Origin: an uncultured delta proteobacterium
Lineage (GTDB): Bacteria > Desulfobacterota > Desulfobacteria > Desulfobacterales > SG8-13
Assembly: GCA_963825595.1 (NCBI GenBank)
Contig: CAWGUE010000017.1
Coordinates: 18,779 to 82,778, forward strand
Reading direction: 5' to 3'
Length of the DNA stretch: 64,000 nucleotides
The notes beneath the pieces were generated by a model, which was not told the DNA's origin, did not search any database, and saw only the letters and a program-made list of their open reading frames with translations. Below are positions 1 through 64,000 of this stretch, one piece after another; position 1 is the first letter of the stretch, and every line of letters starts with the position of its first letter. The translations under genes were made by a program, and so were the position numbers.

Positions 1-1325
1 GCCGTTCTGGGTGTAGATCACCGATCCATTGGCAAAACGACTGTTGTTCATCAGGGTGATACCCTCTTCGAAATTCTTCACGCGTTTGACACACAAAACC
101 GGCCCGAATATCTCTTCCCGCCCCACCGACATGTCTTCGGTGACATGATCGAGAATCGTCGGACCGATAAAAAACCCCTTTTCGCAACCGGACGGAACCT
201 GCGGATTGCGACCATCCACCACCGGAACGGCCCCTTCCTCGATGCCGGTCTGGATCCAATTCGACACGAATTTCAGGTGTCCTTCGTTTACAACGGGTCC
301 CATATCCGTTGTTTTTTCGTAAGCCGGTCCGAGCTTCATTTCGGATACATATTTCTTCAGAAGCCCCACCAGATCATCAGCAATACACTCTTCCACGGCT
401 ATTGTCGGAAGGGCCATGCAGCGTTCGCCCGCACAACCGCAGAAGGCATTGATGATGCCTTGGGCGGTCCGGTCAAGTTTGCAGTCTCTAAGAACCAAGG
501 CGTGGTTTTTGGCCTCACACAGGGCTTGCACGCGCTTACCGCTGGCCGCAGCGGTCTTGTAAATGTGCAATCCCACTTTCGTGGAGCCGACAAAGGAAAT
601 GCCCGCAATGTCGGGGTGCCTGAGAAGAATTTCTGCTTCGTTGCGACCGGTGGTGATGACGTTGATCACCCCGTCGGGAATTCCGGCTTCCTGCCACAGT
701 TCCATCATCCGCATGGAGGACTGGGGAACGAAACTGGCGGGCTTTGAGTATCATGCAGTTTCCCGTGGCAACACAGATGGGCGTCATCCAACCGTGCGGA
801 ATCATCGCCGGAAAATTCCAGGGCGCGATACCGGCAAAAACCCCTATGGGATGATGATACTGAACCGTGTCGTATCCGGTGCTGACATTCATCAACGACT
901 CGCCTTTCATCAGGTGCGGCGCGCCGCAGGCAAATCGACGACCTCGGTTACTTGAGTACATCCCCCATGGCTTCAGCCCACTTTTTACCGTTTTCCATTG
1001 CCAGCAGATAGGTGAGTTCTTCCAGGTGTGTGTCCAACAGGTGTTTCATTCCGTACAACACTTGCACACGTTTGCTGACCGGCGTATTCGCCCACCCCGG
1101 GTAAGCCCTTTTGGCAGCCGATACGGCCGATTCTACCTCATCCGCCGTGCACTGCGGCGCCAGAGCTATCACTTCTCCTGTTGACGGGTTGTAGCAGTTC
1201 ATGTATTTGTCTGTCTTGGACGCCAGCCATTGCCCTCCGACACAATATTTGAGCTTTTTCGGGGCATTGCCTTTTTCAGACGCCCCGTTGTCGACAAAGT
1301 AGCGCTCTTTTTTCCTTTCAAGCAT
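1..1325 (-). pseudogene. mmsA: CoA-acylating methylmalonate-semialdehyde dehydrogenase-like aldehyde dehydrogenase; 3' end outside window; three frame changes
   Basis: ORF 948..1325 gives the N-terminus (KLKYCVGGQW...GKKWAEAMGDVLK). ORF 536..961 carries PIGVFAGIAPWNFPAMIPHGW...ATGNCMILK. Positions 1..741 in a third frame read PASFVPQSSMRMMELWQEAGIPDGVINV...CGCAGERCMAL...EEIFGPVL. Frame changes lie near 953-956, 917-926 and 741-743. The repaired join GDVLQVTEVVDLPAAAPHLMKGE fits the ALDH family without gaps. Confidence 0.75.
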
Positions 1326-1803
1326 TCATTTTCTCCTTTCTCTTTTTTACAGCCACCCAATTTTTATGGTTATCTATCTTTATTATATGACCACCGTTTA
1401 AGAATTCCAGTGTAATCGTTTGTTCCGAAGATAAGTCAGAAGATACATAAGCATACGGTGTAAGAATTTTATTCATGCGGTTTTTGATTTTGGTCGGTTT
1501 CAGCCGGTACCCATTTTTAGTGATGATGGCGGCACCGCGTTTCCTCCAGTCAGTATAAACCTTTAGGTATCCGGCAATCCTTGAATCCTTTATGCGAAAC
1601 ACCTTTTTGTTCGGAAAACCGCTGACGCCCAGAATATAGAGGTCACGGGGGCCGATAACGCCATCTGACAGAACGAAGTCGAGAAAGGAATTCGCGCCGT
1701 TGTAACTTTCAGGCCGGTTACTCAGATACAAGTCGGCAGGGTCATAGGGAGAGTTTGGGCTGGTATCCATGTTATATGAAATGGCCCCGGAAAGCTTTGA
1801 CAT
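1318..1803 (-). CDS. hypothetical protein (161 aa), no recognisable domain
   Basis: Single ORF whose stop overlaps the mmsA start by 8 nt. Visibly AT-richer than its neighbours, especially 1320-1500. No motif recognised. Confidence 0.5.
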   Translation of the reverse strand: MSKLSGAISYNMDTSPNSPYDPADLYLSNRPESYNGANSFLDFVLSDGVIGPRDLYILGVSGFPNKKVFRIKDSRIAGYLKVYTDWRKRGAAIITKNGYRLKPTKIKNRMNKILTPYAYVSSDLSSEQTITLEFLNGGHIIKIDNHKNWVAVKKRKEKMNA

Positions 1804-2331
1804 GGAAACCGCATCCGCATGGCTGTCGATGACAAGTAACGATAGTTTATATTTACCGTATTATTCTGTCAATGCCCTGTAAACAGCGCCTGTTTGAGAA
1901 TGGTCGACGGCAGGATCGAACCAGCCTTGAGGCCAACCGTATCCGCAGGGAAATCCTCGAATTGCTCGACCTCGCCGAGTAACACTGGAACCTCATCCTA
2001 AAATGACCCTCCGGTATTGTCGCGACTAAACCACCCGGTTTGTTGCACCATCCGACCTTTTCTGTTGCCCCAACCTACCGGATAGCGTATCGTACCGGGC
2101 ATGCGGAAACAGACTGTTTCCCAACGGTCAAGATTCGAATTCGCGGTATGCGTGCCAGAGGATTGCCTGAGCCATTCGGGAATATCGGGCCTGTCTTTTC
2201 TTAAGGATGGCACATATGTCTGACACCACGTCTAACCGCAATCGGACCGGATCGAGATGAACGGCGCTGCATCGTTCAGCATAGTTGCCGGACTTTCGAC
2301 CAATTCATTCAAATGCAGATAAGGAGGAGAT

Positions 2332-3117
2332 ATGCTCGAAATAAAAGACGCGGTAGCTGTCATCACGGGGGGCGCCAGCGGTATCGGCCTGGCACTGGCC
2401 AAATACTGGGCTAAAAAGGGTGGCAAAGTCGCTCTGGGAGACGTCTCTGCCGACGGGCTCGAAAAAGCGGCGGCAGAAATCGAGGGTGGTGCCGTTACGG
2501 TGGTCTGCGATGTTTCCAAAGAGGAGGACAATGCCCGGCTGGCCGATACGGCCATCGAGCGGTTCGGCCGGATCAACCTTGTGGCCCCTTTTGCCGGCAT
2601 CATCAGGGATGGATTGATGCTGTCAACCAGTCGGGACACCGGCAAGGTCAACAAGAAGATGTCGCTGGAGAATTTCCAGAAAGTGGTCGACATTAACCTG
2701 ACCGGGGTTTTCTTGACGGTGCGCGAATGTGCCGAGCGGATGATCAACAACGATTGCCGGGGCCTGATTTGCCTGGTCTCTTCCACCGGTTCCCTGGGCA
2801 CGGCCGGCCAGATCAATTACTCCGCCACCAAGGCCGGTATGTCGGTAATGCCGAAAGTGATCACGGCCGAATTTTTCCGACGGGGCCTGGCCGACAAGAT
2901 TCGCTGCGTCGCCATCGCACCCGGTTACTGTGCGACCCCGATCCTGGAGGGGATGAATCAGAGGGCTCTGGACAAGATTTTGGAAAATGTCCCTATCGGG
3001 CGTCTCATAAATACTGACGAAGTGGCTTCGTTGGTATCCGAGCTTTACCGCAATGAGGCCCTGGCCGGGGATGTTTATTACATCCATGGCGGGCTGCGAT
3101 TGGGATCGCGGGGCTGA
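2332..3117 (+). CDS. short-chain dehydrogenase/reductase (3-hydroxyacyl-CoA / 3-oxoacyl reductase-like)
   Basis: TGGASGIG cofactor motif, YSATK catalytic motif, 261 aa. AAGGAGGAG RBS ends 3 nt before the ATG. Confidence 0.9.
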   Translation: MLEIKDAVAVITGGASGIGLALAKYWAKKGGKVALGDVSADGLEKAAAEIEGGAVTVVCDVSKEEDNARLADTAIERFGRINLVAPFAGIIRDGLMLSTSRDTGKVNKKMSLENFQKVVDINLTGVFLTVRECAERMINNDCRGLICLVSSTGSLGTAGQINYSATKAGMSVMPKVITAEFFRRGLADKIRCVAIAPGYCATPILEGMNQRALDKILENVPIGRLINTDEVASLVSELYRNEALAGDVYYIHGGLRLGSRG

Positions 3118-3156
3118 CGCGTGTTTGCCCTGTAATCGTGGCAGAAAGGAGTAGAT

Positions 3157-4425
3157 ATGAGCAAGGTCAGTATCATCGGCGCATACAACACAAAATTTGG
3201 CGCCTTCGTAGAAAAAAATAGGGATACCGGCGAGATACGGGACACCAAATCATATTATGAGCTATTGATCGAAGCCGGCAGAGGCGCGCTTGAGGACGCC
3301 GGATTGGAACCGTCAGAGATCGACGGTATCTGGATCGGGTCCTGTTCGCCGTCTCTTTTTATTCACCAGGAACACGTCGGACCGCTGGGTTTGGAGGTGG
3401 CACCCGAGGCCTTGCGCTTTGTTCCCACGACACGGACCGAGGGGGCTTGCGCATCCTCTTCCGTGGCCCTCTACAACGCGATTTATGGAATCGAATCGGG
3501 ACGATTCAAAAGAACACTGGTTATCGGTGTCGAAAAAATGAACCTGCTCGGCACGCGGGAGATGACCCATGCACTGGCTTGCTCGTCCCACTGGCCGACG
3601 GAGGGATCCCAGGGCATGACCTTTCCGGGTTTATTTGCCGAATATGCCAAAGGGTATAAAAAACATTACGGATACAGCGACGAGGATTTACAACAAATGC
3701 TCGCGGCCGTTTCGGCCCTGTGCTATCGCAACGGCATCGAGAACCCCTTGGCCCACTTCGGCAAAGGGAGTCCGCCGGACCGGATGGGTTTGACAACGGC
3801 AAAGGCCATTCTCGAACTTCCCGACAGTGGCAAAGGGGGCAATCCGATGATCGCCCCGCCTTTGCGGCTCCATGACTGCTCGCTTGTGACAGACGGCGCG
3901 GCGGCCGTGGTCCTGGCGCCCACTGTCGATGCGGGATCGATCACCGAAAAGGTTGTCGAAATCGCCGGTATCGGGCTGACCACCGAAAGAATGCCGGAGA
4001 ACGTCCGTCCCAACATGCATGAACTGGTGGCCGGAAAGTTGTCAATCAACAAATCATTTGCCGAAGCCGGCATCACCATAAAAGATGTCGATTTTGCCGA
4101 GGTGCACGATTGTTTCACCATCAATCAGATCTTGAGCGTGGAAGCGTTGGGTCTGTCCGAGGACGGCCGGGGCGGATGGGATTTCATCGATGGCAAATAC
4201 ACGCCGGAAGACACGTGCCCGATCAATCTTTCCGGAGGACTGAAATCGAAAGGACACCCTGTCGGCGCCACTGGCGCTTCCATGCACGCATTGGCCTACA
4301 AACAAATGGTGGGGGAGCCGATCGGGCTGGCGCCGAAGAAGGGGCAGCCGGAAATCGGCGTTGTTTTCAACGTCGGGGGATCAGCAGTCACGAACTGCAC
4401 TACGACATTGCGCAGGATCAAATAA
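3157..4425 (+). CDS. thiolase-fold acyl-CoA acetyl/acyltransferase (SCP-x / non-specific thiolase type)
   Basis: 422 aa. Active-site Cys context EGACASSS; C-terminal HDCF and GGLKSKGHPVGATG thiolase motifs. GAAAGGAG RBS. Confidence 0.85.
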   Translation: MSKVSIIGAYNTKFGAFVEKNRDTGEIRDTKSYYELLIEAGRGALEDAGLEPSEIDGIWIGSCSPSLFIHQEHVGPLGLEVAPEALRFVPTTRTEGACASSSVALYNAIYGIESGRFKRTLVIGVEKMNLLGTREMTHALACSSHWPTEGSQGMTFPGLFAEYAKGYKKHYGYSDEDLQQMLAAVSALCYRNGIENPLAHFGKGSPPDRMGLTTAKAILELPDSGKGGNPMIAPPLRLHDCSLVTDGAAAVVLAPTVDAGSITEKVVEIAGIGLTTERMPENVRPNMHELVAGKLSINKSFAEAGITIKDVDFAEVHDCFTINQILSVEALGLSEDGRGGWDFIDGKYTPEDTCPINLSGGLKSKGHPVGATGASMHALAYKQMVGEPIGLAPKKGQPEIGVVFNVGGSAVTNCTTTLRRIK

Positions 4426-4436
4426 TGGACGGAAGC

Positions 4437-4633
4437 CATTTAGTGTCCGTCCACGATTATTAAAGAAGACTGATCCGTTTCCGATCCACAAATGAGCAAT
4501 TTTCTGTAAGTTCAAGGAAATTAATGAATTGTGCGGAGGCGCACTCGAGTACGCCGCACAAGAGATTCCGCCGATTGACGCTGAAATTGCGGAAAAGGGC
4601 CATTTAGGGACGGAAACCATTTAGTGTCCGTCC
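4437..4633 (-). repeat. intergenic hairpin element family R2, full copy bounded by two near-identical 26-nt hairpins
   Basis: GGACGGAAGCCATTTAGTGTCCGTCC at 4437-4462 and GGACGGAAACCATTTAGTGTCCGTCC at 4608-4633. The reverse complement of the interior aligns by eye with 36441-36615 and 58395-58595 (GCGGCGTAC...GCGCC hairpin, AAAATTGCTCATTTGTGGATCGGA). Confidence 0.7.
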
Positions 4634-4765
4634 AGAAATGGTAGCATTCGGCCCCGGCCAAGACCGCAGCAATTTTGCAGCCGCAGGCGGTGCCATGCTA
4701 CGTCGAGGATTGCAAAAGAGCGAGAACGCTGGCCCGGGTCGAAAGATGCCGTTTCTGGATGGACA

Positions 4766-5191
4766 CTATTTGGGTTTCCGCGGCGGGCTCACCAACGCTT
4801 CGCCGTCAAGAACCGTTGTGCCCTCCTGGTTGACGCACCAGGTTTTCAGACGCACCCTTTTTTTATCCGATATGATGTCAATCACCTCGGCAATGGCCGT
4901 TACCGTGTCGCCGATTTTGACAGGCGCCAGAAAATTGACTGCCTGGCGCATGTAGATCGAGCCCGGCCCGGGCAGCATCGTTCCGATAATGGTGGAGATA
5001 AAACTGGCCGTCAGCATGCCGTGGGCGATGCGGGTCTTGAAGTGGGTCCCGGCAGCAAAGGTTTCATCGACATGAGCCGGGTTGAAATCCCCCGATACAC
5101 CGGCAAACAAGTAAATATCGGTTTCGGTGATCGTTTTCGAAAAACGGGCTTGCTGCCCGATACTGAGTTCTTCGATCGTTTTTCCAATCAT
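4766..5191 (-). CDS. phaJ: MaoC-like (R)-specific enoyl-CoA hydratase
   Basis: 141-aa hot-dog fold. Motif GDFNPAHVDETFA...IAHGML. AAGGAGG RBS. Adjacent to PHA genes. Confidence 0.85.
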   Translation of the reverse strand: MIGKTIEELSIGQQARFSKTITETDIYLFAGVSGDFNPAHVDETFAAGTHFKTRIAHGMLTASFISTIIGTMLPGPGSIYMRQAVNFLAPVKIGDTVTAIAEVIDIISDKKRVRLKTWCVNQEGTTVLDGEALVSPPRKPK

Positions 5192-5543
5192 TCGTCATCC
5201 TCCTTATCTGTTATGTCCTGCCATCTCGGCCCCCTTAACCATAGTGCCGAGTTTCTCTTCGACCCTTCCAGGTCTGACGGTCTGACCGATGTTGTTTGAA
5301 CAGGGAAGATCGCCGCAGTTCAAATGTTGCCGAATATCCCCCCTTTATTGCCATTTTTTGACACTGCCGGCCAGTCGCAGCGGTCGTTTCGCACCCGGGT
5401 TAAATACCAATCCTTATTATTTTCAATGAGTTAAAATTTAAGGACCATCCGGATGCCATTGGCATTTATCTTGCTTCGCTCTTGATCCCGGCACATCTAA
5501 TTCCGCCTGGCCGCAATTGCAACGTGAAGGAGAGCGATCCGAC

Positions 5544-6953
5544 ATGCCTGATTCTGTGATGACATTGTTTCCGCAAGTGCTCAACAATCTCGAAGCCCTG
5601 AAAATCCCACTGCAGAACAGCCTGACTTTTGCGGAAGCTCAGATGCGCTCCGTATCGGCAGGCTTTGATCTGTTGGCCCACAACGGCAATATGATTCAAC
5701 ATGTCAGCCGGCAATTCCGGCAATTTTTTCCCGCCGGCAACTATACGCCTTTCGAGGCCTTTCTGGCGCTTTATCACGACGGCACGCACGTCCTGCTCGA
5801 TGGTCTCAAAAAAGCGCTGATGGAGACCATCGACTGTTTTCATCAGGCCCGGGCCGGAGAACTGGAATTTCTCGATCTGTTCACCGATGAATCGTCCTGT
5901 CAGGACTGGACCATCGAATGCGACGCCTCCCGGGAGCTGCTGGATCTGCCCGGTTTAAGAGTTATCGATGTCTCCAGAAATCAGCCCCACCGTTTGCGCA
6001 ACTTTACGGTGGTTTTTGCACCCCGGGCCGGTCACCATTCAAATATTGCCGAGCGGGTGGCGCTTTTCCTGAGGGATTCCGGCCTGACGCGAATGGCCGT
6101 GGTCGAGCAGAAATGCGCCGAGGACATCCCCCTCTATGTCGACGGTAAAAGACACCATGAGGATTTCTGCGGTCAGGTCGAACAATACCGCTCCGTGCTC
6201 GCCCACCTCAAGAAATTGACCGGGCGGCCACCGCATCTGGTGGCCATCTGTCAGCCGGGGCCGCTTTTGATGACCACGCTGATGCTGAACCCCGAACTGG
6301 GGCAAACATTCGGATCCGCCGGATCCCCGATGCACACCGACGCTGAAAAGGGCTTTTTAACCGATTTCGCCCGTGGTGTGGGCCCATCCTACATCGATCA
6401 CATGATCACCCTTTTCGGCCACCGCATCGGAAACGAACACCCGGGCAGCGGCAGAATCAGCTACGACGGTCGGCTGCAGGTACTCGGCTTTTATCTGATG
6501 GGCTATGATCTGCATCTGAAAAACTTGAAGAACCTGTTGAACGATCTTAAAAAGGGCAGGCACCATACCGCCGAAAGACAGAAAGCCTTTTACCAATGGT
6601 ACAACACCGTTTACCATTTCCCGGCCGGCTTTATCCGGGACACGTTTAAACAAATCTTTATCAAAAACGCCCTGATTCGCGACGAGCTTCGCATCGGTGA
6701 CCGGACTGTCGGCATTTCCGACTATCCGGCAACAGTCCCCATTTGGGCACTGGGCGGGGCCAAGGACAATATTGCACCGCCCCTCCAGGCAACCGGACAC
6801 ATGGATCTGATCCCGAATGTACCGGCCGAAGACCGGTTGAACCTGCTGTGCGAAGGCGGGCACATGGCCCTGTTTCGTTCCCGTAACGTCCTCGAAAGAT
6901 ATTACTCGAAGATCGCCGAGTTCATGCTGGACCGAAGTGATCCGGCCGCCTGA
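5544..6953 (+). CDS. phaZ: intracellular polyhydroxyalkanoate depolymerase-like alpha/beta hydrolase (PhaZ family)
   Basis: Pattern VVFAPRAGHH...VAICQPG...LQVLGFYLMG...ERQKAFYQWYNTVYHFPAGFIRDTFKQIF...GGAKDNIAP...GGHMALF matches my memory of the intracellular PhaZ architecture. ATG at 5544 follows GAAGGAG; the tracked start at 5517 is a non-ATG extension. Confidence 0.6.
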   Translation: MPDSVMTLFPQVLNNLEALKIPLQNSLTFAEAQMRSVSAGFDLLAHNGNMIQHVSRQFRQFFPAGNYTPFEAFLALYHDGTHVLLDGLKKALMETIDCFHQARAGELEFLDLFTDESSCQDWTIECDASRELLDLPGLRVIDVSRNQPHRLRNFTVVFAPRAGHHSNIAERVALFLRDSGLTRMAVVEQKCAEDIPLYVDGKRHHEDFCGQVEQYRSVLAHLKKLTGRPPHLVAICQPGPLLMTTLMLNPELGQTFGSAGSPMHTDAEKGFLTDFARGVGPSYIDHMITLFGHRIGNEHPGSGRISYDGRLQVLGFYLMGYDLHLKNLKNLLNDLKKGRHHTAERQKAFYQWYNTVYHFPAGFIRDTFKQIFIKNALIRDELRIGDRTVGISDYPATVPIWALGGAKDNIAPPLQATGHMDLIPNVPAEDRLNLLCEGGHMALFRSRNVLERYYSKIAEFMLDRSDPAA

Positions 6954-7070
6954 TGTTTGCAGAAACGGCGGCTGCGCCATGCATTTGTAAGCCGACGCCA
7001 CGGAGTGTCTGAATATCGTTTCAGCACGTCGATAGAGATGCGTCACTGCGGCGGCCGACCGGGACCGCAG

Positions 7071-7544
7071 CTACTCCGAATCCCTCTTTTTCTTCTCTTT
7101 TTTTCTCGAATCCGGCTTTGGTTTGATCATCGTGGAAAAGGGTGCCATACCCGTCATCGATTTCTGGGCCAGTTCCGATAAATCGGCTCCGAAATCGAGC
7201 CATTTCTCGAACTGCTTATCCACCGTTCGCTTGTATTCGAGGTAGTTTCTGACGATCTGCTCCAGGTATTTGTCAAAAAAATCGACCAGGACGTTATCGC
7301 CATAGCGGATGATCATGTGCAGCAACGGCACCTGCAGCAAGGCGTTTTTCTTGCGGGCCTCTTCGAGAACGATCTGCGTCAGGACAAAAGCGGTCACATC
7401 CTCCTCGGTTTTGGCATCGACGGCGCGGATCGCCCGGCCTTCCCTGACCATTTCCGCCACTTCTTCGAGGGTGACATAAGCGCTCCGGGTAGTGTCATAC
7501 AACCGCCTGTTGGCGTATTTCTTCAGCACGATCGTATCGGTCAT
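7071..7544 (-). CDS. phaR: PHA synthesis repressor PhaR
   Basis: N-terminus IVLKKYANRRLYDTTRSAYVTLEEVAEMVREG is the PhaR DNA-binding signature. Basic K-rich tail. Divergent from the phasin genes. Confidence 0.9.
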   Translation of the reverse strand: MTDTIVLKKYANRRLYDTTRSAYVTLEEVAEMVREGRAIRAVDAKTEEDVTAFVLTQIVLEEARKKNALLQVPLLHMIIRYGDNVLVDFFDKYLEQIVRNYLEYKRTVDKQFEKWLDFGADLSELAQKSMTGMAPFSTMIKPKPDSRKKEKKKRDSE

Positions 7545-7717
7545 TCAATTTTTCCTTTCGGCGCATCCCGAAGCTGCTCACGAAATGCTACGATGCAACA
7601 AAATAATGGCATTATAGAAAAAATCTAAATAAAATCATACGGTTTTATATAAAATAACACAGTAAATACAATATTATATATACACAAAGGGCTATTTGTC
7701 CAAGTAGAAAGGTGATT

Positions 7718-7748
7718 GAAATATTTTTGTGCAATGCAAAAATATTTC
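7718..7748. promoter_or_regulatory. 12-bp perfect inverted repeat (GAAATATTTTTG n7 CAAAAATATTTC), candidate operator
   Basis: Arms at 7718-7729 and 7737-7748 around the centre TGCAATG. It ends 1 nt before the -35 hexamer of the phasin promoter and lies in the phaR-phasin divergent region. Confidence 0.5.
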
Positions 7749-7776
7749 TTGACAATATCTCGCGGCTGCCTATAAT
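7749..7776 (+). promoter_or_regulatory. sigma70-type promoter, TTGACA-16 nt-TATAAT
   Basis: Consensus hexamers at 7749-7754 and 7771-7776, about 75 nt upstream of the phasin-like ORF. Confidence 0.6.
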
Positions 7777-7850
7777 ACGCTTAATAACGGCTGCAGAACG
7801 GCAGCATCTTAAAACCCTTTTAATTTATTACACGAGGAGGTATTCATAAC

Positions 7851-8153
7851 ATGGAGACGGAAAAATTTGCAAAACAAATGATTGATTTCCAGAAAGCCAC
7901 TTTTGACAACACCTTCAACGCCCTGGTCATGATGCAGGATCAAACGGAAAGAATGTTTGAAACGGCTCTGGAGCAAACCGCCTGGCTGCCCGAAGAAGGC
8001 CGGCGCGCCATTGACGAGTGGACAACGGCTTACAAAAAAGGCCGCTCCGAGTTCAAAGGGATTGTCGATGGGAACTTCGTTAAGTTAACCGATCTTTTCA
8101 TCACCGCCCCGGTGGTGAAAACCCAAGCGCCCCAAGCGGCGAAAACCAAATAA
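7851..8153 (+). CDS. phasin-like small helical protein, paralog 1
   Basis: 100 aa, GAGGAGG RBS. Shares FxKxxFDNxFNA...EQxxWxPEEGxxxIxEWxxxYKKGxxxFK with the next ORF. Sits between phaR and phaC. Confidence 0.6.
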   Translation: METEKFAKQMIDFQKATFDNTFNALVMMQDQTERMFETALEQTAWLPEEGRRAIDEWTTAYKKGRSEFKGIVDGNFVKLTDLFITAPVVKTQAPQAAKTK

Positions 8154-8191
8154 CACGGTCGCAAACGACCGGTCTCAGAAGGGAGGCAATT

Positions 8192-8467
8192 ATGATGGAT
8201 CCAAATCAAATGCTCAAACAAATGCTCGAATTCAACAAGACCGCTTTCGACAACAGCTTCAATGCCATGTTGACTATTGGCGAACAAAATGAAAAAATGG
8301 TCAGTGTATTCTTGGAGCAGGCCACTTGGATGCCGGAAGAAGGCAAGAAACTGATCAAGGAGTGGGTCGAAACGTACAAAAAAGGAAACCAGGACTTCAA
8401 AAAAGCTGCCGATGCAAACTATAAAAAGGTAGTGGATTATTTTGAAAGTGCAAAAAAATCCAAATAA
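8192..8467 (+). CDS. phasin-like small helical protein, paralog 2
   Basis: 91 aa. Tandem paralog of 7851..8153. GGGAGG RBS. Confidence 0.6.
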   Translation: MMDPNQMLKQMLEFNKTAFDNSFNAMLTIGEQNEKMVSVFLEQATWMPEEGKKLIKEWVETYKKGNQDFKKAADANYKKVVDYFESAKKSK

Positions 8468-8506
8468 CCGGTAGATTTGTTGGAGGTGGCGTGCGAGGAT
8501 GAACAA

Positions 8507-10045
8507 ATGAACACTTTCGGTTTTGAATTCATCGGACGACTTTCGGAAAATACCGTCTCAGCCCCATTGCAATTGACAAACAACTTGCTTCGGGCATACC
8601 AGGCTTACTGGTCGGGTGTTTACCGTTACACCAATGAATTCATGCTTCCCTTCTGGACTGCTCTCAATGCCTTTCTGACCACGGAAAAAGACAAACTCGT
8701 GCGCCACCATCAAGCCGATTCCCTCAAAGACTACTTGGAACTCCTCCAGTTCAACCTCCAAGTGGCCGAAAAAGCGCTCATGCGCAGCCAAAAGGCCGCC
8801 AACGGGTATCACACCGCAAAGTCAACCCAAGCCATGTCGGCTTGGCTAAACACGCTTTCGGGGCACATGGAAGACGACTTGGCGGCATTCATCGCCCATG
8901 AGACCGCACTGCTGGAAAAAGTCGTCTTCGAATATCCGCGGGCGATCCGGGCCATCAAACCCGACTACGGTTTTCACTTCGACGATGGTGGTTACAAAAA
9001 AATTGCCGAAACCGAAAGGTTCACCGTATACCAGGTTTTCTCGCGTAACGGCAGCAAACCTCGACCCGGCGGCAAACCGATCTTGATCATTCCGCCATAT
9101 GTCCTGGGGGCCAATATCCTGGCATTTCTGCCGGAGGAGAAAAAAAGTTACGTTCACGCCTATGCCGACCAGGGAATTCCAACCTACATCCGCATCATAA
9201 AGAATATCAACGACACACCGGCGGTACAGACCATCACCGGAGAAGATGAAGCGCGCGACACCCGGTATTTCTGCGAAAAGATCAAGGCCGTTCATGGTAA
9301 ACAGGTCACCCTCAACGGATTTTGCCAGGGGGGATTTGTCGCCGTTTGCAGCCTGCTGACCGGAGAACTCGACGGACTCGTCGATGCACTGATCACTTGC
9401 GTCGCACCGATGGACGGCACCCGCAGCAAGGCTTTGATCGAATACCTGGAACACCTGCCGCCCAGGTTCAGGGACCTGGGATATGCTGTCAAAGTTTTAC
9501 CCAACGGCAATCGGATCGTCGACGGCAAAGTCATGAGCTGGGTCTACAAGCTCAAAAGCATGGAAAAAGAGGCCCCGCTTTACACCTTTTACCGGGACCT
9601 GATGATGTTCGACAGGAATGGCGACCTCGAACGCCCCATCAGCAAGACGGCCGCTGCCATTAACAACTGGCTAATATACGATCGCAACGATCTGCCCGAG
9701 GCTATTACCAAAATGAGCTTCGATTCCTATACACGGCCGGTGGCAAAAGACGGCAGCCTGCCCTTCAAGCTCTTCGGCCGTCCGCTCAATTTCAACCGGC
9801 TGAATGAAAAAAAACTGCCGTATCTGATTTGCTACGGCAAACAAGACGATCTCGTGGACCGCGAGGCCGCTTTATCTCCCCTCGATTTTGTAAACGCCGA
9901 AGTCACCGGCTTCCCCAAGGGACATGGTGCCATCGCCACGTCGTGGTCTCACCCGGAAAGCGACTTCGCCCTGCATAAGCGTTACGATGACGGATCTCGC
10001 GGACCGGTAAGGTTTCAGCTGGACCTTGAAAAACCGGAAAAATAA
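8507..10045 (+). CDS. phaC: poly(3-hydroxyalkanoate) synthase catalytic subunit PhaC (long form, about 512 aa)
   Basis: Lipase-box-like GFCQGGF with catalytic Cys. Alpha/beta hydrolase core and C-terminal GKQDDLV...GHG. About 170-aa N-terminal extension. First ATG is at 8507. Confidence 0.8.
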   Translation: MNTFGFEFIGRLSENTVSAPLQLTNNLLRAYQAYWSGVYRYTNEFMLPFWTALNAFLTTEKDKLVRHHQADSLKDYLELLQFNLQVAEKALMRSQKAANGYHTAKSTQAMSAWLNTLSGHMEDDLAAFIAHETALLEKVVFEYPRAIRAIKPDYGFHFDDGGYKKIAETERFTVYQVFSRNGSKPRPGGKPILIIPPYVLGANILAFLPEEKKSYVHAYADQGIPTYIRIIKNINDTPAVQTITGEDEARDTRYFCEKIKAVHGKQVTLNGFCQGGFVAVCSLLTGELDGLVDALITCVAPMDGTRSKALIEYLEHLPPRFRDLGYAVKVLPNGNRIVDGKVMSWVYKLKSMEKEAPLYTFYRDLMMFDRNGDLERPISKTAAAINNWLIYDRNDLPEAITKMSFDSYTRPVAKDGSLPFKLFGRPLNFNRLNEKKLPYLICYGKQDDLVDREAALSPLDFVNAEVTGFPKGHGAIATSWSHPESDFALHKRYDDGSRGPVRFQLDLEKPEK

Positions 10046-10102
10046 ATCACGTCTTGTGGCATTCCTTCACTTCACTTCTGCCACTGAAAAACTGGATTCT
10101 CT

Positions 10103-10585
10103 ATGGACAGACAGTTCTTGGAATTCTGGGGAAATTATCTGCTTTCGGTTGCTAAAGGCCAGAAGCAACTCGAAGATATGACACGTTGGATACACCAGGG
10201 CTTCAAAGGTGCGGATGAAATGGCGGTGATGTTCAAGAAATATTACGGTCTGGAAGATTACGAGCAGAGCAAACCGGAAAGCGCTTCGGCCTGGGAAAAG
10301 GCCGCCGCGGATTTCGGAAAATCGTTTAGTGAATATTTCCGGGTCATGGGCTGGATATCGATAGAAGAATACCAGGCCCTCGAAGAAAAAAACCGGTCAC
10401 TCGAGGAAAAAATCGCTCAACAGGACCGAACCATCAAACGCCTCAAAGGCCTTCTCAACCAGCCGGTCATCGACCAGAGTCAAACCCTCAATGTCCTTCA
10501 AGACCTCATCAAGAAGCAGAGTGATGAATTTAAGCAGTTACTGACAAACCTCTCCGCCCCGGCCAAAAAAGATTCCGATTCCTGA
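10103..10585 (+). CDS. coiled-coil protein of unknown function in the PHA locus
   Basis: 160 aa. Heptad-rich segment EEYQALEEKNRSLEEKIAQQDRTIKRLKGLL. No clear RBS. Confidence 0.5.
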   Translation: MDRQFLEFWGNYLLSVAKGQKQLEDMTRWIHQGFKGADEMAVMFKKYYGLEDYEQSKPESASAWEKAAADFGKSFSEYFRVMGWISIEEYQALEEKNRSLEEKIAQQDRTIKRLKGLLNQPVIDQSQTLNVLQDLIKKQSDEFKQLLTNLSAPAKKDSDS

Positions 10586-10630
10586 ATGAATCTCCCTATA
10601 GCAAGCTGCAGGGAGATTCATTCTTTTTTC
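10584..10630 (+). terminator. 14-bp perfect stem-loop followed by T6, between convergent genes
   Basis: GAATGAATCTCCCT (10584-10597), 12-nt loop, AGGGAGATTCATTC (10610-10623), then TTTTTT at 10624-10629. The stem overlaps both stop codons. Confidence 0.7.
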
Positions 10631-11520
10631 TGGCTCTTTTCGAGTTTTCTGACCTTTTTCTTCAACAGATAAATTTCCTTGTAAAGATCGTCCAAATCGC
10701 TCTGGTTCGGCACAGACATAGACTTCAAAAGGTCCTGGGTGATGGCTTCCCGGGCCAAAAGAACTTCAGCGAGATCATCAAGGGTTTTGCGCATGATCTC
10801 ACTGTATTCAGGAGACTTGTAAAGGGTCATGTAGTGCCCTTCGAGTATCTTTATCCACATTTTATAGTACGTGTTGGCATCTTCGGCCAACTTGCCTTCC
10901 TGAGCCATTCGGGTCACTTCGTCCTGAAGCACCCTGAACGATTTTTCAATCGGCAGATAGAAAATGTAAAGAAACTCGTTGAGTGTGGCCTGGAACCGGT
11001 TAATCTTGTCGAGACTCTGGTTGAATTTTTCCTGATAGACACGGGTCAATCCCAACTGGGGCATATTAAAATACTGCCTGAATTCTTTCTCGTAAATATC
11101 CGTCCAGACCTTGAAGGTCTCTTCTTCCAGATTCTCGAAGGAGTAGGCCTGTGTTTTTTGACCGATTCTTCCCGTCTTTTCCAGCCATTGCTGCTGGAGT
11201 TCAAAAACCCCCTGCCAGCTCGATTGTACAATTTTCATCAAGACGTTCGGAACGCCGTGGCCCAGGTTTGAGAAGACATCCATGGCGCCGGGATCGTTGG
11301 CAACCGCAGAAAGGGTCTGCCAGGTCTTCAGTACCGACTCTAAAGACTGATGGGACCGGCTCTGACTTCGGCCGGTTTCATCTTCTGTTTTATCACCTGT
11401 GGCCTCTACGCTGGTTCCGGGCCAGTTCCGTAACATTGATCCCCAGTAGTCGGATGCGGTCCTGATCCAGGCGCTCAGCAGATTATCGGCATCCGAAGCG
11501 GATCGTTTTTCATCGCTCAT
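10618..11520 (-). CDS. phaE: PHA synthase subunit PhaE (class III-type partner subunit)
   Basis: 300 aa. PhaE-box-like NMPQLGLTRVYQEKF. C-terminal coiled coil with K-rich tail. Confidence 0.75.
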   Translation of the reverse strand: MSDEKRSASDADNLLSAWIRTASDYWGSMLRNWPGTSVEATGDKTEDETGRSQSRSHQSLESVLKTWQTLSAVANDPGAMDVFSNLGHGVPNVLMKIVQSSWQGVFELQQQWLEKTGRIGQKTQAYSFENLEEETFKVWTDIYEKEFRQYFNMPQLGLTRVYQEKFNQSLDKINRFQATLNEFLYIFYLPIEKSFRVLQDEVTRMAQEGKLAEDANTYYKMWIKILEGHYMTLYKSPEYSEIMRKTLDDLAEVLLAREAITQDLLKSMSVPNQSDLDDLYKEIYLLKKKVRKLEKSQKKE

Positions 11521-11545
11521 CGATTAACCTCATTTCAGGAAAGCT

Positions 11546-11947
11546 TCAGCGTTGGCACAGCTCGACCAGAACGCCGCCCGTGGCTTTGGGGTGTAAAAAG
11601 GCGATTTTGGCTCCGCCGGCACCCAAGCGCGGCTTTTCATCGATCAGCCGTACACCTTTTTCCTTCAACTCCTCAAGTGCCGCCTCAATGTCGGCTACGC
11701 GAAAAGCAATATGCTGGATCCCCGGCCCCTTTTTTTCTAAATATTTGGCAATGGGTCCGTCAGGCGCGGTCGACTCGAGCAGTTCCACTTCGCTTTCGCC
11801 AACGGGAAAAAAGGCCGTGGTGACTTTCTGTTCGGTAACGGTCTCGGCGCCCTCAAAGGTCAGGCCGAGAACATCGGACCAGAAGTTCTTCCCTTCATCA
11901 ATGCTGCTGACCGCGATACCGAGGTGATCAATCTTGAGTATCTTCAT
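11546..11947 (-). CDS. mce: methylmalonyl-CoA epimerase (VOC/glyoxalase fold)
   Basis: 133 aa. IDHLGIAV...GIQHIAFRV...GAKIAFLHPK...GVLVEL pattern. Confidence 0.85.
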   Translation of the reverse strand: MKILKIDHLGIAVSSIDEGKNFWSDVLGLTFEGAETVTEQKVTTAFFPVGESEVELLESTAPDGPIAKYLEKKGPGIQHIAFRVADIEAALEELKEKGVRLIDEKPRLGAGGAKIAFLHPKATGGVLVELCQR

Positions 11948-12018
11948 TCGAAATTCCTTTCTGAAACGTATTGAAAGTGGACCGGCACAGGTGCTGTTTT
12001 ATAGGGGAGTCTGACAGT

Positions 12019-13200
12019 CTATTTATGCTTCTCAAGGGTTTTACGAAATCCGGGAATGGATTTTATAATCGTCTCATCTTCGACACAATAGGAAAGCCGA
12101 AAGTGTCCCGGCCCGCCGAAACCGCTTCCTGGTACGGCTAAAATCATTTCCTCCTGAAGCGATTTAACGAAGGCCACATCATCCGGAATCGGCGTCCGGG
12201 GAAACAAATAAAAGGCTCCGGGCGGCCGCACGAACGCGTACCCGCATTCGGCCAAGCCGTCGCAGAGCAGTTCTCTTTTTCGGGCGTATGCCGAAATATC
12301 GACCGTTGCCCCTTGCACCTTGGCCACGGTTCGCTGGGCGAGGGCCGGCGCATTTACAAACCCGAGGATTCTGGTGGCCAGCGTCATGCCGCTGATCAAA
12401 TCCTGTCGAAAGGCCGCCGGGGGATTAACGGCAATGAGCCCGATGCGCTCGCCGGGTATGGACAGGTCTTTGGAGTACGACGTTGCCAGGATGCTGTCGC
12501 GGTAACAGCCGAAAATGCTTGGAACCGGCATGTCCTCATAAACGATCTTGCGGTATGGTTCGTCCGAAATAAGGTAGATGGTTCGCTGGTGTTCCCGGCA
12601 CTTTTGATCCAGGAGTTGGCCGAGATTCCGCAAACTCTCTTTCGAATATATCTGTCCGGTGGGATTGTTTGGAAAATTTATCAGTACGGCTTTGGTTTTT
12701 GCCGTTATGGCGGCCGACAGCGCTTCGAGATCGAGGGTGAAATCAGGATGCGTCGCTGCTGTCTTCAACACGCCGCCATGGTTGGCGGCGTAGAATTTGT
12801 ATTCGACGAAGAATGGGGCCGGAGTGATGACTTCGTCGCCCGGATCGAGAATGGTTTTCAGGATCACGTTGAGCGCACCGGCGGCACCGCAAGTCATGAT
12901 GACCTCGTTTTCAGTGAGGCTTACCTTGTGCTCGCTGCTCAGATATTGGGCCACCGCGCGACGCACGTGCGGGTACCCGGCATTCGGCATGTAGGCATGT
13001 CCCATCGGTCCTGTCGATTCGACAACGGCCTTGAGAGCTTTTTTAAAGACCTCGGGCGGATCCTGATTGGGGTTCCCGAGGCTGAAATCATATACGTTCT
13101 CGGCCCCATGCTCGGCTTTCAGCCGGGCCCCCTCCTCGAACATCTTCCGGATCCATGAGGAACCGGCCATCATGCCGGTGATGGACGCTGCTATGCTCAT
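12019..13200 (-). CDS. class I/II pyridoxal-phosphate aminotransferase (aspartate/alanine type)
   Basis: INFPNNPTG, SYSKDLS (PLP lysine) and GERIG motifs. ATG at 13200 with GAGGA upstream; the tracked start at 13266 is an extension. Confidence 0.85.
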   Translation of the reverse strand: MSIAASITGMMAGSSWIRKMFEEGARLKAEHGAENVYDFSLGNPNQDPPEVFKKALKAVVESTGPMGHAYMPNAGYPHVRRAVAQYLSSEHKVSLTENEVIMTCGAAGALNVILKTILDPGDEVITPAPFFVEYKFYAANHGGVLKTAATHPDFTLDLEALSAAITAKTKAVLINFPNNPTGQIYSKESLRNLGQLLDQKCREHQRTIYLISDEPYRKIVYEDMPVPSIFGCYRDSILATSYSKDLSIPGERIGLIAVNPPAAFRQDLISGMTLATRILGFVNAPALAQRTVAKVQGATVDISAYARKRELLCDGLAECGYAFVRPPGAFYLFPRTPIPDDVAFVKSLQEEMILAVPGSGFGGPGHFRLSYCVEDETIIKSIPGFRKTLEKHK

Positions 13201-13353
13201 TACCTGTCCTCGATCGATGATTGATTCATTGCGGATAGATACTTCGGCGACTGCCAGGCTCGACAACCATATCCTCGCGCTTTACTAAAACGGATTGTCG
13301 GTGTCCGACGCCTATGGGATATTTAATCCCTATATAACCGTTTCACTCAAAGA

Positions 13354-13572
13354 TCAAACGGACACGACCGATTTTATCTCGGGAATTTCCTGTTTCAAAA
13401 TCCTCTCGATACCGTTCTTGATGGTCATCTGGGACATGGGACATCCGGCACAAGCTCCCTGGAGACGGACTTTCACGACGCCCTCCTCCACTTCGACCAG
13501 TTCTACGTCACCGCCGTCGCGTTGCAGCATGGGACGGATCTTTTTCATTGCCGCTTCAACTTTCTCTTTCAT
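13354..13572 (-). CDS. NifU C-terminal-domain (Nfu-like) Fe-S assembly protein
   Basis: 72 aa. IRPMLQRDGGDVELVEV...GACAGCPMSQMT motif. Confidence 0.85.
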   Translation of the reverse strand: MKEKVEAAMKKIRPMLQRDGGDVELVEVEEGVVKVRLQGACAGCPMSQMTIKNGIERILKQEIPEIKSVVSV

Positions 13573-13885
13573 ATTGTCCTCCTAATGAGAGCTGCCGAAT
13601 CGGGCAGCCCAAGGGGTTGGGTGATTATAACGTGCCATATCGGACGTACCTTAGATAATAAATACAAAAAACAAAAAATCCACCGGCAAGGGAAGATCAA
13701 TGACAAAAAGTGGTTTAATAATTCCAGATCACGCTCAAAACAAGGCCTGGGACCATGAAAAAACCCTGCATATACGGGCGGTATGTATTTCAGTGCCCGG
13801 GGCAGGATCCCCTGATATTGAGCGAGAAGAGCCACAACACCGTGACTTGTCCGCCTTTGGTGGATTGAGTGTTAGAATGATGAAA

Positions 13886-15166
<1,281 letters not shown>

Positions 15167-15171
15167 ACATT

Positions 15172-16224
15172 TCATACAATCAACATGGCATCCCCATAAC
15201 TGTAAAACCTGTATTTCTCTCCGATGGCCGCTTCGTATGCATTGAGAATGTTTTCTCGTCCGGCAAAGGCCGCCACAAGCATCAGCAGAGTCGATTTAGG
15301 CAAGTGAAAGTTGGTCACCAGGCCATCGATCAACTTAAACCGATATCCCGGATAGATGAAAAGATCGCATGTGCCGCTGCCAGGCGTGATGCCTCCGCTG
15401 TCGTCGGCTGTGAACTCAAGGGTGCGCACGCAAGTGGTGCCCACTGCTACAATGCGACCACCCGCTTTCTTGGCCGTGTTGATCTGCTCGGCCGCTGATT
15501 CGGTAATCATGAACCTTTCGGGATACATTCGGTGCTCGCGAATATCCGAAACCCTGACCGGTAAAAACGTCCCGTAGCCGACATGCAGGGTCACGGTGGC
15601 AATTCCGATGCCTTTGGCGGCGACAGCTGCCAGCAACTCCTGTGAAAAATGGAGCCCGGCCGTCGGCGCTGCCACGGCCCCCTTTTGCTCGGCATAGACC
15701 GTCTGGTAACGGGATCTATCTTCAGACAAAGGATCACCGGATGCCCGCCTGATATAGGGCGGCAAAGGAACCCGGCCGATGTGATGGAGTTTTTCGACAA
15801 AGGGTCCGTCGCTCTCGAATGCCAGGGTATAAATTCCGGAACCACCGGCCTTCACGGTAGCCTGCAGGCCGGCCTCAAAGTACAGCGCAGCGCCGATCCG
15901 GGGCCGCTTGGCGGTTTTAACCAGGCACTGGCAAACAAACCGGCCGCCGATCTCCTTCCCCCCGGCAAAATCGAGGACCAAGACCTCAACCTTTCCGCCG
16001 CTCGATTTACGGCCGAACAGACGCCCCGGAATGACCTCGGTGTTGTTGACGACCAGCACGTCCAGCGGTTCGAGTAAGGAAAGAAGGTCGCTAAATACGT
16101 GGTGGGCGACGGCACCGTTGCGACGGTTCATCACCAAGAGCCGTGAGTGGTCCCTGGCGACGGCTGGTTGTTGCGCGATACGCTCCGGTGGGAGACTGTA
16201 ATCGTAATCAGACAAAGAATACAT
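15172..16224 (-). CDS. queA: S-adenosylmethionine:tRNA ribosyltransferase-isomerase
   Basis: 350 aa. YDYSLPPERIAQQP start, TAGLHF, GTTCVRTLE motifs. Confidence 0.95.
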   Translation of the reverse strand: MYSLSDYDYSLPPERIAQQPAVARDHSRLLVMNRRNGAVAHHVFSDLLSLLEPLDVLVVNNTEVIPGRLFGRKSSGGKVEVLVLDFAGGKEIGGRFVCQCLVKTAKRPRIGAALYFEAGLQATVKAGGSGIYTLAFESDGPFVEKLHHIGRVPLPPYIRRASGDPLSEDRSRYQTVYAEQKGAVAAPTAGLHFSQELLAAVAAKGIGIATVTLHVGYGTFLPVRVSDIREHRMYPERFMITESAAEQINTAKKAGGRIVAVGTTCVRTLEFTADDSGGITPGSGTCDLFIYPGYRFKLIDGLVTNFHLPKSTLLMLVAAFAGRENILNAYEAAIGEKYRFYSYGDAMLIV

Positions 16225-16239
16225 CGAATCGGCTTTCCG

Positions 16240-16425
16240 TCACCGTTTTCCCGCATAGACCAGTACGAGTCCCAGAAGCATCAACACAAATCCGACCCGG
16301 CGCAAGCTCCCTTCCGGCATTTCAGCGACCTTCAAGATCCATGTTTTCATTTTCACCGGGAAAGTAAAATACGGTAATCCTTCGACAATCATGACCATAC
16401 CGATCACACACAAAAAGAAATCCAT
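16240..16425 (-). CDS. DUF2065-like small membrane protein
   Basis: MDFFLCVIGMVMIVEGLPYF...RRVGFVLMLLGLVLVY: two TM helices. ATG at 16425. Confidence 0.6.
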   Translation of the reverse strand: MDFFLCVIGMVMIVEGLPYFTFPVKMKTWILKVAEMPEGSLRRVGFVLMLLGLVLVYAGKR

Positions 16426-16727
16426 AAAATGTCCTTTTGGCCCCTTAATCCCGGTTGAACTCGAAATCAAAATTTTTATTTATAATTCCATCACCTGAAT
16501 GATGTCAAAGTAAAACCCTGATCGAGCGAAAGTCGAGACTTGCCCGCAGGCTAAACAACATCGGGACAAAATAGTAGAATCCTGTCTCAGTGCGAATGGA
16601 GCTATACAAATGACGTCGAATCATCAGACGGCCTTCGAAGACTATCCGATCCCGCTATCCCGCGCATTAAAGGAAAATGGGGGTTAGAATTGGTCCTGGT
16701 CTGACCGGTGAAACGCACACTCGCCGC

Positions 16728-16756
16728 TTGACACTGCTAGGGGCTATCGTTAATAT
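16728..16756 (+). promoter_or_regulatory. sigma70-type promoter TTGACA-17 nt-TAATAT
   Basis: Hexamers at 16728-16733 and 16751-16756. This would give a leader of about 190 nt before the phosphatase ATG at 16948. Confidence 0.45.
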
Positions 16757-16947
16757 CAACCCGCCGGTCGCGTCTCAGTCCGTTCGGGGACTCTGCCGAG
16801 GTAAAACCTAATTCGATTCCAATCAACGTATACCGGGGACAAAATGGAGGACAGCACCGAAAAGAAGTTTAATCCGAAGATTATCACATATACTACACCT
16901 TCGCGGTCATCCTGCTGACGATTTACGGAGGACAGGTCTGACCGTGG

Positions 16948-18408
16948 ATGGAGACGCTGCCCCCCGTGATGCTGGGGGCCATCATATTCGGGGCGTTCAC
17001 CCCTATAGCCTTTCTCAGGGGTCCCTTGGAACGGTTTTTTGTCCGGCAAGCGCCGGTCGCTGACCAACCGAAACGGCAAATCGTCCTGGACATATCGCTC
17101 TGTCTGCTGGCCGGTATGATCGGTGCGACCTTCAACACGATTGTGTTTGATTTTCCACCGGCCAGTGCATTGAGCCTGCTTTTCGGCTGCGCCGTAGTCG
17201 GTTTCTTCATTGCCATCGATATGGCCCTGGATCGTGAAAGGCGCAATATACTGACCGCCTTAGACAGGCAGCGCAGCCTGCCGCTGGGTGACCGTCTTTT
17301 CCCGGTCACCCGTAAATTCTTTCTGGTGGCCGTTTCCACCGCTCTGATCGTGACAGTGGTCATTGTTCTGGTCATTTCCCGCGATATCGTCTGGCTTTCC
17401 AAGATCGAGCAGTCCGAATCGGCCCTTATCGACGCTCAACTTTCCGTATCATACGAAATATTCTTCATCATGGGCATTCTGCTGGCCATGGTCATCAACC
17501 TGATTTACTCTTATTCTAAAAATTTAAAAATACTGTTTCAAAACGAAACCAGCGTTCTCGAACAGGTCAGCCGCGGTGATCTATCCGGTCTCGTTCCGGT
17601 TGCCACCAACGATGAATTCGGTCTCATCGCCGCCCATACCAACTCAATGATTCAAGGCCTTCGCCACCGCATCCGTTTGATTTCGGCACTCAAGCTGGCC
17701 GAAGAGGTTCAGCGCAATCTCCTGCCAAGCCAGGCGCCTAAAATTCCCGGCCTGGACATTTCCGGCATAAGCATTTACTGCGATGAAACCGGCGGCGATT
17801 ATTATGACTATCTCAGATTGCCGGGCGGGCATTTGGGCATTGTCGTAGCGGACGCTTCCGATCACGGCGTCAGTGCCGCACTCCACATGACCACTGCCAG
17901 AGCTTTTTTGCTTTACGGTACCCAAAACATCGATGGTCTTGCGGCCCTGATCGACGATATCAACCGTCATCTCGTTCGGGACAGTCTGCAGACGGGTCGC
18001 TTCGTGTCCTTGTTCCTGCTGGAAGTCGATCCGCAACAAAAAACGCTTCGCTGGGTGCGGGCGGGACATGAACCGGCGCTGCTCTATGAACCGGGCCCGA
18101 ATGAATTTCAGCAACTTTCCGGCGAGGGGATCGTACTGGGTGCCGACGACGGTTACCGCTTTCAGGCCTACAGCCGCCATCAATGGGACCCCGGGAGCGT
18201 TCTTGTCATCGGCACTGACGGTGTCCATGAAACCCGAAACAAAGAGGGCCGAATGTTCGGCCGGGAGCGTTTGCAGGACATCGTCCGCCGGCACCACATG
18301 GAAAACGCCGGTTCGATTCAGACGGCTATCTTAGGGGAACTGGAAAATTTCAGAGGCACGGCGCCGCAGGAAGACGACATCACCCTTGTCATAGCGAAAC
18401 TACTTTAA
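16948..18408 (+). CDS. membrane-bound HAMP-domain PP2C (SpoIIE/RsbU-type) serine phosphatase
   Basis: N-terminal TM helices. HAMP-like NDEFGLIAAHTNSMIQGLRHR. PP2C motifs GGDYYDY, VADASDHGVSAAL, GTDGVHE, QEDDITL. Confidence 0.85.
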   Translation: METLPPVMLGAIIFGAFTPIAFLRGPLERFFVRQAPVADQPKRQIVLDISLCLLAGMIGATFNTIVFDFPPASALSLLFGCAVVGFFIAIDMALDRERRNILTALDRQRSLPLGDRLFPVTRKFFLVAVSTALIVTVVIVLVISRDIVWLSKIEQSESALIDAQLSVSYEIFFIMGILLAMVINLIYSYSKNLKILFQNETSVLEQVSRGDLSGLVPVATNDEFGLIAAHTNSMIQGLRHRIRLISALKLAEEVQRNLLPSQAPKIPGLDISGISIYCDETGGDYYDYLRLPGGHLGIVVADASDHGVSAALHMTTARAFLLYGTQNIDGLAALIDDINRHLVRDSLQTGRFVSLFLLEVDPQQKTLRWVRAGHEPALLYEPGPNEFQQLSGEGIVLGADDGYRFQAYSRHQWDPGSVLVIGTDGVHETRNKEGRMFGRERLQDIVRRHHMENAGSIQTAILGELENFRGTAPQEDDITLVIAKLL

Positions 18409-18590
18409 CCCGAAAATTTCATGAACTCTTTACAGCGAGTGATCAAAAAGAAAAACGGTTGAGTCATATCATTAAATCTATTCAGCAGTTGAGCGGGTTG
18501 TAACATCTAAAATTTATTACATGACCAGAGAAGATTTCACCTTTCTCTTGGTGAAATGAGCGGGCTAACACCATTCAACGGCCGGTATCA

Positions 18591-19511
18591 TCATTTCGGA
18601 AACTTGCCGGGAGCCTGCTTGCGACAACCGGAACAGATCATCCCCTCGGTATCCCCGGCGGCAAACCGGCGACGATAATCCGCATAACGGGTGCCTTGCC
18701 ATATATCGGCAATGCGCTCCCTGGTCAGATCCCCCATAACGCTATGCTGCTCCCAATCCGAGCAGCATAGAACCATTCGGCCGTCATAGAGAACAAAGAT
18801 TTGCTCCATCAGCCTCCGGCACCAGGCAAAGGGCACCAGCCTTTCGGCGCCGACCGCTGTCGCGCGAATCTCCCTGTGGTCGATCCGATTTTCCACCGGT
18901 TCGATGTGCAGTTTGATTTTACGCTTTTGCCAATATCGACGGATCTCGGGAAGTTCATCACGGGTTTGGATGGCATCGACCGTGACAATTTCCAGCCGGG
19001 GTCTCCTGTAACCCCCCTTCTCCTTGAGAACCAAGAACCTGTCGATATTCTTGAGGGTTCTTTCCAGCGGAAGATTCATGATGCGTCGATACGTTTCGGG
19101 AACGATACTCTGAACCGATATTTTCAGTTTGTCGAGACCCGAGTCAAGCAGCCTCCGCGCCATGTCCTCTGTGAGCAGACCGCCGTGCGTGGTAATTTTG
19201 GTGTACTGAGGTTTTTTTATGCGGGCACTGATATAGGCAACCCGCTCGGGAAGAAACCGATCCAGCAGGGGTTCGTTCATCAAGTAAAGGGTATAGCGCC
19301 GGATGCCAAGCTCGAGGCATTGGTCCGCCACAGATCGAAAAAGATTTCCATCCATGCGGCGCCCCATGGGTATCTTGCGCCGTGTTTTTCCATTCGGACA
19401 AAATACACATCTGCCGTTGCATCCCGAAACCGTTTGAATTTGCACATTCTCGGGCGGCGCATTGGCGTTCGAGTCGATAGGTAGTGGTTCAGCCGTCTCA
19501 TTCATTATCAT
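18591..19511 (-). CDS. radical SAM enzyme with C-terminal SPASM/twitch-like Cys cluster
   Basis: CNGRCVFC (CxxxCxxC) near the N-terminus. C-terminal CCSDW...CSGC. AAGAGGA RBS 7 nt before the ATG at 19511. Confidence 0.8.
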   Translation of the reverse strand: MIMNETAEPLPIDSNANAPPENVQIQTVSGCNGRCVFCPNGKTRRKIPMGRRMDGNLFRSVADQCLELGIRRYTLYLMNEPLLDRFLPERVAYISARIKKPQYTKITTHGGLLTEDMARRLLDSGLDKLKISVQSIVPETYRRIMNLPLERTLKNIDRFLVLKEKGGYRRPRLEIVTVDAIQTRDELPEIRRYWQKRKIKLHIEPVENRIDHREIRATAVGAERLVPFAWCRRLMEQIFVLYDGRMVLCCSDWEQHSVMGDLTRERIADIWQGTRYADYRRRFAAGDTEGMICSGCRKQAPGKFPK

Positions 19512-19560
19512 TAAACTATCCTCTTGATTGCCCGTTGTCAAAGCGCTGAAACATCGTTAG

Positions 19561-19625
19561 CGGGAATCCGCGAAAAGGTGAGGGCATCATATGAGTGTCT
19601 GATTCATAAATGAGAATTATTTCCA
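19561..19625 (-). repeat. R2 element, partial copy in the leader of the radical SAM gene
   Basis: The reverse complement reads ATTCTCATTTATGAATCAGACACTCATATGATGCCCTCACCTTTTCGCGGATTCCCG. Compare 36566-36615. Confidence 0.65.
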
Positions 19626-19848
19626 GTGCTACTATAAGGCTCGATTGACCCTGCCGAACAATCTCCCCGCACTTGAATATCGCTTTTGTGCTTGTCAAAT
19701 TGATTCAAGACATATTAATGCTTAAAATTATTAGATTAGCCCTTTGCTGACAGGCGCAATCAGGCTCCCGGATACCTCTGATTGTCCCTTCTTTGTCCAC
19801 GAAAAATCATTCACCGACACAACAGCAGCAAAACCGGGATAATAAATC

Positions 19849-22365
19849 ATGAAAAGCAAACATCCTTCGGTGGTTAAAAGAAAATTGGGGTCATGGGTTT
19901 TAACGACCAACCCCAAGCTTCAGATTCTGCTGATTTTCATTATTCTGATCACGGTCGTCAGCCGCGTCGTCCCCCTGGAGATGCAGAAACGGGTCGTCAA
20001 CGAAGCGATCTATCTGCGGAAGGTCGATTTGCTGCTGATTTACTGCGGCATCTATTTAGCCGCTGTCATTGCCCAAGGGGCATTGAAGTATTGGATCAAT
20101 TACATTCAGACACTCATCGGCCAACGCGCCCTGGCCGCGATGCGAAAAGAACTCTATCACCACATCCTGACGCTGCCCCTCGGCTTTTTCCGCAAAACGC
20201 AACCGGGCCTGGTGGTATCGACCCTGACGACCGAGCTGACCACACCTGGCAACTTCGTGGGCATGGCGGTGTCGGTTCCCGTAACCAACATCCTGACGCT
20301 GCTGGCCTTTGCCGGATACCTGTTCTGGTTGAATCCCTTACTGGCAGGTGTTTCCCTGAGCATCTATCCGGCGGTGATGATCCTCCTGCCCCGGCTTCAG
20401 AAACGCGCCAACCTGCAGAACAAGCGTCGCGTCGATGGTTCCCGGGTAATGGCGGGTAAAATTGCCGAATCTGTTACCGGAATACACGAGATTCACGGCA
20501 ACGGAGCTTACCGGATCGAGAATGCCAAGTTCGATTCCATGGTGGATAAATTAAAAGATATCAGGGTCCTATGGACTCTTTATACTCAGGGCATCAAACT
20601 TCTTAATAATTTTTTTACGAATCTGAGCCCCTTTCTGGTCTTCCTGCTCGGTGGCTATCTGACCATGCAGGGCCAATTGGAACTCGGTGCCCTGGTCGCA
20701 TTTCTCTCGGCCCAGGAAAAACTCTATACGCCCTGGAAGGAATTGATCGACATGTACCAGGTGTATCAGGACGCCCATGTACAGTATTACCGTACCATGG
20801 AATACTTCGATCGCGCGCCGGATCACCAGATCGAACCAAGCAACCGCAAGCCATACACATTCGAGGGCAACATCGATGTGCAGAACCTCTCGTTTGTCAC
20901 CGAAGACGGTATCCATCTGCTGGACGACATTTCCTTTACCCTCGATCGGGGTCAACATTTGGCTTTGGTCGGATTTTCCGGCAGCGGTAAGAGCACACTG
21001 GCCCTGTGCGTCGGCCAGCTCTATCCTTATTCTGCCGGACATGTTCTGCTGGACGGCAAAGAGGTCGCAGATTTGTCCAAAAAAGATATCAGTATGAACG
21101 TGGGCTTTGTTTCTCAGGCGCCGTTTATCTTTGCCGGCACGCTCCAGGAGAACCTGCTCTACGGCTGCGCCGCTGAATTCGACGGCGATGACGAAGACAA
21201 CCGCCGCCGGATGCCGACCCTGGACGAAATCATCGCCGTTCTGCAGCAAACCGGAATATTTGTCGATGTCCTGCGCTTCGGACTCAACACCGTATTGTTT
21301 AAGGATCAGGATCAGGAATTGGTTGCCAGAGTCTTGCGGACGAGGGACAGCTTCCGTCACGGATTTGGTCGGGAGCTATCCGAGTTTGTTGAATTTTTTG
21401 ATGAAAAAAAATATCTCTATTTCTCCAGCGTTTCGGAAAACCTGACCTTCGGTACGTCCAACCGGCTTGATTTCGACCACAGCAATTTATCGCGGAACGG
21501 GTATTTCGGTCGATTTCTGGGCAAAGCAAAGCTGGAGCGGCCGTTACTGACCCTCGGTTTCCGTCTGGCAAGCCAGATGGTCGACATCCTGGGCAACCTG
21601 CCCCCGGATGCGGTGTTCTTCGAGCAGAGCCCGATCGCTCCGGATGAACTGGATGACTTCCGGCGAATCGTTGATCGGACGAAAAAAATCGACCCGTATC
21701 AGCTCGGAAACGAGGACCGGACAAAATTGCTTGAGTTGGCGTTGCGGTTCACCCCGGGTATCCACAAGACCGTCTCCCTGCCGCAAAAACTGGAAACCCT
21801 CATTTTGGAGGGACGGGAGTTGTTCGCGAAAAATATCACCACCGACGATCCGACCGCATTTACATTTTATCAATCGTCGCAATACATTTATTCCCAGACA
21901 ATTTTGAACAACATATTCTTTGGCAAGATGAAAACCTTCAACCAGAAGGCCCAGGAGAAAATCAACCAGAGCATTGTCCATTTGCTGATCGAAGAGGACT
22001 TTCTCGAGACCGTCATCGAAATCGGCATGCAGTTCGAAGTCGGCAGCAAGGGAGACAAACTCTCGGGTGGCCAGCGGCAAAAGCTGGCCATTGCCCGGGC
22101 ACTGCTGAAGCGCCCGCCGGTGTTGATTCTGGATGAAGCCACATCGGCCCTCGACAACAACTCCCAGACCCGAATTCAAAATCTGCTCGAAAGCCGCTGG
22201 AAAGGAAAAAGCACGTTGATTTCAGTGGTACACCGCTTGGATATCATTAAAAATTTCGATCAGGTGGCGGTAATGAAGGCCGGTAGGATCGCTGAAATGG
22301 GACCTTACGATGAACTCATAGCCAGGAAAGGTTTGCTGTATGAACTCGAATATGGAAAAAGATAG
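19849..22365 (+). CDS. ABC exporter (fused TMD-NBD) with a greatly expanded region between Walker A and the signature motif
   Basis: Six-helix TMD. Walker A GFSGSGKST begins at nt 20971 (aa 375). LSGGQRQ begins at nt 22060 (aa 738), then Walker B ILDEATS. Confidence 0.85.
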   Translation: MKSKHPSVVKRKLGSWVLTTNPKLQILLIFIILITVVSRVVPLEMQKRVVNEAIYLRKVDLLLIYCGIYLAAVIAQGALKYWINYIQTLIGQRALAAMRKELYHHILTLPLGFFRKTQPGLVVSTLTTELTTPGNFVGMAVSVPVTNILTLLAFAGYLFWLNPLLAGVSLSIYPAVMILLPRLQKRANLQNKRRVDGSRVMAGKIAESVTGIHEIHGNGAYRIENAKFDSMVDKLKDIRVLWTLYTQGIKLLNNFFTNLSPFLVFLLGGYLTMQGQLELGALVAFLSAQEKLYTPWKELIDMYQVYQDAHVQYYRTMEYFDRAPDHQIEPSNRKPYTFEGNIDVQNLSFVTEDGIHLLDDISFTLDRGQHLALVGFSGSGKSTLALCVGQLYPYSAGHVLLDGKEVADLSKKDISMNVGFVSQAPFIFAGTLQENLLYGCAAEFDGDDEDNRRRMPTLDEIIAVLQQTGIFVDVLRFGLNTVLFKDQDQELVARVLRTRDSFRHGFGRELSEFVEFFDEKKYLYFSSVSENLTFGTSNRLDFDHSNLSRNGYFGRFLGKAKLERPLLTLGFRLASQMVDILGNLPPDAVFFEQSPIAPDELDDFRRIVDRTKKIDPYQLGNEDRTKLLELALRFTPGIHKTVSLPQKLETLILEGRELFAKNITTDDPTAFTFYQSSQYIYSQTILNNIFFGKMKTFNQKAQEKINQSIVHLLIEEDFLETVIEIGMQFEVGSKGDKLSGGQRQKLAIARALLKRPPVLILDEATSALDNNSQTRIQNLLESRWKGKSTLISVVHRLDIIKNFDQVAVMKAGRIAEMGPYDELIARKGLLYELEYGKR

Positions 22366-22867
22366 CGAAAGTGCTGCCGGCGAATATCAGGAGAATTTAA
22401 AATTCCTGCGGCAGGTCGATTTTTTCTCCGGGCTGCCCCTGGAGGCAACGAAGGTGTTTGCCTACCTGTGCACCAGGGAATTTTACAAAACCGGCGATTA
22501 TATATTTCAAAAAGACGACGAGGACCAGCAGGCGTATTATATTATATCTGGCAGTGCCGCCCTCCTGCACTCAGCCAACGGTGACGAGCAGGAGGTCCGG
22601 GATTATGGAGACGGCGATTTCCTCGGGCGACTGGCCCTGTTGGGAAGCAGGCGCCACCTCTTTTCACTCAAGGCCCGAACCGACGTCACCTGCCTGACCA
22701 TCACCGGTGAAAAATTCTCCAAGGCGTTGGCACAATTCCCGGATGTGATGCCGAAAATGATCAAGGTTATTGTCGATAACATTTATAACTGGGAAAAACG
22801 GTTCGTGGCCCGCCGCAAGGCGGAATGCAGCGACTGCTTCAAAGAGATCGGCGTCAGCCTTGTTTGA
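22340..22867 (+). CDS. cyclic-nucleotide-binding-domain protein
   Basis: CAP-effector-like pattern FFSGLP...YKTGDYIFQKDD...YYIISGSA...GDFLGRLALLG. The start overlaps the ABC gene end; the alternative ATG is at 22352. Confidence 0.65.
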   Translation: MNSNMEKDSESAAGEYQENLKFLRQVDFFSGLPLEATKVFAYLCTREFYKTGDYIFQKDDEDQQAYYIISGSAALLHSANGDEQEVRDYGDGDFLGRLALLGSRRHLFSLKARTDVTCLTITGEKFSKALAQFPDVMPKMIKVIVDNIYNWEKRFVARRKAECSDCFKEIGVSLV

Positions 22868-22991
22868 CGGCGGCAAACATGATAGAAATATACAGAGATC
22901 GTTCCAGGTTCAGCGACAAAAGAAAGAAGGCAGGATCCGGAAACATTTAATCGAAGGCTCGCGGCACTGATTCGGACGAAAACATATCGTC

Positions 22992-23417
22992 ATGCCCCAA
23001 AAAAAACTTTCATTCAGACTTAAAAACGACATCTCCGAGCTCGACAAGCTGGGCCGCAAACTCACTGCCTTCGGAAACGGGATTGGATTGTCAAAAAAAT
23101 GTATCTTTCAAATAAATCTGGCGCTGGACGAGTTGTTCACCAATATCGTGAGCTACGGTTTTCCGGATAACGGCCAGCAATGGATTTCGATCGTACTTTC
23201 TCACGAAAACAGCAAGATCAGTGTGATTTTGGAAGACAGCGGTATGCCCTTCGACCCGGCAAGTGCGGAAATCCCGGCTCCGGAAACGGAAATCGAAGAC
23301 TGCAAGGTCGGAGGACTCGGCCTGCATTTGGTTAAAAAAATAATGGATAAGATCACATACAAACGCCGTGACAAGAAAAACATCATCACCTTGACTAAAC
23401 ATATTTCCAAGAGTTGA
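22992..23417 (+). CDS. RsbW/SpoIIAB-like anti-sigma-type serine kinase (HATPase_c)
   Basis: 141 aa. LALDELFTNIVSYG (N-box), EDSGMPFDP, GGLGLHLVKK (G-box). Confidence 0.8.
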   Translation: MPQKKLSFRLKNDISELDKLGRKLTAFGNGIGLSKKCIFQINLALDELFTNIVSYGFPDNGQQWISIVLSHENSKISVILEDSGMPFDPASAEIPAPETEIEDCKVGGLGLHLVKKIMDKITYKRRDKKNIITLTKHISKS

Positions 23418-23508
23418 AGCGCTTTAATTACAGCGCTCGATTACTCTTCAGATTTCGATCATCCGACAATCGATGGCACCAAACAATGTGATGCAAAGAG
23501 GGAGTCAT

Positions 23509-23841
23509 ATGGAAATACTCGAGACGAAAAAAAATGACATCAACATTTTCAAGTTAAACGGGCGCCTTGACTCGAACACCTCCCCCGCTCTGGAAACCAA
23601 ATTGATGGAGGCAATGGAAGGCGGTGCCCGAAGTGTGGTCATTGACTTCGAAAATCTGGATTATATTTCCAGTGCCGGGCTGCGCATCATACTGAAAACG
23701 ACCAAGGATCTAAAACGGACAGAGGGAAACATCGTTCTCTGCGCCATGCAGGATTATGTCAAGGAAGTGTTTGAAATCGCCGGATTCGATTCCTTTTTGC
23801 CGATTGTGCCAACTGTGGAAGACGCACTGGCGAAAGTTTAA
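23509..23841 (+). CDS. STAS-domain anti-sigma-factor antagonist (RsbV/SpoIIAA-like)
   Basis: 110 aa. LNGRLDS, DFENLDYISSAGLRIL (phosphorylatable Ser context). GAGGGAG RBS. Confidence 0.85.
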   Translation: MEILETKKNDINIFKLNGRLDSNTSPALETKLMEAMEGGARSVVIDFENLDYISSAGLRIILKTTKDLKRTEGNIVLCAMQDYVKEVFEIAGFDSFLPIVPTVEDALAKV

Positions 23842-23849
23842 CCCTAATT

Positions 23850-23960
23850 GAGCGAAAGCCGTGGATGCCCCGGATTCAAGGCAATCAAGGGTGAAGCCGT
23901 ATTCGTATACTGCGAACCCTTGATCCCGCCGACGGCGGGAAAGGAGATGGGGCATCATCG
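23850..23960 (-). repeat. R2 element, partial and degenerate copy
   Basis: The reverse complement (CCCATCTCCTTTCCCGCCGTCGGCGGG...GCAGTATACGAATACGGC) follows the skeleton of the 5' half of 36441-36530. The match is weak. Confidence 0.4.
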
Positions 23961-24138
23961 GTTTTGCCGCAGGGTAAAGAAAATGGGATACAAATGATAC
24001 AAATCCAACTCACGATGATAAGCATTAATATATTGCCTGCCTATATACACATTGCGCGTTAAATCAATCATATAAAAACCTATCTCATTTTGTTTTGGAT
24101 TGAACAGTTTATTACGAGAAGCTGTCAAAATAGGAAAG

Positions 24139-24522
24139 TCAACGCAACCCGACGAGACCCCTCTTCCCCAGATCCCACAAAAACCGGGTAACAGCAACCT
24201 CTGCCTCTCGCTGTGGTAGGTGGTGTACCGAGGCGAATCGCCGTATAATATCACGAACCCGGGCATTCCCGTCCATAAGTTCCCAAACTTCCGTTCCGAG
24301 GGGGTCAAGCTGAAGTTTTTTCAACACCGTCCGTTCGCTTTTTCCGCCCAACCGTCTGAAAAGTCCGGCCAACCATGGCCGAATCGTTACCGGGTAGGTC
24401 AGTAACAACTCCCCGCTTTCCAGGCGGGATTCCTCGATTCGGTCATTTTTTACGGGAGTACATTCGAGGGCCTCGCTTCTATTCGGCCCCTCTGCCCGAT
24501 TCCTGCGTTTAGATGGTTTCAT
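24139..24522 (-). CDS. PqqD-family (RiPP-recognition-element-like) protein
   Basis: LDPLGTEVWELMDGNARVRDIIRRFASVHHLPQREAEVAVTRFLWDLGKRGLV is the PqqD pattern. It overlaps the upstream gene by 14 nt. Confidence 0.75.
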   Translation of the reverse strand: MKPSKRRNRAEGPNRSEALECTPVKNDRIEESRLESGELLLTYPVTIRPWLAGLFRRLGGKSERTVLKKLQLDPLGTEVWELMDGNARVRDIIRRFASVHHLPQREAEVAVTRFLWDLGKRGLVGLR

Positions 24523-25426
24523 AATTTAAACAGATCGACTGCAGCTGCTGCCAATCGATCGGCTTCCGTCCTTCCAGCCGTACCCCGAGGATGCGGTTCC
24601 TGCCGGATTCGTGCCACAGCCGTGCGCGACTATAAAGCGGCTGCCGCCGTAAGCGTTTTTGTAAATGTTGCAGGATATTTTTGTGCGAACTGTCTTCCAA
24701 TTCGACGGTATCCGATGACTCTATTCTGTATATCATTGAACGCTTCGTGGAGTAGGCCAGGAAGTTTCTTTCGAATCCCGCCAGTCCGTCTGCCCCGAGG
24801 AGCGCGTCAGCAGGACTCCAGCGCTGCAGGGTGAGCATCGACTTTCGGCCCGAGAAAGCGAGATCGTAGAGGCCGGCTTCGAAACGAAACGCCTCTAACC
24901 GATAGTCGACCGGAATCGCTGCGCGAATGTCGAACACCGACCATGTCTTTAGAGGTCGTTCGGTGTGATCCACGAAGGATTCCAGCAGCCGACTGGCATA
25001 AGGAATGGGGCGATTAAACGGAGCCTGGTAGAATTGCAGCAGTGTCGCTTGCCGGCAGTGAGGGCAGTAAAGCACGACACCGCGCCCGCCGATAGTGCCG
25101 CTGCGCCAAAGAAACCCGATGCTCTCGTAGCGGCTGAGTGAACGGGCCCATGCGGCTGGTATGGTCTCTTCGTGCAGATCCTTTCGCATTTTTCGCCCCT
25201 GGGAAGCAGCCAACCGTTTAAGCTGGGCGCGGGGTGAAAATTTTCCTTTCACCGGCCCCCACTTTATCTCCATCTGCGGTCCGGTATCGGACGCTAAAAG
25301 CAGGTATTGCCGGCCGATTTCTCCGATGTCCCAATTCGTCGGAACCTCGAAGCACACCCCATTCCAGGCAATTTCACGCCATTGACGTGTATTGGACTGT
25401 TCAGGCTGATTGACCACGGTCCGCAT
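24509..25426 (-). CDS. hypothetical cytoplasmic protein (305 aa), possible internal duplication, single CPHC motif
   Basis: Long ORF in operon context. No recognisable domain. Confidence 0.6.
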   Translation of the reverse strand: MRTVVNQPEQSNTRQWREIAWNGVCFEVPTNWDIGEIGRQYLLLASDTGPQMEIKWGPVKGKFSPRAQLKRLAASQGRKMRKDLHEETIPAAWARSLSRYESIGFLWRSGTIGGRGVVLYCPHCRQATLLQFYQAPFNRPIPYASRLLESFVDHTERPLKTWSVFDIRAAIPVDYRLEAFRFEAGLYDLAFSGRKSMLTLQRWSPADALLGADGLAGFERNFLAYSTKRSMIYRIESSDTVELEDSSHKNILQHLQKRLRRQPLYSRARLWHESGRNRILGVRLEGRKPIDWQQLQSICLNYETI

Positions 25427-25441
25427 TCTGAGATGTCGGTA

Positions 25442-27403
25442 TCAATACAAGAGCCTTCCGAGGGATTTAAGGATGAGAGCAAAACCCATCGCAAACATGC
25501 CGGTCAAGCCCATGCCGCAGGCAAAACCGGCCAGAAGCACCGGTGCGTACTGCCGCCACATGGCTCCGTAGCGTTTCAGGAAGAAAAACCGTCCCAACAG
25601 GGCGCCGATCACCTCCAGCAGGAACCCGTGGGGTGTGGACTGACCCAGACCGCGGACCACGCCGTAAATCAGTAGAACCGGCAGCCCCAGCAGTGACAAA
25701 ACGGCGTAGGTCACCAGTCCGAACAACATACCCGTGAATACATAGCTGGCTCTCAGTGCCTGGAAAAACAGAGAATTGCCCTCCAGGGTCGAGGTCTGCA
25801 TCAGCAGCGAGTTAAGGGCCTGAAGGTGCCAGAGTTCCTGGGCGTACGGGTAGTTGCTGGAGGGGATCGGCGCCAGGCGCCAAATGAACTGTGAAAAAAG
25901 GAGGCTGGCAATCATAACCACCGGGAATACAATGATTTCAGCCTTTATGATTCCGCGCAGACTGGTACCGGTCAGTTCGATCTCGCGAAAAGATACCGTG
26001 GCTTCACCGTAATTGTGGATCGGAATGGGCGCATACCAGATTTCGATGCCCTGGTAGCCGAAAAACCGGGCGCCGGCGATAAAGCTGGCCTCGCGCACCA
26101 TGGGCAGGCTCACGAACTGACCGGCAATTCCTTCCATCCGGGCGGTGATATATGAGACCAAAGGTGTGTATACAAAGCCGTAACCGAGAAAAAACAGCCA
26201 GGGAAAATTGGGAACGAGCCAAACGCAGAGCCCCACGTATGATAGGGTGGAGAACACATAGATTCCAATAGAAATCCAGATATTGATGTCGCCCCGGCTG
26301 GGATGCGAGTGCAGCAAATCTCTGAGGCTTCCGCGTTGCCCGGGTGCGTTTTTACCAAAAGACCTAAAAACCGCCCAGATGCCGATGGCGGCTATGGCCA
26401 GACCAAGACCGATCCCGAAACTCATGTAAAAGTCGAAATTGTTGGCGAAAACCGTGTCGACCGTCCCCATTCCTTCGTGCCAGCGATAGAGAATACCGTG
26501 GCGGAAGAGGATCGGATTGGCCACGAAGGTGATGATCACGCCGATCAGGCCGCCGATGACCGCCCAGAAGGGGAGCACCATTCCGACGAAAAGCAGGGTC
26601 AGGTCAAATTGGATGCCGGTCGCCACCGCCGGCATCACCCTTTCGGTGTAGCGGGTCAGTTCGACCCACGGTATCGGTATCAGGCGGATCGGTTCCATCA
26701 GAACCAGGCCGGAGACAGTGGGCAGCAGCACATAGATGGCCCCGAAAACCAGACCGATCATCCCGCCAATGGAAAATACTCGCCACTTCCAGCTCTTCTG
26801 TTTATCTTCCGTGGACTCGGCCAGGGCCATGGTTCCCAGTGCACCCACCGGCGCCATGGGAAACGGGAGTTTCTCGACGTCGGACGTGAGGCGGTACAAT
26901 GTGTACCCAAGTCCGAAACGGTCGATACGTTGAATCAACTGAGTACCGACAAGCAATAGAATCGGTATCAGCCAGTCCCTGTGGAAAAAGCTCCGCTGTA
27001 CGAGAGAATCCGATTCGGCGGAAGGCGCTATCCAGGTCGGTATGAATTCGGTCAATCCGAGCATTCGGGCCGCATCGGACTGAACCAGATACTGGTTCCA
27101 GAGCAACCCCTGAAATGGCGTGGCCATGGCGGCACCGGCCATATAGTACAGCAGAAATATTTCCTGCTGTTTCAATTCGGTGTAGGACCGCTTGGCCACT
27201 TCGGCAAACAGGATGATGGTGACCCAACGGGCGGCCGGGCCGATTCCGGTACCGATGACCAGTTGCAAATACATGCTGCCGGGCATCATCAGAAATCCGA
27301 TGAATATGGCCCCGATGACGGTCTTCCAGTCAAACCCTTCTTCAAAATGCTCCGGAGGTTTGAGCAGGTCGCGGTATTCTTTGAGTTCTTTGTCGTCGTA
27401 CAT
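25442..27403 (-). CDS. polytopic membrane protein (653 aa), distantly OPT-transporter-like
   Basis: Many predicted TM helices. N-terminal FDWKTVIGAIFIGFLMMPGSMYLQLVIGTGIGPAARW resembles the first helices of OPT-type transporters. Function unknown. Confidence 0.7.
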   Translation of the reverse strand: MYDDKELKEYRDLLKPPEHFEEGFDWKTVIGAIFIGFLMMPGSMYLQLVIGTGIGPAARWVTIILFAEVAKRSYTELKQQEIFLLYYMAGAAMATPFQGLLWNQYLVQSDAARMLGLTEFIPTWIAPSAESDSLVQRSFFHRDWLIPILLLVGTQLIQRIDRFGLGYTLYRLTSDVEKLPFPMAPVGALGTMALAESTEDKQKSWKWRVFSIGGMIGLVFGAIYVLLPTVSGLVLMEPIRLIPIPWVELTRYTERVMPAVATGIQFDLTLLFVGMVLPFWAVIGGLIGVIITFVANPILFRHGILYRWHEGMGTVDTVFANNFDFYMSFGIGLGLAIAAIGIWAVFRSFGKNAPGQRGSLRDLLHSHPSRGDINIWISIGIYVFSTLSYVGLCVWLVPNFPWLFFLGYGFVYTPLVSYITARMEGIAGQFVSLPMVREASFIAGARFFGYQGIEIWYAPIPIHNYGEATVSFREIELTGTSLRGIIKAEIIVFPVVMIASLLFSQFIWRLAPIPSSNYPYAQELWHLQALNSLLMQTSTLEGNSLFFQALRASYVFTGMLFGLVTYAVLSLLGLPVLLIYGVVRGLGQSTPHGFLLEVIGALLGRFFFLKRYGAMWRQYAPVLLAGFACGMGLTGMFAMGFALILKSLGRLLY

Positions 27404-27407
27404 GTTT

Positions 27408-27477
27408 GGGATACGGGTTACGGGTTACGAGTTACGAGTTACGGGTTACGGGTTACGGGTTGCGAGTTGCGGGTAAT
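27408..27477. repeat. heptanucleotide tandem array, 10 units of GGGTTAC type
   Basis: GGGATAC GGGTTAC x2 GAGTTAC x2 GGGTTAC x2 GGGTTGC GAGTTGC GGGTAAT. It starts 5 nt from the ATG (27401-27403) of the 653-aa gene. Confidence 0.95.
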
Positions 27478-27554
27478 GTCCACATCCGCCCGGATATTTC
27501 ACCGAACGGAAATCTATCGCTCCCGGCAAGACCGGTGCAAAGGTAGTGCCGAAA

Positions 27555-29627
27555 TCAGGACGGTAATACCAAATAACTCGCATCCGAGAACAGGCCCACA
27601 ATCGCCCAGCTGCCGGCCATGAAGAAGTCGCCGATAATCAGTCCGACGAAGAACAACCGCAGCTTCTTGAAAAGGTGCACACCGCCATAGCGCATGCAAA
27701 GGACGTTGCACAACCAACCGATAAAAAAACTGAACCAGAGAATCCGCATGGCCGAACTGTATGTGGTCAAATAGCCGATCGGGTGGATGGGCCACCAGTA
27801 GAATCGATGATAGCAGACAACCAACACCATCATAACCACGGCCCCGACCACAGAAAAAACCAAAACCCATTTCCCGCTGCGCATTGGCGACTCGACGAGA
27901 TTGTGCACGTTTTCATAAACCGATACCGTGGACCGCACGGCCCAGTCCAGATCGAGTTCCCGGGCACCGAATTTGTAACAAAGGGTCAACATGGAAACGA
28001 ACGATACCGCAACGGCAGCCAAAAGGGTGATGACAATGGTGCCCACAATCAATTTCTTGGGATCCATGCGATTCGTCACCCGCCCGGCATGGAGCAGCGA
28101 CGGCATGAGGGATTCCCGCAGATCGAGAAAAAGCACCTTTTGAACCACGGCGGTGAGCAGCAGTCCGATACTGCCGAAAAAACGGGGACCGAAAATAAAG
28201 AGGAGTCCGTCAAGCGGCGCATTGGTCAATGTGAAATAGGCCAGGCCGCCCTGGCAAATCACCCGGGTGGCAACGAGCATCACCATGAAGAAAGCACACA
28301 CCGTTAAAAAAGCCGGTAGGAGTGGCAGCCCAAAATAAACGCACAAACCGATCAGCAGCACCGAACCCCAAAAGAATCCCCAGAAGGAGAACCGGAAGGA
28401 AATCCACTCCGGTTGGGATGATTTGGGGACACGGAATCGCACTGCATCCCGCACGGTTTCCCAGAGGTGGAATCGCGCCAGCCACAGAAGAAAAAGAAAA
28501 AAGACCGCATACGCCCCGATGGTCTGGGTTTCTTCCGGACGGGAGAGGGTCGGTCCGAAGGTAACACCCAAGGCCGCTTCCGGGATATCGTAGCCAAGGA
28601 TACCCAGCAGACCGAAAAGCAGACCACCGAAGATGAAAAAAATCCAGAATGAGAGGGATATCTGCTTCGACGTTAAAAATGCTAATCCGATAAAGGCCGG
28701 GTAGATGAAAATCTTTAGTTTGTAAAATCCGGAAAAAAGACCGTACTTGGGAAAGTATGACCCGGCCAAAATCAGGGTGGGAACCTGCGGTACGGAGGGT
28801 ATATAGAAACTAAACCCGTTTATTAAGTGCAACACCACTGGGATGGCGAGTCCCGCCAGAAGAAAGCGGTCGGATAGAAAACGGCCCAATGCATTGTCGT
28901 CGTATGCTTCCTGCATGAGTTGCGGAACCCGCAGGAGGGGGAAGTTCATCCGTTCATTCTCGATCGCCTGCCGGCTGAGGATGTTGATCATGCAAAGCAT
29001 TACGAAGTAACAGATGAAAATAAAGATCCCCCAAACCATGAGAGGCGGGAGCCAAGCGCTCCATGGAACCTGCCGAAACACTTCCCACCAGCTCAGGTTG
29101 CGCCCGCCGGCCAGCCCATCGTAGAGGGAGGAAACCGCTTCCGGACTCTGCGGATAGAGCCCGCCGGGAAGTAGCGGCAACAGTTCCTCTGCCCAACGGC
29201 TTCCGAGTGTCGAAAAATACTGGGGTGCCGTCAGGTTGATGAAAAAGGTCCGAACCAGACCGGTGTAAGCAATTCCCGAGGCCAGGACCATCAGGATCCA
29301 GATAAGCAGCAGCTCGCGCCCCGTGAGCCAGGACCATCTCGAAAAGACAGTCCTGAGACCGGCGGTGGCCAACATCAGCCAGAAAAGAATGTAGAAAGGT
29401 GCCAGAGGGAAATGCCCGCCCCCCAACGGCGTTGCCGAACGATACACGTTGTTGAACGGTGTAATGGCGCAAATGAACATTGCCAGAACAAACCCGATCG
29501 TCAGGGCCCGAGCGCGTATCGGCACACCGCCGGTAACGCTCGCAGGGGCGGACGGGGCGCCGGATCCAGCCTTCACGCAGGATGTATCGTTGCCGTCGGT
29601 TGAATCGATTTTTTCCATACAGCTCAC
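27555..29627 (-). CDS. polytopic membrane protein (about 690 aa), related in architecture to 25442..27403
   Basis: Many TM helices. C-terminal WWPIHPIGY...FFIGWLCNVLCMRYGG motif. GTG start overlaps the upstream TGA (GTGA); the alternative ATG is at 29618. Confidence 0.7.
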   Translation of the reverse strand: MSCMEKIDSTDGNDTSCVKAGSGAPSAPASVTGGVPIRARALTIGFVLAMFICAITPFNNVYRSATPLGGGHFPLAPFYILFWLMLATAGLRTVFSRWSWLTGRELLLIWILMVLASGIAYTGLVRTFFINLTAPQYFSTLGSRWAEELLPLLPGGLYPQSPEAVSSLYDGLAGGRNLSWWEVFRQVPWSAWLPPLMVWGIFIFICYFVMLCMINILSRQAIENERMNFPLLRVPQLMQEAYDDNALGRFLSDRFLLAGLAIPVVLHLINGFSFYIPSVPQVPTLILAGSYFPKYGLFSGFYKLKIFIYPAFIGLAFLTSKQISLSFWIFFIFGGLLFGLLGILGYDIPEAALGVTFGPTLSRPEETQTIGAYAVFFLFLLWLARFHLWETVRDAVRFRVPKSSQPEWISFRFSFWGFFWGSVLLIGLCVYFGLPLLPAFLTVCAFFMVMLVATRVICQGGLAYFTLTNAPLDGLLFIFGPRFFGSIGLLLTAVVQKVLFLDLRESLMPSLLHAGRVTNRMDPKKLIVGTIVITLLAAVAVSFVSMLTLCYKFGARELDLDWAVRSTVSVYENVHNLVESPMRSGKWVLVFSVVGAVVMMVLVVCYHRFYWWPIHPIGYLTTYSSAMRILWFSFFIGWLCNVLCMRYGGVHLFKKLRLFFVGLIIGDFFMAGSWAIVGLFSDASYLVLPS

Positions 29628-32600
29628 GTTCCGTCAGGTATCGTTGCGGTGCCCTCAGGGGCCGCGTCTATATACTGTCTGACATCTATGCCGCGCTTTT
29701 TCCCATCTGCGGCGATCAGCTCTTCATAGTGAACTTTGGAGATCGAATCGAGCGATCGCCACACCAGAAGTGTTTTTCGCAGTTCGTGGAGGAAGGCCTT
29801 GTTGATTCGCCGCCAGGCGTTTGCCTCTCCGGAAAGACGTTCAAGGAGGATTCTGATTTCAAGGAATCCGGGGTCTTCCGCAGATCGGCAGAAGGCCACC
29901 GCGACCTTCTGCATGATACCGAAATCGAAAGGCGCCAGCCAAATATCGGTTGTCAGCTGTAAAAATACTTCATCGCTGCCGGTGGCACTCGCCGCGCCCT
30001 CGAGGCCCTGGCGGTCGGGTTCATCTTCCGGGACCAGGCATTGGGTCATTGAAAAACCGATCTCTCCGGCGGAAAACAGACCGTGGGATACATCTCGGTG
30101 CCCTTCGAAGTGATCCAGTAGGAAACCGCCGACACTCAGGTGCTCGCGGTGTTTCATCAGAAAGGGGAGGGTCACCTGCAGGCGATTCCCGACAGCTTCC
30201 GGAAGCCGCCAGGAGCGGTTGACGTCCGGTATGGCGATGTTGGCCGCAACCTTTGATGGGTAAATGACGGAAACCAACACGACCAGAATCACCAGAACCA
30301 TGGCCGCCACACCCGCTATGGAAGAATAGTTGACCGTTATCCCGGACCACAGGGCGGTGCCGGCCAGAACGCCGGCCGTCGTCTGGGCCAGCAAGTAACC
30401 GAGAACAACGCTGAGAACTGCGAACGCCAGGGCCTCGGCAATGAAAAGAAACGACACGTGAGAGGGGGCCAACCCTACGGCGGTGTAAATACCGATTTCC
30501 CGTTTTCTTTCATAAACGCTGCCGATCATCGTGTTGAGGACGATAAAAACGGAAATGACCAGAGGGATGACCACATTGGGGACACCGCTGTAACTCATGG
30601 TGTCGCTGGCCTGGTAGAGATACGTACCGTCCGTTTGCCCGGCAAAGAGCGTCAAGCCGAACCGGTCGACGATTTGTTCGGCAGCCGTCCGGTTGACCCG
30701 CCCGCCTTCGGGTTTGACGGCAACGCCTTTGAGTTTGCCCCCGGCACTCATTAAAAATGCGTCCGGAACGATCAACATGCGATCGGCATCGACGTGCTGG
30801 TAGCGACTCTGGTACGAACGGACTTCCTCCCCGGACTCCATGGCCTCCATTTCCACCTCGGTCATCTCCATGGAAACTTCGCTCGGAAAAGTCACCGTTG
30901 AAAGAGGCTCTCCGTCCAAATCGGTGTTTTCCATTAAACGGAGGCTCGAAAACACCCCGACCACCCGAAACGGAAGACCCCAGATGAGCACATCGGTATC
31001 CTGACTTAACACCGGATCGACGGCCAGCTCCTCCGCCATTCGCTCAGAAAGCAGAACCGCCCGCTGCTCCGACTCCCGAAACCATCGGCCGCCGACCAGA
31101 ATCCGCTCCATGCCGGTCACCTTGGGTTCGGCGGCGGACAAACCGATCGCGCCGTAAGCGGTATACTGCCGTTCCGCACGCTGGACCGTCACACTCAGGG
31201 TGCGCGTCCGGTCTTCGTCTTCAAGCCATACCCGCGGTGCCACGACACTGCTACTGCCAAAATAATCGGCCACAATGCTCAAACTTTCAGTAGGCAGATC
31301 GGTCCAATTGACATTCTTGAACAGATACCCGCTATAGGGCGAGTGCTCCTGGAAGAGCAGCCGGGTGTGGTGCCGCAACGACTTCACGGAGGTAAAGCTC
31401 ATGACAGTGAAGGTCAGAATGATCAGCGTGGCACTGGTCAGGGCCGTTCGCAAGCGTCGGCGTCTTAGATTGCTGACCCCCAGCAGAAATGCCGCCGCGA
31501 AGGCTTTCCAGCGCCCCATCTCAAGGGCTTTCATTTGCCGGGCATGCCGTTGGAGTTTGGCCATCTCTTCTTCGAAACGAAAGTAAATGATCAGGGTCAC
31601 AATGCCCGAAAGGCCCATGATGAAAAAGGCCAGAATGACCACCGTCGGGCTGTATGCCAGCTGGAAAGCCGGGTGCACATTGTAAATTACGGCGATCAGC
31701 ACAACGAGGATGGCGCAAAAGGCGATGATGCGCTTGTGAATGTTTGTGTAGGAAAAGAGCAGGCGCTCCATGCAAAAGGCAAACGGTACAAAAAGAGCGA
31801 TGTAGAACAATACTCCGAAGAGAACGTCCTTCTCTGTGCTTTCCACGTCACCGTATACACGCGTGGCCAGTGCCCAGGAGCTTGACGCCGCTTTGACAAA
31901 GTGATCGTACTGCCGTTCGTCGAGAGCCCTGTCGGCGTCTTCCAGAACCGCCAGCCCTTCCCGTTGCAGCTGGGAGATCCGTTCGTTATAGATGCCGTGT
32001 GACTCGAGGGTTCGTATCCGCGGTACGAGCAGGCTCCACATGTCACGGGCGACCATATAATCGGTGCGGTAAACAAAAGGCCAATCGTCGACAAGGTACC
32101 CGCGGCCTTGGGGATGGGCGGCATCGGCGTTGAGAAGCAGTAGTTTCCAGCGCAGCACCGTGTCCGACAGCGTCAGCTTCCAAGGCGTGCCGGGCTCGAG
32201 CAGCAGCGAGGAAATGACTGAGGACCAGGTGTCGAGCCTGCTGAAGCTGTAACGGCCCGGGCGCGCTTCCCGCCTGGCATCGATCAGCTGGACCTTGTTC
32301 ATGTAACGGAAGGTACGGGGCTCGAGCAGGTTGAATACGACGCTCTGTTTGCATCCGAACATCACCAGATTGGTTTCGATGTTGTTCCGTTGAACCTTGA
32401 CCCGATAGGCATCCTTGCCGGTCTGTTTTTTGTCGATGGCCCACATAATCTGCCCGTTTTCAGGATCGAACCGGTAGGCTTCGATGACCAGCTTGTCTTG
32501 CACCAGCTTCTTGGTGGCCACCCCTTTCAGGTAATACATCCCCATGGCATCCACCATGCTGTAGTAGCGCCCCTGGCCTTGAAACGTCATGACGACCGTT

Positions 32601-34630
32601 CCCGGTGCCGGTTGATCGGGAAACAGTTCACCGTGTCTCAGAAACTTTGCCTGGCCCGTGACGGTCGTAAAACCGTCTCTTGGAAGGCTGCCGTCGTAAA
32701 GCCCCGGTGCCCGCGTGATGCCATCGATCAACCCCGCGACCTGCGCACTCTGGCGCACGGCAAAGTCCCGGTCGACGGCCTCGGGTCGATCACCCGGTGT
32801 CCCCCATTGCGACCGAGCGTCGTTCACCGTCACCAGCGAGACACCCAGGAAGCCGGCCAGCGCACTGACCTCGCCGCCCAGCGGCGGTCGGTCGAGGAAG
32901 TAACTCTGCCAGGAACGCTGTCGATCGGGTCGCAGGGTATCCTGGTACAGGATGGGGTCCAAGCCTTTGTCGCTGAGTGTTTCGGCGCTTTTCTTAAGCA
33001 CGTCGTCCAGGGTGCTGTAAATCGCCGTCCGATTGACCCGCGGCCTCAGCGGATACAGCCAACCATAGTTGAAGGCACCGAAACCGTCACCGTGACTGGA
33101 GAGGTGCAGGGAAACAATGGCCGAGAGCTCCATCGATTTGGCAAGGCTGCGGAATGACTTGGCGCTGCGAATCATCTTCTCCTGCAGGTCGGCGCCTTTC
33201 TCTATCCGAAGGTAATCGCCAATCGCCCTGGGAATAGCCTGTTCAATGGCTGCCGTTTCTTCCGCAGAAAGATTGCTCAAATCGGTCCGCCAGAGAATGC
33301 GCCGCAGAAGCCGCCGCTCTTGAACCAGCGCACGGATGCGACCCTGATTTTCATCCGCCTTGCTCTTCAGCCGCAATCGCATGAGTTGATTGGAAATGCC
33401 GTCCACCTCGGACTTGATTGATTCGCTGATAGCCTCGAGCAGTTTCGGACCCGTCTGGGGCTGTTCGGAAGATTTTTTAGCCAGGAAGACGGTGACGCCT
33501 TCCTGGCGGATCTCGTTCAGCATGTCCAGGTTGCCGCCGGCCATTTTGACGGTTTTTTTAAGCGTTTTTTGCAGATTTCGCAGGTCCTTGCTGCGCGATC
33601 GGAGACTCCATACCATTTCCCGCATACCGGCAAGGGTTTGGGCGTGACCGGCAGTAGCCACAAGAAGCACAGACCGGCCCGGCGACGACTGCTTCAGGGT
33701 GCGGGCCAGATTCAGCAAGGTAATGATTCCGATAGTTTCGTCCGCCCCGGGTGCCAAACCCGGCACCAGTGCAGCCGCATCGTAGAACGCCTCCACAACG
33801 ATGAGCTGCTCCTTGAGCTCAGGATCGGATCCGGTGATCAGTCCAAACACGTTCTCGGCAGTGACATCCTCCCAGCCGGATTTTGAGTATAGAACCGCGG
33901 ACCGGGACAACAGGCCTTCCGGCGCCGATTCGAAGGATCCGAAAATGCGTTTCGCCGTATCGCGATCGATCCGGAAACGGGGAAAAGAAAGCGGGGTCAG
34001 TTCCAGTTTGTCCTCGTAAAGCATTTTCGGAGTTGCGTTCTCATCGAGGTAAATCAGGGCGGCGGCTCCCAGGGAAGCGGCGTGGATCCAATTCTTGCCC
34101 GAATCGATGTCCATCAGGACGATAGCGCCTTCCACTGGCTTGCCGTTAAAGTGTTTCAGCTCTCCCGGTCCGACATAAATAATCGGTCCCTGAAGGCCCT
34201 CTTTCTGGATCGTTTGCGGTGTGACGGCATTGGCCAAGACCGGCTGAACATCGATGCTGATCCGTCGCTCCGGCAAATCGAGACGGCTGCCAAAATGCCG
34301 AATCACCGGGACCCTGAAGAGCTGGGAACCCACCGCCTCCAAACCCAACTGTTCGAACCGTCTCATGATGAATTTTGCGGCAGCGGCACATCCGGGCGTA
34401 CCCGTGCTGCGATCTCCGAAAGCGGCCATTTCGCGGATGTCGGCCATGAAGTGATCCGCAGACGGCGCGGCGTCAACCGCAAGAGCGGATGACGCCGTCA
34501 GGAGCGCCCACAGTAAAATCGACCCGGCTGTCGAATTTGCTTTTTTTATCGGAAAGTATCTGGAGGAAGACCGGTGTCGCCGGCGGTGGGGCGATAACCT
34601 GTGATTTTGCTTTTTGGAGGAAGCCGGCAT
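29624..34630 (-). CDS. giant envelope protein: signal peptide, PA/M28-peptidase-like domain lacking metal ligands, long middle region, extra TM helices, MacB-type FtsX permease module, about 200-aa C-terminal domain
   Basis: The ATG at 34630 precedes the signal-like GSILLWALLTASSALA. M28-like block VFGLITGSD...VEAFYDAAALVPGLAPGADETIGIITLLNLAR...LLVATAGHAQ. FtsX block VLNTMIGSVYERKREIGIYTAVGLAP plus 3 TM. Uninterrupted 5-kb ORF. Confidence 0.75.
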   Translation of the reverse strand: MPASSKKQNHRLSPHRRRHRSSSRYFPIKKANSTAGSILLWALLTASSALAVDAAPSADHFMADIREMAAFGDRSTGTPGCAAAAKFIMRRFEQLGLEAVGSQLFRVPVIRHFGSRLDLPERRISIDVQPVLANAVTPQTIQKEGLQGPIIYVGPGELKHFNGKPVEGAIVLMDIDSGKNWIHAASLGAAALIYLDENATPKMLYEDKLELTPLSFPRFRIDRDTAKRIFGSFESAPEGLLSRSAVLYSKSGWEDVTAENVFGLITGSDPELKEQLIVVEAFYDAAALVPGLAPGADETIGIITLLNLARTLKQSSPGRSVLLVATAGHAQTLAGMREMVWSLRSRSKDLRNLQKTLKKTVKMAGGNLDMLNEIRQEGVTVFLAKKSSEQPQTGPKLLEAISESIKSEVDGISNQLMRLRLKSKADENQGRIRALVQERRLLRRILWRTDLSNLSAEETAAIEQAIPRAIGDYLRIEKGADLQEKMIRSAKSFRSLAKSMELSAIVSLHLSSHGDGFGAFNYGWLYPLRPRVNRTAIYSTLDDVLKKSAETLSDKGLDPILYQDTLRPDRQRSWQSYFLDRPPLGGEVSALAGFLGVSLVTVNDARSQWGTPGDRPEAVDRDFAVRQSAQVAGLIDGITRAPGLYDGSLPRDGFTTVTGQAKFLRHGELFPDQPAPGTVVMTFQGQGRYYSMVDAMGMYYLKGVATKKLVQDKLVIEAYRFDPENGQIMWAIDKKQTGKDAYRVKVQRNNIETNLVMFGCKQSVVFNLLEPRTFRYMNKVQLIDARREARPGRYSFSRLDTWSSVISSLLLEPGTPWKLTLSDTVLRWKLLLLNADAAHPQGRGYLVDDWPFVYRTDYMVARDMWSLLVPRIRTLESHGIYNERISQLQREGLAVLEDADRALDERQYDHFVKAASSSWALATRVYGDVESTEKDVLFGVLFYIALFVPFAFCMERLLFSYTNIHKRIIAFCAILVVLIAVIYNVHPAFQLAYSPTVVILAFFIMGLSGIVTLIIYFRFEEEMAKLQRHARQMKALEMGRWKAFAAAFLLGVSNLRRRRLRTALTSATLIILTFTVMSFTSVKSLRHHTRLLFQEHSPYSGYLFKNVNWTDLPTESLSIVADYFGSSSVVAPRVWLEDEDRTRTLSVTVQRAERQYTAYGAIGLSAAEPKVTGMERILVGGRWFRESEQRAVLLSERMAEELAVDPVLSQDTDVLIWGLPFRVVGVFSSLRLMENTDLDGEPLSTVTFPSEVSMEMTEVEMEAMESGEEVRSYQSRYQHVDADRMLIVPDAFLMSAGGKLKGVAVKPEGGRVNRTAAEQIVDRFGLTLFAGQTDGTYLYQASDTMSYSGVPNVVIPLVISVFIVLNTMIGSVYERKREIGIYTAVGLAPSHVSFLFIAEALAFAVLSVVLGYLLAQTTAGVLAGTALWSGITVNYSSIAGVAAMVLVILVVLVSVIYPSKVAANIAIPDVNRSWRLPEAVGNRLQVTLPFLMKHREHLSVGGFLLDHFEGHRDVSHGLFSAGEIGFSMTQCLVPEDEPDRQGLEGAASATGSDEVFLQLTTDIWLAPFDFGIMQKVAVAFCRSAEDPGFLEIRILLERLSGEANAWRRINKAFLHELRKTLLVWRSLDSISKVHYEELIAADGKKRGIDVRQYIDAAPEGTATIPDGT

Positions 34631-34706
34631 ATGCGCTTTTTTCTGTACTCTGGATGATCGCAAACAAAACGAGAATTGTAAATGTCCATTGTTGATCTCG
34701 TTTTGT

Positions 34707-35444
34707 TTACTCCTTGGCCCCGATTTTCCCGAGAGAAATGGACAGTTCGTCCCGGTTTTCGATTTTATCGACGCGTCCATCCCGGATCCAGACCACCTGA
34801 TCCGATACGTTAAGCATTTTAAAGTCATGGGTGGCGGAGATTACCGTCACGGATCTTTCGCGACTCAAATTCTTCAGCAAAGCAATAATCTCTTCGCCCG
34901 TGCTGAGATCGAGGTTCCCGGTGGGTTCATCGGCCAGTATGATCGCCGGATCGTTGGCCAGAGCCCGGGCCACAGCCACGCGCTGCTGCTGACCGCCGGA
35001 AAGTTCCGAGGGTTTGTGCTGAAATCGGTCTCCCAGTCCCACCAGATCAAGCAAGCGGATGCCCTTATCCGTCGCCTCGTCGCCGTTCATTCCCGCAAAA
35101 GTCATGGGTAGGGTCACGTTCTCCAAAGCTGACATGACCTGTATCAGATTGAACGTCTGAAAGATGTAGCCAATTTTGCGACAACGCAGCCAGGCCAGTT
35201 CGTAGGCATCAAGTTGGGCGATGTCGACCTCGTCGATGAAAACTTTGCCGGAAGTCGGTTTGTCCAGCCCGCCGATCATGTTGAAGAGCGTGCTTTTGCC
35301 GGATCCCGAGGGTCCCATAATGGAAATGTAGTGGCCGGACTGAATCTCCAGGTCGATCCCTTTGAGTGCCAGAACATCTATTTTTCCCAGCTTAAAAGAC
35401 TTGGTAACGTTTGAAACCCTGACGATGTTATGGTTATCTTTCAT
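34707..35444 (-). CDS. ABC transporter ATP-binding protein, MacB/LolD type
   Basis: GPSGSGKST, LSGGQQQRVAVARAL, ILADEPTGNLD. ATG at 35444. Confidence 0.9.
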   Translation of the reverse strand: MKDNHNIVRVSNVTKSFKLGKIDVLALKGIDLEIQSGHYISIMGPSGSGKSTLFNMIGGLDKPTSGKVFIDEVDIAQLDAYELAWLRCRKIGYIFQTFNLIQVMSALENVTLPMTFAGMNGDEATDKGIRLLDLVGLGDRFQHKPSELSGGQQQRVAVARALANDPAIILADEPTGNLDLSTGEEIIALLKNLSRERSVTVISATHDFKMLNVSDQVVWIRDGRVDKIENRDELSISLGKIGAKE

Positions 35445-35604
35445 CGAAGTTCCTAAAATGACTTCACCGGTAGTGGTCGCCGCTGCAATGTAAAAAAAGG
35501 GTCCCGCCGAAAGGTGTCGGTAGGACAAGACCTACGATGCGTGCACGTCACTCATTTAGTCGGGTCTCGATGTGCAGAGAAATTCGTCGCGGCGGCGGCA
35601 CGAT

Positions 35605-36303
35605 TCAGTGTTCCGCGCGCATGGCCTCCACCGGCTGCATTCTGGCCGCCACGATAGCCGGATAGACAACCCCCACGAGACTCAGGAGAGAACCCACAAC
35701 GGTGGCTGACAGGATCGAAAGTAAAACCGCCCGCCAGGAAAGGGTGGCCAGCGCAACGGTACCAAAGCTGACGGCCGCATTCAGGAGTGAGAACAGGGCA
35801 CCGACCAATGCGCCCGCAGCGCCGCCGACCAGGCCCTGCATCCCGGCTTCCAGAAAAAAGAGCCGCAGGATGAATCGGTCCAGGGCACCGAGGCATTTCA
35901 TGGTTCCAATTTCCCGGAACCTCTCTGTGACGGCCATCAGCTGCGCATTGACGATACCCACCACGCAGACCACCAACGAGAGAATCACGATCCAGCGCTG
36001 TTTGGGTGAGGCCGCGACGCTGGTGTCATTCGGTCCGATGTCATAACCGGCATTGATCAGGATCTGCCTGGAATCGACATGGCCGGTGGCCAGCAGTCCG
36101 TCTGCCACGTCCGTACCGACGTTGGTAAAAGAGAGGAACGCCACGGCCAGCACCAGGCTCAGCGTCGTGATCAGTGAACGGAAAAACCGCACCCGAATGC
36201 TCTTGAAAGCGATCTCGATCGCTTTCTTGAACGGCAGCACGACAAGCCGTTTCACCGGATCGGTCGTGGATACGGATGTCATTTCATCAGATATGTCAGC
36301 CAT
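35605..36303 (-). CDS. short FtsX-family ABC permease (4 TM, minimal extracytoplasmic loop)
   Basis: 232 aa. NAQLMAVTERFREIGTMKCLGA FtsX signature. First gene of the operon. Confidence 0.8.
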   Translation of the reverse strand: MADISDEMTSVSTTDPVKRLVVLPFKKAIEIAFKSIRVRFFRSLITTLSLVLAVAFLSFTNVGTDVADGLLATGHVDSRQILINAGYDIGPNDTSVAASPKQRWIVILSLVVCVVGIVNAQLMAVTERFREIGTMKCLGALDRFILRLFFLEAGMQGLVGGAAGALVGALFSLLNAAVSFGTVALATLSWRAVLLSILSATVVGSLLSLVGVVYPAIVAARMQPVEAMRAEH

Positions 36304-36440
36304 AGGATCTCACCTCTGAAGACGAAGGGGTGTTATCCGACGACCGCCGGATAACGAAGACCTTCGTCAGAGGGCGCGCCGCGCGACTGCCAGGGCGCGA
36401 TGAGATGGACCAGAGGTATGCTCTGCGTTGAATTACCTAT

Positions 36441-36615
36441 TGTCCATCCATAAATGGCCTTTTTTCCACTGGGCGGCGTTCTCCGCAGCTTTCCGACTGC
36501 GGCGTACATAAAGTACGCCTCGCCGCAAACCTTTGTGCGGCCTTGCCCAGCGAAAAAAATTCTCATTTATGAATTGGACACTCAATCGTGCCATCCACTT
36601 TTCGCGGATGGGCAC
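36441..36615 (+). repeat. R2 intergenic hairpin element, full copy
   Basis: Internal hairpin GGCGTAC-ATAAA-GTACGCC (36501-36519). Conserved AAAAAATTCTCATTTATGAATTGGACACTC. Terminal hairpin GTGCCATCC...GGATGGGCAC. Confidence 0.7.
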
Positions 36616-36704
36616 TATTTAAATTTTTTGAACGGTAACACAAAAACCAGGGCCCATCAACGGGTATTGAGCCGTGGGCGAATACGGTGACCGCTGCAGA
36701 CCGG

Positions 36705-37889
36705 CTACCGCAGCCGGGACCGCCCGCCGGGATTCGGATCTGCAAACTGTTCAAGATACCGGGCCGTGTGGACGGCGCCGTTAAGATCGATCGCATGGGA
36801 TGTCGGCTCGGGGCCCTTGATCCGGTCGCTGATAAGGACCGCCAGTCGCTCGGGCTGTAAATCTTTTTCCATAAGAACGGTCACCGCGCCGATGGACGCC
36901 AGGCGGTCCGCCCGCAACCCCTGCTCCCTGTCTCCGGGGTAAGGCCAGACAAGGGCCGGAACATGGGTGGCCAGAAGATTCATGCTCGTATTGTATCCAC
37001 CCATGCTGATCGACAGGTCGGCGGCTGCCAGCAGAGGTAGAAAATCGGGAGTGAAGCGCGCGACTTTTATATGGCGGCCCGCCCGCTCCTGCAGCAGCGC
37101 GAACTCATCATCGGGCATGTAGGGACCTGTAAAAACGTACAGCACGGCAGGCCGATCGGCATTCAAATTCGGGAAACATTCCAACAGCGGTTCCAGGAGC
37201 ACGATCCCCGCCTGCCCGCCTCCGGCGCTGGCGACGATAAGGACCTCATCCTCCCCAATACCAAGACCGGATCGGATGCGACCGCGGACACCGACCGGCG
37301 GCTTCGGCGTAATGAATCCCGTATATACCACCGGTATCGCAATGTCGCCAAGGCGGGTAAAGGTGCGGTCAAGCCCGATCAGTTGCGGATCGGCGTGAAC
37401 CAGTAATATGTCGAACCACCGGTTAAGACAATCGACGACTCTTTTTTCGTACGCTACGGGATCCTTCTTCTCAACCAGTATATCCCGGAGGCTGCACGCC
37501 ACCCTGCTCCGATGGAGTCGGCCGCTTCGTATACCATCCAATACCGGGTCAAGTTCGAACCCGAAGGCTTTGCGACCGAAAGGGTAGAGCTCGACTGCAA
37601 AGACATCCGGGGCCTCTGTCTCGAACAGTTCAAAGAGAAGTTCCCGTCGCTCCGCTTTGACGGCTTCCAGGGTTCGGCCCTTGTCGGTGGGGAAAAGTCC
37701 GCTGTAATTGCGATCCGTCATCATGCCCGGCAGACGCAGGACCCGCACATGGGCCGGCAGCGGTGTGTCGATCTCGGCCCCACCGGTGACCATGATAATG
37801 TCGTGCGCCGCCAACGCCTTGCAGATCTCGAGGCTTCTGAAGACGTGACCGACCCCCCAGATGTGCTGGCAATAGTAAATGATCTTCAT
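36705..37889 (-). CDS. GT-B glycosyltransferase (MurG/UGT-like, GxGHxxR type)
   Basis: 394 aa. N-terminal YYCQHIWGVGHVFRSLEI. C-terminal SMGGYNT. Paralog of 41798..43084. Confidence 0.75.
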   Translation of the reverse strand: MKIIYYCQHIWGVGHVFRSLEICKALAAHDIIMVTGGAEIDTPLPAHVRVLRLPGMMTDRNYSGLFPTDKGRTLEAVKAERRELLFELFETEAPDVFAVELYPFGRKAFGFELDPVLDGIRSGRLHRSRVACSLRDILVEKKDPVAYEKRVVDCLNRWFDILLVHADPQLIGLDRTFTRLGDIAIPVVYTGFITPKPPVGVRGRIRSGLGIGEDEVLIVASAGGGQAGIVLLEPLLECFPNLNADRPAVLYVFTGPYMPDDEFALLQERAGRHIKVARFTPDFLPLLAAADLSISMGGYNTSMNLLATHVPALVWPYPGDREQGLRADRLASIGAVTVLMEKDLQPERLAVLISDRIKGPEPTSHAIDLNGAVHTARYLEQFADPNPGGRSRLR

Positions 37890-37984
37890 GGTATCCTGCT
37901 TGTCGCGCGAGGAAAATATACTGTCCCGATGACCCCGACGCGAAGTATATACTGGATGTCAGAAGGTTATCCCGAATGGCGCTT

Positions 37985-38160
37985 TTATAAAATCCCCCAG
38001 TTCCCCCTTTGTCAAAGGGGGAACTGGTAAAGGCCCGCAGTATTCATAATACGGCTTGCGACAATAAGGGATGTCGGTGTGTCGGCATTCCCCCCTTCAA
38101 AAGGGGGGCATCTTCTAATGTCGGACCCACACGCCAATCGGAACATATTTATGACAACAG
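37985..38160 (+). repeat. R1 GC-palindrome element, full copy
   Basis: 31-nt perfect palindrome CCAGTTCCCCCTTTG-T-CAAAGGGGGAACTGG at 37997-38027. Second hairpin CCCCCCTT-CAA-AAGGGGGG around 38090-38109. 3' tag CGGAACATATTTATGACAAC. Confidence 0.8.
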
Positions 38161-38211
38161 CTAGAATCGCCCGTATATTTCATGAGTCTCACCCGCCGTT
38201 GTGCAAGCCAT

Positions 38212-38862
38212 TTATGACATATTCGGGTTGAGGGCCTGGGCATTGATTTCTTCTATCGCGATCCGGCCGTGCCTGGCAATCAGCAAATGAAGGTGTGCGG
38301 GCTTCAGCAGGCGGGCCTCGGTCGGGAGAAATCGCCGCAGCAGCAGACGATACACCAGGCACTTTATGACGCCCTCATGGGTGACAATGAGGATCGATTC
38401 ACCCGGCCATTTGGCGGCCGCCGATTCGAGTGCCCGCCGGCCTCTTTCCCAAACGCTGTTCCGGTCTTCTCCGCCGGTGGGATGAAACCGCCAACCGCGT
38501 CGCGTCTGCTCGGCCAGGTGTTCAGATTTCTCTTGGGTAAGCTGTGCCAGAGTTAAGCCTGACCATTGCCCCCAGTCCTGCTCTCTCAACCCGGCCTCCT
38601 GAACCAGGGGGACCTTGACCATCTTGTTGATAATGGCCGCGGTTGTCTGCGCCCGTCCGAGATCGCTGCAAATGCAGCGGTCCCAGTGATACTTTCGGAG
38701 AATACGTCCCCAGGTCTCAGCCTGCTTTTTCCCGTGGTCCGTCAGGGCGGAGTCGAGCTGGCCCTGGATTCGTTTTTCTTTATTCCAGACGGTCTGGGCA
38801 TGTCGAATGAGCCCGAAACGCGTTTGCTTGTCTGAATCTAGCCCGTTGGAAAAGTTCTTCAT
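38212..38862 (-). CDS. histidine phosphatase family protein (phosphoglycerate-mutase-like)
   Basis: RFGLIRHAQT (RHG motif) and VTHEGV. The ATG at 38862 overlaps the upstream stop (ATGA), suggesting translational coupling. Confidence 0.8.
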   Translation of the reverse strand: MKNFSNGLDSDKQTRFGLIRHAQTVWNKEKRIQGQLDSALTDHGKKQAETWGRILRKYHWDRCICSDLGRAQTTAAIINKMVKVPLVQEAGLREQDWGQWSGLTLAQLTQEKSEHLAEQTRRGWRFHPTGGEDRNSVWERGRRALESAAAKWPGESILIVTHEGVIKCLVYRLLLRRFLPTEARLLKPAHLHLLIARHGRIAIEEINAQALNPNMS

Positions 38863-39971
38863 TTTCTTATTGCCATCTCTTTCAAAACGTCTTCCACAGC
38901 GGTGTAGTTTTTTGCCAGATCCCGCTCCCGCCGGATATAATCCTCGGCCGCGCACCCCATTTCCAATCGGCGGCCGGGGTTCAGCATCAGTTCTTCTACA
39001 GCCCGCTCAAAGGGGGCCGCCGCATTGAGGGGCGTCAGCACACCGGTCTTGCCGTTGACGACAACCTCCGGCACACCGGCATTGGCAAACGCCACGACCG
39101 GGAGACGGCAGGATTGGGCTTCGAGAAACACCATTCCCAGAGATTCTCCGATCCCCGGAAAAACAAACAGGTCGGCGGCGCTGTAGTAACGGAACATCTC
39201 TGCCCGCGGAATTTTTCCCACGAAGCGAACCTTCCCGGGGATATGGATCTCCGCCAGACGCTTGAGCGCACCCATTTCCTCGCCGTCTCCGACGACAACC
39301 AGCATCAGTTCATGGCCGCGCCGCAAAAGGCTTCCGCAGGCACGGATGACCCAAGCCACACCTTGCGCCTTGACACCGGGACGGAGCATGGCTGCCGTCA
39401 AGAGGATTGGAATACCCTCGATCTGCCACTGTGATCGCAGTCCGGCACGGCCGTCAGAATCGAAACGGAACTCTGCCGGATGAATACCGGGCGCGGCATA
39501 GGACACCCGCTCCAGTGGCAGCAACCGCTTCAGATTGACAAAATCGACCCGTTTGTTGACGAAGACATGCCGCGCCGCCTGCAGTGATCTTCTGTTGAGG
39601 AAAAATCCCGCCAACGTCCGGATGTCACGCCGATACTTGGTTGCATATGCACCCTGAAAGATGGCGTATGGGATTCCTTTTCGGGCGGCAACAGACGGCC
39701 CCAGCAGATCCGGGCCTTTGTAGTAGGCGTGGTAGGTCAACCAGAGATCGTAACCGCCGGGGGGCAGGCGCCGAAGAAGCCGCCGGCGTTCGGCCAACAG
39801 GTGGGGCAGCATCCAGGGTTTCCAGAATATCCAGCGGGCCCGTAGCGTGCTGGCCACCTGCAGTCGGTGGCCTTTGGCCTCGAGGTACTCATACAGGCCG
39901 GTGCCGATGACCAGATCGCCGGAGGGATGACGGTGCCCCAGCGGTTTGAAAGGGGCATAGAAAAGAATGTT
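38859..39971 (-). CDS. GT4-family glycosyltransferase; no canonical start codon before the conserved N-terminus
   Basis: C-terminal EAQSCRLPVVAFANAGVPEVV motif. The conserved N-terminus ILFYAPFKPLGHRHPSGDLVIGTGL is in frame upstream of the tracked GTG (39857). Only ATT codons lie between it and the in-frame TAA at 40014-40016, which is inside the heptad array. Confidence 0.65.
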   Translation of the reverse strand, partial: NILFYAPFKPLGHRHPSGDLVIGTGLYEYLEAKGHRLQVASTLRARWIFWKPWMLPHLLAERRRLLRRLPPGGYDLWLTYHAYYKGPDLLGPSVAARKGIPYAIFQGAYATKYRRDIRTLAGFFLNRRSLQAARHVFVNKRVDFVNLKRLLPLERVSYAAPGIHPAEFRFDSDGRAGLRSQWQIEGIPILLTAAMLRPGVKAQGVAWVIRACGSLLRRGHELMLVVVGDGEEMGALKRLAEIHIPGKVRFVGKIPRAEMFRYYSAADLFVFPGIGESLGMVFLEAQSCRLPVVAFANAGVPEVVVNGKTGVLTPLNAAAPFERAVEELMLNPGRRLEMGCAAEDYIRRERDLAKNYTAVEDVLKEMAIRK

Positions 39972-40047
39972 TAATGTTTGGTGTGTGGTGTTTGGTGTTT
40001 GATGAATTGGTGTTTAGTGTTTGGTGTTTGGTGTTTGGTTTTGATCG
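39967..40047. repeat. heptanucleotide array, GTGTTTG type (about 11 units, one phase slip)
   Basis: ATGTTTA ATGTTTG GTGTGTG GTGTTTG GTGTTTG ... GGTGTTT x3. Left member of an inverted pair. Confidence 0.9.
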
Positions 40048-40184
40048 GTTTGATCTCATGGATTTAAAATGGGCATTTCCGCCAGATAAAAATGTTTTAA
40101 GGGATCTTTTGGGTTATGTTGAAAGATTATCGATCCTTAACCGCTAAAGCGGTAATTCCCTTCAATACTCTCATTTGCTTTTGA

Positions 40185-40217
40185 CCATACACCAAACACA
40201 AAATACTAAACACCACC
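40185..40217. repeat. heptanucleotide array, CAAACAC orientation (about 4 units)
   Basis: CCATACACCAAACACAAAATACTAAACACCACC. Right member of the pair; it overlaps the stop of the 40206..41471 gene. Confidence 0.8.
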
Positions 40218-41471
40218 TTCTCCCAACTCCGGTACTTCCCGCCGATATATCTCTGCCAAACGGTGGATGTGGTCATGATTGTAAAAGTCCTGCAGAACCC
40301 GTTGCCGGGCTTTTCTGACAATCTTTTTCCGCAAAGCGTCCTCGGTCAAGAGGTGCACAATCGCCGCGGCCAGTTTTTCAGGTTCCCCCGGCGGCACCAG
40401 CAAACCGGTTTCGCCATCCTGCACCAGCTCGGGGATGGCTGAAACCGTTGTGGCAACCACCGGCACGCCCATGGCCATGCTTTCCAGCAAAACGTTGGGA
40501 ATGCCGTCCCGGTCGCCGTTGGCGGCCACCTCGCACCCCAGAACGAACACGTCGGCCTGGCGATAAAATTCGAGAACCGCCTGATGCGTCTGGGTGCCGT
40601 GCCAGCTTGCCACACCTTTGAGGCCGAGACTGTCGATGAGCGTCAGAATCTTATCCCGATCCTCGCCGTCACCTACCAGCGAGTGCCGCACGGCATAGCC
40701 GTTGTCGATGAGCCACTTGACAGCCTGGTAGACGGTCGTAAGCCCTTTTTTGGCGGTCATGCGGGCAACGGTCAGAAGTTTAAAGGGTGGATCCGGCGCT
40801 CGAGTGCCGGCAGGCGGCGAAAAAAGGCCGGTGTCGATGCCGTGATACACCCGGTGGATGGGGGCACTGTCACCGTCGGCAAGGGCCATGAGGTGCCGGC
40901 GATTGTACGCGGTGCAGGTCACGACGAACTTCGCCAATTTCAGCTTTTCTCGCAGCTGTTCCTGGTCCGACGTGTATATATCCTTGGCATGGGCGGTAAA
41001 ACTGAACTTCAAACCGCTGAGCTGGGAGGAAAACATGGCCACCGAGGCGGGAGAATGGGCAAAATGCGCGTGCAGATGGCAGACCCCCGTGCCGGGCAAC
41101 AGACGCTGCACAAGATAACCGGCCTGGAGAAAATGTTTGAACGTCGCCGGTCGGTGGGTTCTGCGGAAGCGCCTCAGGGCCGTCTTGAGTGTCTCCAGAT
41201 ATCTGCGCGGTATTTTCAGGGCCAGCAGCAGGTTGTGATAAAGAAACCGGGGCAGGGGCACCAGAAGCGTTTCCGGCAGATAGTCCACCCGGGCCTGGAT
41301 CTGTTCGATATTTTGGTGGGTAAAATCTTCCCTGGGGGCCCGCATCGAAAAAATATGCACGCTAAAACCCAGGCGTTCAAGGAGTAAAATTTCGTTGGAA
41401 ATAAACGATTCCGATATGCGGGGATACCCTTTCAGAATCATCCCCAGTACCGGAGAATTCCTTATCACCAC
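40206..41471 (-). CDS. GT4-family glycosyltransferase (WcaL-like)
   Basis: 421 aa. GIPNVLLESMAMGVPVVATTVSAIPELV motif. AAGAGGA RBS before the GTG at 41471; the alternative ATG is at 41441. Confidence 0.8.
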   Translation of the reverse strand: MVIRNSPVLGMILKGYPRISESFISNEILLLERLGFSVHIFSMRAPREDFTHQNIEQIQARVDYLPETLLVPLPRFLYHNLLLALKIPRRYLETLKTALRRFRRTHRPATFKHFLQAGYLVQRLLPGTGVCHLHAHFAHSPASVAMFSSQLSGLKFSFTAHAKDIYTSDQEQLREKLKLAKFVVTCTAYNRRHLMALADGDSAPIHRVYHGIDTGLFSPPAGTRAPDPPFKLLTVARMTAKKGLTTVYQAVKWLIDNGYAVRHSLVGDGEDRDKILTLIDSLGLKGVASWHGTQTHQAVLEFYRQADVFVLGCEVAANGDRDGIPNVLLESMAMGVPVVATTVSAIPELVQDGETGLLVPPGEPEKLAAAIVHLLTEDALRKKIVRKARQRVLQDFYNHDHIHRLAEIYRREVPELGEGGV

Positions 41472-41504
41472 AGTCGAAATCCTCTTATCGCCCTGCCGGA
41501 TGAA

Positions 41505-41578
41505 GCCGGTTAATAAATATGGTTATGATTTGGACACTCAATAGTACCATCCACTTTTCGCGGGGGGACGCTACCTTA
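41505..41578 (+). repeat. R2 element, 3' partial copy
   Basis: GGTTATGATTTGGACACTCAATAGTACCATCCACTTTTCGCGGGG aligns with 36570-36613. Confidence 0.6.
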
Positions 41579-41690
41579 AGCCTTTACCAGTTCCCCTTTT
41601 GACAAAGGGGGACAGGCGGATTTAAACAAGAAACAAATCGGAATAAATTTCTGACATTCGCTATAATGCATCGGTTCGTACTGGGAATCC
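41579..41690 (-). repeat. R1 element, inverted orientation, partial
   Basis: CCTTTACCAGTTCCCCTTTTGACAAAGGGGGACAGG is the reverse complement of the 37989-38032 type. AATTTCTGACATTCGCTATAATG matches 51405-51427. Confidence 0.65.
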
Positions 41691-41797
41691 CGGATGTTGA
41701 AATTAAAAAAGGGGCTTGAGTCACCCCTCATCGACGTCCATACCAATTGTAAGTTTTCTATCGCCCCCTGATCGGCATATTTCATGAAATTTTCGGG

Positions 41798-43084
41798 TTA
41801 AATCACCTTGCGCATATACGCGGCCGGCACGACTTCCTTGAGCCGCTTGTTCGATTCCGTTTTAACGGCCGACCCGCACGTATTGAGCGGCTCCAAACCT
41901 CTGAACACCTTCAAGCGCCCCTGCATGGCGCTGATGCCTTTCATCTGGAATTGGGAGATGGCCTGCTGGTATGGCGCAGGATTATCCAGCAGGGAGAAAA
42001 CCTTTGCGCGCATTTGCTCGGCTGAGCATCGGTGCCACGGAATATACTCCACAAGGTTGTTGCGATGAAATATTTTGGCACGGATCAATTGTTCCTTGCG
42101 CGGCGTTTCCCGGGGCAGAATCAGGGATACCGTCCCCAGGGAAAGCAGCTCACAGATGGTGTTGTAGCCGCCCATGCTGACAGCCACATCGGCGGCCGCC
42201 AGGAGCTTTTCCATGTTGCGGTAAAAATGATAGGTTCTTAGCCCGAGCTTACGCGCGCGTTTGAACACTTTTTTACGGTCCTGCTTCGGCATGAACGGCC
42301 CAGTAATCAAAACCGATTTAAAAGGTACCGGGCGGGGTTCATTTTCGAGCATGGATAGGTAGGCATCCATCAGGACATACCCGTCCCCGCCGCCGCCGGC
42401 GGTCACGACGATCAACTTTCCGCCGTTTGGCAGGCCCTGCTCCTTGCGCGCCTTCAGAATCTGGCTCTCCGATGGTACCTTGCGGGGGATATAGCCGGTG
42501 TAGACAATTTTGCGACTGACGCTTTCCGGCATGGCGTATTCTTGGACAGGATCGTAAAATTCCCGGTTTCCGTAGACCCATATTTCGCTGTAGAGTTTGT
42601 CCAGAATGTCGTAGATGCCCTTTTTGTTCCAGTCCCGCCGGACGGTTTGGCGATCGTCCATGATGTCGCGCAGGCCGAGAATGGTCTGGGTATTGGGCTG
42701 GCAGCGCCGCAACCACTGCAGGGTCGGCAAAACCTCTTTTTTCAGCCCCAAAGGCTCCTTGTCGACAATGAAAAGATGCGGTTGAAACGTCTTGGCTGTG
42801 GCCGTGATGATGTTTTTACGAATATCCAGGGCGTGCTTGGCATTGATCTTGATCGAAAGCGGCAGGTATTCCTCGTTGGTTTTTTTGATCATCCCCGGAA
42901 TGCGCACGAAATCGATCTGCTCCGGAAAGGAGAACCGGCCCACAATCGGTGACCCGGTCAGAATGAGGATGTTGATGTTGGCGTCCCGCAACTGCGTGGC
43001 TATGGCCAGCGTACGACGGATATGGCCGAGGCCGTAAGTGTCGTGGGAATACATCAATATATTGTATGTGGAGTTTCGGGGCAT
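41798..43084 (-). CDS. GT-B glycosyltransferase (MurG/UGT-like, GxGHxxR type), paralog 2
   Basis: 428 aa. MYSHDTYGLGHIRRTLAIA, VTAGGGGDG, SMGGYNT. Confidence 0.75.
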   Translation of the reverse strand: MPRNSTYNILMYSHDTYGLGHIRRTLAIATQLRDANINILILTGSPIVGRFSFPEQIDFVRIPGMIKKTNEEYLPLSIKINAKHALDIRKNIITATAKTFQPHLFIVDKEPLGLKKEVLPTLQWLRRCQPNTQTILGLRDIMDDRQTVRRDWNKKGIYDILDKLYSEIWVYGNREFYDPVQEYAMPESVSRKIVYTGYIPRKVPSESQILKARKEQGLPNGGKLIVVTAGGGGDGYVLMDAYLSMLENEPRPVPFKSVLITGPFMPKQDRKKVFKRARKLGLRTYHFYRNMEKLLAAADVAVSMGGYNTICELLSLGTVSLILPRETPRKEQLIRAKIFHRNNLVEYIPWHRCSAEQMRAKVFSLLDNPAPYQQAISQFQMKGISAMQGRLKVFRGLEPLNTCGSAVKTESNKRLKEVVPAAYMRKVI

Positions 43085-43579
43085 TAACAGCTGCGAATTT
43101 TATTGATTGTTTTGCCGTCGCACCTGGTCATGCAGGTGTGCCAGATATCGCTACGACACCGCTTCATCGCGTGTGTCGGGTGGTCGAATGGTATTGTATT
43201 AGTCGTTCTGTATCGTACCCAGAGCGGATCGTAAACCCCGAAATATTGAAAATCAAGAAGTTATTAGTATCAAACTCAAGATAAAAAAACAATACGCCTC
43301 GAAATTTTGCCGTCGGGAGATTACCGATTGTGGTTCCGGCCGGCTTAGGAATGGATGTAGCGTGTTCCCGCAAGTCATACCATAATGCCGGGGATTTTCG
43401 GTCTCAACTCCTGCCGCTGCCAACCTAAAGTCCAGGACCGTCCGCCGCAATATTATTCTTGCCAGCCCGGTAGTGTCCACCACGGTTCTTGGCAGTTGAA
43501 CGTGGTTTGTGGCCCAAGGGACCGCCGGTCCCGGCATCCTAAACTCTCAGCAACTACCATTGCTTTATTGTGTTAGAGG

Positions 43580-43607
43580 TTGACAATCGCACAAAAAATT
43601 GTAAAAT
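43580..43607 (+). promoter_or_regulatory. sigma70-type promoter TTGACA-16 nt-TAAAAT
   Basis: Hexamers at 43580-43585 and 43602-43607, about 30 nt upstream of the ATPase gene. Confidence 0.5.
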
Positions 43608-43637
43608 GAATATCAAAAATTCAATTTGCAAAACCTT

Positions 43638-44834
43638 ATGCTGAAAAGAACACTCGCAGATAAGATAAGAAAAGCTTCCCAACGGTATCCGGTGGTCACA
43701 CTAACCGGACCGCGCCAGTCCGGTAAAACGACACTGGTTAAGATGACGTTTCCAGATTACGATTATCTGTCTTTGGAAGAGCCGGATCATCGTGCCTTTG
43801 CTCTGGAAGACCCGCGTGGATTTTTGTCTCAGTTCACGGAAAAGGTCATACTCGATGAAATCCAGCGGGCTCCGGATTTATTTTCATATATTCAGACGAT
43901 TGTTGATACAAAAGATATTAATGGTCAGTTTATCCTCACTGGGTCTCAAAATTTCTTGCTCCTGCAGAAAGTTAGTCAGTCCTTGGCCGGACGATGCGCC
44001 GTATTACACCTCTTACCCTTTTCGTTAAGTGAGCTGATACAACGCCAACCGCTGTCTATTCAAGCCATCGGTCGACAACTCCCGAGCAAAAATCGTTCTT
44101 TGAATGAGATGCTATCATCCGTATTGTTCAAAGGCTTCTACCCACGAGTCCATCATAAGAACCTCAATCCCGTCGAATGGCTGGGCAACTATTATAAAAC
44201 CTATATTGAAAGAGATGTTCGAGATGTTTTAAATGTTGGTGATCTGGATACATTCAGCCGTTTTGTTCGCCTATGTGCCGGCCGAAACGGTCAGCTTTTG
44301 AATCTTTCGTCCCTGGCAAACGACTGCGGGGTTACCCACACGACATCAAAGCGTTGGATTTCTATATTGGAAAGCAGTTTTATCGTATTCCTACTACGGC
44401 CGCATTTTAAAAATTTTAGCAAGAGACTGATTAAAAGCCCTAAATTGTATTTTCTGGATACCGGGTTGCTCAGTTATCTGTTGAGAATTCGCTCTGAGAA
44501 TGACCTACGATATCACGCGCTGTTCGGCAGCATTTTTGAAAGTTACGTTATCTGTGAGCTTCTTAAAAACTATATGAATCGCGGTGAGGAGCATGCGATT
44601 TACTTCTGGCGGGATTCGACTGGCAATGAAGTTGACGTGCTCATTGATGAAGGAGATACACTGACGCCAATTGAAATTAAGGCCGGTCAAACGGTTTCGG
44701 CAGACTTTTTTAAAGGGATTCGTTTCTGGAAAAAACTCTCCAGCGGATCTGAACAACAGGCGGCACTGGTGTACGGTGGAGAGCGAACCTTTATCCGATC
44801 CGATACTTACGTGTATCCTTGGTCCGTATTTTGA
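43638..44834 (+). CDS. AAA-type ATPase with DUF4143-like C-terminal domain
   Basis: Walker A GPRQSGKTT, ILDEIQ Walker B. Architecture typical of the AAA_14 plus DUF4143 family. ATG at 43638. Confidence 0.75.
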   Translation: MLKRTLADKIRKASQRYPVVTLTGPRQSGKTTLVKMTFPDYDYLSLEEPDHRAFALEDPRGFLSQFTEKVILDEIQRAPDLFSYIQTIVDTKDINGQFILTGSQNFLLLQKVSQSLAGRCAVLHLLPFSLSELIQRQPLSIQAIGRQLPSKNRSLNEMLSSVLFKGFYPRVHHKNLNPVEWLGNYYKTYIERDVRDVLNVGDLDTFSRFVRLCAGRNGQLLNLSSLANDCGVTHTTSKRWISILESSFIVFLLRPHFKNFSKRLIKSPKLYFLDTGLLSYLLRIRSENDLRYHALFGSIFESYVICELLKNYMNRGEEHAIYFWRDSTGNEVDVLIDEGDTLTPIEIKAGQTVSADFFKGIRFWKKLSSGSEQQAALVYGGERTFIRSDTYVYPWSVF

Positions 44835-44958
44835 AGAAAATCGTCTAAAATAATCAAAATCAAATCAATGAATTGACGGGAAGAATTCCCCGGAACCAGA
44901 ACAGAGGGGATAAGCGGCAGCGAACGCGGGCCCCGCCCGCAGGCGGAATCGGAATGTA

Positions 44959-46557
44959 TTAGGCCGCTCCTTCCTGACGTTCGAAAGAACCGGGCTTTTC
45001 GACCTCGATTCCCGCCGGTGACACCAGTACGTCCAGACCCGTCCGCCGCCAGGTGGCCCGCGCCTGTTCGACGGTGTCGACAAGCGGTTCCTGGCAGTTA
45101 AATGAGGTGTTGAGCAGCATGGGACAGCCGGTCTTGGACTGCCAGGCTTTCAGCAATTTATAGATGAAAGGGTCGTCACCCTCGCCCACAACCTGGGGCC
45201 GGCTGGTGCCGTCCACGTGGGTGACGGCCGGCACCTCGGCGGCATCGAGGTCGATGACATAGGACATATATTTGCTGGGAACGCCGCACGCACCAAGCAC
45301 CATGGGGGCAAACGGTCGGTACCATTCGCGGTGCTTGACATGCCGGTTGAGCCGATCTTTCCCGTCGGGGATCCGCGGATCGAGAAGGATGGTGCGGTGC
45401 CCGAGGGCACGGGGCCCGGACTCTGCGCGTCCGTAGCAGAGACCGACACTTTTACCCTGCTCCAAGAAATGAATGATGTCCGGAATGTATTTTTCGGAAA
45501 GCGATCCGGCATCTGTCCCCAGGTATGGCGGCCACGCGCCGGCCGTTCGCGGCCGGTCGAGCACGTGATGCCAGACAAAAAGCGCCTGCCCCAGGCTCAA
45601 CCCGCCGTCATGCGGCTGGGCCGGAACCCAGGTGTCTTCGAACAGGCCGCTGTGGTGGATGGCGGTGTTGGCGATGCAATTCATCGAGCATCCGCCGGTC
45701 ATGACCAGGCGGTTGACCGGCCGCGGCCAGGTTTTAATACGCGCAGCCGCGGTCAGATACAGATCGGTGGTGAGCTGTTGCAGGGAGGCACACAAATCCT
45801 TGGCAAAGGCGCTGTGCGGATCGAGGGCCGCATCGTCGGTGACATCGAATCTGTTGAGCGGCAGGGGTTTGTAGTGACGGTGAAGCATCTGATCTTTCAG
45901 CATGGCGATCAGGTCCGTCCGCGGCGCGCCGTAACTGGCAAGGCCCATGAGTTTGCCGGCACCCTCCAGTCGCTTCATGCCGAAATGATGCTCCCCGGTG
46001 GAGGCCCAGACCGAACCGATGTTGAGCTGCCGATCTGCGCCTTCGTAGCCCCAGCCGTATTCGATGTGGTGAATGCGGTTGCCGCTCCCGTCAGCCAGGG
46101 CGCACATGCGAAAGTCGCCGCCGCCATCGGCGCTCAGGATACCGGTTGCATCGAAGGGGGATGTGAACAGAGCGCCGGCAATATGCGCCAGGTGATGATC
46201 CACGGCAAAACCGTCATACCAGCGTCCGAACATACGGATGCGGTGGCGGCTGTAGCGGCCCTCGACCGGGCCGGACCAGCCGGTTTGGCGGTAGGTATCG
46301 TACTTCTCATAAGTGTCGCCTTCCATTTGCCATTGAAACCTCAGCCGGTCAGCCCGCACGATGTAGGGGTTGATAACCACCAGGTCGATCGAGTCCGGAT
46401 TCCATCCGTAGGTCTCGAGAAGTGCTTCCAGGTCCATGGGACCATGGGCATGTTTTTGCCGGGTGAGGCGTTCTTTTTCGATCACCGCTACCGGCTGGCC
46501 GTCTTCCAGCAGCGTGCAGTTGGCGTCATGGGCGAAGTATAAAGACAATATCTTCAT
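44959..46557 (-). CDS. NodU/CmcH-family carbamoyltransferase
   Basis: MKILSLYFAHDANCTLLEDG...AVDHHLAHIAGA...LVMTGGCSMNCIAN...LLNTSFN. AAGAGGA RBS before the ATG at 46557. The tracked extension to 46689 reads through the heptad array. Confidence 0.85.
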   Translation of the reverse strand: MKILSLYFAHDANCTLLEDGQPVAVIEKERLTRQKHAHGPMDLEALLETYGWNPDSIDLVVINPYIVRADRLRFQWQMEGDTYEKYDTYRQTGWSGPVEGRYSRHRIRMFGRWYDGFAVDHHLAHIAGALFTSPFDATGILSADGGGDFRMCALADGSGNRIHHIEYGWGYEGADRQLNIGSVWASTGEHHFGMKRLEGAGKLMGLASYGAPRTDLIAMLKDQMLHRHYKPLPLNRFDVTDDAALDPHSAFAKDLCASLQQLTTDLYLTAAARIKTWPRPVNRLVMTGGCSMNCIANTAIHHSGLFEDTWVPAQPHDGGLSLGQALFVWHHVLDRPRTAGAWPPYLGTDAGSLSEKYIPDIIHFLEQGKSVGLCYGRAESGPRALGHRTILLDPRIPDGKDRLNRHVKHREWYRPFAPMVLGACGVPSKYMSYVIDLDAAEVPAVTHVDGTSRPQVVGEGDDPFIYKLLKAWQSKTGCPMLLNTSFNCQEPLVDTVEQARATWRRTGLDVLVSPAGIEVEKPGSFERQEGAA

Positions 46558-46606
46558 TCGTATCCTCTTAGAAGCATCTCGAAGTCTGTTTCGGGTTTCA
46601 ATAGTC

Positions 46607-46655
46607 GATTTTGATTTTTGTGTTTGGTGTTTGGTGTTTTGTGTTTTGTGTTTAG
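46607..46655. repeat. heptanucleotide array, GTGTTTG type, 7 units
   Basis: GATTTTG ATTTTTG TGTTTGG x2 TGTTTTG x2 TGTTTAG. Left member of an inverted pair. Confidence 0.9.
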
Positions 46656-46835
46656 TATGAAATAGTTGCGCCATCTTTGGCCGGGTCAACCTTCCCGGCC
46701 TCAGTTCAAACCGTGTAAAAGGTAAGCCCGATGCTGGCTCGATGTCAATTAATTCGCTACTTCATACCACCGGCTGCTCATGGTTTGCAAATGCTTATGT
46801 TATCCGATAATATTATGCGTTTTATATATACGAAT

Positions 46836-46906
46836 AACCCGTAACCCGTAACACCATAACACCGAACACCGAAACACCGTAACACCAAACACCAAACACC
46901 AAACAC
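46836..46906. repeat. heptanucleotide array grading from GTAACCC through GTAACAC to CAAACAC units
   Basis: AACCCGTAACCCGTAACACCATAACACCGAACACCGAAACACCGTAACACCAAACACCAAACACCAAACAC. It ends 10 nt before the GSCFA ATG. Confidence 0.9.
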
Positions 46907-46916
46907 GGTATTTATC

Positions 46917-47876
46917 ATGGCCCGCTCCGATGTCCATCCGGTTCACACATTCGAACCCTGGCAAGTATGGCCGGGATCCTATAAAAACCCACCGGCGGAC
47001 GGCACCTACCTTTTTCCGCCGGAGCCGGGTTTGACCATCACCCGTGAAACCCCCATCGCCTCTATGGGGTCCTGTTTCGCCCGCGAAATCCGCAAACGGT
47101 TGCTCGCCGAGGGTTTCAATTACATTACCGAGGAGACCCACCACCCGGCCGCCGTCCATGCCAGCGCGGCCTGGGAAAGATCCTACAACACCTTTTCCAT
47201 GCGCCAGATATTCGAGTACACTTTCGAAGACTGGAACCCGGCGGTGCGTTGGTGGCAGGCCCCGGTTTCGCAAAAGATCCAGGACCCTTTCCGGCGGATC
47301 ATCCTCTACGACGACCTGGATCAAGCCGAGGCGGACTTTGCCCGGCACCGCAACCACTCGCAGCGCGCCCTGGAGCGTGCCGAGGTGCTCATCCTGACCC
47401 TCGGGCTGACCGAGATTTGGGAAGATCAGTCGGACGGTGCGGTCATCTGCCTACCGTCAGGGCCTTATGTGAATGAAGGCGGCGACATGCACCGCTACCG
47501 GTTCCGGGTGAGCCGGTATGCCGACAACCTGGCCAACCTGGAACGGATCCACACCATCATGGCCGCCCACAACCCCCGCTGCGCCCTGCTGGTAACGGTT
47601 TCGCCGGTGCACCTGTGGGCCACCTTTCGCAAGGATATCGACGTCATCGGCGCCAGCTGCAACTCCAAATCCACCCTGCGGGCGGCGGCCGATGAGTTCG
47701 CCGCCCGCCACGACAATGTGTTCTACTTTCCGGCCTTTGAAATGGCCACGATCTACCAGCCGCTCATGGGCAGGACGTGGTTCGCCGACGGCAAGGAGAA
47801 CTTTCACGTCGACAAGCAAACCGTGAAGTTCATCATGCGCAATTTTTTCAACATGTATGCCCGCCCGCACAATTAA
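46917..47876 (+). CDS. GSCFA-domain protein
   Basis: Eponymous IASMGSCFAREI motif, then LTLGLTE and VSPVH blocks. 319 aa. Confidence 0.8.
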   Translation: MARSDVHPVHTFEPWQVWPGSYKNPPADGTYLFPPEPGLTITRETPIASMGSCFAREIRKRLLAEGFNYITEETHHPAAVHASAAWERSYNTFSMRQIFEYTFEDWNPAVRWWQAPVSQKIQDPFRRIILYDDLDQAEADFARHRNHSQRALERAEVLILTLGLTEIWEDQSDGAVICLPSGPYVNEGGDMHRYRFRVSRYADNLANLERIHTIMAAHNPRCALLVTVSPVHLWATFRKDIDVIGASCNSKSTLRAAADEFAARHDNVFYFPAFEMATIYQPLMGRTWFADGKENFHVDKQTVKFIMRNFFNMYARPHN

Positions 47877-47924
47877 CGAATATTTTTACGCGATATTTCA
47901 GATAGTTAACACCATGGGCCTTGA

Positions 47925-48110
47925 TAAAAATCCCCCTGTCCCCCTTTGTTAAAGGGGGGACTGGAAATGGCTTAGTGGTTTCAACACAACTCTTTGCGAC
48001 AAGAGGGGATGCCGCAGTGTCAGCGTTCCCCCCTTCAAAGAAGGGGGGCCAGGGGGGATTTTCTACTGACGCACATTCCTTCCCATCGGAACATACTTAT
48101 GGCGATTGCT
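47925..48110 (+). repeat. R1 element, full copy
   Basis: AAAAATCCCCCTGTCCCCTTTGTTAAAGGGGGGACTGG...CTTTGCGACAAGAGGGGATGCCGCAGTGTCAGCGTTCCCCCCTTCAAAGAAGGGGGGCCAGGGGGGATTTT...CGGAACATACTTATGG is colinear with 37985-38160. Confidence 0.8.
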
Positions 48111-48179
48111 ATAAGTGATCTTGAAAAGCTGGTGATTCAAAGTGCTTCCACGCAAAATACGCCTCACTGGAGAGATACC

Positions 48180-48626
48180 ATGCGAGACACGTCGAACAGT
48201 TGTGGATGTTGGTTGACAATATTAGCTGCCTCGATAATGGCAGTCATGGCCGCCTGCAGCGGCAATTACGGTCGACTGCAATACGGCAATGAGGTCGGAC
48301 ACGCTTTCCAAAATTTCGAAATGATCGCCGGTTATAAATATTACTTCAGTGGGCGGCGGAATTTACCCTCGGCGATTGTCGGTATCGATCCGGCTTTTGA
48401 ATTCAGTTCGAAATTTTGGACCGCCATCGAACCCGGTGAGTTTCAAACCATGGTCAGGCGTTTGTCGCCTCCCGTTTATGGTCTTCTCAACGGCGCTTAC
48501 TTGATCACTCCAGACGGCCGTCGCGCGGGCGTTTGGTATTCCTGGGTAAACACGGCCGCAGTCAGGTTCGAGGGCAATCGGATCATCATCTCGTTTCCGG
48601 ATCCGTCCATAAGGAGATCGGGATAA
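48180..48626 (+). CDS. lipoprotein of unknown function, paralog 1
   Basis: Signal plus lipobox-like MAACSG. The mature part matches 48913..49380 over most of its length (GNYGRLQY, SAIxGIDPAFEFSSxFWT, GVWYSWV). ATG at 48180 after GGAGAG. Confidence 0.7.
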   Translation: MRDTSNSCGCWLTILAASIMAVMAACSGNYGRLQYGNEVGHAFQNFEMIAGYKYYFSGRRNLPSAIVGIDPAFEFSSKFWTAIEPGEFQTMVRRLSPPVYGLLNGAYLITPDGRRAGVWYSWVNTAAVRFEGNRIIISFPDPSIRRSG

Positions 48627-48912
48627 TTTCGAGGCGGAATATACCCTGCCTCGCATAAATGATCCGCGAGAACCATCCTGTCGACCGCACGACACGATAA
48701 GCTTGCCTCTTCAGCCGGAAAGCCTTATTTTGTAAGTTATGTCAGACATATTTCGCTGACTTCAAGGCCGAAGAAACGATCAGCGATTTCAGCCTGCGCA
48801 TAAGGGGGCTCAATTACATATTTCCATGTATTAGATATTATGCAACATATTCAGATTTCGCCATAGTACCGAAGACGGCACCTGCAGGAAAAAAATCTCT
48901 CGAGGGGGGCAA

Positions 48913-49380
48913 ATGAAATCTTTGTCAATAAAGTATAAATGGTTCGCCGTATTAGCGGCCCTTGCGATGGCGTTCGTGGCCGCCTGCAGCGGCAATTACG
49001 GCAGGCTGCAATACAACAACGAGGTCAGTCTGGCCTTCCAAAAGTTCGAAACACTCGACAACTACAATTATTATTACAGCGGCCGCCAGAACAAGCCCTC
49101 GGCAATCATCGGTATCGATCCGGCGTTCGAATTCAGTTCACGCTTCTGGACCGTCATCGAGCCCGATCAGTTCGAAACGATGGTCGGGCGCCTGTCGCCA
49201 CCCGAATACGGGTTTCTCAACGGCGCTTACATGCTGGCGCCCGATGGCCGAAAGGCCGGTGTGTGGTATTCCTGGGTGAAAATCACCTCTTTCAAGTTCG
49301 ACGGCGACCGGATCATCGTCAACTCTCCCGAGCCTTTCGCCGATCTTGACGGTCGCGGTTTCGACAAGGACCCGCACTGA
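48913..49380 (+). CDS. lipoprotein of unknown function, paralog 2
   Basis: Signal plus VAACSG lipobox. GAGGGG RBS. 155 aa. Confidence 0.75.
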   Translation: MKSLSIKYKWFAVLAALAMAFVAACSGNYGRLQYNNEVSLAFQKFETLDNYNYYYSGRQNKPSAIIGIDPAFEFSSRFWTVIEPDQFETMVGRLSPPEYGFLNGAYMLAPDGRKAGVWYSWVKITSFKFDGDRIIVNSPEPFADLDGRGFDKDPH

Positions 49381-49734
49381 TTGACTTCGCTAACCCGATT
49401 TACCCTTCAGGCCTTAGGGTGTCTGCGATAGCACCCCGCCTACCGATCCGAGGTGACCGGCGTTATTCAGGACGCGCTGTGGATGGAAGACAGCGTCGCC
49501 TCGAAGGACCTTGGCCGTGAAAGCCGCCTTTTGGTGAAAGGTCCGCGATAAACCGACTTCCGCCCGACGGCTCCGATAGCGTTGATTTCACGCTGGAAAA
49601 CGGGATTTTATTCACTTGACTATTGGGCGGCAATCCTTCAGTATTTCGTTTTTCAGGTAACCGCCTTTAATGGTCTGAAAGGACGGAGTGCTTCGTCGAG
49701 GCAACGGCCGTCCCCGTCGATCTCAGGAGCCAGG

Positions 49735-51165
49735 ATGGAATTCGAACCGGTCATCGGGCTGGAAATTCACGCCCAGCTGAAAACCAGGACAAAAATTTTC
49801 TGCAGCTGCTCCACTGCCTTTGGCGCGCCGCCCAACACGCACACCTGCCCGGTCTGCCTCGGCATGCCGGGGGTCCTGCCGGTGCTCAACAAAAAGGTGG
49901 TCGCATACACCCTGCGCATGGCGCTGGCAACCCACTGCGAGATCAATACCGAGAGCCGCTTTGCACGCAAGAACTACTTCTACCCCGACCTGCCCAAAGG
50001 CTACCAGATTTCCCAGTACGAGCTCCCCATCGCCAAAAACGGCTGGATAAACATCCCGTCCAATGGCGACCTGAAACGGATCGGCATCAACCGGATTCAC
50101 ATGGAGGAGGACGCCGGCAAGCTGATCCATGACCCGCTGCAGCCCGTCAGCCAGGTCGATTTCAATCGCACCGGTGTGCCCCTGATCGAGATCGTCAGCG
50201 AACCGGACCTCGGCTCTCCCGAGGAAGCCGGCGCTTATTTGCGCATGTTGCGTTCGGTGGTGCGCTACCTCGGGATCTGTGACGGCAACCTCGAGGAAGG
50301 GAGCTTCCGCTGTGATGCCAACGTGTCGATCCGGCCGGCCGGCAGCCGGGAATTGGGGACCCGCACCGAGTTGAAAAACCTGAACTCCTTCAAGCACGTG
50401 GAAAAGGCCCTGCAGTATGAAATCCTGCGCCAGAAGGAGACACTTGTGGAAGGTGGGCAGGTAGTCCAGGAGACCCGGCTCTGGAATCCGGAACGCAGCC
50501 GCTCGACCGCCATGCGCGGCAAGGAAGAGGCCCATGACTACCGCTATTTCCCCGACCCGGACCTGCTGCCGCTGGTGATTGGAGCGGAGTGGATCGAACA
50601 CGTGCGCCGGGAACTGCCCGAACTGCCGGAGGCCAGGAAATCACGGTTCATCCAGGATTACGGCCTGCCGGCCTATGATGCGGACCTGTTGACGACCGAC
50701 CGCGAACTGGCCGACTATTTCGAGGCCTGCGTCAAGGCCTTCGACAATCCCAAACAGGTCAGCAACTGGATCATGGGCCCCCTTCTGGGCCTGTTGAATG
50801 CCGAAAGCAAAACCATTGAGGCCACACCGGTCTCCCCTGCCAACCTGGCCCGCCTGCTGCAGCTTATCGATGAGGGGGTTATCAGCGGCAAAATGGCCAA
50901 AACCGTATTCGACGAGATGGCCCGCAGCGGCCGGGACCCGGACCGCATCGTTAAGGACCAGGGCCTGGTGCAGGTGACCGATGCGTCCCAGATCGAGACG
51001 GTTGTCGACAAAATAATCGCAGCGAACCCCGACGAAGTGCAGGCCTATCGCAGCGGCAAAACCAAACTGCTCGGCTTTTTCGTGGGCCAGGTGATGCGTG
51101 AAACCAAGGGGAAGGCCAATCCACAGGTGGTTAATGAGGTATTGAAACAAAAACTCGATAAATGA
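49735..51165 (+). CDS. gatB: Asp-tRNA(Asn)/Glu-tRNA(Gln) amidotransferase subunit B
   Basis: [15 protein letters not shown]...[15 protein letters not shown]...[19 protein letters not shown]. The tracked start at 49582 is an extension. Confidence 0.95.
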
Positions 51166-51184
51166 GGGATAAATGGCATGTTAA

Positions 51185-51440
51185 ATCCCGCTCGATCCCC
51201 CTTTAACGGTATAGGGGAACTTATTGCTACAGCTGTTGTCATAAATATGTTCCGGCGGGAAGGTGTTTGCGGCATTTAGAAATCCCCCCTGGCCCCCTTC
51301 GTAAAAGGGGGAAGGTTTCATCCGGTTGCGGCGTAAGTGAAAGTACAGCCTCTACCGTTAAACCTTTGTAAAGGGGCCGGGGATTTGCCCAAAGTTCGAA
51401 AAATCAATTCTGACATTCGCTATGGTGTACAAAAAATCGA
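51185..51440 (-). repeat. R1 element, inverted orientation, full copy
   Basis: GCTGTTGTCATAAATATGTTCCG (51231-51253) is the reverse complement of the 38139-38161 tag. AAATCCCCCCTGGCCCCCTTCGTAAAAGGGGGAAGG and CCTTTGTAAAGGGGCCGGGGATTT are palindrome cores. Confidence 0.75.
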
Positions 51441-51584
51441 ATGCTGCGCTACGAGAGCACATTTAAAAAATAGCGCGCGTAAATTACGACACAATATGAC
51501 AGATAGCGGCGTTTTATGGACTTGACTACGGGCAAGGAATTATTTCCAATATAAAACCAATTTGGAACCAAATTGGAGGGTAAC

Positions 51585-51835
51585 ATGCCGACAACTATAA
51601 CTTTAAAAAACATTCCTCATGATTTATATGAATTGATCAAACAAAATGCTGCCGAGCACCGCCGGAGTATAAACAATGAAGTCATCTCGATCATCGAAAA
51701 CGCCTTAAGACGATGCCAAAAAATTGATCCGGAGAAATTTCATCGTCGACCGTCAGGAAACTAAGAGAAAGAACAAATCGAATTCATTTGACGGATAATT
51801 TTATATACAACGCTAAAAATGAAGGTCGTCCATGA
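51585..51835 (+). pseudogene. vapB: Arc/RHH-type antitoxin (VapB/FitA-like) with a frameshift
   Basis: N-terminus MPTTITLKNIPHDLYELIKQNAAEHRRSINNEVISIIENAL. The expected C-terminus SSTVRKLRERTNRIHLTDNFIYNAKNEGRP-stop is in another frame and overlaps the toxin ATG (ATGA). The shift is near AAATTT at 51735-51745. Confidence 0.65.
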
Positions 51836-51895
51836 TCGCGGTAGACACAAATATTATCTGTTATCTGTTTATACATGGTGAATTCACAACGGAAA
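51832..51895 (+). pseudogene. vapC: PIN-domain toxin fragment (first about 21 codons only)
   Basis: MIAVDTNIICYLFIHGEFTTE is a PIN N-terminus with the catalytic Asp. The sequence then changes into ISL3-derived sequence. Boundary approximate. Confidence 0.55.
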
Positions 51896-52820
51896 TTTCG
51901 AGAGAAAGTTTTACACAAGGATCATCATTGGGCAGTGTCCAGAGTGCGAAGCCGAGGGGCCGCTGCACGATCATGCCGAAGAGCGCGTGTGGCGGCATCT
52001 GGACAGTTGCCAGTTTCGGACGTTTTTGCATGCCCGGCCGCCGCGGGTTGTTTGCCCGACATGGCGGCACCAGTGCGTCTTGTGGCGGAGTGACGTTCTC
52101 GAAATGTCCTTGCTGTTAAGCGTTCGCGACGAAGTCCTGCGTAACACCCATATCCAGGCGGGCCGGAGGATTCTTGGCATCAGCTGGGACGAGGCCTGGC
52201 ATCTGATGGACCGATCCGTGCAACGAGGGCTGCGATTGAAGCCGAAGCGCATCATTGCCCAACTCGGAGTCGATGAGAAGCAGGCCGGAGCCGGTCAGGA
52301 CTACGTCACCATTGTTTGCGATCTGGAGCGAGCACCGTGGAAGATGTCACGCTGGAAAATCGTGGAAGGCGGAACTTCTTGATGAACTTACGGGGAAACA
52401 ATGAGTTCATTGAGGCGTTCTCCAAGGACATACTCGGCTGGTTTCAAAAAGCGATTGCTCTGGCCTATGGGATTGCGAAATTCGTTCGTTGCTCGTCGAT
52501 ATCATGCATCCCATTAATGAAGCAATGGATAAGTCCACAAGATATTAAGCTTTCTGATGGACAAGGCAACCCATGTCACGGCCAATAGAATTTATAGCTC
52601 AAGGAAGGAACAATGTAAGCGGACTGGCAGTGGTTTGCAAATTGGATCGGCCGTTTGAAGATCGCACGCGCCTGGGCCATAAAGGAGATGCTGCGAGGGC
52701 TGTGGAAGTACAAAAGCCGCGCTTGGGCAGAGAAGTTCTGGAAGCGCTGGTATTTCTGGGCGACTCACAGCCGGTTGGAACCGGTAAAGAAGATCGCCTA
52801 CACGCTCAAGAGCTTTCTGT
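51896..52820 (+). mobile_element. ISL3-family transposase remnant (internally deleted, frameshifted, no intact ORF)
   Basis: zf-ISL3-like CPECEAEGPLHDHAEERVWRHLDSCQFRTFLHARPPRVVCP, ILGISWDEAWHLMDRSVQRGL, LGVDEKQ. The later C-terminal piece WYFWATHSRLEPVKKIAYTLKSFL is in another frame. Boundaries approximate. Confidence 0.65.
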
Positions 52821-54338
52821 ATGATTTTCGATTCGATACATCATCGCCATTGCAACCATTTTATCTATCCTCGGAGCGACTTGCGTGACAACGATGGCCG
52901 CCGAACCGCAGCGGGTGGCCCTGCTGCCGTTCAAGATCAATGCCGAAAAAGACCTCTCCTACCTGCAGAACGGCATTTTCGACATGCTCTCCAGCCGCCT
53001 GGCCGACCCGGGCAAGGTCCAGGTCCTGAGCCGAGCCGAGATCGATGCGGCATTGGCCGGCGCGGCCGGGCCGCAGGACGAGGCCGCCGCCCGCAGCCTG
53101 GGCCAAAAGCTGGCTACCGAATATGTTCTCTTCGGCAGCCTGACCAAATTCGGTGACAGCTTCAGCATCGACGCCAAGATGGTGGACGTGACCGGCGCCA
53201 AGCCGCCGGTCACCGTCTTCGGCCAGAGCCCCGATGCCGGGGGCATCATCCCGTCCATCGACACCTTTGCGGCCGACATCAACGCGCGGGTTTTCGGCCG
53301 TGGATCGCCGGGAACCGCCGTTGCCGCCGCGTCGGCTCCCACCGCCCCGCCGGCGAGCCCAACCGACGAGAGCCGCGCCCACCCCGAAAAGCTCTTGCAG
53401 CGCGGCGAAAACCAGGTTTCGCCTTTCATCAACCGCCAGGATCTTGTCCTGCAGTCGCCCAACATGTGGAAAAGTCCCAATTTCAGCTACCTGATCAACG
53501 GCATGGCCATCGGCGACGTGGACGGTACCGCTGGCAACGAAATCGTTGTGGTCAGCCCCAAAGAGATCTACGTCTACCGCCTCAAGGACGGCCGCCCCCT
53601 TGAAATCGCCCGCCAGGACACCGGTTCACAACACTATAACATCGGCGTGGATGTGGCCGACATCAACGGCAACGGCCGGGCCGAGATCTTCGTCACGGCC
53701 CTGAACATCCGCAAGAATGTCGTGCGCTCCTATGTTCGCGAATTCGACGGCAAAACAGTTCGTGGAAATCGCCAATGACCTGCCCTGGTATTTCCGGGCC
53801 AGCGATCTGCCGTTGCGCGGCCGGGTGCTGCTGGGACAGCAGTCGCGTCTGAACGAGCCCTACCGCGGCGGGATCTTCGAAATGGGGTGGGACGGCGGCG
53901 CTTACGTGCCCCAGAACCCGGTCAGCACCCCCGGGCGCACGCGCCTTAACGTCCTGGGCGTTGCCCTGGGCGATGTGCAGAACAATGGCGAAGAGACCCT
54001 GGTGGCCATTAATCAAGGCAACCGCATCGTTATCGTCTCGCCGGCCGGGGAGTCTCTCTGGACAAGCGGCGACAAATTCGGCGGCAGCACCCTCTTTGTC
54101 GAAGGCGAAAAAACCGACAAGGGACAAGAAGGAAACCCCATCTACCTGCCCATGCGGATCCTGGTGCGCAAAGGCACCTCAGGCGAAGAGAGGCGCCAAG
54201 AGCCAGGTGATCGCCGTCAAGAATCACGAGCTGATGGGCATGCGCTGGAACCGGCGCGATTTCACCGACGCCAACATCGAGGCCTTCTCCTGGGACGGGG
54301 TCGGGCTGGCACCGGCGTGGTCCACCCGCAAGATGTCG
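52821..54338 (+). pseudogene. FG-GAP/VCBS-repeat envelope protein, three frameshifts and 3' truncation by the IS3 element
   Basis: Signal-like IIAIATILSILGATC. RVALLPFKINAEKDLSYLQNGIFDML. FG-GAP-like GDVDGTAGNEIVV, VADINGNGRAEIFV, LGDVQNNGEETLV. Frame changes at T4 52825-52828, A4 53752-53755 and about 54185-54200. The ORF runs into the IS end at 54339. Confidence 0.7.
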
Positions 54339-55582
<1,244 letters not shown>

Positions 55583-55589
55583 CAGCGCA

Positions 55590-55665
55590 ACCCTTGCGAC
55601 AAGAAGGGATGCCGGAGCGTTTTCCCCCCTTTATGAAGGGGGGCCAGGGGGGATTTTTACTGTAG
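55590..55665 (+). repeat. R1 element, partial copy abutting the IS3 end
   Basis: CTTGCGACAAGAAGGGATGCCGGAGCGTTTTCCCCCCTTTATGAAGGGGGGCCAGGGGGGATTTTT aligns with 47990-48062. Confidence 0.7.
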
Positions 55666-55858
55666 TCATATATTTTCCGGTTAACGACCGGAAAATATAA
55701 CCTCAAAGGCTTCTATTCCCGCCGCATCAATATTCACCATCGTCTCGTCTATTCCGTTGATAAAGATCTCCACCTCGTTCACATCCTTGGAATGCAGACC
55801 TAACATGAGTTGACGCCCCTGCGCTTGCCCTCCGGCGGCCTAGCCGCCGCCAACACAC

Positions 55859-55890
55859 AAAAAACCCGGAGCCGAAGCTCCGGGTTTTTT
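55859..55890. terminator. bidirectional rho-independent terminator
   Basis: AAAAAA-CCCGGAGC-CGAA-GCTCCGGG-TTTTTT. It lies 40 nt downstream of the porin stop. A second perfect 13-bp hairpin at 55901-55929 abuts the stop codon. Confidence 0.85.
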
Positions 55891-55928
55891 GTGTTTACAC
55901 ATATAAATTCGGCAAGGCCGAATTTATA

Positions 55929-57131
55929 TTAGAAGTTAATCTGCCATTTGGCACCGATGTAGAACAGGTTGCCGAGATCGGCATCCGGCTCGTCGGGATC
56001 GCCGAATTCGACTTTACCGAAATCGCGGAAGCCGACTTCAGGAACCAGGAAGACCCCCGGGGCCATGGCATAGACCGCCTGCAGGTAGTATTCCAGGTAG
56101 GTATTTTTCTCGTAAGGACCGTCGTTGATATTGGTGTAAAGGTAGCCGACACCGGCTTCGAGGGTCAGTTGCTCTGTCGGGCTGAATCCCAGGGCCAGCA
56201 TGGCCATCAAGGTTTTGACGTCTTCGGAAGCGCCGTCGATGAAGACCGGCAGGGCGGATATATCGGACGCACTTGGCAGTAGACCGCCGGCCTTAAGGGT
56301 GGTGCCGAGCCATCCGGCTCCAGCGCCATTAAGATAATAGCTCACCTGCGGTTTGACGAACATCGGGCCGAAGTTAAGATCGGCGCCGATACCGACCACC
56401 CAAGAGTTGAGGGTATCGCTCTTGCGGTTGAGAACATCATTGGTAAGCGCATCTAGCTCGTTGTAATAGATTTTCTGGGTCTGATACCCGCCGAAGACGT
56501 GACCGCTCATGCCGTCGGCAAAGTTCATCATGTAGGAGGCCTCAATTTTGGGGATATAGCTCTCGGTGGCCGCACCAACGCTGATGATGGCCGGATCGGT
56601 CGACTCGAATACGAGGCCAGATACAGAGACTTGATTTTGATCGATGAGGGCGACCTTGAGCATCCCGGGTCCTGCCTTGCCCTCGAGCGCGACCTGGCCT
56701 TTCCGGGAGCCGTAGGCGTTGCCGACTTGGAGCAGACCGTTGTCAGTATCGAACACCTGGCCGGAGAGGAAGAAGGTGATCGGGGTGTAATCCTGGCCGA
56801 TCTTGAGACCCCAGCCCTCGGTGAACTTCCACACGCCGTAAAGACGGCGGTTGATAACAGTGTTGCTGCCAATGCCCAGTTCGAAGCGCGCGTCGATCAT
56901 GTCGCCCTTGATGGTCGCGCCGATACGGGAGTTACCCTGCAGATTCCACTGGGTATCTTTGATGCTGCTGCGATCGGCAGGATCCAAAAACTGCCGGTCT
57001 TCGAGTTTGTCGCTGGTGTAAAAGGTTGCCATACGGGCGTTGCCGTAGAGGTTCCACTCGTTGGCCATGGTGGTGGCGGCAAAAACGGCCACCAGCGCAA
57101 CGGCAAGAAAAATAACGGTATACTTTTTCAT
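55929..57131 (-). CDS. outer-membrane beta-barrel porin-like protein
   Basis: Signal peptide ending TTMA-NE. Alternating amphipathic strands. C-terminal YIGAKWQINF with terminal Phe. AAGGAGG RBS. Confidence 0.7.
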   Translation of the reverse strand: MKKYTVIFLAVALVAVFAATTMANEWNLYGNARMATFYTSDKLEDRQFLDPADRSSIKDTQWNLQGNSRIGATIKGDMIDARFELGIGSNTVINRRLYGVWKFTEGWGLKIGQDYTPITFFLSGQVFDTDNGLLQVGNAYGSRKGQVALEGKAGPGMLKVALIDQNQVSVSGLVFESTDPAIISVGAATESYIPKIEASYMMNFADGMSGHVFGGYQTQKIYYNELDALTNDVLNRKSDTLNSWVVGIGADLNFGPMFVKPQVSYYLNGAGAGWLGTTLKAGGLLPSASDISALPVFIDGASEDVKTLMAMLALGFSPTEQLTLEAGVGYLYTNINDGPYEKNTYLEYYLQAVYAMAPGVFLVPEVGFRDFGKVEFGDPDEPDADLGNLFYIGAKWQINF

Positions 57132-57952
57132 CTGTCATTCCTCCTTAAAAGTGTGTCGAAATGTAAAAAACAATCCTCAAAACAATGAAACATCCTCAAA
57201 TAATGATCATCCTCATAATCATCATCGTTAAAAACGCTGAACCACCACCTCCTTTCTTCCCGGTTAAAAGGTTTTGGGTGTTGGCAGCCCTTTAATGCTG
57301 CCACGGATGAAAGCGCCACTGCATGTTAGGCAGCTGGCACCTTAAACGCTATAAAAACAAAAAGGACGCCCCCGCTTGCGGCACCGTGCCTGCACGGCCG
57401 AAAGCGGTCGGCATCCTGCCAAGGACTGAAGGCCCTTTTACAAAACGCTTATTATCGCTGTTTACGAATATCTGCAAGAGACGATTCGTCATATGTCTAC
57501 GGTCTGGTTTGGGGTTCGATCGGCTCAACTTGGATCTCATTTTGATTCAAGGAACCGAAGCCCGTTACCGTCGGTATTCAACACTGTTCAATCTGCGCAG
57601 CCGGTGACTGTTTCTATGCGCATGAAAGCACGATTTATCAGCCCGGAAACCGGATGTCAAGCGAATTTAACCTCAACCCATTTATCTTCCAGAGTTCTTC
57701 TACATGGCCAGAAAAAACAAACCGCAAGAATCGTATCGAACTTTTTTTTAAAAATCAACTCATTTTTTACGCAATCGGTCTAATGATGCCGGTTTAGGCG
57801 GTGACAATTTCTTCTCTTCCCGGAAAAAAGCGACCCCAAAAAGCACTTTTAGGACGCCTTTCTCGGTTTAGCGACCGGGGGAGTGACGGAGATGGAAATT
57901 TCGGTGGATGCGTCCGCTTTATTGTTTCTTACTAATTGATATAATTTGATAT

Positions 57953-57987
57953 ATAGGATTTAGGTTCAGGGTTCCAGGTTCTGGGTT
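57953..57987. repeat. short degenerate 6-8-nt tandem run (AGGTTC-like)
   Basis: ATAGGATTTAGGTTCAGGGTTCCAGGTTCTGGGTTAAAAGGTTAA. Irregular unit length. Confidence 0.4.
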
Positions 57988-58136
57988 AAAAGGTTAATAA
58001 ATGCTGATATCCATGACTTTTGACGTTATTTTTTGGATTCGCCTCTTGTACTCATTAGGTGAGCCCTGATTTTGAGCCAAATGGCAAATGATGCCAATGA
58101 TAGGGAATTTAAAAAATCGTTCCGGTTGGCCGTATA

Positions 58137-58325
58137 AGAAAATCCCTCTGACCCCCTTTGCCAAAGGGGGAACTTTGGATGTCTTATTTGTATCTATCTG
58201 AGGCGGAAACGAACAACGCCGGCGTATCAATGCTCCCCCCTTTTAGAAATGTTGGCAAAGGGGGAACTTTATAGCGTGTTGTCGAAAAAAACGTTCCGGT
58301 ACTCGAACGATTTTTATGACCATTG
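58137..58325 (+). repeat. R1 element, full copy
   Basis: AAAATCCCTCTGACCCCCTTTGCCAAAGGGGGAACTTTGG and CTCCCCCCTTTTAGAAATGTTGGCAAAGGGGGAACTTT. 3' tag GTTCCGGTACTCGAACGATTTTTATGACC. Confidence 0.7.
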
Positions 58326-58394
58326 CTTTAAACCCGTTTGGCACTTTATCCAGGACACTTGAACATCGCTCAGGTTAAACTTCCCGGTGGCTCG

Positions 58395-58595
58395 CGTAAT
58401 GAGCTGCCAATTCAGGAATGGTCGATGCTGTCCGGCGAGTCCTCTGCTGTCAGCCTCACGTAGCCATGCTACGCCTGCGGTCAAAACCGCTTGTGTGGCA
58501 TTGCCGAGGGAAAAAATTACTCATTTACGAATCGGACACTTACACATGTGCCCATCGATTTTTTCAAAAATCGTGGATGGGCACTAATTATGAAA
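58395..58595 (+). repeat. R2 element, full copy
   Basis: Internal hairpin CGTAGC-CAT-GCTACG (58459-58473). AAAAAATTACTCATTTACGAATCGGACACTT. Terminal nested hairpin GTGCCCATCGATTTTTTCAAAAATCGTGGATGGGCAC. Confidence 0.7.
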
Positions 58596-58631
58596 AGCGG
58601 TATAAATGGCCGGATGTATTTATCGGAGTCG

Positions 58632-58680
58632 GAAACAGGATATGCCGGAGTGTCAGCGTTCCTCCCCTTAAGAAGGGTGT
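58632..58680 (+). repeat. R1 element, short partial copy
   Basis: GATATGCCGGAGTGTCAGCGTTCCTCCCCTTAAGAAGGG aligns with 48008-48046. Confidence 0.55.
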
Positions 58681-58913
58681 ACGGACCGGAGTCAAGGGTT
58701 ACATGCGTTCGGAAACATAGGTAACACATTTGAGCGTTCATTGTTCTTTTACATTTAGCTGAGCAATCTTTTGATTGCAAAAATAGACATCCAAGAGGCC
58801 GTCGATTGATATTTGACTTAAACCGGACAAATCATTTAAAATATTGGGCAGGAAATCAGAGAGGAACGAGGCGTGTTTTTTCCTTTAAATGCGAACAGGA
58901 GGAGGAGGGAAGG

Positions 58914-60227
58914 ATGAGAAAGGGCTTAAGACTGTTTGGGGCAATCGGTCTATCGTGCCTGCTGACCGTGGCGGCATCCCCGCTGTACGCCGGCGGCATC
59001 ATCAACAAACAAAACCAGAGCGCGGACTACATGCGCACGCTCAACCGCAGCGCGGCAACGGATTATCCCGACATTGCCGTCTACAACCCCGCCGGCATCA
59101 TGAAAATGGAAAACGGCGCCTATGGCAAGATCGACGCGATGTACTTCAGCAAGGACTACTCCAACGACGTCCCCGGTTTCGGCAAACTCAGCTCGGACAA
59201 GCCCTCGGTCATACCGGGCGCTTTCGCCCTCTATAAACAAGACCGCTGGGCCGGATTTTTCGCCTTCACCGTACCCGCCGGCGGCGGGGAACTCGATTAC
59301 AAGGACGGTGACGCCCGCACCGTGGCCCTGGCCGAGGGGGTTGCCGCTAATGCAAACTTTCAGTTAGGGAACGCCGGCGTTCCTTCCACGTTTTTTTACA
59401 ACCAGATCGATGCCATGGAGCTTCAGGTCAAGCAGAGCACCGTGCTCGGCTTCACCCTCGGCGGCTCCTTCGCCCTCAACGATATGTGGTCCTTTGCCGC
59501 CGGTTTGCGCTACGCCACCGGTACGCGCGAGTTTGACGGTGGCGCCACCATCAGCGCAGCCACCTCGGCCCCCTCACCCCCGTTTCCTGCGGGCGTAAAC
59601 GACCCCCTCGCTCCGAGCCTGCGGCTCGAGGAGGACGCCAGCGGGTGGGCCGGCATCCTGGGCGTCAATTTCGCCTGGGAGGACCTCAACGCGGCTGTCA
59701 CATTCATCTCAAATACCAAGATGGATTACAAGATGAACGTGCGGCGCGACACCCTCGGCATTGCCCCGGCCCTGGGCTTTGCGGACGGCTCGCGCCGGCG
59801 GATCGACATCCCGGGCCTGCTCGGCTTCGGCGTCTCCTACAGGTTCCTGCCCCAGTTGAAGGTGGATGTCAACTACGTCCTCTACCTCGAATCGAGCGCG
59901 AGCATCGACACGTACGAAGACGAAGGCAACAGCTGGGATCTCGGCCTGACGGCCGAATACATGTTCTCGCCCAAGTGGAAGGCCAGCCTCGGCTACCTGT
60001 ACACGGACATCAAGGTGGACGACAACCAGCAGATCAACGAACCGGAAGAGCCGAAACTGGGCGCCAACACCATTGGTCTCGGTGCCGTCTTCAGCCCCAC
60101 CCCGGCCTGGGACATCACCTTCGGCGGTGCTTACGTCATGTACAATTCCGTAACCGACAGCATGGGCATCGAATACGACAAAAAGGTGTGGAACCTGTCG
60201 GCCGGTGTGACTTGGAAGTTTTTCTAG
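58914..60227 (+). CDS. FadL/OmpP1/TodX-type outer-membrane transport protein
   Basis: ATG at 58914 after AGGAGGAGGAGGG. Signal ending PLYAGG. N-terminal hatch-like segment. C-terminal AGVTWKFF. Confidence 0.65.
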   Translation: MRKGLRLFGAIGLSCLLTVAASPLYAGGIINKQNQSADYMRTLNRSAATDYPDIAVYNPAGIMKMENGAYGKIDAMYFSKDYSNDVPGFGKLSSDKPSVIPGAFALYKQDRWAGFFAFTVPAGGGELDYKDGDARTVALAEGVAANANFQLGNAGVPSTFFYNQIDAMELQVKQSTVLGFTLGGSFALNDMWSFAAGLRYATGTREFDGGATISAATSAPSPPFPAGVNDPLAPSLRLEEDASGWAGILGVNFAWEDLNAAVTFISNTKMDYKMNVRRDTLGIAPALGFADGSRRRIDIPGLLGFGVSYRFLPQLKVDVNYVLYLESSASIDTYEDEGNSWDLGLTAEYMFSPKWKASLGYLYTDIKVDDNQQINEPEEPKLGANTIGLGAVFSPTPAWDITFGGAYVMYNSVTDSMGIEYDKKVWNLSAGVTWKFF

Positions 60228-60310
60228 GATAAAATTTTGGGAGAAAAACGCCCAAAATTTTATGTGACTACATATAAAAACCCCCTGGAGAAAAAATCTC
60301 CAGGGGGTTT

Positions 60311-62237
60311 TTATATAATGCGACTGAAGGCCTTCTCCAAATCCCGGCCCGTCCACTGCACCCACGTCGGTCTCCCATGGGGGCAGTGGGAGGGATTTTC
60401 GCAGGCATCCAGCTGCTGGAGCAGCCGCCGGATCTGCCGGTCATCGAGGGCCTGGCGGGCCCGGATCGACCCGTGGCAGGCCATGAGCTTCAGACAGACG
60501 TCGATGGACGGGTCCAACCCGCGGTTAAACCCGTCGGTGGCCAGTTTTTCCACGATCTCGCGGATCAGCGGTTCGATCGCCCGCCCGGTCAGCATGGCAG
60601 GAACCGCCCGCACGACGAACGTGTTGGTACCGAAGGGCTCGATCTCGAGCCCGAGGGTTTTGAACTCGGCCAGCAACTCTTCCAGAATACCGGCTTCCCG
60701 GAACCCCAATTCGATCGTCTCCGGAACCAGCAGCCGCTGGGCCTCCTTTTTCAAGGCCGCGGAGCGCTTCTTGAGCTGCTCGTAAAGCACGCGCTCGTGG
60801 GCGGCATGCTGATCGAGAAGAAGCAATCCCCCGCCGGTTTCGCAAACGATGTAGGCGTTGCCCAGCTGCCCGATGATCCTTAAATTACCGAAGCGAATTT
60901 CCGCCAGGAAAATCTGCGGTTCACCCCGGCTACCGGACAAATATTTCCAGGGCTCGCGCTCGTCATCCGCTTTATGACGGGCGGATGTTTTCCCTCCATC
61001 CCGGCCGCTGAAAATTGTCGGCAGGCCATCGATCGGCGTCGCGACCATGTATATCACCAACCCGCCTTTGACCTTTCCCCTTTTCCCTTTCAGCTTTCAG
61101 CTTTGAGCTTTCAGCTTCACCCTTTGAGCTTTGACCTTTCAGCTTTGAGCTTTGAGTTTCATAACCGGTTCCCAGATTTTCGGAAATACGCGGTATTGCC
61201 TGTGAAGGCTCAGGCGGCGTGAAATCCGCCCCTTTCCACATCGGCCGGTCCTCTCGGTCGAGGGTTTCCGCTACCGCGGTCTGCACCAGGTCGTGAACGA
61301 GGCGTTGCTGCGCAAAACGGACCTCGTGCTTGGTCGGATGAACGTTGACGTCCACCTCGCCGCTGGGAAGGGTGACAAAAAGGGCGGCCAACGGAAAGCG
61401 GCCTTTAACCAACCGCTGCCGATAACCCGCAAACAGAGCATGTTGAATGACCCGGTCGCGCACAAACCGACCGTTGACATAATTGAAAACCCCGCGCGAG
61501 GTGCTGCGGAATACCCGCGGAGAAGACACCCAACCATCGACGCTGACCGCATCGGCCTGCCGGCCGACCGGATAGAGTTCGGCGCGCAGGTCGGTCCCCA
61601 ACACCTCGGCCACCCGGTCAAGCCGATCGGCAGCCGGCGGCCAGCTCTTCAGGGTTTTGCCGTTGTGCACCAGCCGGAAAAAGACTTCCGGTCGTCCCAG
61701 GGCGATGCTGTTGGCAACATCGGCAATGTGACCCATCTCGGTGGTGACGGTTTTCATAAATTTGCGGCGCGCCGGGGTGTTGAAAAAAAGGCTCTCGACC
61801 GTCACCATCGTGCCCGGCGGCGCACCGGTGTCCGCGACTTTCAGAATCTTTCCTCCCGCCACGCGAATCTCGGTACCGGCGGCGGCTTCCGACTCGCGGG
61901 TGACAAGGGTCAAGCGGGACACCGCCGCGATGCTCGGCAGGGCCTCACCCCTGAACCCGAGGCTTTGAATCGAATACAGATCGGCATCCGTGAAGATCTT
62001 GCTCGTGGCGTAGCGTTCAAGGGCCAGCAGGGCGTCGTCGCGGTTCATGCCGCTGCCGTTGTCGGATACCCGGATCAGACTGCGGCCCCCTTTTTCCGCC
62101 TCCACAACGATCTTGGTGCTTCCCGCATCCAGGGCGTTTTCCACCAATTCCTTGACCACCGAAGCCGGCCGCTCGACCACTTCTCCGGCAGCAATCTTGT
62201 TGGAAATGATTTCAGGGAGGATTCTTATTTTGGACAT
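60311..62237 (-). pseudogene. mutL: DNA mismatch repair endonuclease MutL, reading frame broken inside a heptad array in the linker
   Basis: ORF 60972..62237 holds the GHKL ATPase (ELVENALDAG, DNGSGM, GFRGEAL) and transducer. ORF 60311..61060 holds the C-terminal domain (DQHAAHERVLYE, ACHGSIRA, CPHGRP). The frames differ by 1 nt. The upstream TGA of the C-terminal frame is at 61097-61099, within the array. Confidence 0.9.
61064..61161. repeat. heptanucleotide array inside mutL, 14 units (AGCTTTG/AGCTTTC/CCCTTTC/ACCTTTC)
   Basis: GCCTTTG ACCTTTC CCCTTTT CCCTTTC AGCTTTC AGCTTTG AGCTTTC AGCTTCA CCCTTTG AGCTTTG ACCTTTC AGCTTTG AGCTTTG AGTTTCA = 98 nt. Confidence 0.95.
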
Positions 62238-62314
62238 GATTAGGTTGTGTTTTGTGTTTGGTGTTTAGTTTTTTGTGTTTGGTGTTTGGTGTTTAGTGTT
62301 TTGTGTTTTGTGTT
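62238..62314. repeat. heptanucleotide array, GTGTTTG type, 11 units
   Basis: It starts at the base next to the mutL ATG (62235-62237) and contains the last 25 codons and stop of the four-helix-bundle ORF. Confidence 0.95.
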
Positions 62315-62668
62315 TCCGATGGCATTCAGATAGGCATTGAGGGAAGGGGCGAGTTCATCAAGGATGCCTTTGACTGTACTTATTTTTGTGTCGTCGAAAA
62401 GACTTCTATTATACGCTCTTCGCAACCAATAGCGCGTCTCATGCAAGGACCCGCGTGCGATTCTTACGAAACGCTTGTTATCAGCCGGTGTGCCTCTACC
62501 CGCGCCCTCCGCTATATTGGCGCCGACACTGTCTGCAGATCCAACGAGTTGTTTGCCGACCGTATCTTTTTCGAAGTGGTTCCATTTTTTTACCACATCC
62601 CAAATCTCATCGGCCAATCTTTCAGCCAGCTGGAACACCCGTAACTCTTCAAACCGCACAAATCCCAT
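62240..62668 (-). CDS. four-helix-bundle protein (23S rRNA intervening-sequence protein / Avd-like family)
   Basis: FEELRVFQLAERLADEIW, SADSVGANIAEGAGR, ARGSLHETRYWLRRA family motifs. The C-terminal tail GNTKHKTLNTKHQTQKTKHQTQNTT is translated array. GAGGGGG RBS. Confidence 0.85.
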   Translation of the reverse strand: MGFVRFEELRVFQLAERLADEIWDVVKKWNHFEKDTVGKQLVGSADSVGANIAEGAGRGTPADNKRFVRIARGSLHETRYWLRRAYNRSLFDDTKISTVKGILDELAPSLNAYLNAIGNTKHKTLNTKHQTQKTKHQTQNTT

Positions 62669-62681
62669 CAGCCCCCTCTAT

Positions 62682-62737
62682 CCAAACACTCTATACCAAA
62701 TACCAAACACAAAACACTAAACACCAGACACTAATCT
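62682..62737. repeat. heptanucleotide array, CAAACAC orientation, 8 units
   Basis: CCAAACA CTCTATA CCAAATA CCAAACA CAAAACA CTAAACA CCAGACA CTAATCT. Inverted relative to 62238-62314. It ends at the stop codon of the 62738..62920 ORF. Confidence 0.9.
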
Positions 62738-62920
62738 CTAAATCTTCTCATCTTTAACAAACCGCTGCAAAAACTCCGTCTCCAAAGGTGAGAGGTCGAA
62801 TTTGCGGCTGGCGTCTTCGAGCAATTTCTGCAGCGGGAGGGTTGGGCTGTGCTGGCGTTCTTCGGTGATCCACTTGACGGCTTTTCTGATATCTTCGCTG
62901 TCAGGCTGTATTGTCGTCAT
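62738..62920 (-). CDS. small hypothetical protein (60 aa)
   Basis: MTTIQPDSEDIRKAVKWITEERQH... after AAAGGAAAAG. The tracked longer ORF to 63043 has no support. Confidence 0.4.
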   Translation of the reverse strand: MTTIQPDSEDIRKAVKWITEERQHSPTLPLQKLLEDASRKFDLSPLETEFLQRFVKDEKI

Positions 62921-62944
62921 ATTATCTTTTCCTTTCCACATATG

Positions 62945-62977
62945 AATTTGCTTCTGACGCAATGTCAGAAGCAAATT
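62945..62977. promoter_or_regulatory. 14-bp perfect inverted repeat, candidate operator
   Basis: AATTTGCTTCTGAC-GCAAT-GTCAGAAGCAAATT. It lies 25-57 nt upstream of the ATG at 62920, with no T-run on either side. Confidence 0.45.
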
Positions 62978-63241
62978 GAAATGTACTTGGATTTTGCACG
63001 AGTCGGAGAGTTTCATCTGCAAGGCATTTAAGGGTGCAGCCATAGTAAACCTATTGCAAACCCTTAATAACGCCGCAGATGGAAGCCTCCGACTCGCCCG
63101 CAGGGTGAAAATTTAAAAAATCAAAATGGTTTCCATCATTTTTGCTGATAGCATATCTGAAATTCTTTCTTAAAAAATCATCCGGCCTGCTGAAACTATT
63201 GTTAATATACATTACTTTTAAATTTTCATGCAAATTTCAAG

Positions 63242-64000
63242 TTAAAGTTGGGGCTTCTTATTGTGAAACGTCGTCGCCTGCTCAAAACCGTAGGCGACCT
63301 GGAGCAATCGTTCTTCGTCAAAGTGTTTGCCCAGAATCTGCAGGCCGATCGGCAAACCGTCGGAAGAAAAACCGCAGGGCACGGAGATTCCCGGTATGCC
63401 GGCCAGGTTCGCAGACAGGGTGAAGATGTCCGAAAGATACATGGTCAGCGGGTCATTTACTTTCTCTCCGATTCTGAATGCCGGGGTCGGTGCCACCGGC
63501 GTCAAAATGACGTCACACTGCTCGAATGCCCTCTTGAAATCTTCCATGATCAGCGTCCGCACCTGGGAGGCCTTACCGAAGTATGCATCGTAGTATCCGG
63601 CCGACAGGCAGTAGGTTCCGATAATGATGCGCCGCTGCACTTCGGGACCGAAACCCTTCGAGCGGGTACGGCGATACATGTCGATAAGATCCGATGAATC
63701 TTTGTCCCGGTAGCCGTATTTGACGCCGTCGTAACGCGCCAGATTGGAGCTCGCTTCTGACGGTGCAATCACGTAGTAGACGGCCACGACATAGCGGGTG
63801 TTGGGCAGGGAAACGGGCACCCGTTCGGCGCCCAGGGATTCGATGGTCCGGGTGGCCTCTTCTACGGCTGCGGAGACTTCGGGGTCGAGGCCTTCCATGC
63901 CGTAGTATTCCTTAGGAATTCCCACCTTCAAACCCTTCAGGCTTTGACCGAGGGAAGCGGCATAATCCGGAACGTCTCGTGGCACAGACGTGGAGTCGTC
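63242..64000 (-). CDS. gatA: Asp-tRNA(Asn)/Glu-tRNA(Gln) amidotransferase subunit A, 5' end outside window
   Basis: C-terminal amidase region [52 protein letters not shown]. Confidence 0.9.

Follow-up and report, generated by a model that had tools for sequence, protein, structure and literature searches.

What occupies the spacer upstream of mutL in the 64,000-nt stretch of DNA analysed here (the window), where a small gene lies between two opposed arrays of 7-nt repeats, and how can a gene junction accommodate it? The gene encodes a four-helix-bundle (4HB) protein of the PF05635 family. To our knowledge, this family is large and its function is known only within diversity-generating retroelements (DGRs). 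Tandem heptamers called STRR were reportedly described in cyanobacteria by Mazel et al. in 1990. Two published systems resemble the segment. [quoted passage not shown] TAACTGA repeats are forward oriented and end 1 nt before the start codon; heptamer repeats of this kind are patchily distributed across phyla, and "no mechanism is evident" (MacGregor 2015, PMC4679880). The analysis below indicates that the segment probably belongs to a widespread, apparently undescribed class, in which a functional 4HB gene lies within complementary, lineage-specific heptamer arrays in operon spacers. In gene content and architecture, it is likely to be the equivalent, in an mRNA spacer, of 23S rRNA intervening sequences that bear an ORF.

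The cassette upstream of mutL

The segment at 62238-62737 consists of a 4HB gene of the PF05635/TIGR02436 family between two arrays, one with 8 GUGUUUG-type units and the other with 10-11 CAAACAC-type units. It occupies the entire 500 nt from the stop codon of a 60-codon ORF to the start codon of mutL. The inverted-repeat ends lie 0-2 nt from the mutL ATG (62237-62235) and from the small-ORF stop codon (62740-62738). An earlier note on this DNA had described opposed heptad arrays around a 4HB-family gene, wedged base-to-base between its neighbours and filling the intergenic space, and both observations hold. The GC content of the cassette is 45.6%, compared to 60% in mutL.

In mRNA sense, the 5' arm (62682-62742, minus strand) starts at the small-ORF stop codon and has approximately eight degenerate GUGUUUG-type heptads (AGATTAG, TGTCTGG, TGTTTAG, TGTTTTG, TGTTTGG, TATTTGG, TATAGAG, and TGTTTGG). 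The 3' arm (62238-62318, minus strand) has 10-11 CAAACAC-type heptads, and the last of these, CCTAATC, abuts the mutL ATG. The 3' arm doubles as the leader of mutL; this leader is A/C-rich, and mutL lacks a Shine-Dalgarno sequence. Units were counted by hand parsing (8 at 62682-62737 and 10-11 at 62238-62315). Tandem Repeats Finder reported a period of 7 at both ends, with 10.1 copies and 87% matches at 62245-62315 and 5.3 copies at 62695-62731. The arms are unequal (8 versus 11 units), and the best arm pair (62251-62301 with 62684-62734) extends over 51 nt with 86% complementarity. With up to two mismatches, GTGTTTGGTGTTTG occurs 27 times in the window versus 0.5 expected, and none of 100 shuffles equalled this number. 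As in the STRR/heptamer class, the arrays are tandem 7-nt units, they are intergenic, and their copy number differs among relatives. The array 3' of the 4HB gene has approximately 4 units in locus L002 versus approximately 11 in the window, and comparison with L001 indicates that the two cassette arms diverged independently of each other. Array length shifts among relatives as expected from gain and loss of 7-nt units.

The 4HB gene (62240-62668, minus strand) has 142 codons, and its stop codon is 2 nt ahead of the mutL ATG. A Shine-Dalgarno-like GAGGGGG, read from the sequence (62672-62678, minus strand), is located 3 nt 5' of its ATG (62668-62666). The product matches PF05635 with 96.8 bits (cut-off 33.8, E=1e-27) and TIGR02436 with 88.6 bits (cut-off 24, E=3e-25); PF05635 is the only Pfam family matched. 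Residues 1-118 form the PF05635/TIGR02436 domain, and the 3' array encodes residues 119-142, which are predicted to be disordered. An AF2 monomer model (pLDDT 86.7) has helices at residues 10-26, 31-58, 61-87, and 93-116 followed by a disordered array-encoded tail, and thus has the four-helix-bundle fold of XCC0516 and BT_0352. Foldseek placed 2GSC first (rmsd 1.0-1.2 Å, TM 0.92) and 2RLD second. Five chains are deposited in each of these entries, which suggests that the protein may be a homopentamer. The earlier note considered that the ORF had lost its own terminus. Instead, family members normally end in the first array units; the stop codon in L002 is within the first unit. Array-encoded tails of NTKHQTP type and varying length are found in 35 of the 120 closest homologues. 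The 4HB gene is under purifying selection (dN/dS 0.08-0.22), which argues against a purely selfish passenger.

The genes around the cassette are gatA, the small ORF, and mutL. The conserved 60-codon ORF (62738-62920, minus strand), whose function is unassigned, is located beside mutL whether or not a relative carries the cassette, and its dN/dS is 0.04-0.25. The mutL gene (60311-62237, minus strand) is split here into two ORFs by a 1-nt insertion near 61,000. Heptad slippage as the cause of this split was ruled out; the insertion sits downstream of an in-frame 21-nt repeat. At gathering thresholds, Rfam identified no family in the window (and no rRNA), and the cassette gave a chance-level match only. 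PADLOC had no defence-system match for the 4HB gene, and no promoter-like or terminator-like sites were found inside the cassette.

Other arrays in the window

Three further inverted pairs had been proposed in the earlier note, and two are confirmed. A second GTGTTTG/CAAACAC pair at 39966-40217 (arrays at 39966-40045 and 40184-40217) encloses a 140-nt core between two glycosyltransferase genes, and its core is homologous in relative L164; its arms, within 39967-40217, are 32 nt long and 91% complementary. A third pair at 46608-46911, with GTGTTTG-type units at 46608-46661 and CCGTAAC- plus CAAACAC-type units at 46835-46911, flanks the conserved divergent promoter region of the carbamoyltransferase and GSCFA genes. 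Its arms (within 46607-46906) are 26 nt long and 96% complementary. The remaining candidate, given as 15016-15166, is a weak relative. It has only a 13-nt perfect inverted repeat (15016-15028 and 15138-15150) with vague heptad periodicity, and at 15016-15150 it fills the spacer separating two co-directional genes.

These pairs had been viewed as the same element around shorter cores, a view that the cores do not support. They are native spacer, homologous in L163 and L164, where only array copy number differs, and a profile search of six-frame translations found no 4HB remnants in them. Arrays at these other spacers range from 2 to approximately 10 units among relatives, and in L163 one array pair is nested within another. 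Arrays also occur singly. An unpaired GGGTTAC array of 9.6 copies (27404-27476) abuts the start codon of the gene at 25442-27403 (minus strand), with its A/C-rich strand as the mRNA strand. Pairs enclose ordinary spacers and arrays are found singly; therefore, arrays do not need the 4HB gene, and treating heptad arrays as the termini of one transposable family was an over-reading. Polarity is consistent in the window, where five of five start-adjacent arrays are A/C-rich in mRNA and both of the stop-adjacent arrays are G/U-rich. As in the STRR class, arrays run in a single orientation toward start codons and end a few nucleotides upstream.

Presence, absence, and inheritance at the mutL site

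Empty sites upstream of mutL, which the earlier note had suggested looking for, exist. Eleven relatives have empty orthologous small-ORF/mutL spacers of 0-70 nt that are free of arrays, and at least seven orthologous sites are occupied, besides remnants. In L091, the arrays persist although the 4HB gene has lost an internal part, and the locus resembles a miniature derivative. L087 has a cassette remnant and L097 a two-heptad trace at the mutL site. Comparison of these sequences supports the cassette as a discrete unit, present or absent at an orthologous site.

Filled and empty lineages are interleaved in the mutL tree. Within Desulfobacterales, 4HB identity tracks mutL identity (r=0.92), and the L005 and L027 cassettes occupy the same mutL locus. 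Because of this correlation and the purifying selection on the protein, the cassette at the mutL site behaves as an old, vertically inherited resident. Independent re-insertion at mutL was rejected; L083, L084, L005, and L027 belong to one GTGTTTG clade, and their identity tracks that of mutL. A single old gain with repeated loss is the simpler reading of the pattern. No target-site duplication, also raised in the earlier note, was found at filled-versus-empty junctions, and the cassette ends vary among orthologues. The 4HB gene is the only ORF in the cassette, and no transposase, integrase, or recombinase was found.

The gene and its arrays across bacteria

Other copies do carry 4HB genes. 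In 74 of 78 loci with close 4HB homologues, complementary heptamer arrays lie on both sides of the gene, defined as flanks that score higher for complementarity than 95% of control positions (medians, 25 vs. 8). These loci come from at least eight phyla, including Cyanobacteria, Planctomycetota, Verrucomicrobiota, Acidobacteriota, and Desulfobacterota, and 4HB protein identity between phyla is 57-67%. Both arrays were detected in 54 loci, with 25 different heptad types. The upstream heptad is the reverse complement of the downstream heptad (up to one mismatch) in 85% of loci versus 22% of cross-locus pairs. Array density near the 4HB gene is 9-fold that elsewhere in the loci, and median cassette length is 521 nt. 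With the profile patterns used, no relatives of 4HB were found in viral contigs.

The location of the cassettes is also consistent. Neighbours are co-directional with the 4HB gene on the left in 47 of 52 loci and on the right in 45 of 51, and the median gaps are -1 nt at the neighbour's stop codon and +4 nt at the neighbour's start codon (45 loci for the start gap). Approximately 38-43 distinct neighbour families (about 40 contexts) are represented, all of them ordinary housekeeping genes. The unit is thus present or absent at one site and recurs in about 40 contexts, which is the part of the proposed insertable-element family that stands; the findings on target-site duplications, transposases, and integrases do not favor transposition.

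The heptamer varies by lineage, and classical cyanobacterial STRR units are among the variants. Arrays around cyanobacterial 4HB genes have TTGGTCA and CAACAGT units, which we take to be the STRR2 and STRR3 units of Mazel et al. 1990. The 4HB clades follow heptad type; in Microcoleus and Tychonema, there is an AACAGTC clade and an AATGACT/C clade, a pattern that co-inheritance also predicts. In other genomes, 36 of 89 distant arrays are within one mismatch of the cassette heptad, and 53 are at least two mismatches away. The order "5' GT-rich, 3' AC-rich" is nearly universal, and the reverse is almost never seen. Arm order was rejected as an indicator of 4HB orientation, since this order is symmetric under reverse complementation. 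What is informative on polarity is the near-absence of the opposite order together with the co-orientation of the gene with its neighbours.

A possible helix at the gene junction

The arms pair in both the minimum-free-energy and the centroid structures (z=-5.4), and as in an IVS, terminal complementary sequences form a stem around the ORF. Across the 78 loci, the comparison of sense and antisense RNA duplex energies was 36 against 42 (p=0.74), and G·U counts were likewise symmetric. Complementarity alone cannot separate an RNA hairpin from a DNA hairpin or DNA-level copying; because there is no sense/antisense asymmetry, it is not diagnostic of RNA-level selection.

We infer the following helix, RNase III cut, and translational coupling. 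The cassette, apparently lacking a promoter and a terminator, would share one read-through transcript with the small ORF and mutL. Its GU-rich 5' arm and AC-rich 3' arm could then form a bulged helix of ~46 bp with the 4HB ORF looped out, bringing the small-ORF stop codon beside the mutL start codon. RNase III might cleave this helix, as happens in rRNA intervening sequences; alternatively, ribosomes that finish translating the small ORF might open it. In both cases, mutL expression would survive a 500-nt insertion into what was formerly a junction of 0-14 nt that was probably translationally coupled. The AC-rich array abutting the ATG would serve as an unstructured leader, and we propose this role as the reason for the GT-rich 5'/AC-rich 3' polarity. 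Recombination via array homology is the likeliest route by which cassettes would reach new sites.

Comparison with known systems

The closest known systems are the ORF-bearing 23S IVS of Coxiella burnetii, Leptospira, and Brucella, which carry an S23p ORF; PF05635 is common to both. The earlier note's link to rRNA intervening sequences was apt, the Coxiella IVS having variable heptamers beside its PF05635 ORF (PMC4990558). Sizes are similar (428 nt against 500 nt), and in both a long inverted-repeat stem closes a loop that contains the ORF, with copy-variable tandem heptamers beside it (strain-variable in the IVS). Sporadic distribution followed by vertical retention is also common to both. 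RNase III excision is demonstrated for the IVS (PMC4990558), whereas for the cassette it would be by analogy. The IVS is located in helix 25 or 45 of 23S rRNA, and the cassette is in the spacer of a protein-coding operon. The cassette stem is made almost wholly of long heptamer arrays (8-11 units or more), the three heptamers of Coxiella run opposite in polarity to the upstream arrays of the cassettes, and reports describe Coxiella S23p as decaying and unexpressed, in contrast to the selected 4HB gene.

With STRR and TAACTGA repeats (PMC4679880), the cassette shares intergenic 7-nt tandem arrays in one orientation that end a few nucleotides from start codons, indels in 7-nt steps, and a patchy cross-phylum distribution without a known transfer mechanism. 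Published descriptions cover arrays alone, and inverted pairs with an enclosed 4HB gene are unmentioned in PMC4679880. The earlier note knew of no description of such an element. Arrays at gene starts (STRR; TAACTGA, PMC4679880) and IVS heptamers are known, but novelty holds for the association of arrays with 4HB genes in mRNA spacers, for which no paper was found in the literature searched.

Other resemblances are weaker. The DGR protein Avd has the same fold (Foldseek 4DWL and 8UB7, TM about 0.8) but only 9-13% identity. Both are small genes between repeats, and Avd is an RNA-binding pentamer in a ribonucleoprotein; DGR repeats are direct repeats of roughly 130 bp, in contrast to the inverted heptamer arrays of the cassette. 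No adjacent reverse transcriptase or template/variable repeat pair was found, only heptamer arrays. REPIN/RAYT systems likewise have a single gene flanked by inverted short repeats that also populate other intergenic regions, long vertical residence, and hairpin-forming repeats. However, RAYT is an IS200/IS605-type transposase, while 4HB has no known catalytic activity, and REPs are unique palindromes of about 20-40 nt rather than tandem heptamers. MITEs are similar in short length, terminal inverted repeats, internal-deletion derivatives, intergenic location, and presence or absence at orthologous sites. The cassette differs in having neither a target-site duplication nor a cognate transposase, and it ends in variable arrays instead of at defined termini.

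Alternative explanations

By analogy with REPIN/RAYT, the 4HB protein could be a trans-acting, sequence-specific partner of heptamer arrays throughout the genome, a possibility we entertain tentatively. It might bind, spread, maintain, or regulate arrays, with its gene located among them as actor or as autoregulated target. The cassette heptad recurs at the window spacers at 39966 and 46608 and, with at most one mismatch, in the 36 of 89 distant arrays elsewhere, and the selection on 4HB and the Microcoleus and Tychonema clades fit such a partnership. Avd, which is structurally related to 4HB, binds RNA as a pentamer within the DGR ribonucleoprotein (PMC10053308), and MacGregor suggested that a repeat-binding protein might itself be a mobile element (PMC4679880). 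However, joint inheritance of gene and arrays explains the clade-heptad correlation equally well, and the other 53 arrays in the same genomes have other heptads. The family has no known catalytic motif, binding by 4HB is putative, and one 64-kb window is too small for genome-level co-occurrence. A broader version, which we consider unlikely, would make the non-DGR PF05635 proteins the missing trans-acting partners of STRR/TAACTGA-like arrays, with each paralogue reading its own heptad as RNA or ssDNA. Such paralogues might either seed and maintain arrays or govern whether hairpins open at operon junctions; the cassette would be an autonomous repeat-protein unit spreading between phyla, and the rRNA IVS would be the same element after landing in rRNA.

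A MITE-like transposable family with heptad-array termini, in which the 4HB cassette is full-length and the short-core pairs are non-autonomous, was the reading of the earlier note. Empty sites, the internal deletion in L091, the nested pair in L163, the GC difference from mutL, and the roughly 40 contexts with 57-67% identity between phyla are consistent with it. It is nevertheless improbable, given filled/empty junctions without target-site duplication, no transposase found, a 4HB protein with no nuclease or recombinase features, native cores at the other window pairs, in-place drift of array copy number, co-divergence with the host at mutL, and no relatives found in viral contigs with the profiles used. 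Host regulation centred on the arrays appears very improbable. Arrays would offer tandem binding sites to a host protein that binds single strands and covers 7 nt (such as a cold-shock-domain protein, or possibly S1), and at gene junctions they would adjust both hairpin melting and translation, with the 4HB gene tolerated in the loop. A common phase, GT[C/T]N[T/G]TN, can be set for all 54 upstream heptads, although this is partly a product of rotating each heptad, and the heptads resemble the GTCTTTG/T preference of Bacillus subtilis CspB (PMC1904285). The 7-nt period equals the footprint of one cold-shock domain, arrays without the 4HB gene are located at gene starts and stops, and Csp and S1 are among MacGregor's candidate binders (PMC4679880). 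Binding of Csp or S1 to the arrays is putative, and the enclosure of this particular gene in 74 of 78 loci and its selection are left unexplained.

Taken as an mRNA-spacer counterpart of the rRNA intervening sequence, the gene with its arrays ties the unexplained heptamer repeats of bacteria to the protein family of those sequences. Three puzzles would thereby be joined, namely the origin and function of heptamer repeats, the role of PF05635 outside DGRs, and the origin of ORF-bearing rRNA IVS. Their common object is experimentally tractable, with cultivable carriers that include Microcoleus, Tychonema, and Calothrix. The cassette is a natural 0.5-kb insertion at a tight gene junction in an operon that apparently still works, which gives it a bearing on RNase III biology, translational coupling, and the design of synthetic operons. 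The arrays might also underlie the reported "CRISPR association" of the family (PMC10910872). As a separate observation, array-encoded tails and array-extended N-termini are routinely mis-annotated as coding sequence.

Structure of the cassette

The components of the cassette between a small ORF and mutL are known, namely the PF05635 four-helix-bundle (4HB) family, rRNA intervening sequences (IVS), and STRR/TAACTGA heptamers. What appears to be new is the composite, in which a 4HB subfamily is set within inverted, lineage-specific heptamer arrays and lies flush between co-directional genes in many phyla. No description of this combination of 4HB subfamily and inverted heptamer arrays was found in the searchable literature, and we place the finding with IVS-type elements, here in mRNA spacers and with a tie to STRR-type repeats.

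The earlier note described positions 62238-62737 as a 4HB gene bracketed by opposed heptad arrays that fill an intergenic space. This description is confirmed by the arrays, the complementarity of their arms, the protein family matches, and the gene order. Tandem Repeats Finder identifies a GTGTTTG-type array on the plus strand at 62245-62315 (period 7, 10.1 copies, 87% matches) and, at 62695-62731, the core of a CAAACAC-type array that spans 62682-62737. The best complementary arms (62251-62301 and 62684-62734) are 51 nt long with 86% complementarity. The window contains 27 occurrences of the double heptad GTGTTTGGTGTTTG at up to two mismatches, where 0.5 are expected, and none of 100 shuffles reached this count. 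In gene sense (minus strand), the small-ORF stop TAG (62740-62738) is followed by eight GU-rich heptads, the Shine-Dalgarno-like site GAGGGGG, a 142-codon 4HB ORF, 10-11 AC-rich heptads, CCTAATC, and directly thereafter the mutL ATG (62237-62235). The ORF matches PF05635 (E=1e-27) and TIGR02436 (E=3e-25), and an AlphaFold model built with 58 homologues predicts four helices in residues 10-116 (pLDDT mostly >90) and a disordered, array-encoded tail in residues 119-142. The closest solved structures are XCC0516 (2GSC, rmsd 1.0-1.2 Å) and BT_0352 (2RLD), followed by Avd of diversity-generating retroelements (4DWL, 8UB7).

Distribution and genomic context

Among the 120 closest database proteins, 35 have NTKHQTPNTKH-like C-terminal tails, which are CAAACAC arrays in translation, and further homologues have tails translated from other heptads. 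A one-genome-per-species scan yielded 80 loci (proteins 57-67% identical) from Cyanobacteria, Planctomycetota, Verrucomicrobiota, Acidobacteriota, Lentisphaerota, Bacteroidota/Rhodothermota, Chloroflexota, and Desulfobacterota. The 200-nt upstream and downstream flanks are complementary beyond the 95th percentile of same-locus control positions in 74 of the 78 loci with full flanks (median score 25 vs. 8 at control positions). Among the same 78 loci, heptamer arrays were detected on both sides of the gene in 54 and on a single side in 18, and 6 had none on either side. The consensus heptad of the upstream array is the reverse complement of the downstream heptad (≤1 mismatch) at 46 of these 54 loci (85%), compared with 22% of cross-locus pairings. 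Arrays occur at 2.27 per kb within 260 nt of the 4HB gene and at 0.24 per kb elsewhere in the same loci (9-fold); the lower density is still array-rich, and the cassette's heptad recurs in 36 of the 89 distant arrays. Twenty-five heptad types surround 4HB genes. Those of cyanobacteria include TTGGTCA and CAACAGT, which we take to be STRR2 and STRR3 of Mazel et al. 1990. Clades of the 4HB protein track heptad type; in Microcoleus and Tychonema, one clade has AACAGTC arrays and another AATGACT/C.

Fit between neighboring genes was analyzed at 52 loci with both arrays and resolvable neighbors, where the median package length is 521 nt. Neighbors are co-oriented with the 4HB gene in 47 of 52 cases on the left and 45 of 51 on the right. 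Measured at their outer ends, the upstream array lies at a median of -1 nt from the neighbor's stop and the downstream array at a median of +4 nt from the next start codon; by chance, the distance to the first start codon in a given frame would be tens of nucleotides. The neighbors belong to approximately 38-43 unrelated families of ordinary genes, including mutL, recO, obg, nuoD/E, purM, trpC, lpxA, udk, and ABC transporters. The contexts are thus numerous and independent, with vertical inheritance of each within its genus thereafter; one comprises 12-14 loci of Microcoleus and relatives.

The mutL site in related genomes

The closest genomes found (L001 and L002) share the order gatA, 60-codon ORF, 4HB, mutL with the window, and their 4HB proteins are 87 and 85% identical to that of the window. 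Array lengths vary among the three; L002 has about four units 3' of the 4HB gene, and its protein stops within the first unit of the downstream array. A metagenome scan using the MutL N-terminus as query yielded 80 loci. Empty sites, which the earlier note suggested seeking upstream of mutL, were found in 11 loci that keep the small ORF beside mutL, with spacers of 0-70 nt and neither array nor 4HB gene (for example, taa abuts atg in L144, and 3 nt separate them in L110). L083 and L084 have a 4HB gene and GTGTTTG-type arrays at this site. Both arrays are kept in the 182-nt spacer of L091, where the 4HB gene is cut to its first ~21 codons and last few; L087 retains a 4HB gene fragment and an AC-rich array, and L097 has a 33-nt spacer with two heptads remaining. 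Filled and empty sites are interleaved on the MutL tree, and two "Deltaproteobacteria" matches of the genome scan (L005 and L027) are this same locus. Identity of 4HB correlates with MutL identity among six carriers (r=0.92), and dN/dS, compared over three pairs, is 0.08-0.22 for 4HB and 0.06-0.07 for mutL. Together, these results indicate that this Desulfobacterales lineage has long carried the cassette by vertical inheritance, that the cassette has been repeatedly deleted or eroded, and that its protein is maintained by selection. Some gains at this site may have been independent.

Five other mutL spacers (L101, L093, L088, L105, and L102) have inverted pairs of very different heptamers without a 4HB gene, and REP-like palindromes (e.g., GGAGCGGCTTTTAGCCGCGAT) replace heptamer arrays in L085, L092, L106, L083, and L089. 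The junction of small ORF and mutL appears to collect several kinds of hairpin-forming repeat. Between the window and L001, dS is 0.25 for 4HB, ~4-fold above mutL (0.06), and intermediate for the small ORF (0.19); the 4HB value could be raised by recombination into the cassette, by gene conversion, or by a locally elevated mutation rate close to the arrays.

Other arrays and array polarity

Three further inverted-array pairs in the window had been proposed as copies of one insertable element. Two are true GTGTTTG/CAAACAC pairs (39966-40217 and 46608-46911), and the third (15016-15150) is an inverted repeat of only 13 nt. An unpaired array of GGGTTAC units lies at 27404-27476. The proposal finds no support in the true pairs; their cores contain no 4HB remnant and have homologues in the same spacers of L163 and L164 (GSCFA protein 89-90% identical), including a conserved promoter-like block. 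Arrays at these spacers have 2 to ~10 units in L163 and L164 and are absent from L165 (77% identical). In L163 (4395-4780), a GGTTCAC/GTGAACC inverted pair is nested in the GTGTTTG/CAAACAC loop of the spacer orthologous to 39966-40217. Both pairs look like gene-boundary arrays around native spacer, not inserted cargo. In the right array of the 46608-46911 pair, CCGTAAC-type units, which are complementary to the GGGTTAC units of the 27404 array, give way to CAAACAC-type units (46835-46880); therefore, several heptad types coexist and mix in one genome.

Arrays follow the order GT-rich array, core, AC-rich array on either strand, and the reverse order is almost absent; reverse complementation leaves the GT-first order unchanged, so it is uninformative on gene orientation. 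All start-adjacent arrays in the window (mutL; genes starting at 27403, ~39958, and 46556; the plus-strand gene at 46917) place the A/C-rich strand in the mRNA, and both stop-adjacent arrays place the G/U-rich strand there. The same orientation rule at start codons applies to the TAACTGA repeats that MacGregor described in Beggiatoaceae, Cyanobacteria, and Bacteroidetes, which are mostly "forward," with the largest class ending 1 nt before the start codon and a Shine-Dalgarno sequence usually absent (PMC4679880). The distribution of these repeats points to horizontal transfer, "but no mechanism is evident," and that paper makes no mention of the 4HB family (PMC4679880).

RNA structure and possible roles

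Structure prediction pairs the arms on both strands (z=-5.4 sense, z=-6.1 antisense). The predicted sense-strand helix has ~46 bp with single-nucleotide bulges and closes a ~380-nt loop containing the ORF, and its base adjoins the upstream stop and downstream start. No promoter-like or terminator-like site was found inside the cassette, and the gene strand has a single promoter-like match, which precedes the small ORF. The cassette would be co-transcribed with its neighbors, and the helix may be cut by RNase III or melted at its base by terminating ribosomes, freeing the AC-rich leader and mutL ATG; coupling across a former 0-14 nt junction would thereby be preserved. RNase III is suggested by analogy with the closest known system, the Coxiella 23S rRNA IVS. 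This 428-nt IVS has a PF05635 ORF in its loop, a 28-bp terminal stem cleaved by RNase III in vitro, and two to three tandem GACAGAT heptamers directly 5' of the ORF, which vary in number by strain and the first of which marks the 5' cut (PMC4990558). Looped PF05635 ORF, terminal stem, and tandem heptamers are common to both systems. Duplex energies did not differ between sense and antisense strands across 78 loci (36 vs. 42); therefore, maintenance of the complementarity in DNA is equally possible.

The 4HB protein fits a role as specific partner of the arrays, as in REPIN/RAYT, given the tracking of heptad type by protein clades, purifying selection on 4HB, and the RNA-binding role of its structural relative Avd, but co-inheritance of gene and arrays equally explains the tracking. 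Arrays could also be tandem landing pads for cold-shock domains, with a 7-nt footprint, controlling hairpin melting; a phasing as GT[C/T]N[T/G]TN, which resembles the heptamer that B. subtilis CspB prefers, GTCTTTG/T (PMC1904285), is possible for each of the 54 upstream heptads. The insertable element family of the earlier note stands in part, as the site is filled, empty, or eroded in relatives and contexts are many. A true MITE-like transposable element is weakened by the lack of transposase and defined ends, and no target-site duplication is visible at the junctions of the mutL-site cassette. It is plausible that new spacers would be reached by array-to-array homologous recombination into pre-existing array pairs, for which no dedicated enzyme is needed. 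In a large CRISPR-discovery screen, a figure legend names "23S rRNA IVP" as one of the novel proteins linked to CRISPR (PMC10910872); heptamer arrays around 4HB genes have super-periods of 14, 21, and 28 nt and might register as CRISPR-like arrays.

Neighboring genes

The glycosyltransferase gene left of the 39966 array (38859-39958, minus strand) has an apparent frameshift, with a 73-aa ORF (ATG 39958) followed by a 332-aa ORF; orthologues have ~394-399 aa, and gene callers ran the ORF through the heptamer array in relatives. In mutL (60311-62237, minus strand), two overlapping ORFs (421 and 249 aa) break near 60,990-61,060 at an insertion of 1 nt compared with L001 and L002, both of which have an intact mutL (641 and 640 aa). 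The mutL split reflects either misassembly of a G-rich run or a true pseudogene, which would confer a mutator phenotype, and the glycosyltransferase frameshift is possibly a second assembly error. A CTTTCAG/CTTTGAG 7-nt tandem repeat (21-nt, in-frame) in the mutL linker (61065-61160) encodes SSKLKGQSSKGEAESSKLKAE and is conserved in L001 and degenerate in L002; it was rejected as the cause of the frameshift. The small ORF (62738-62920, minus strand; MTTIQPDSEDIRKAVKWI...) has no match in Pfam, NCBIfam, or PADLOC. It is conserved directly 5' of mutL across Desulfobacterales (dN/dS 0.04-0.25), its stop lies 0-14 nt from the mutL start in many relatives, and it is possibly an uncharacterised mutL partner coupled to it in translation.
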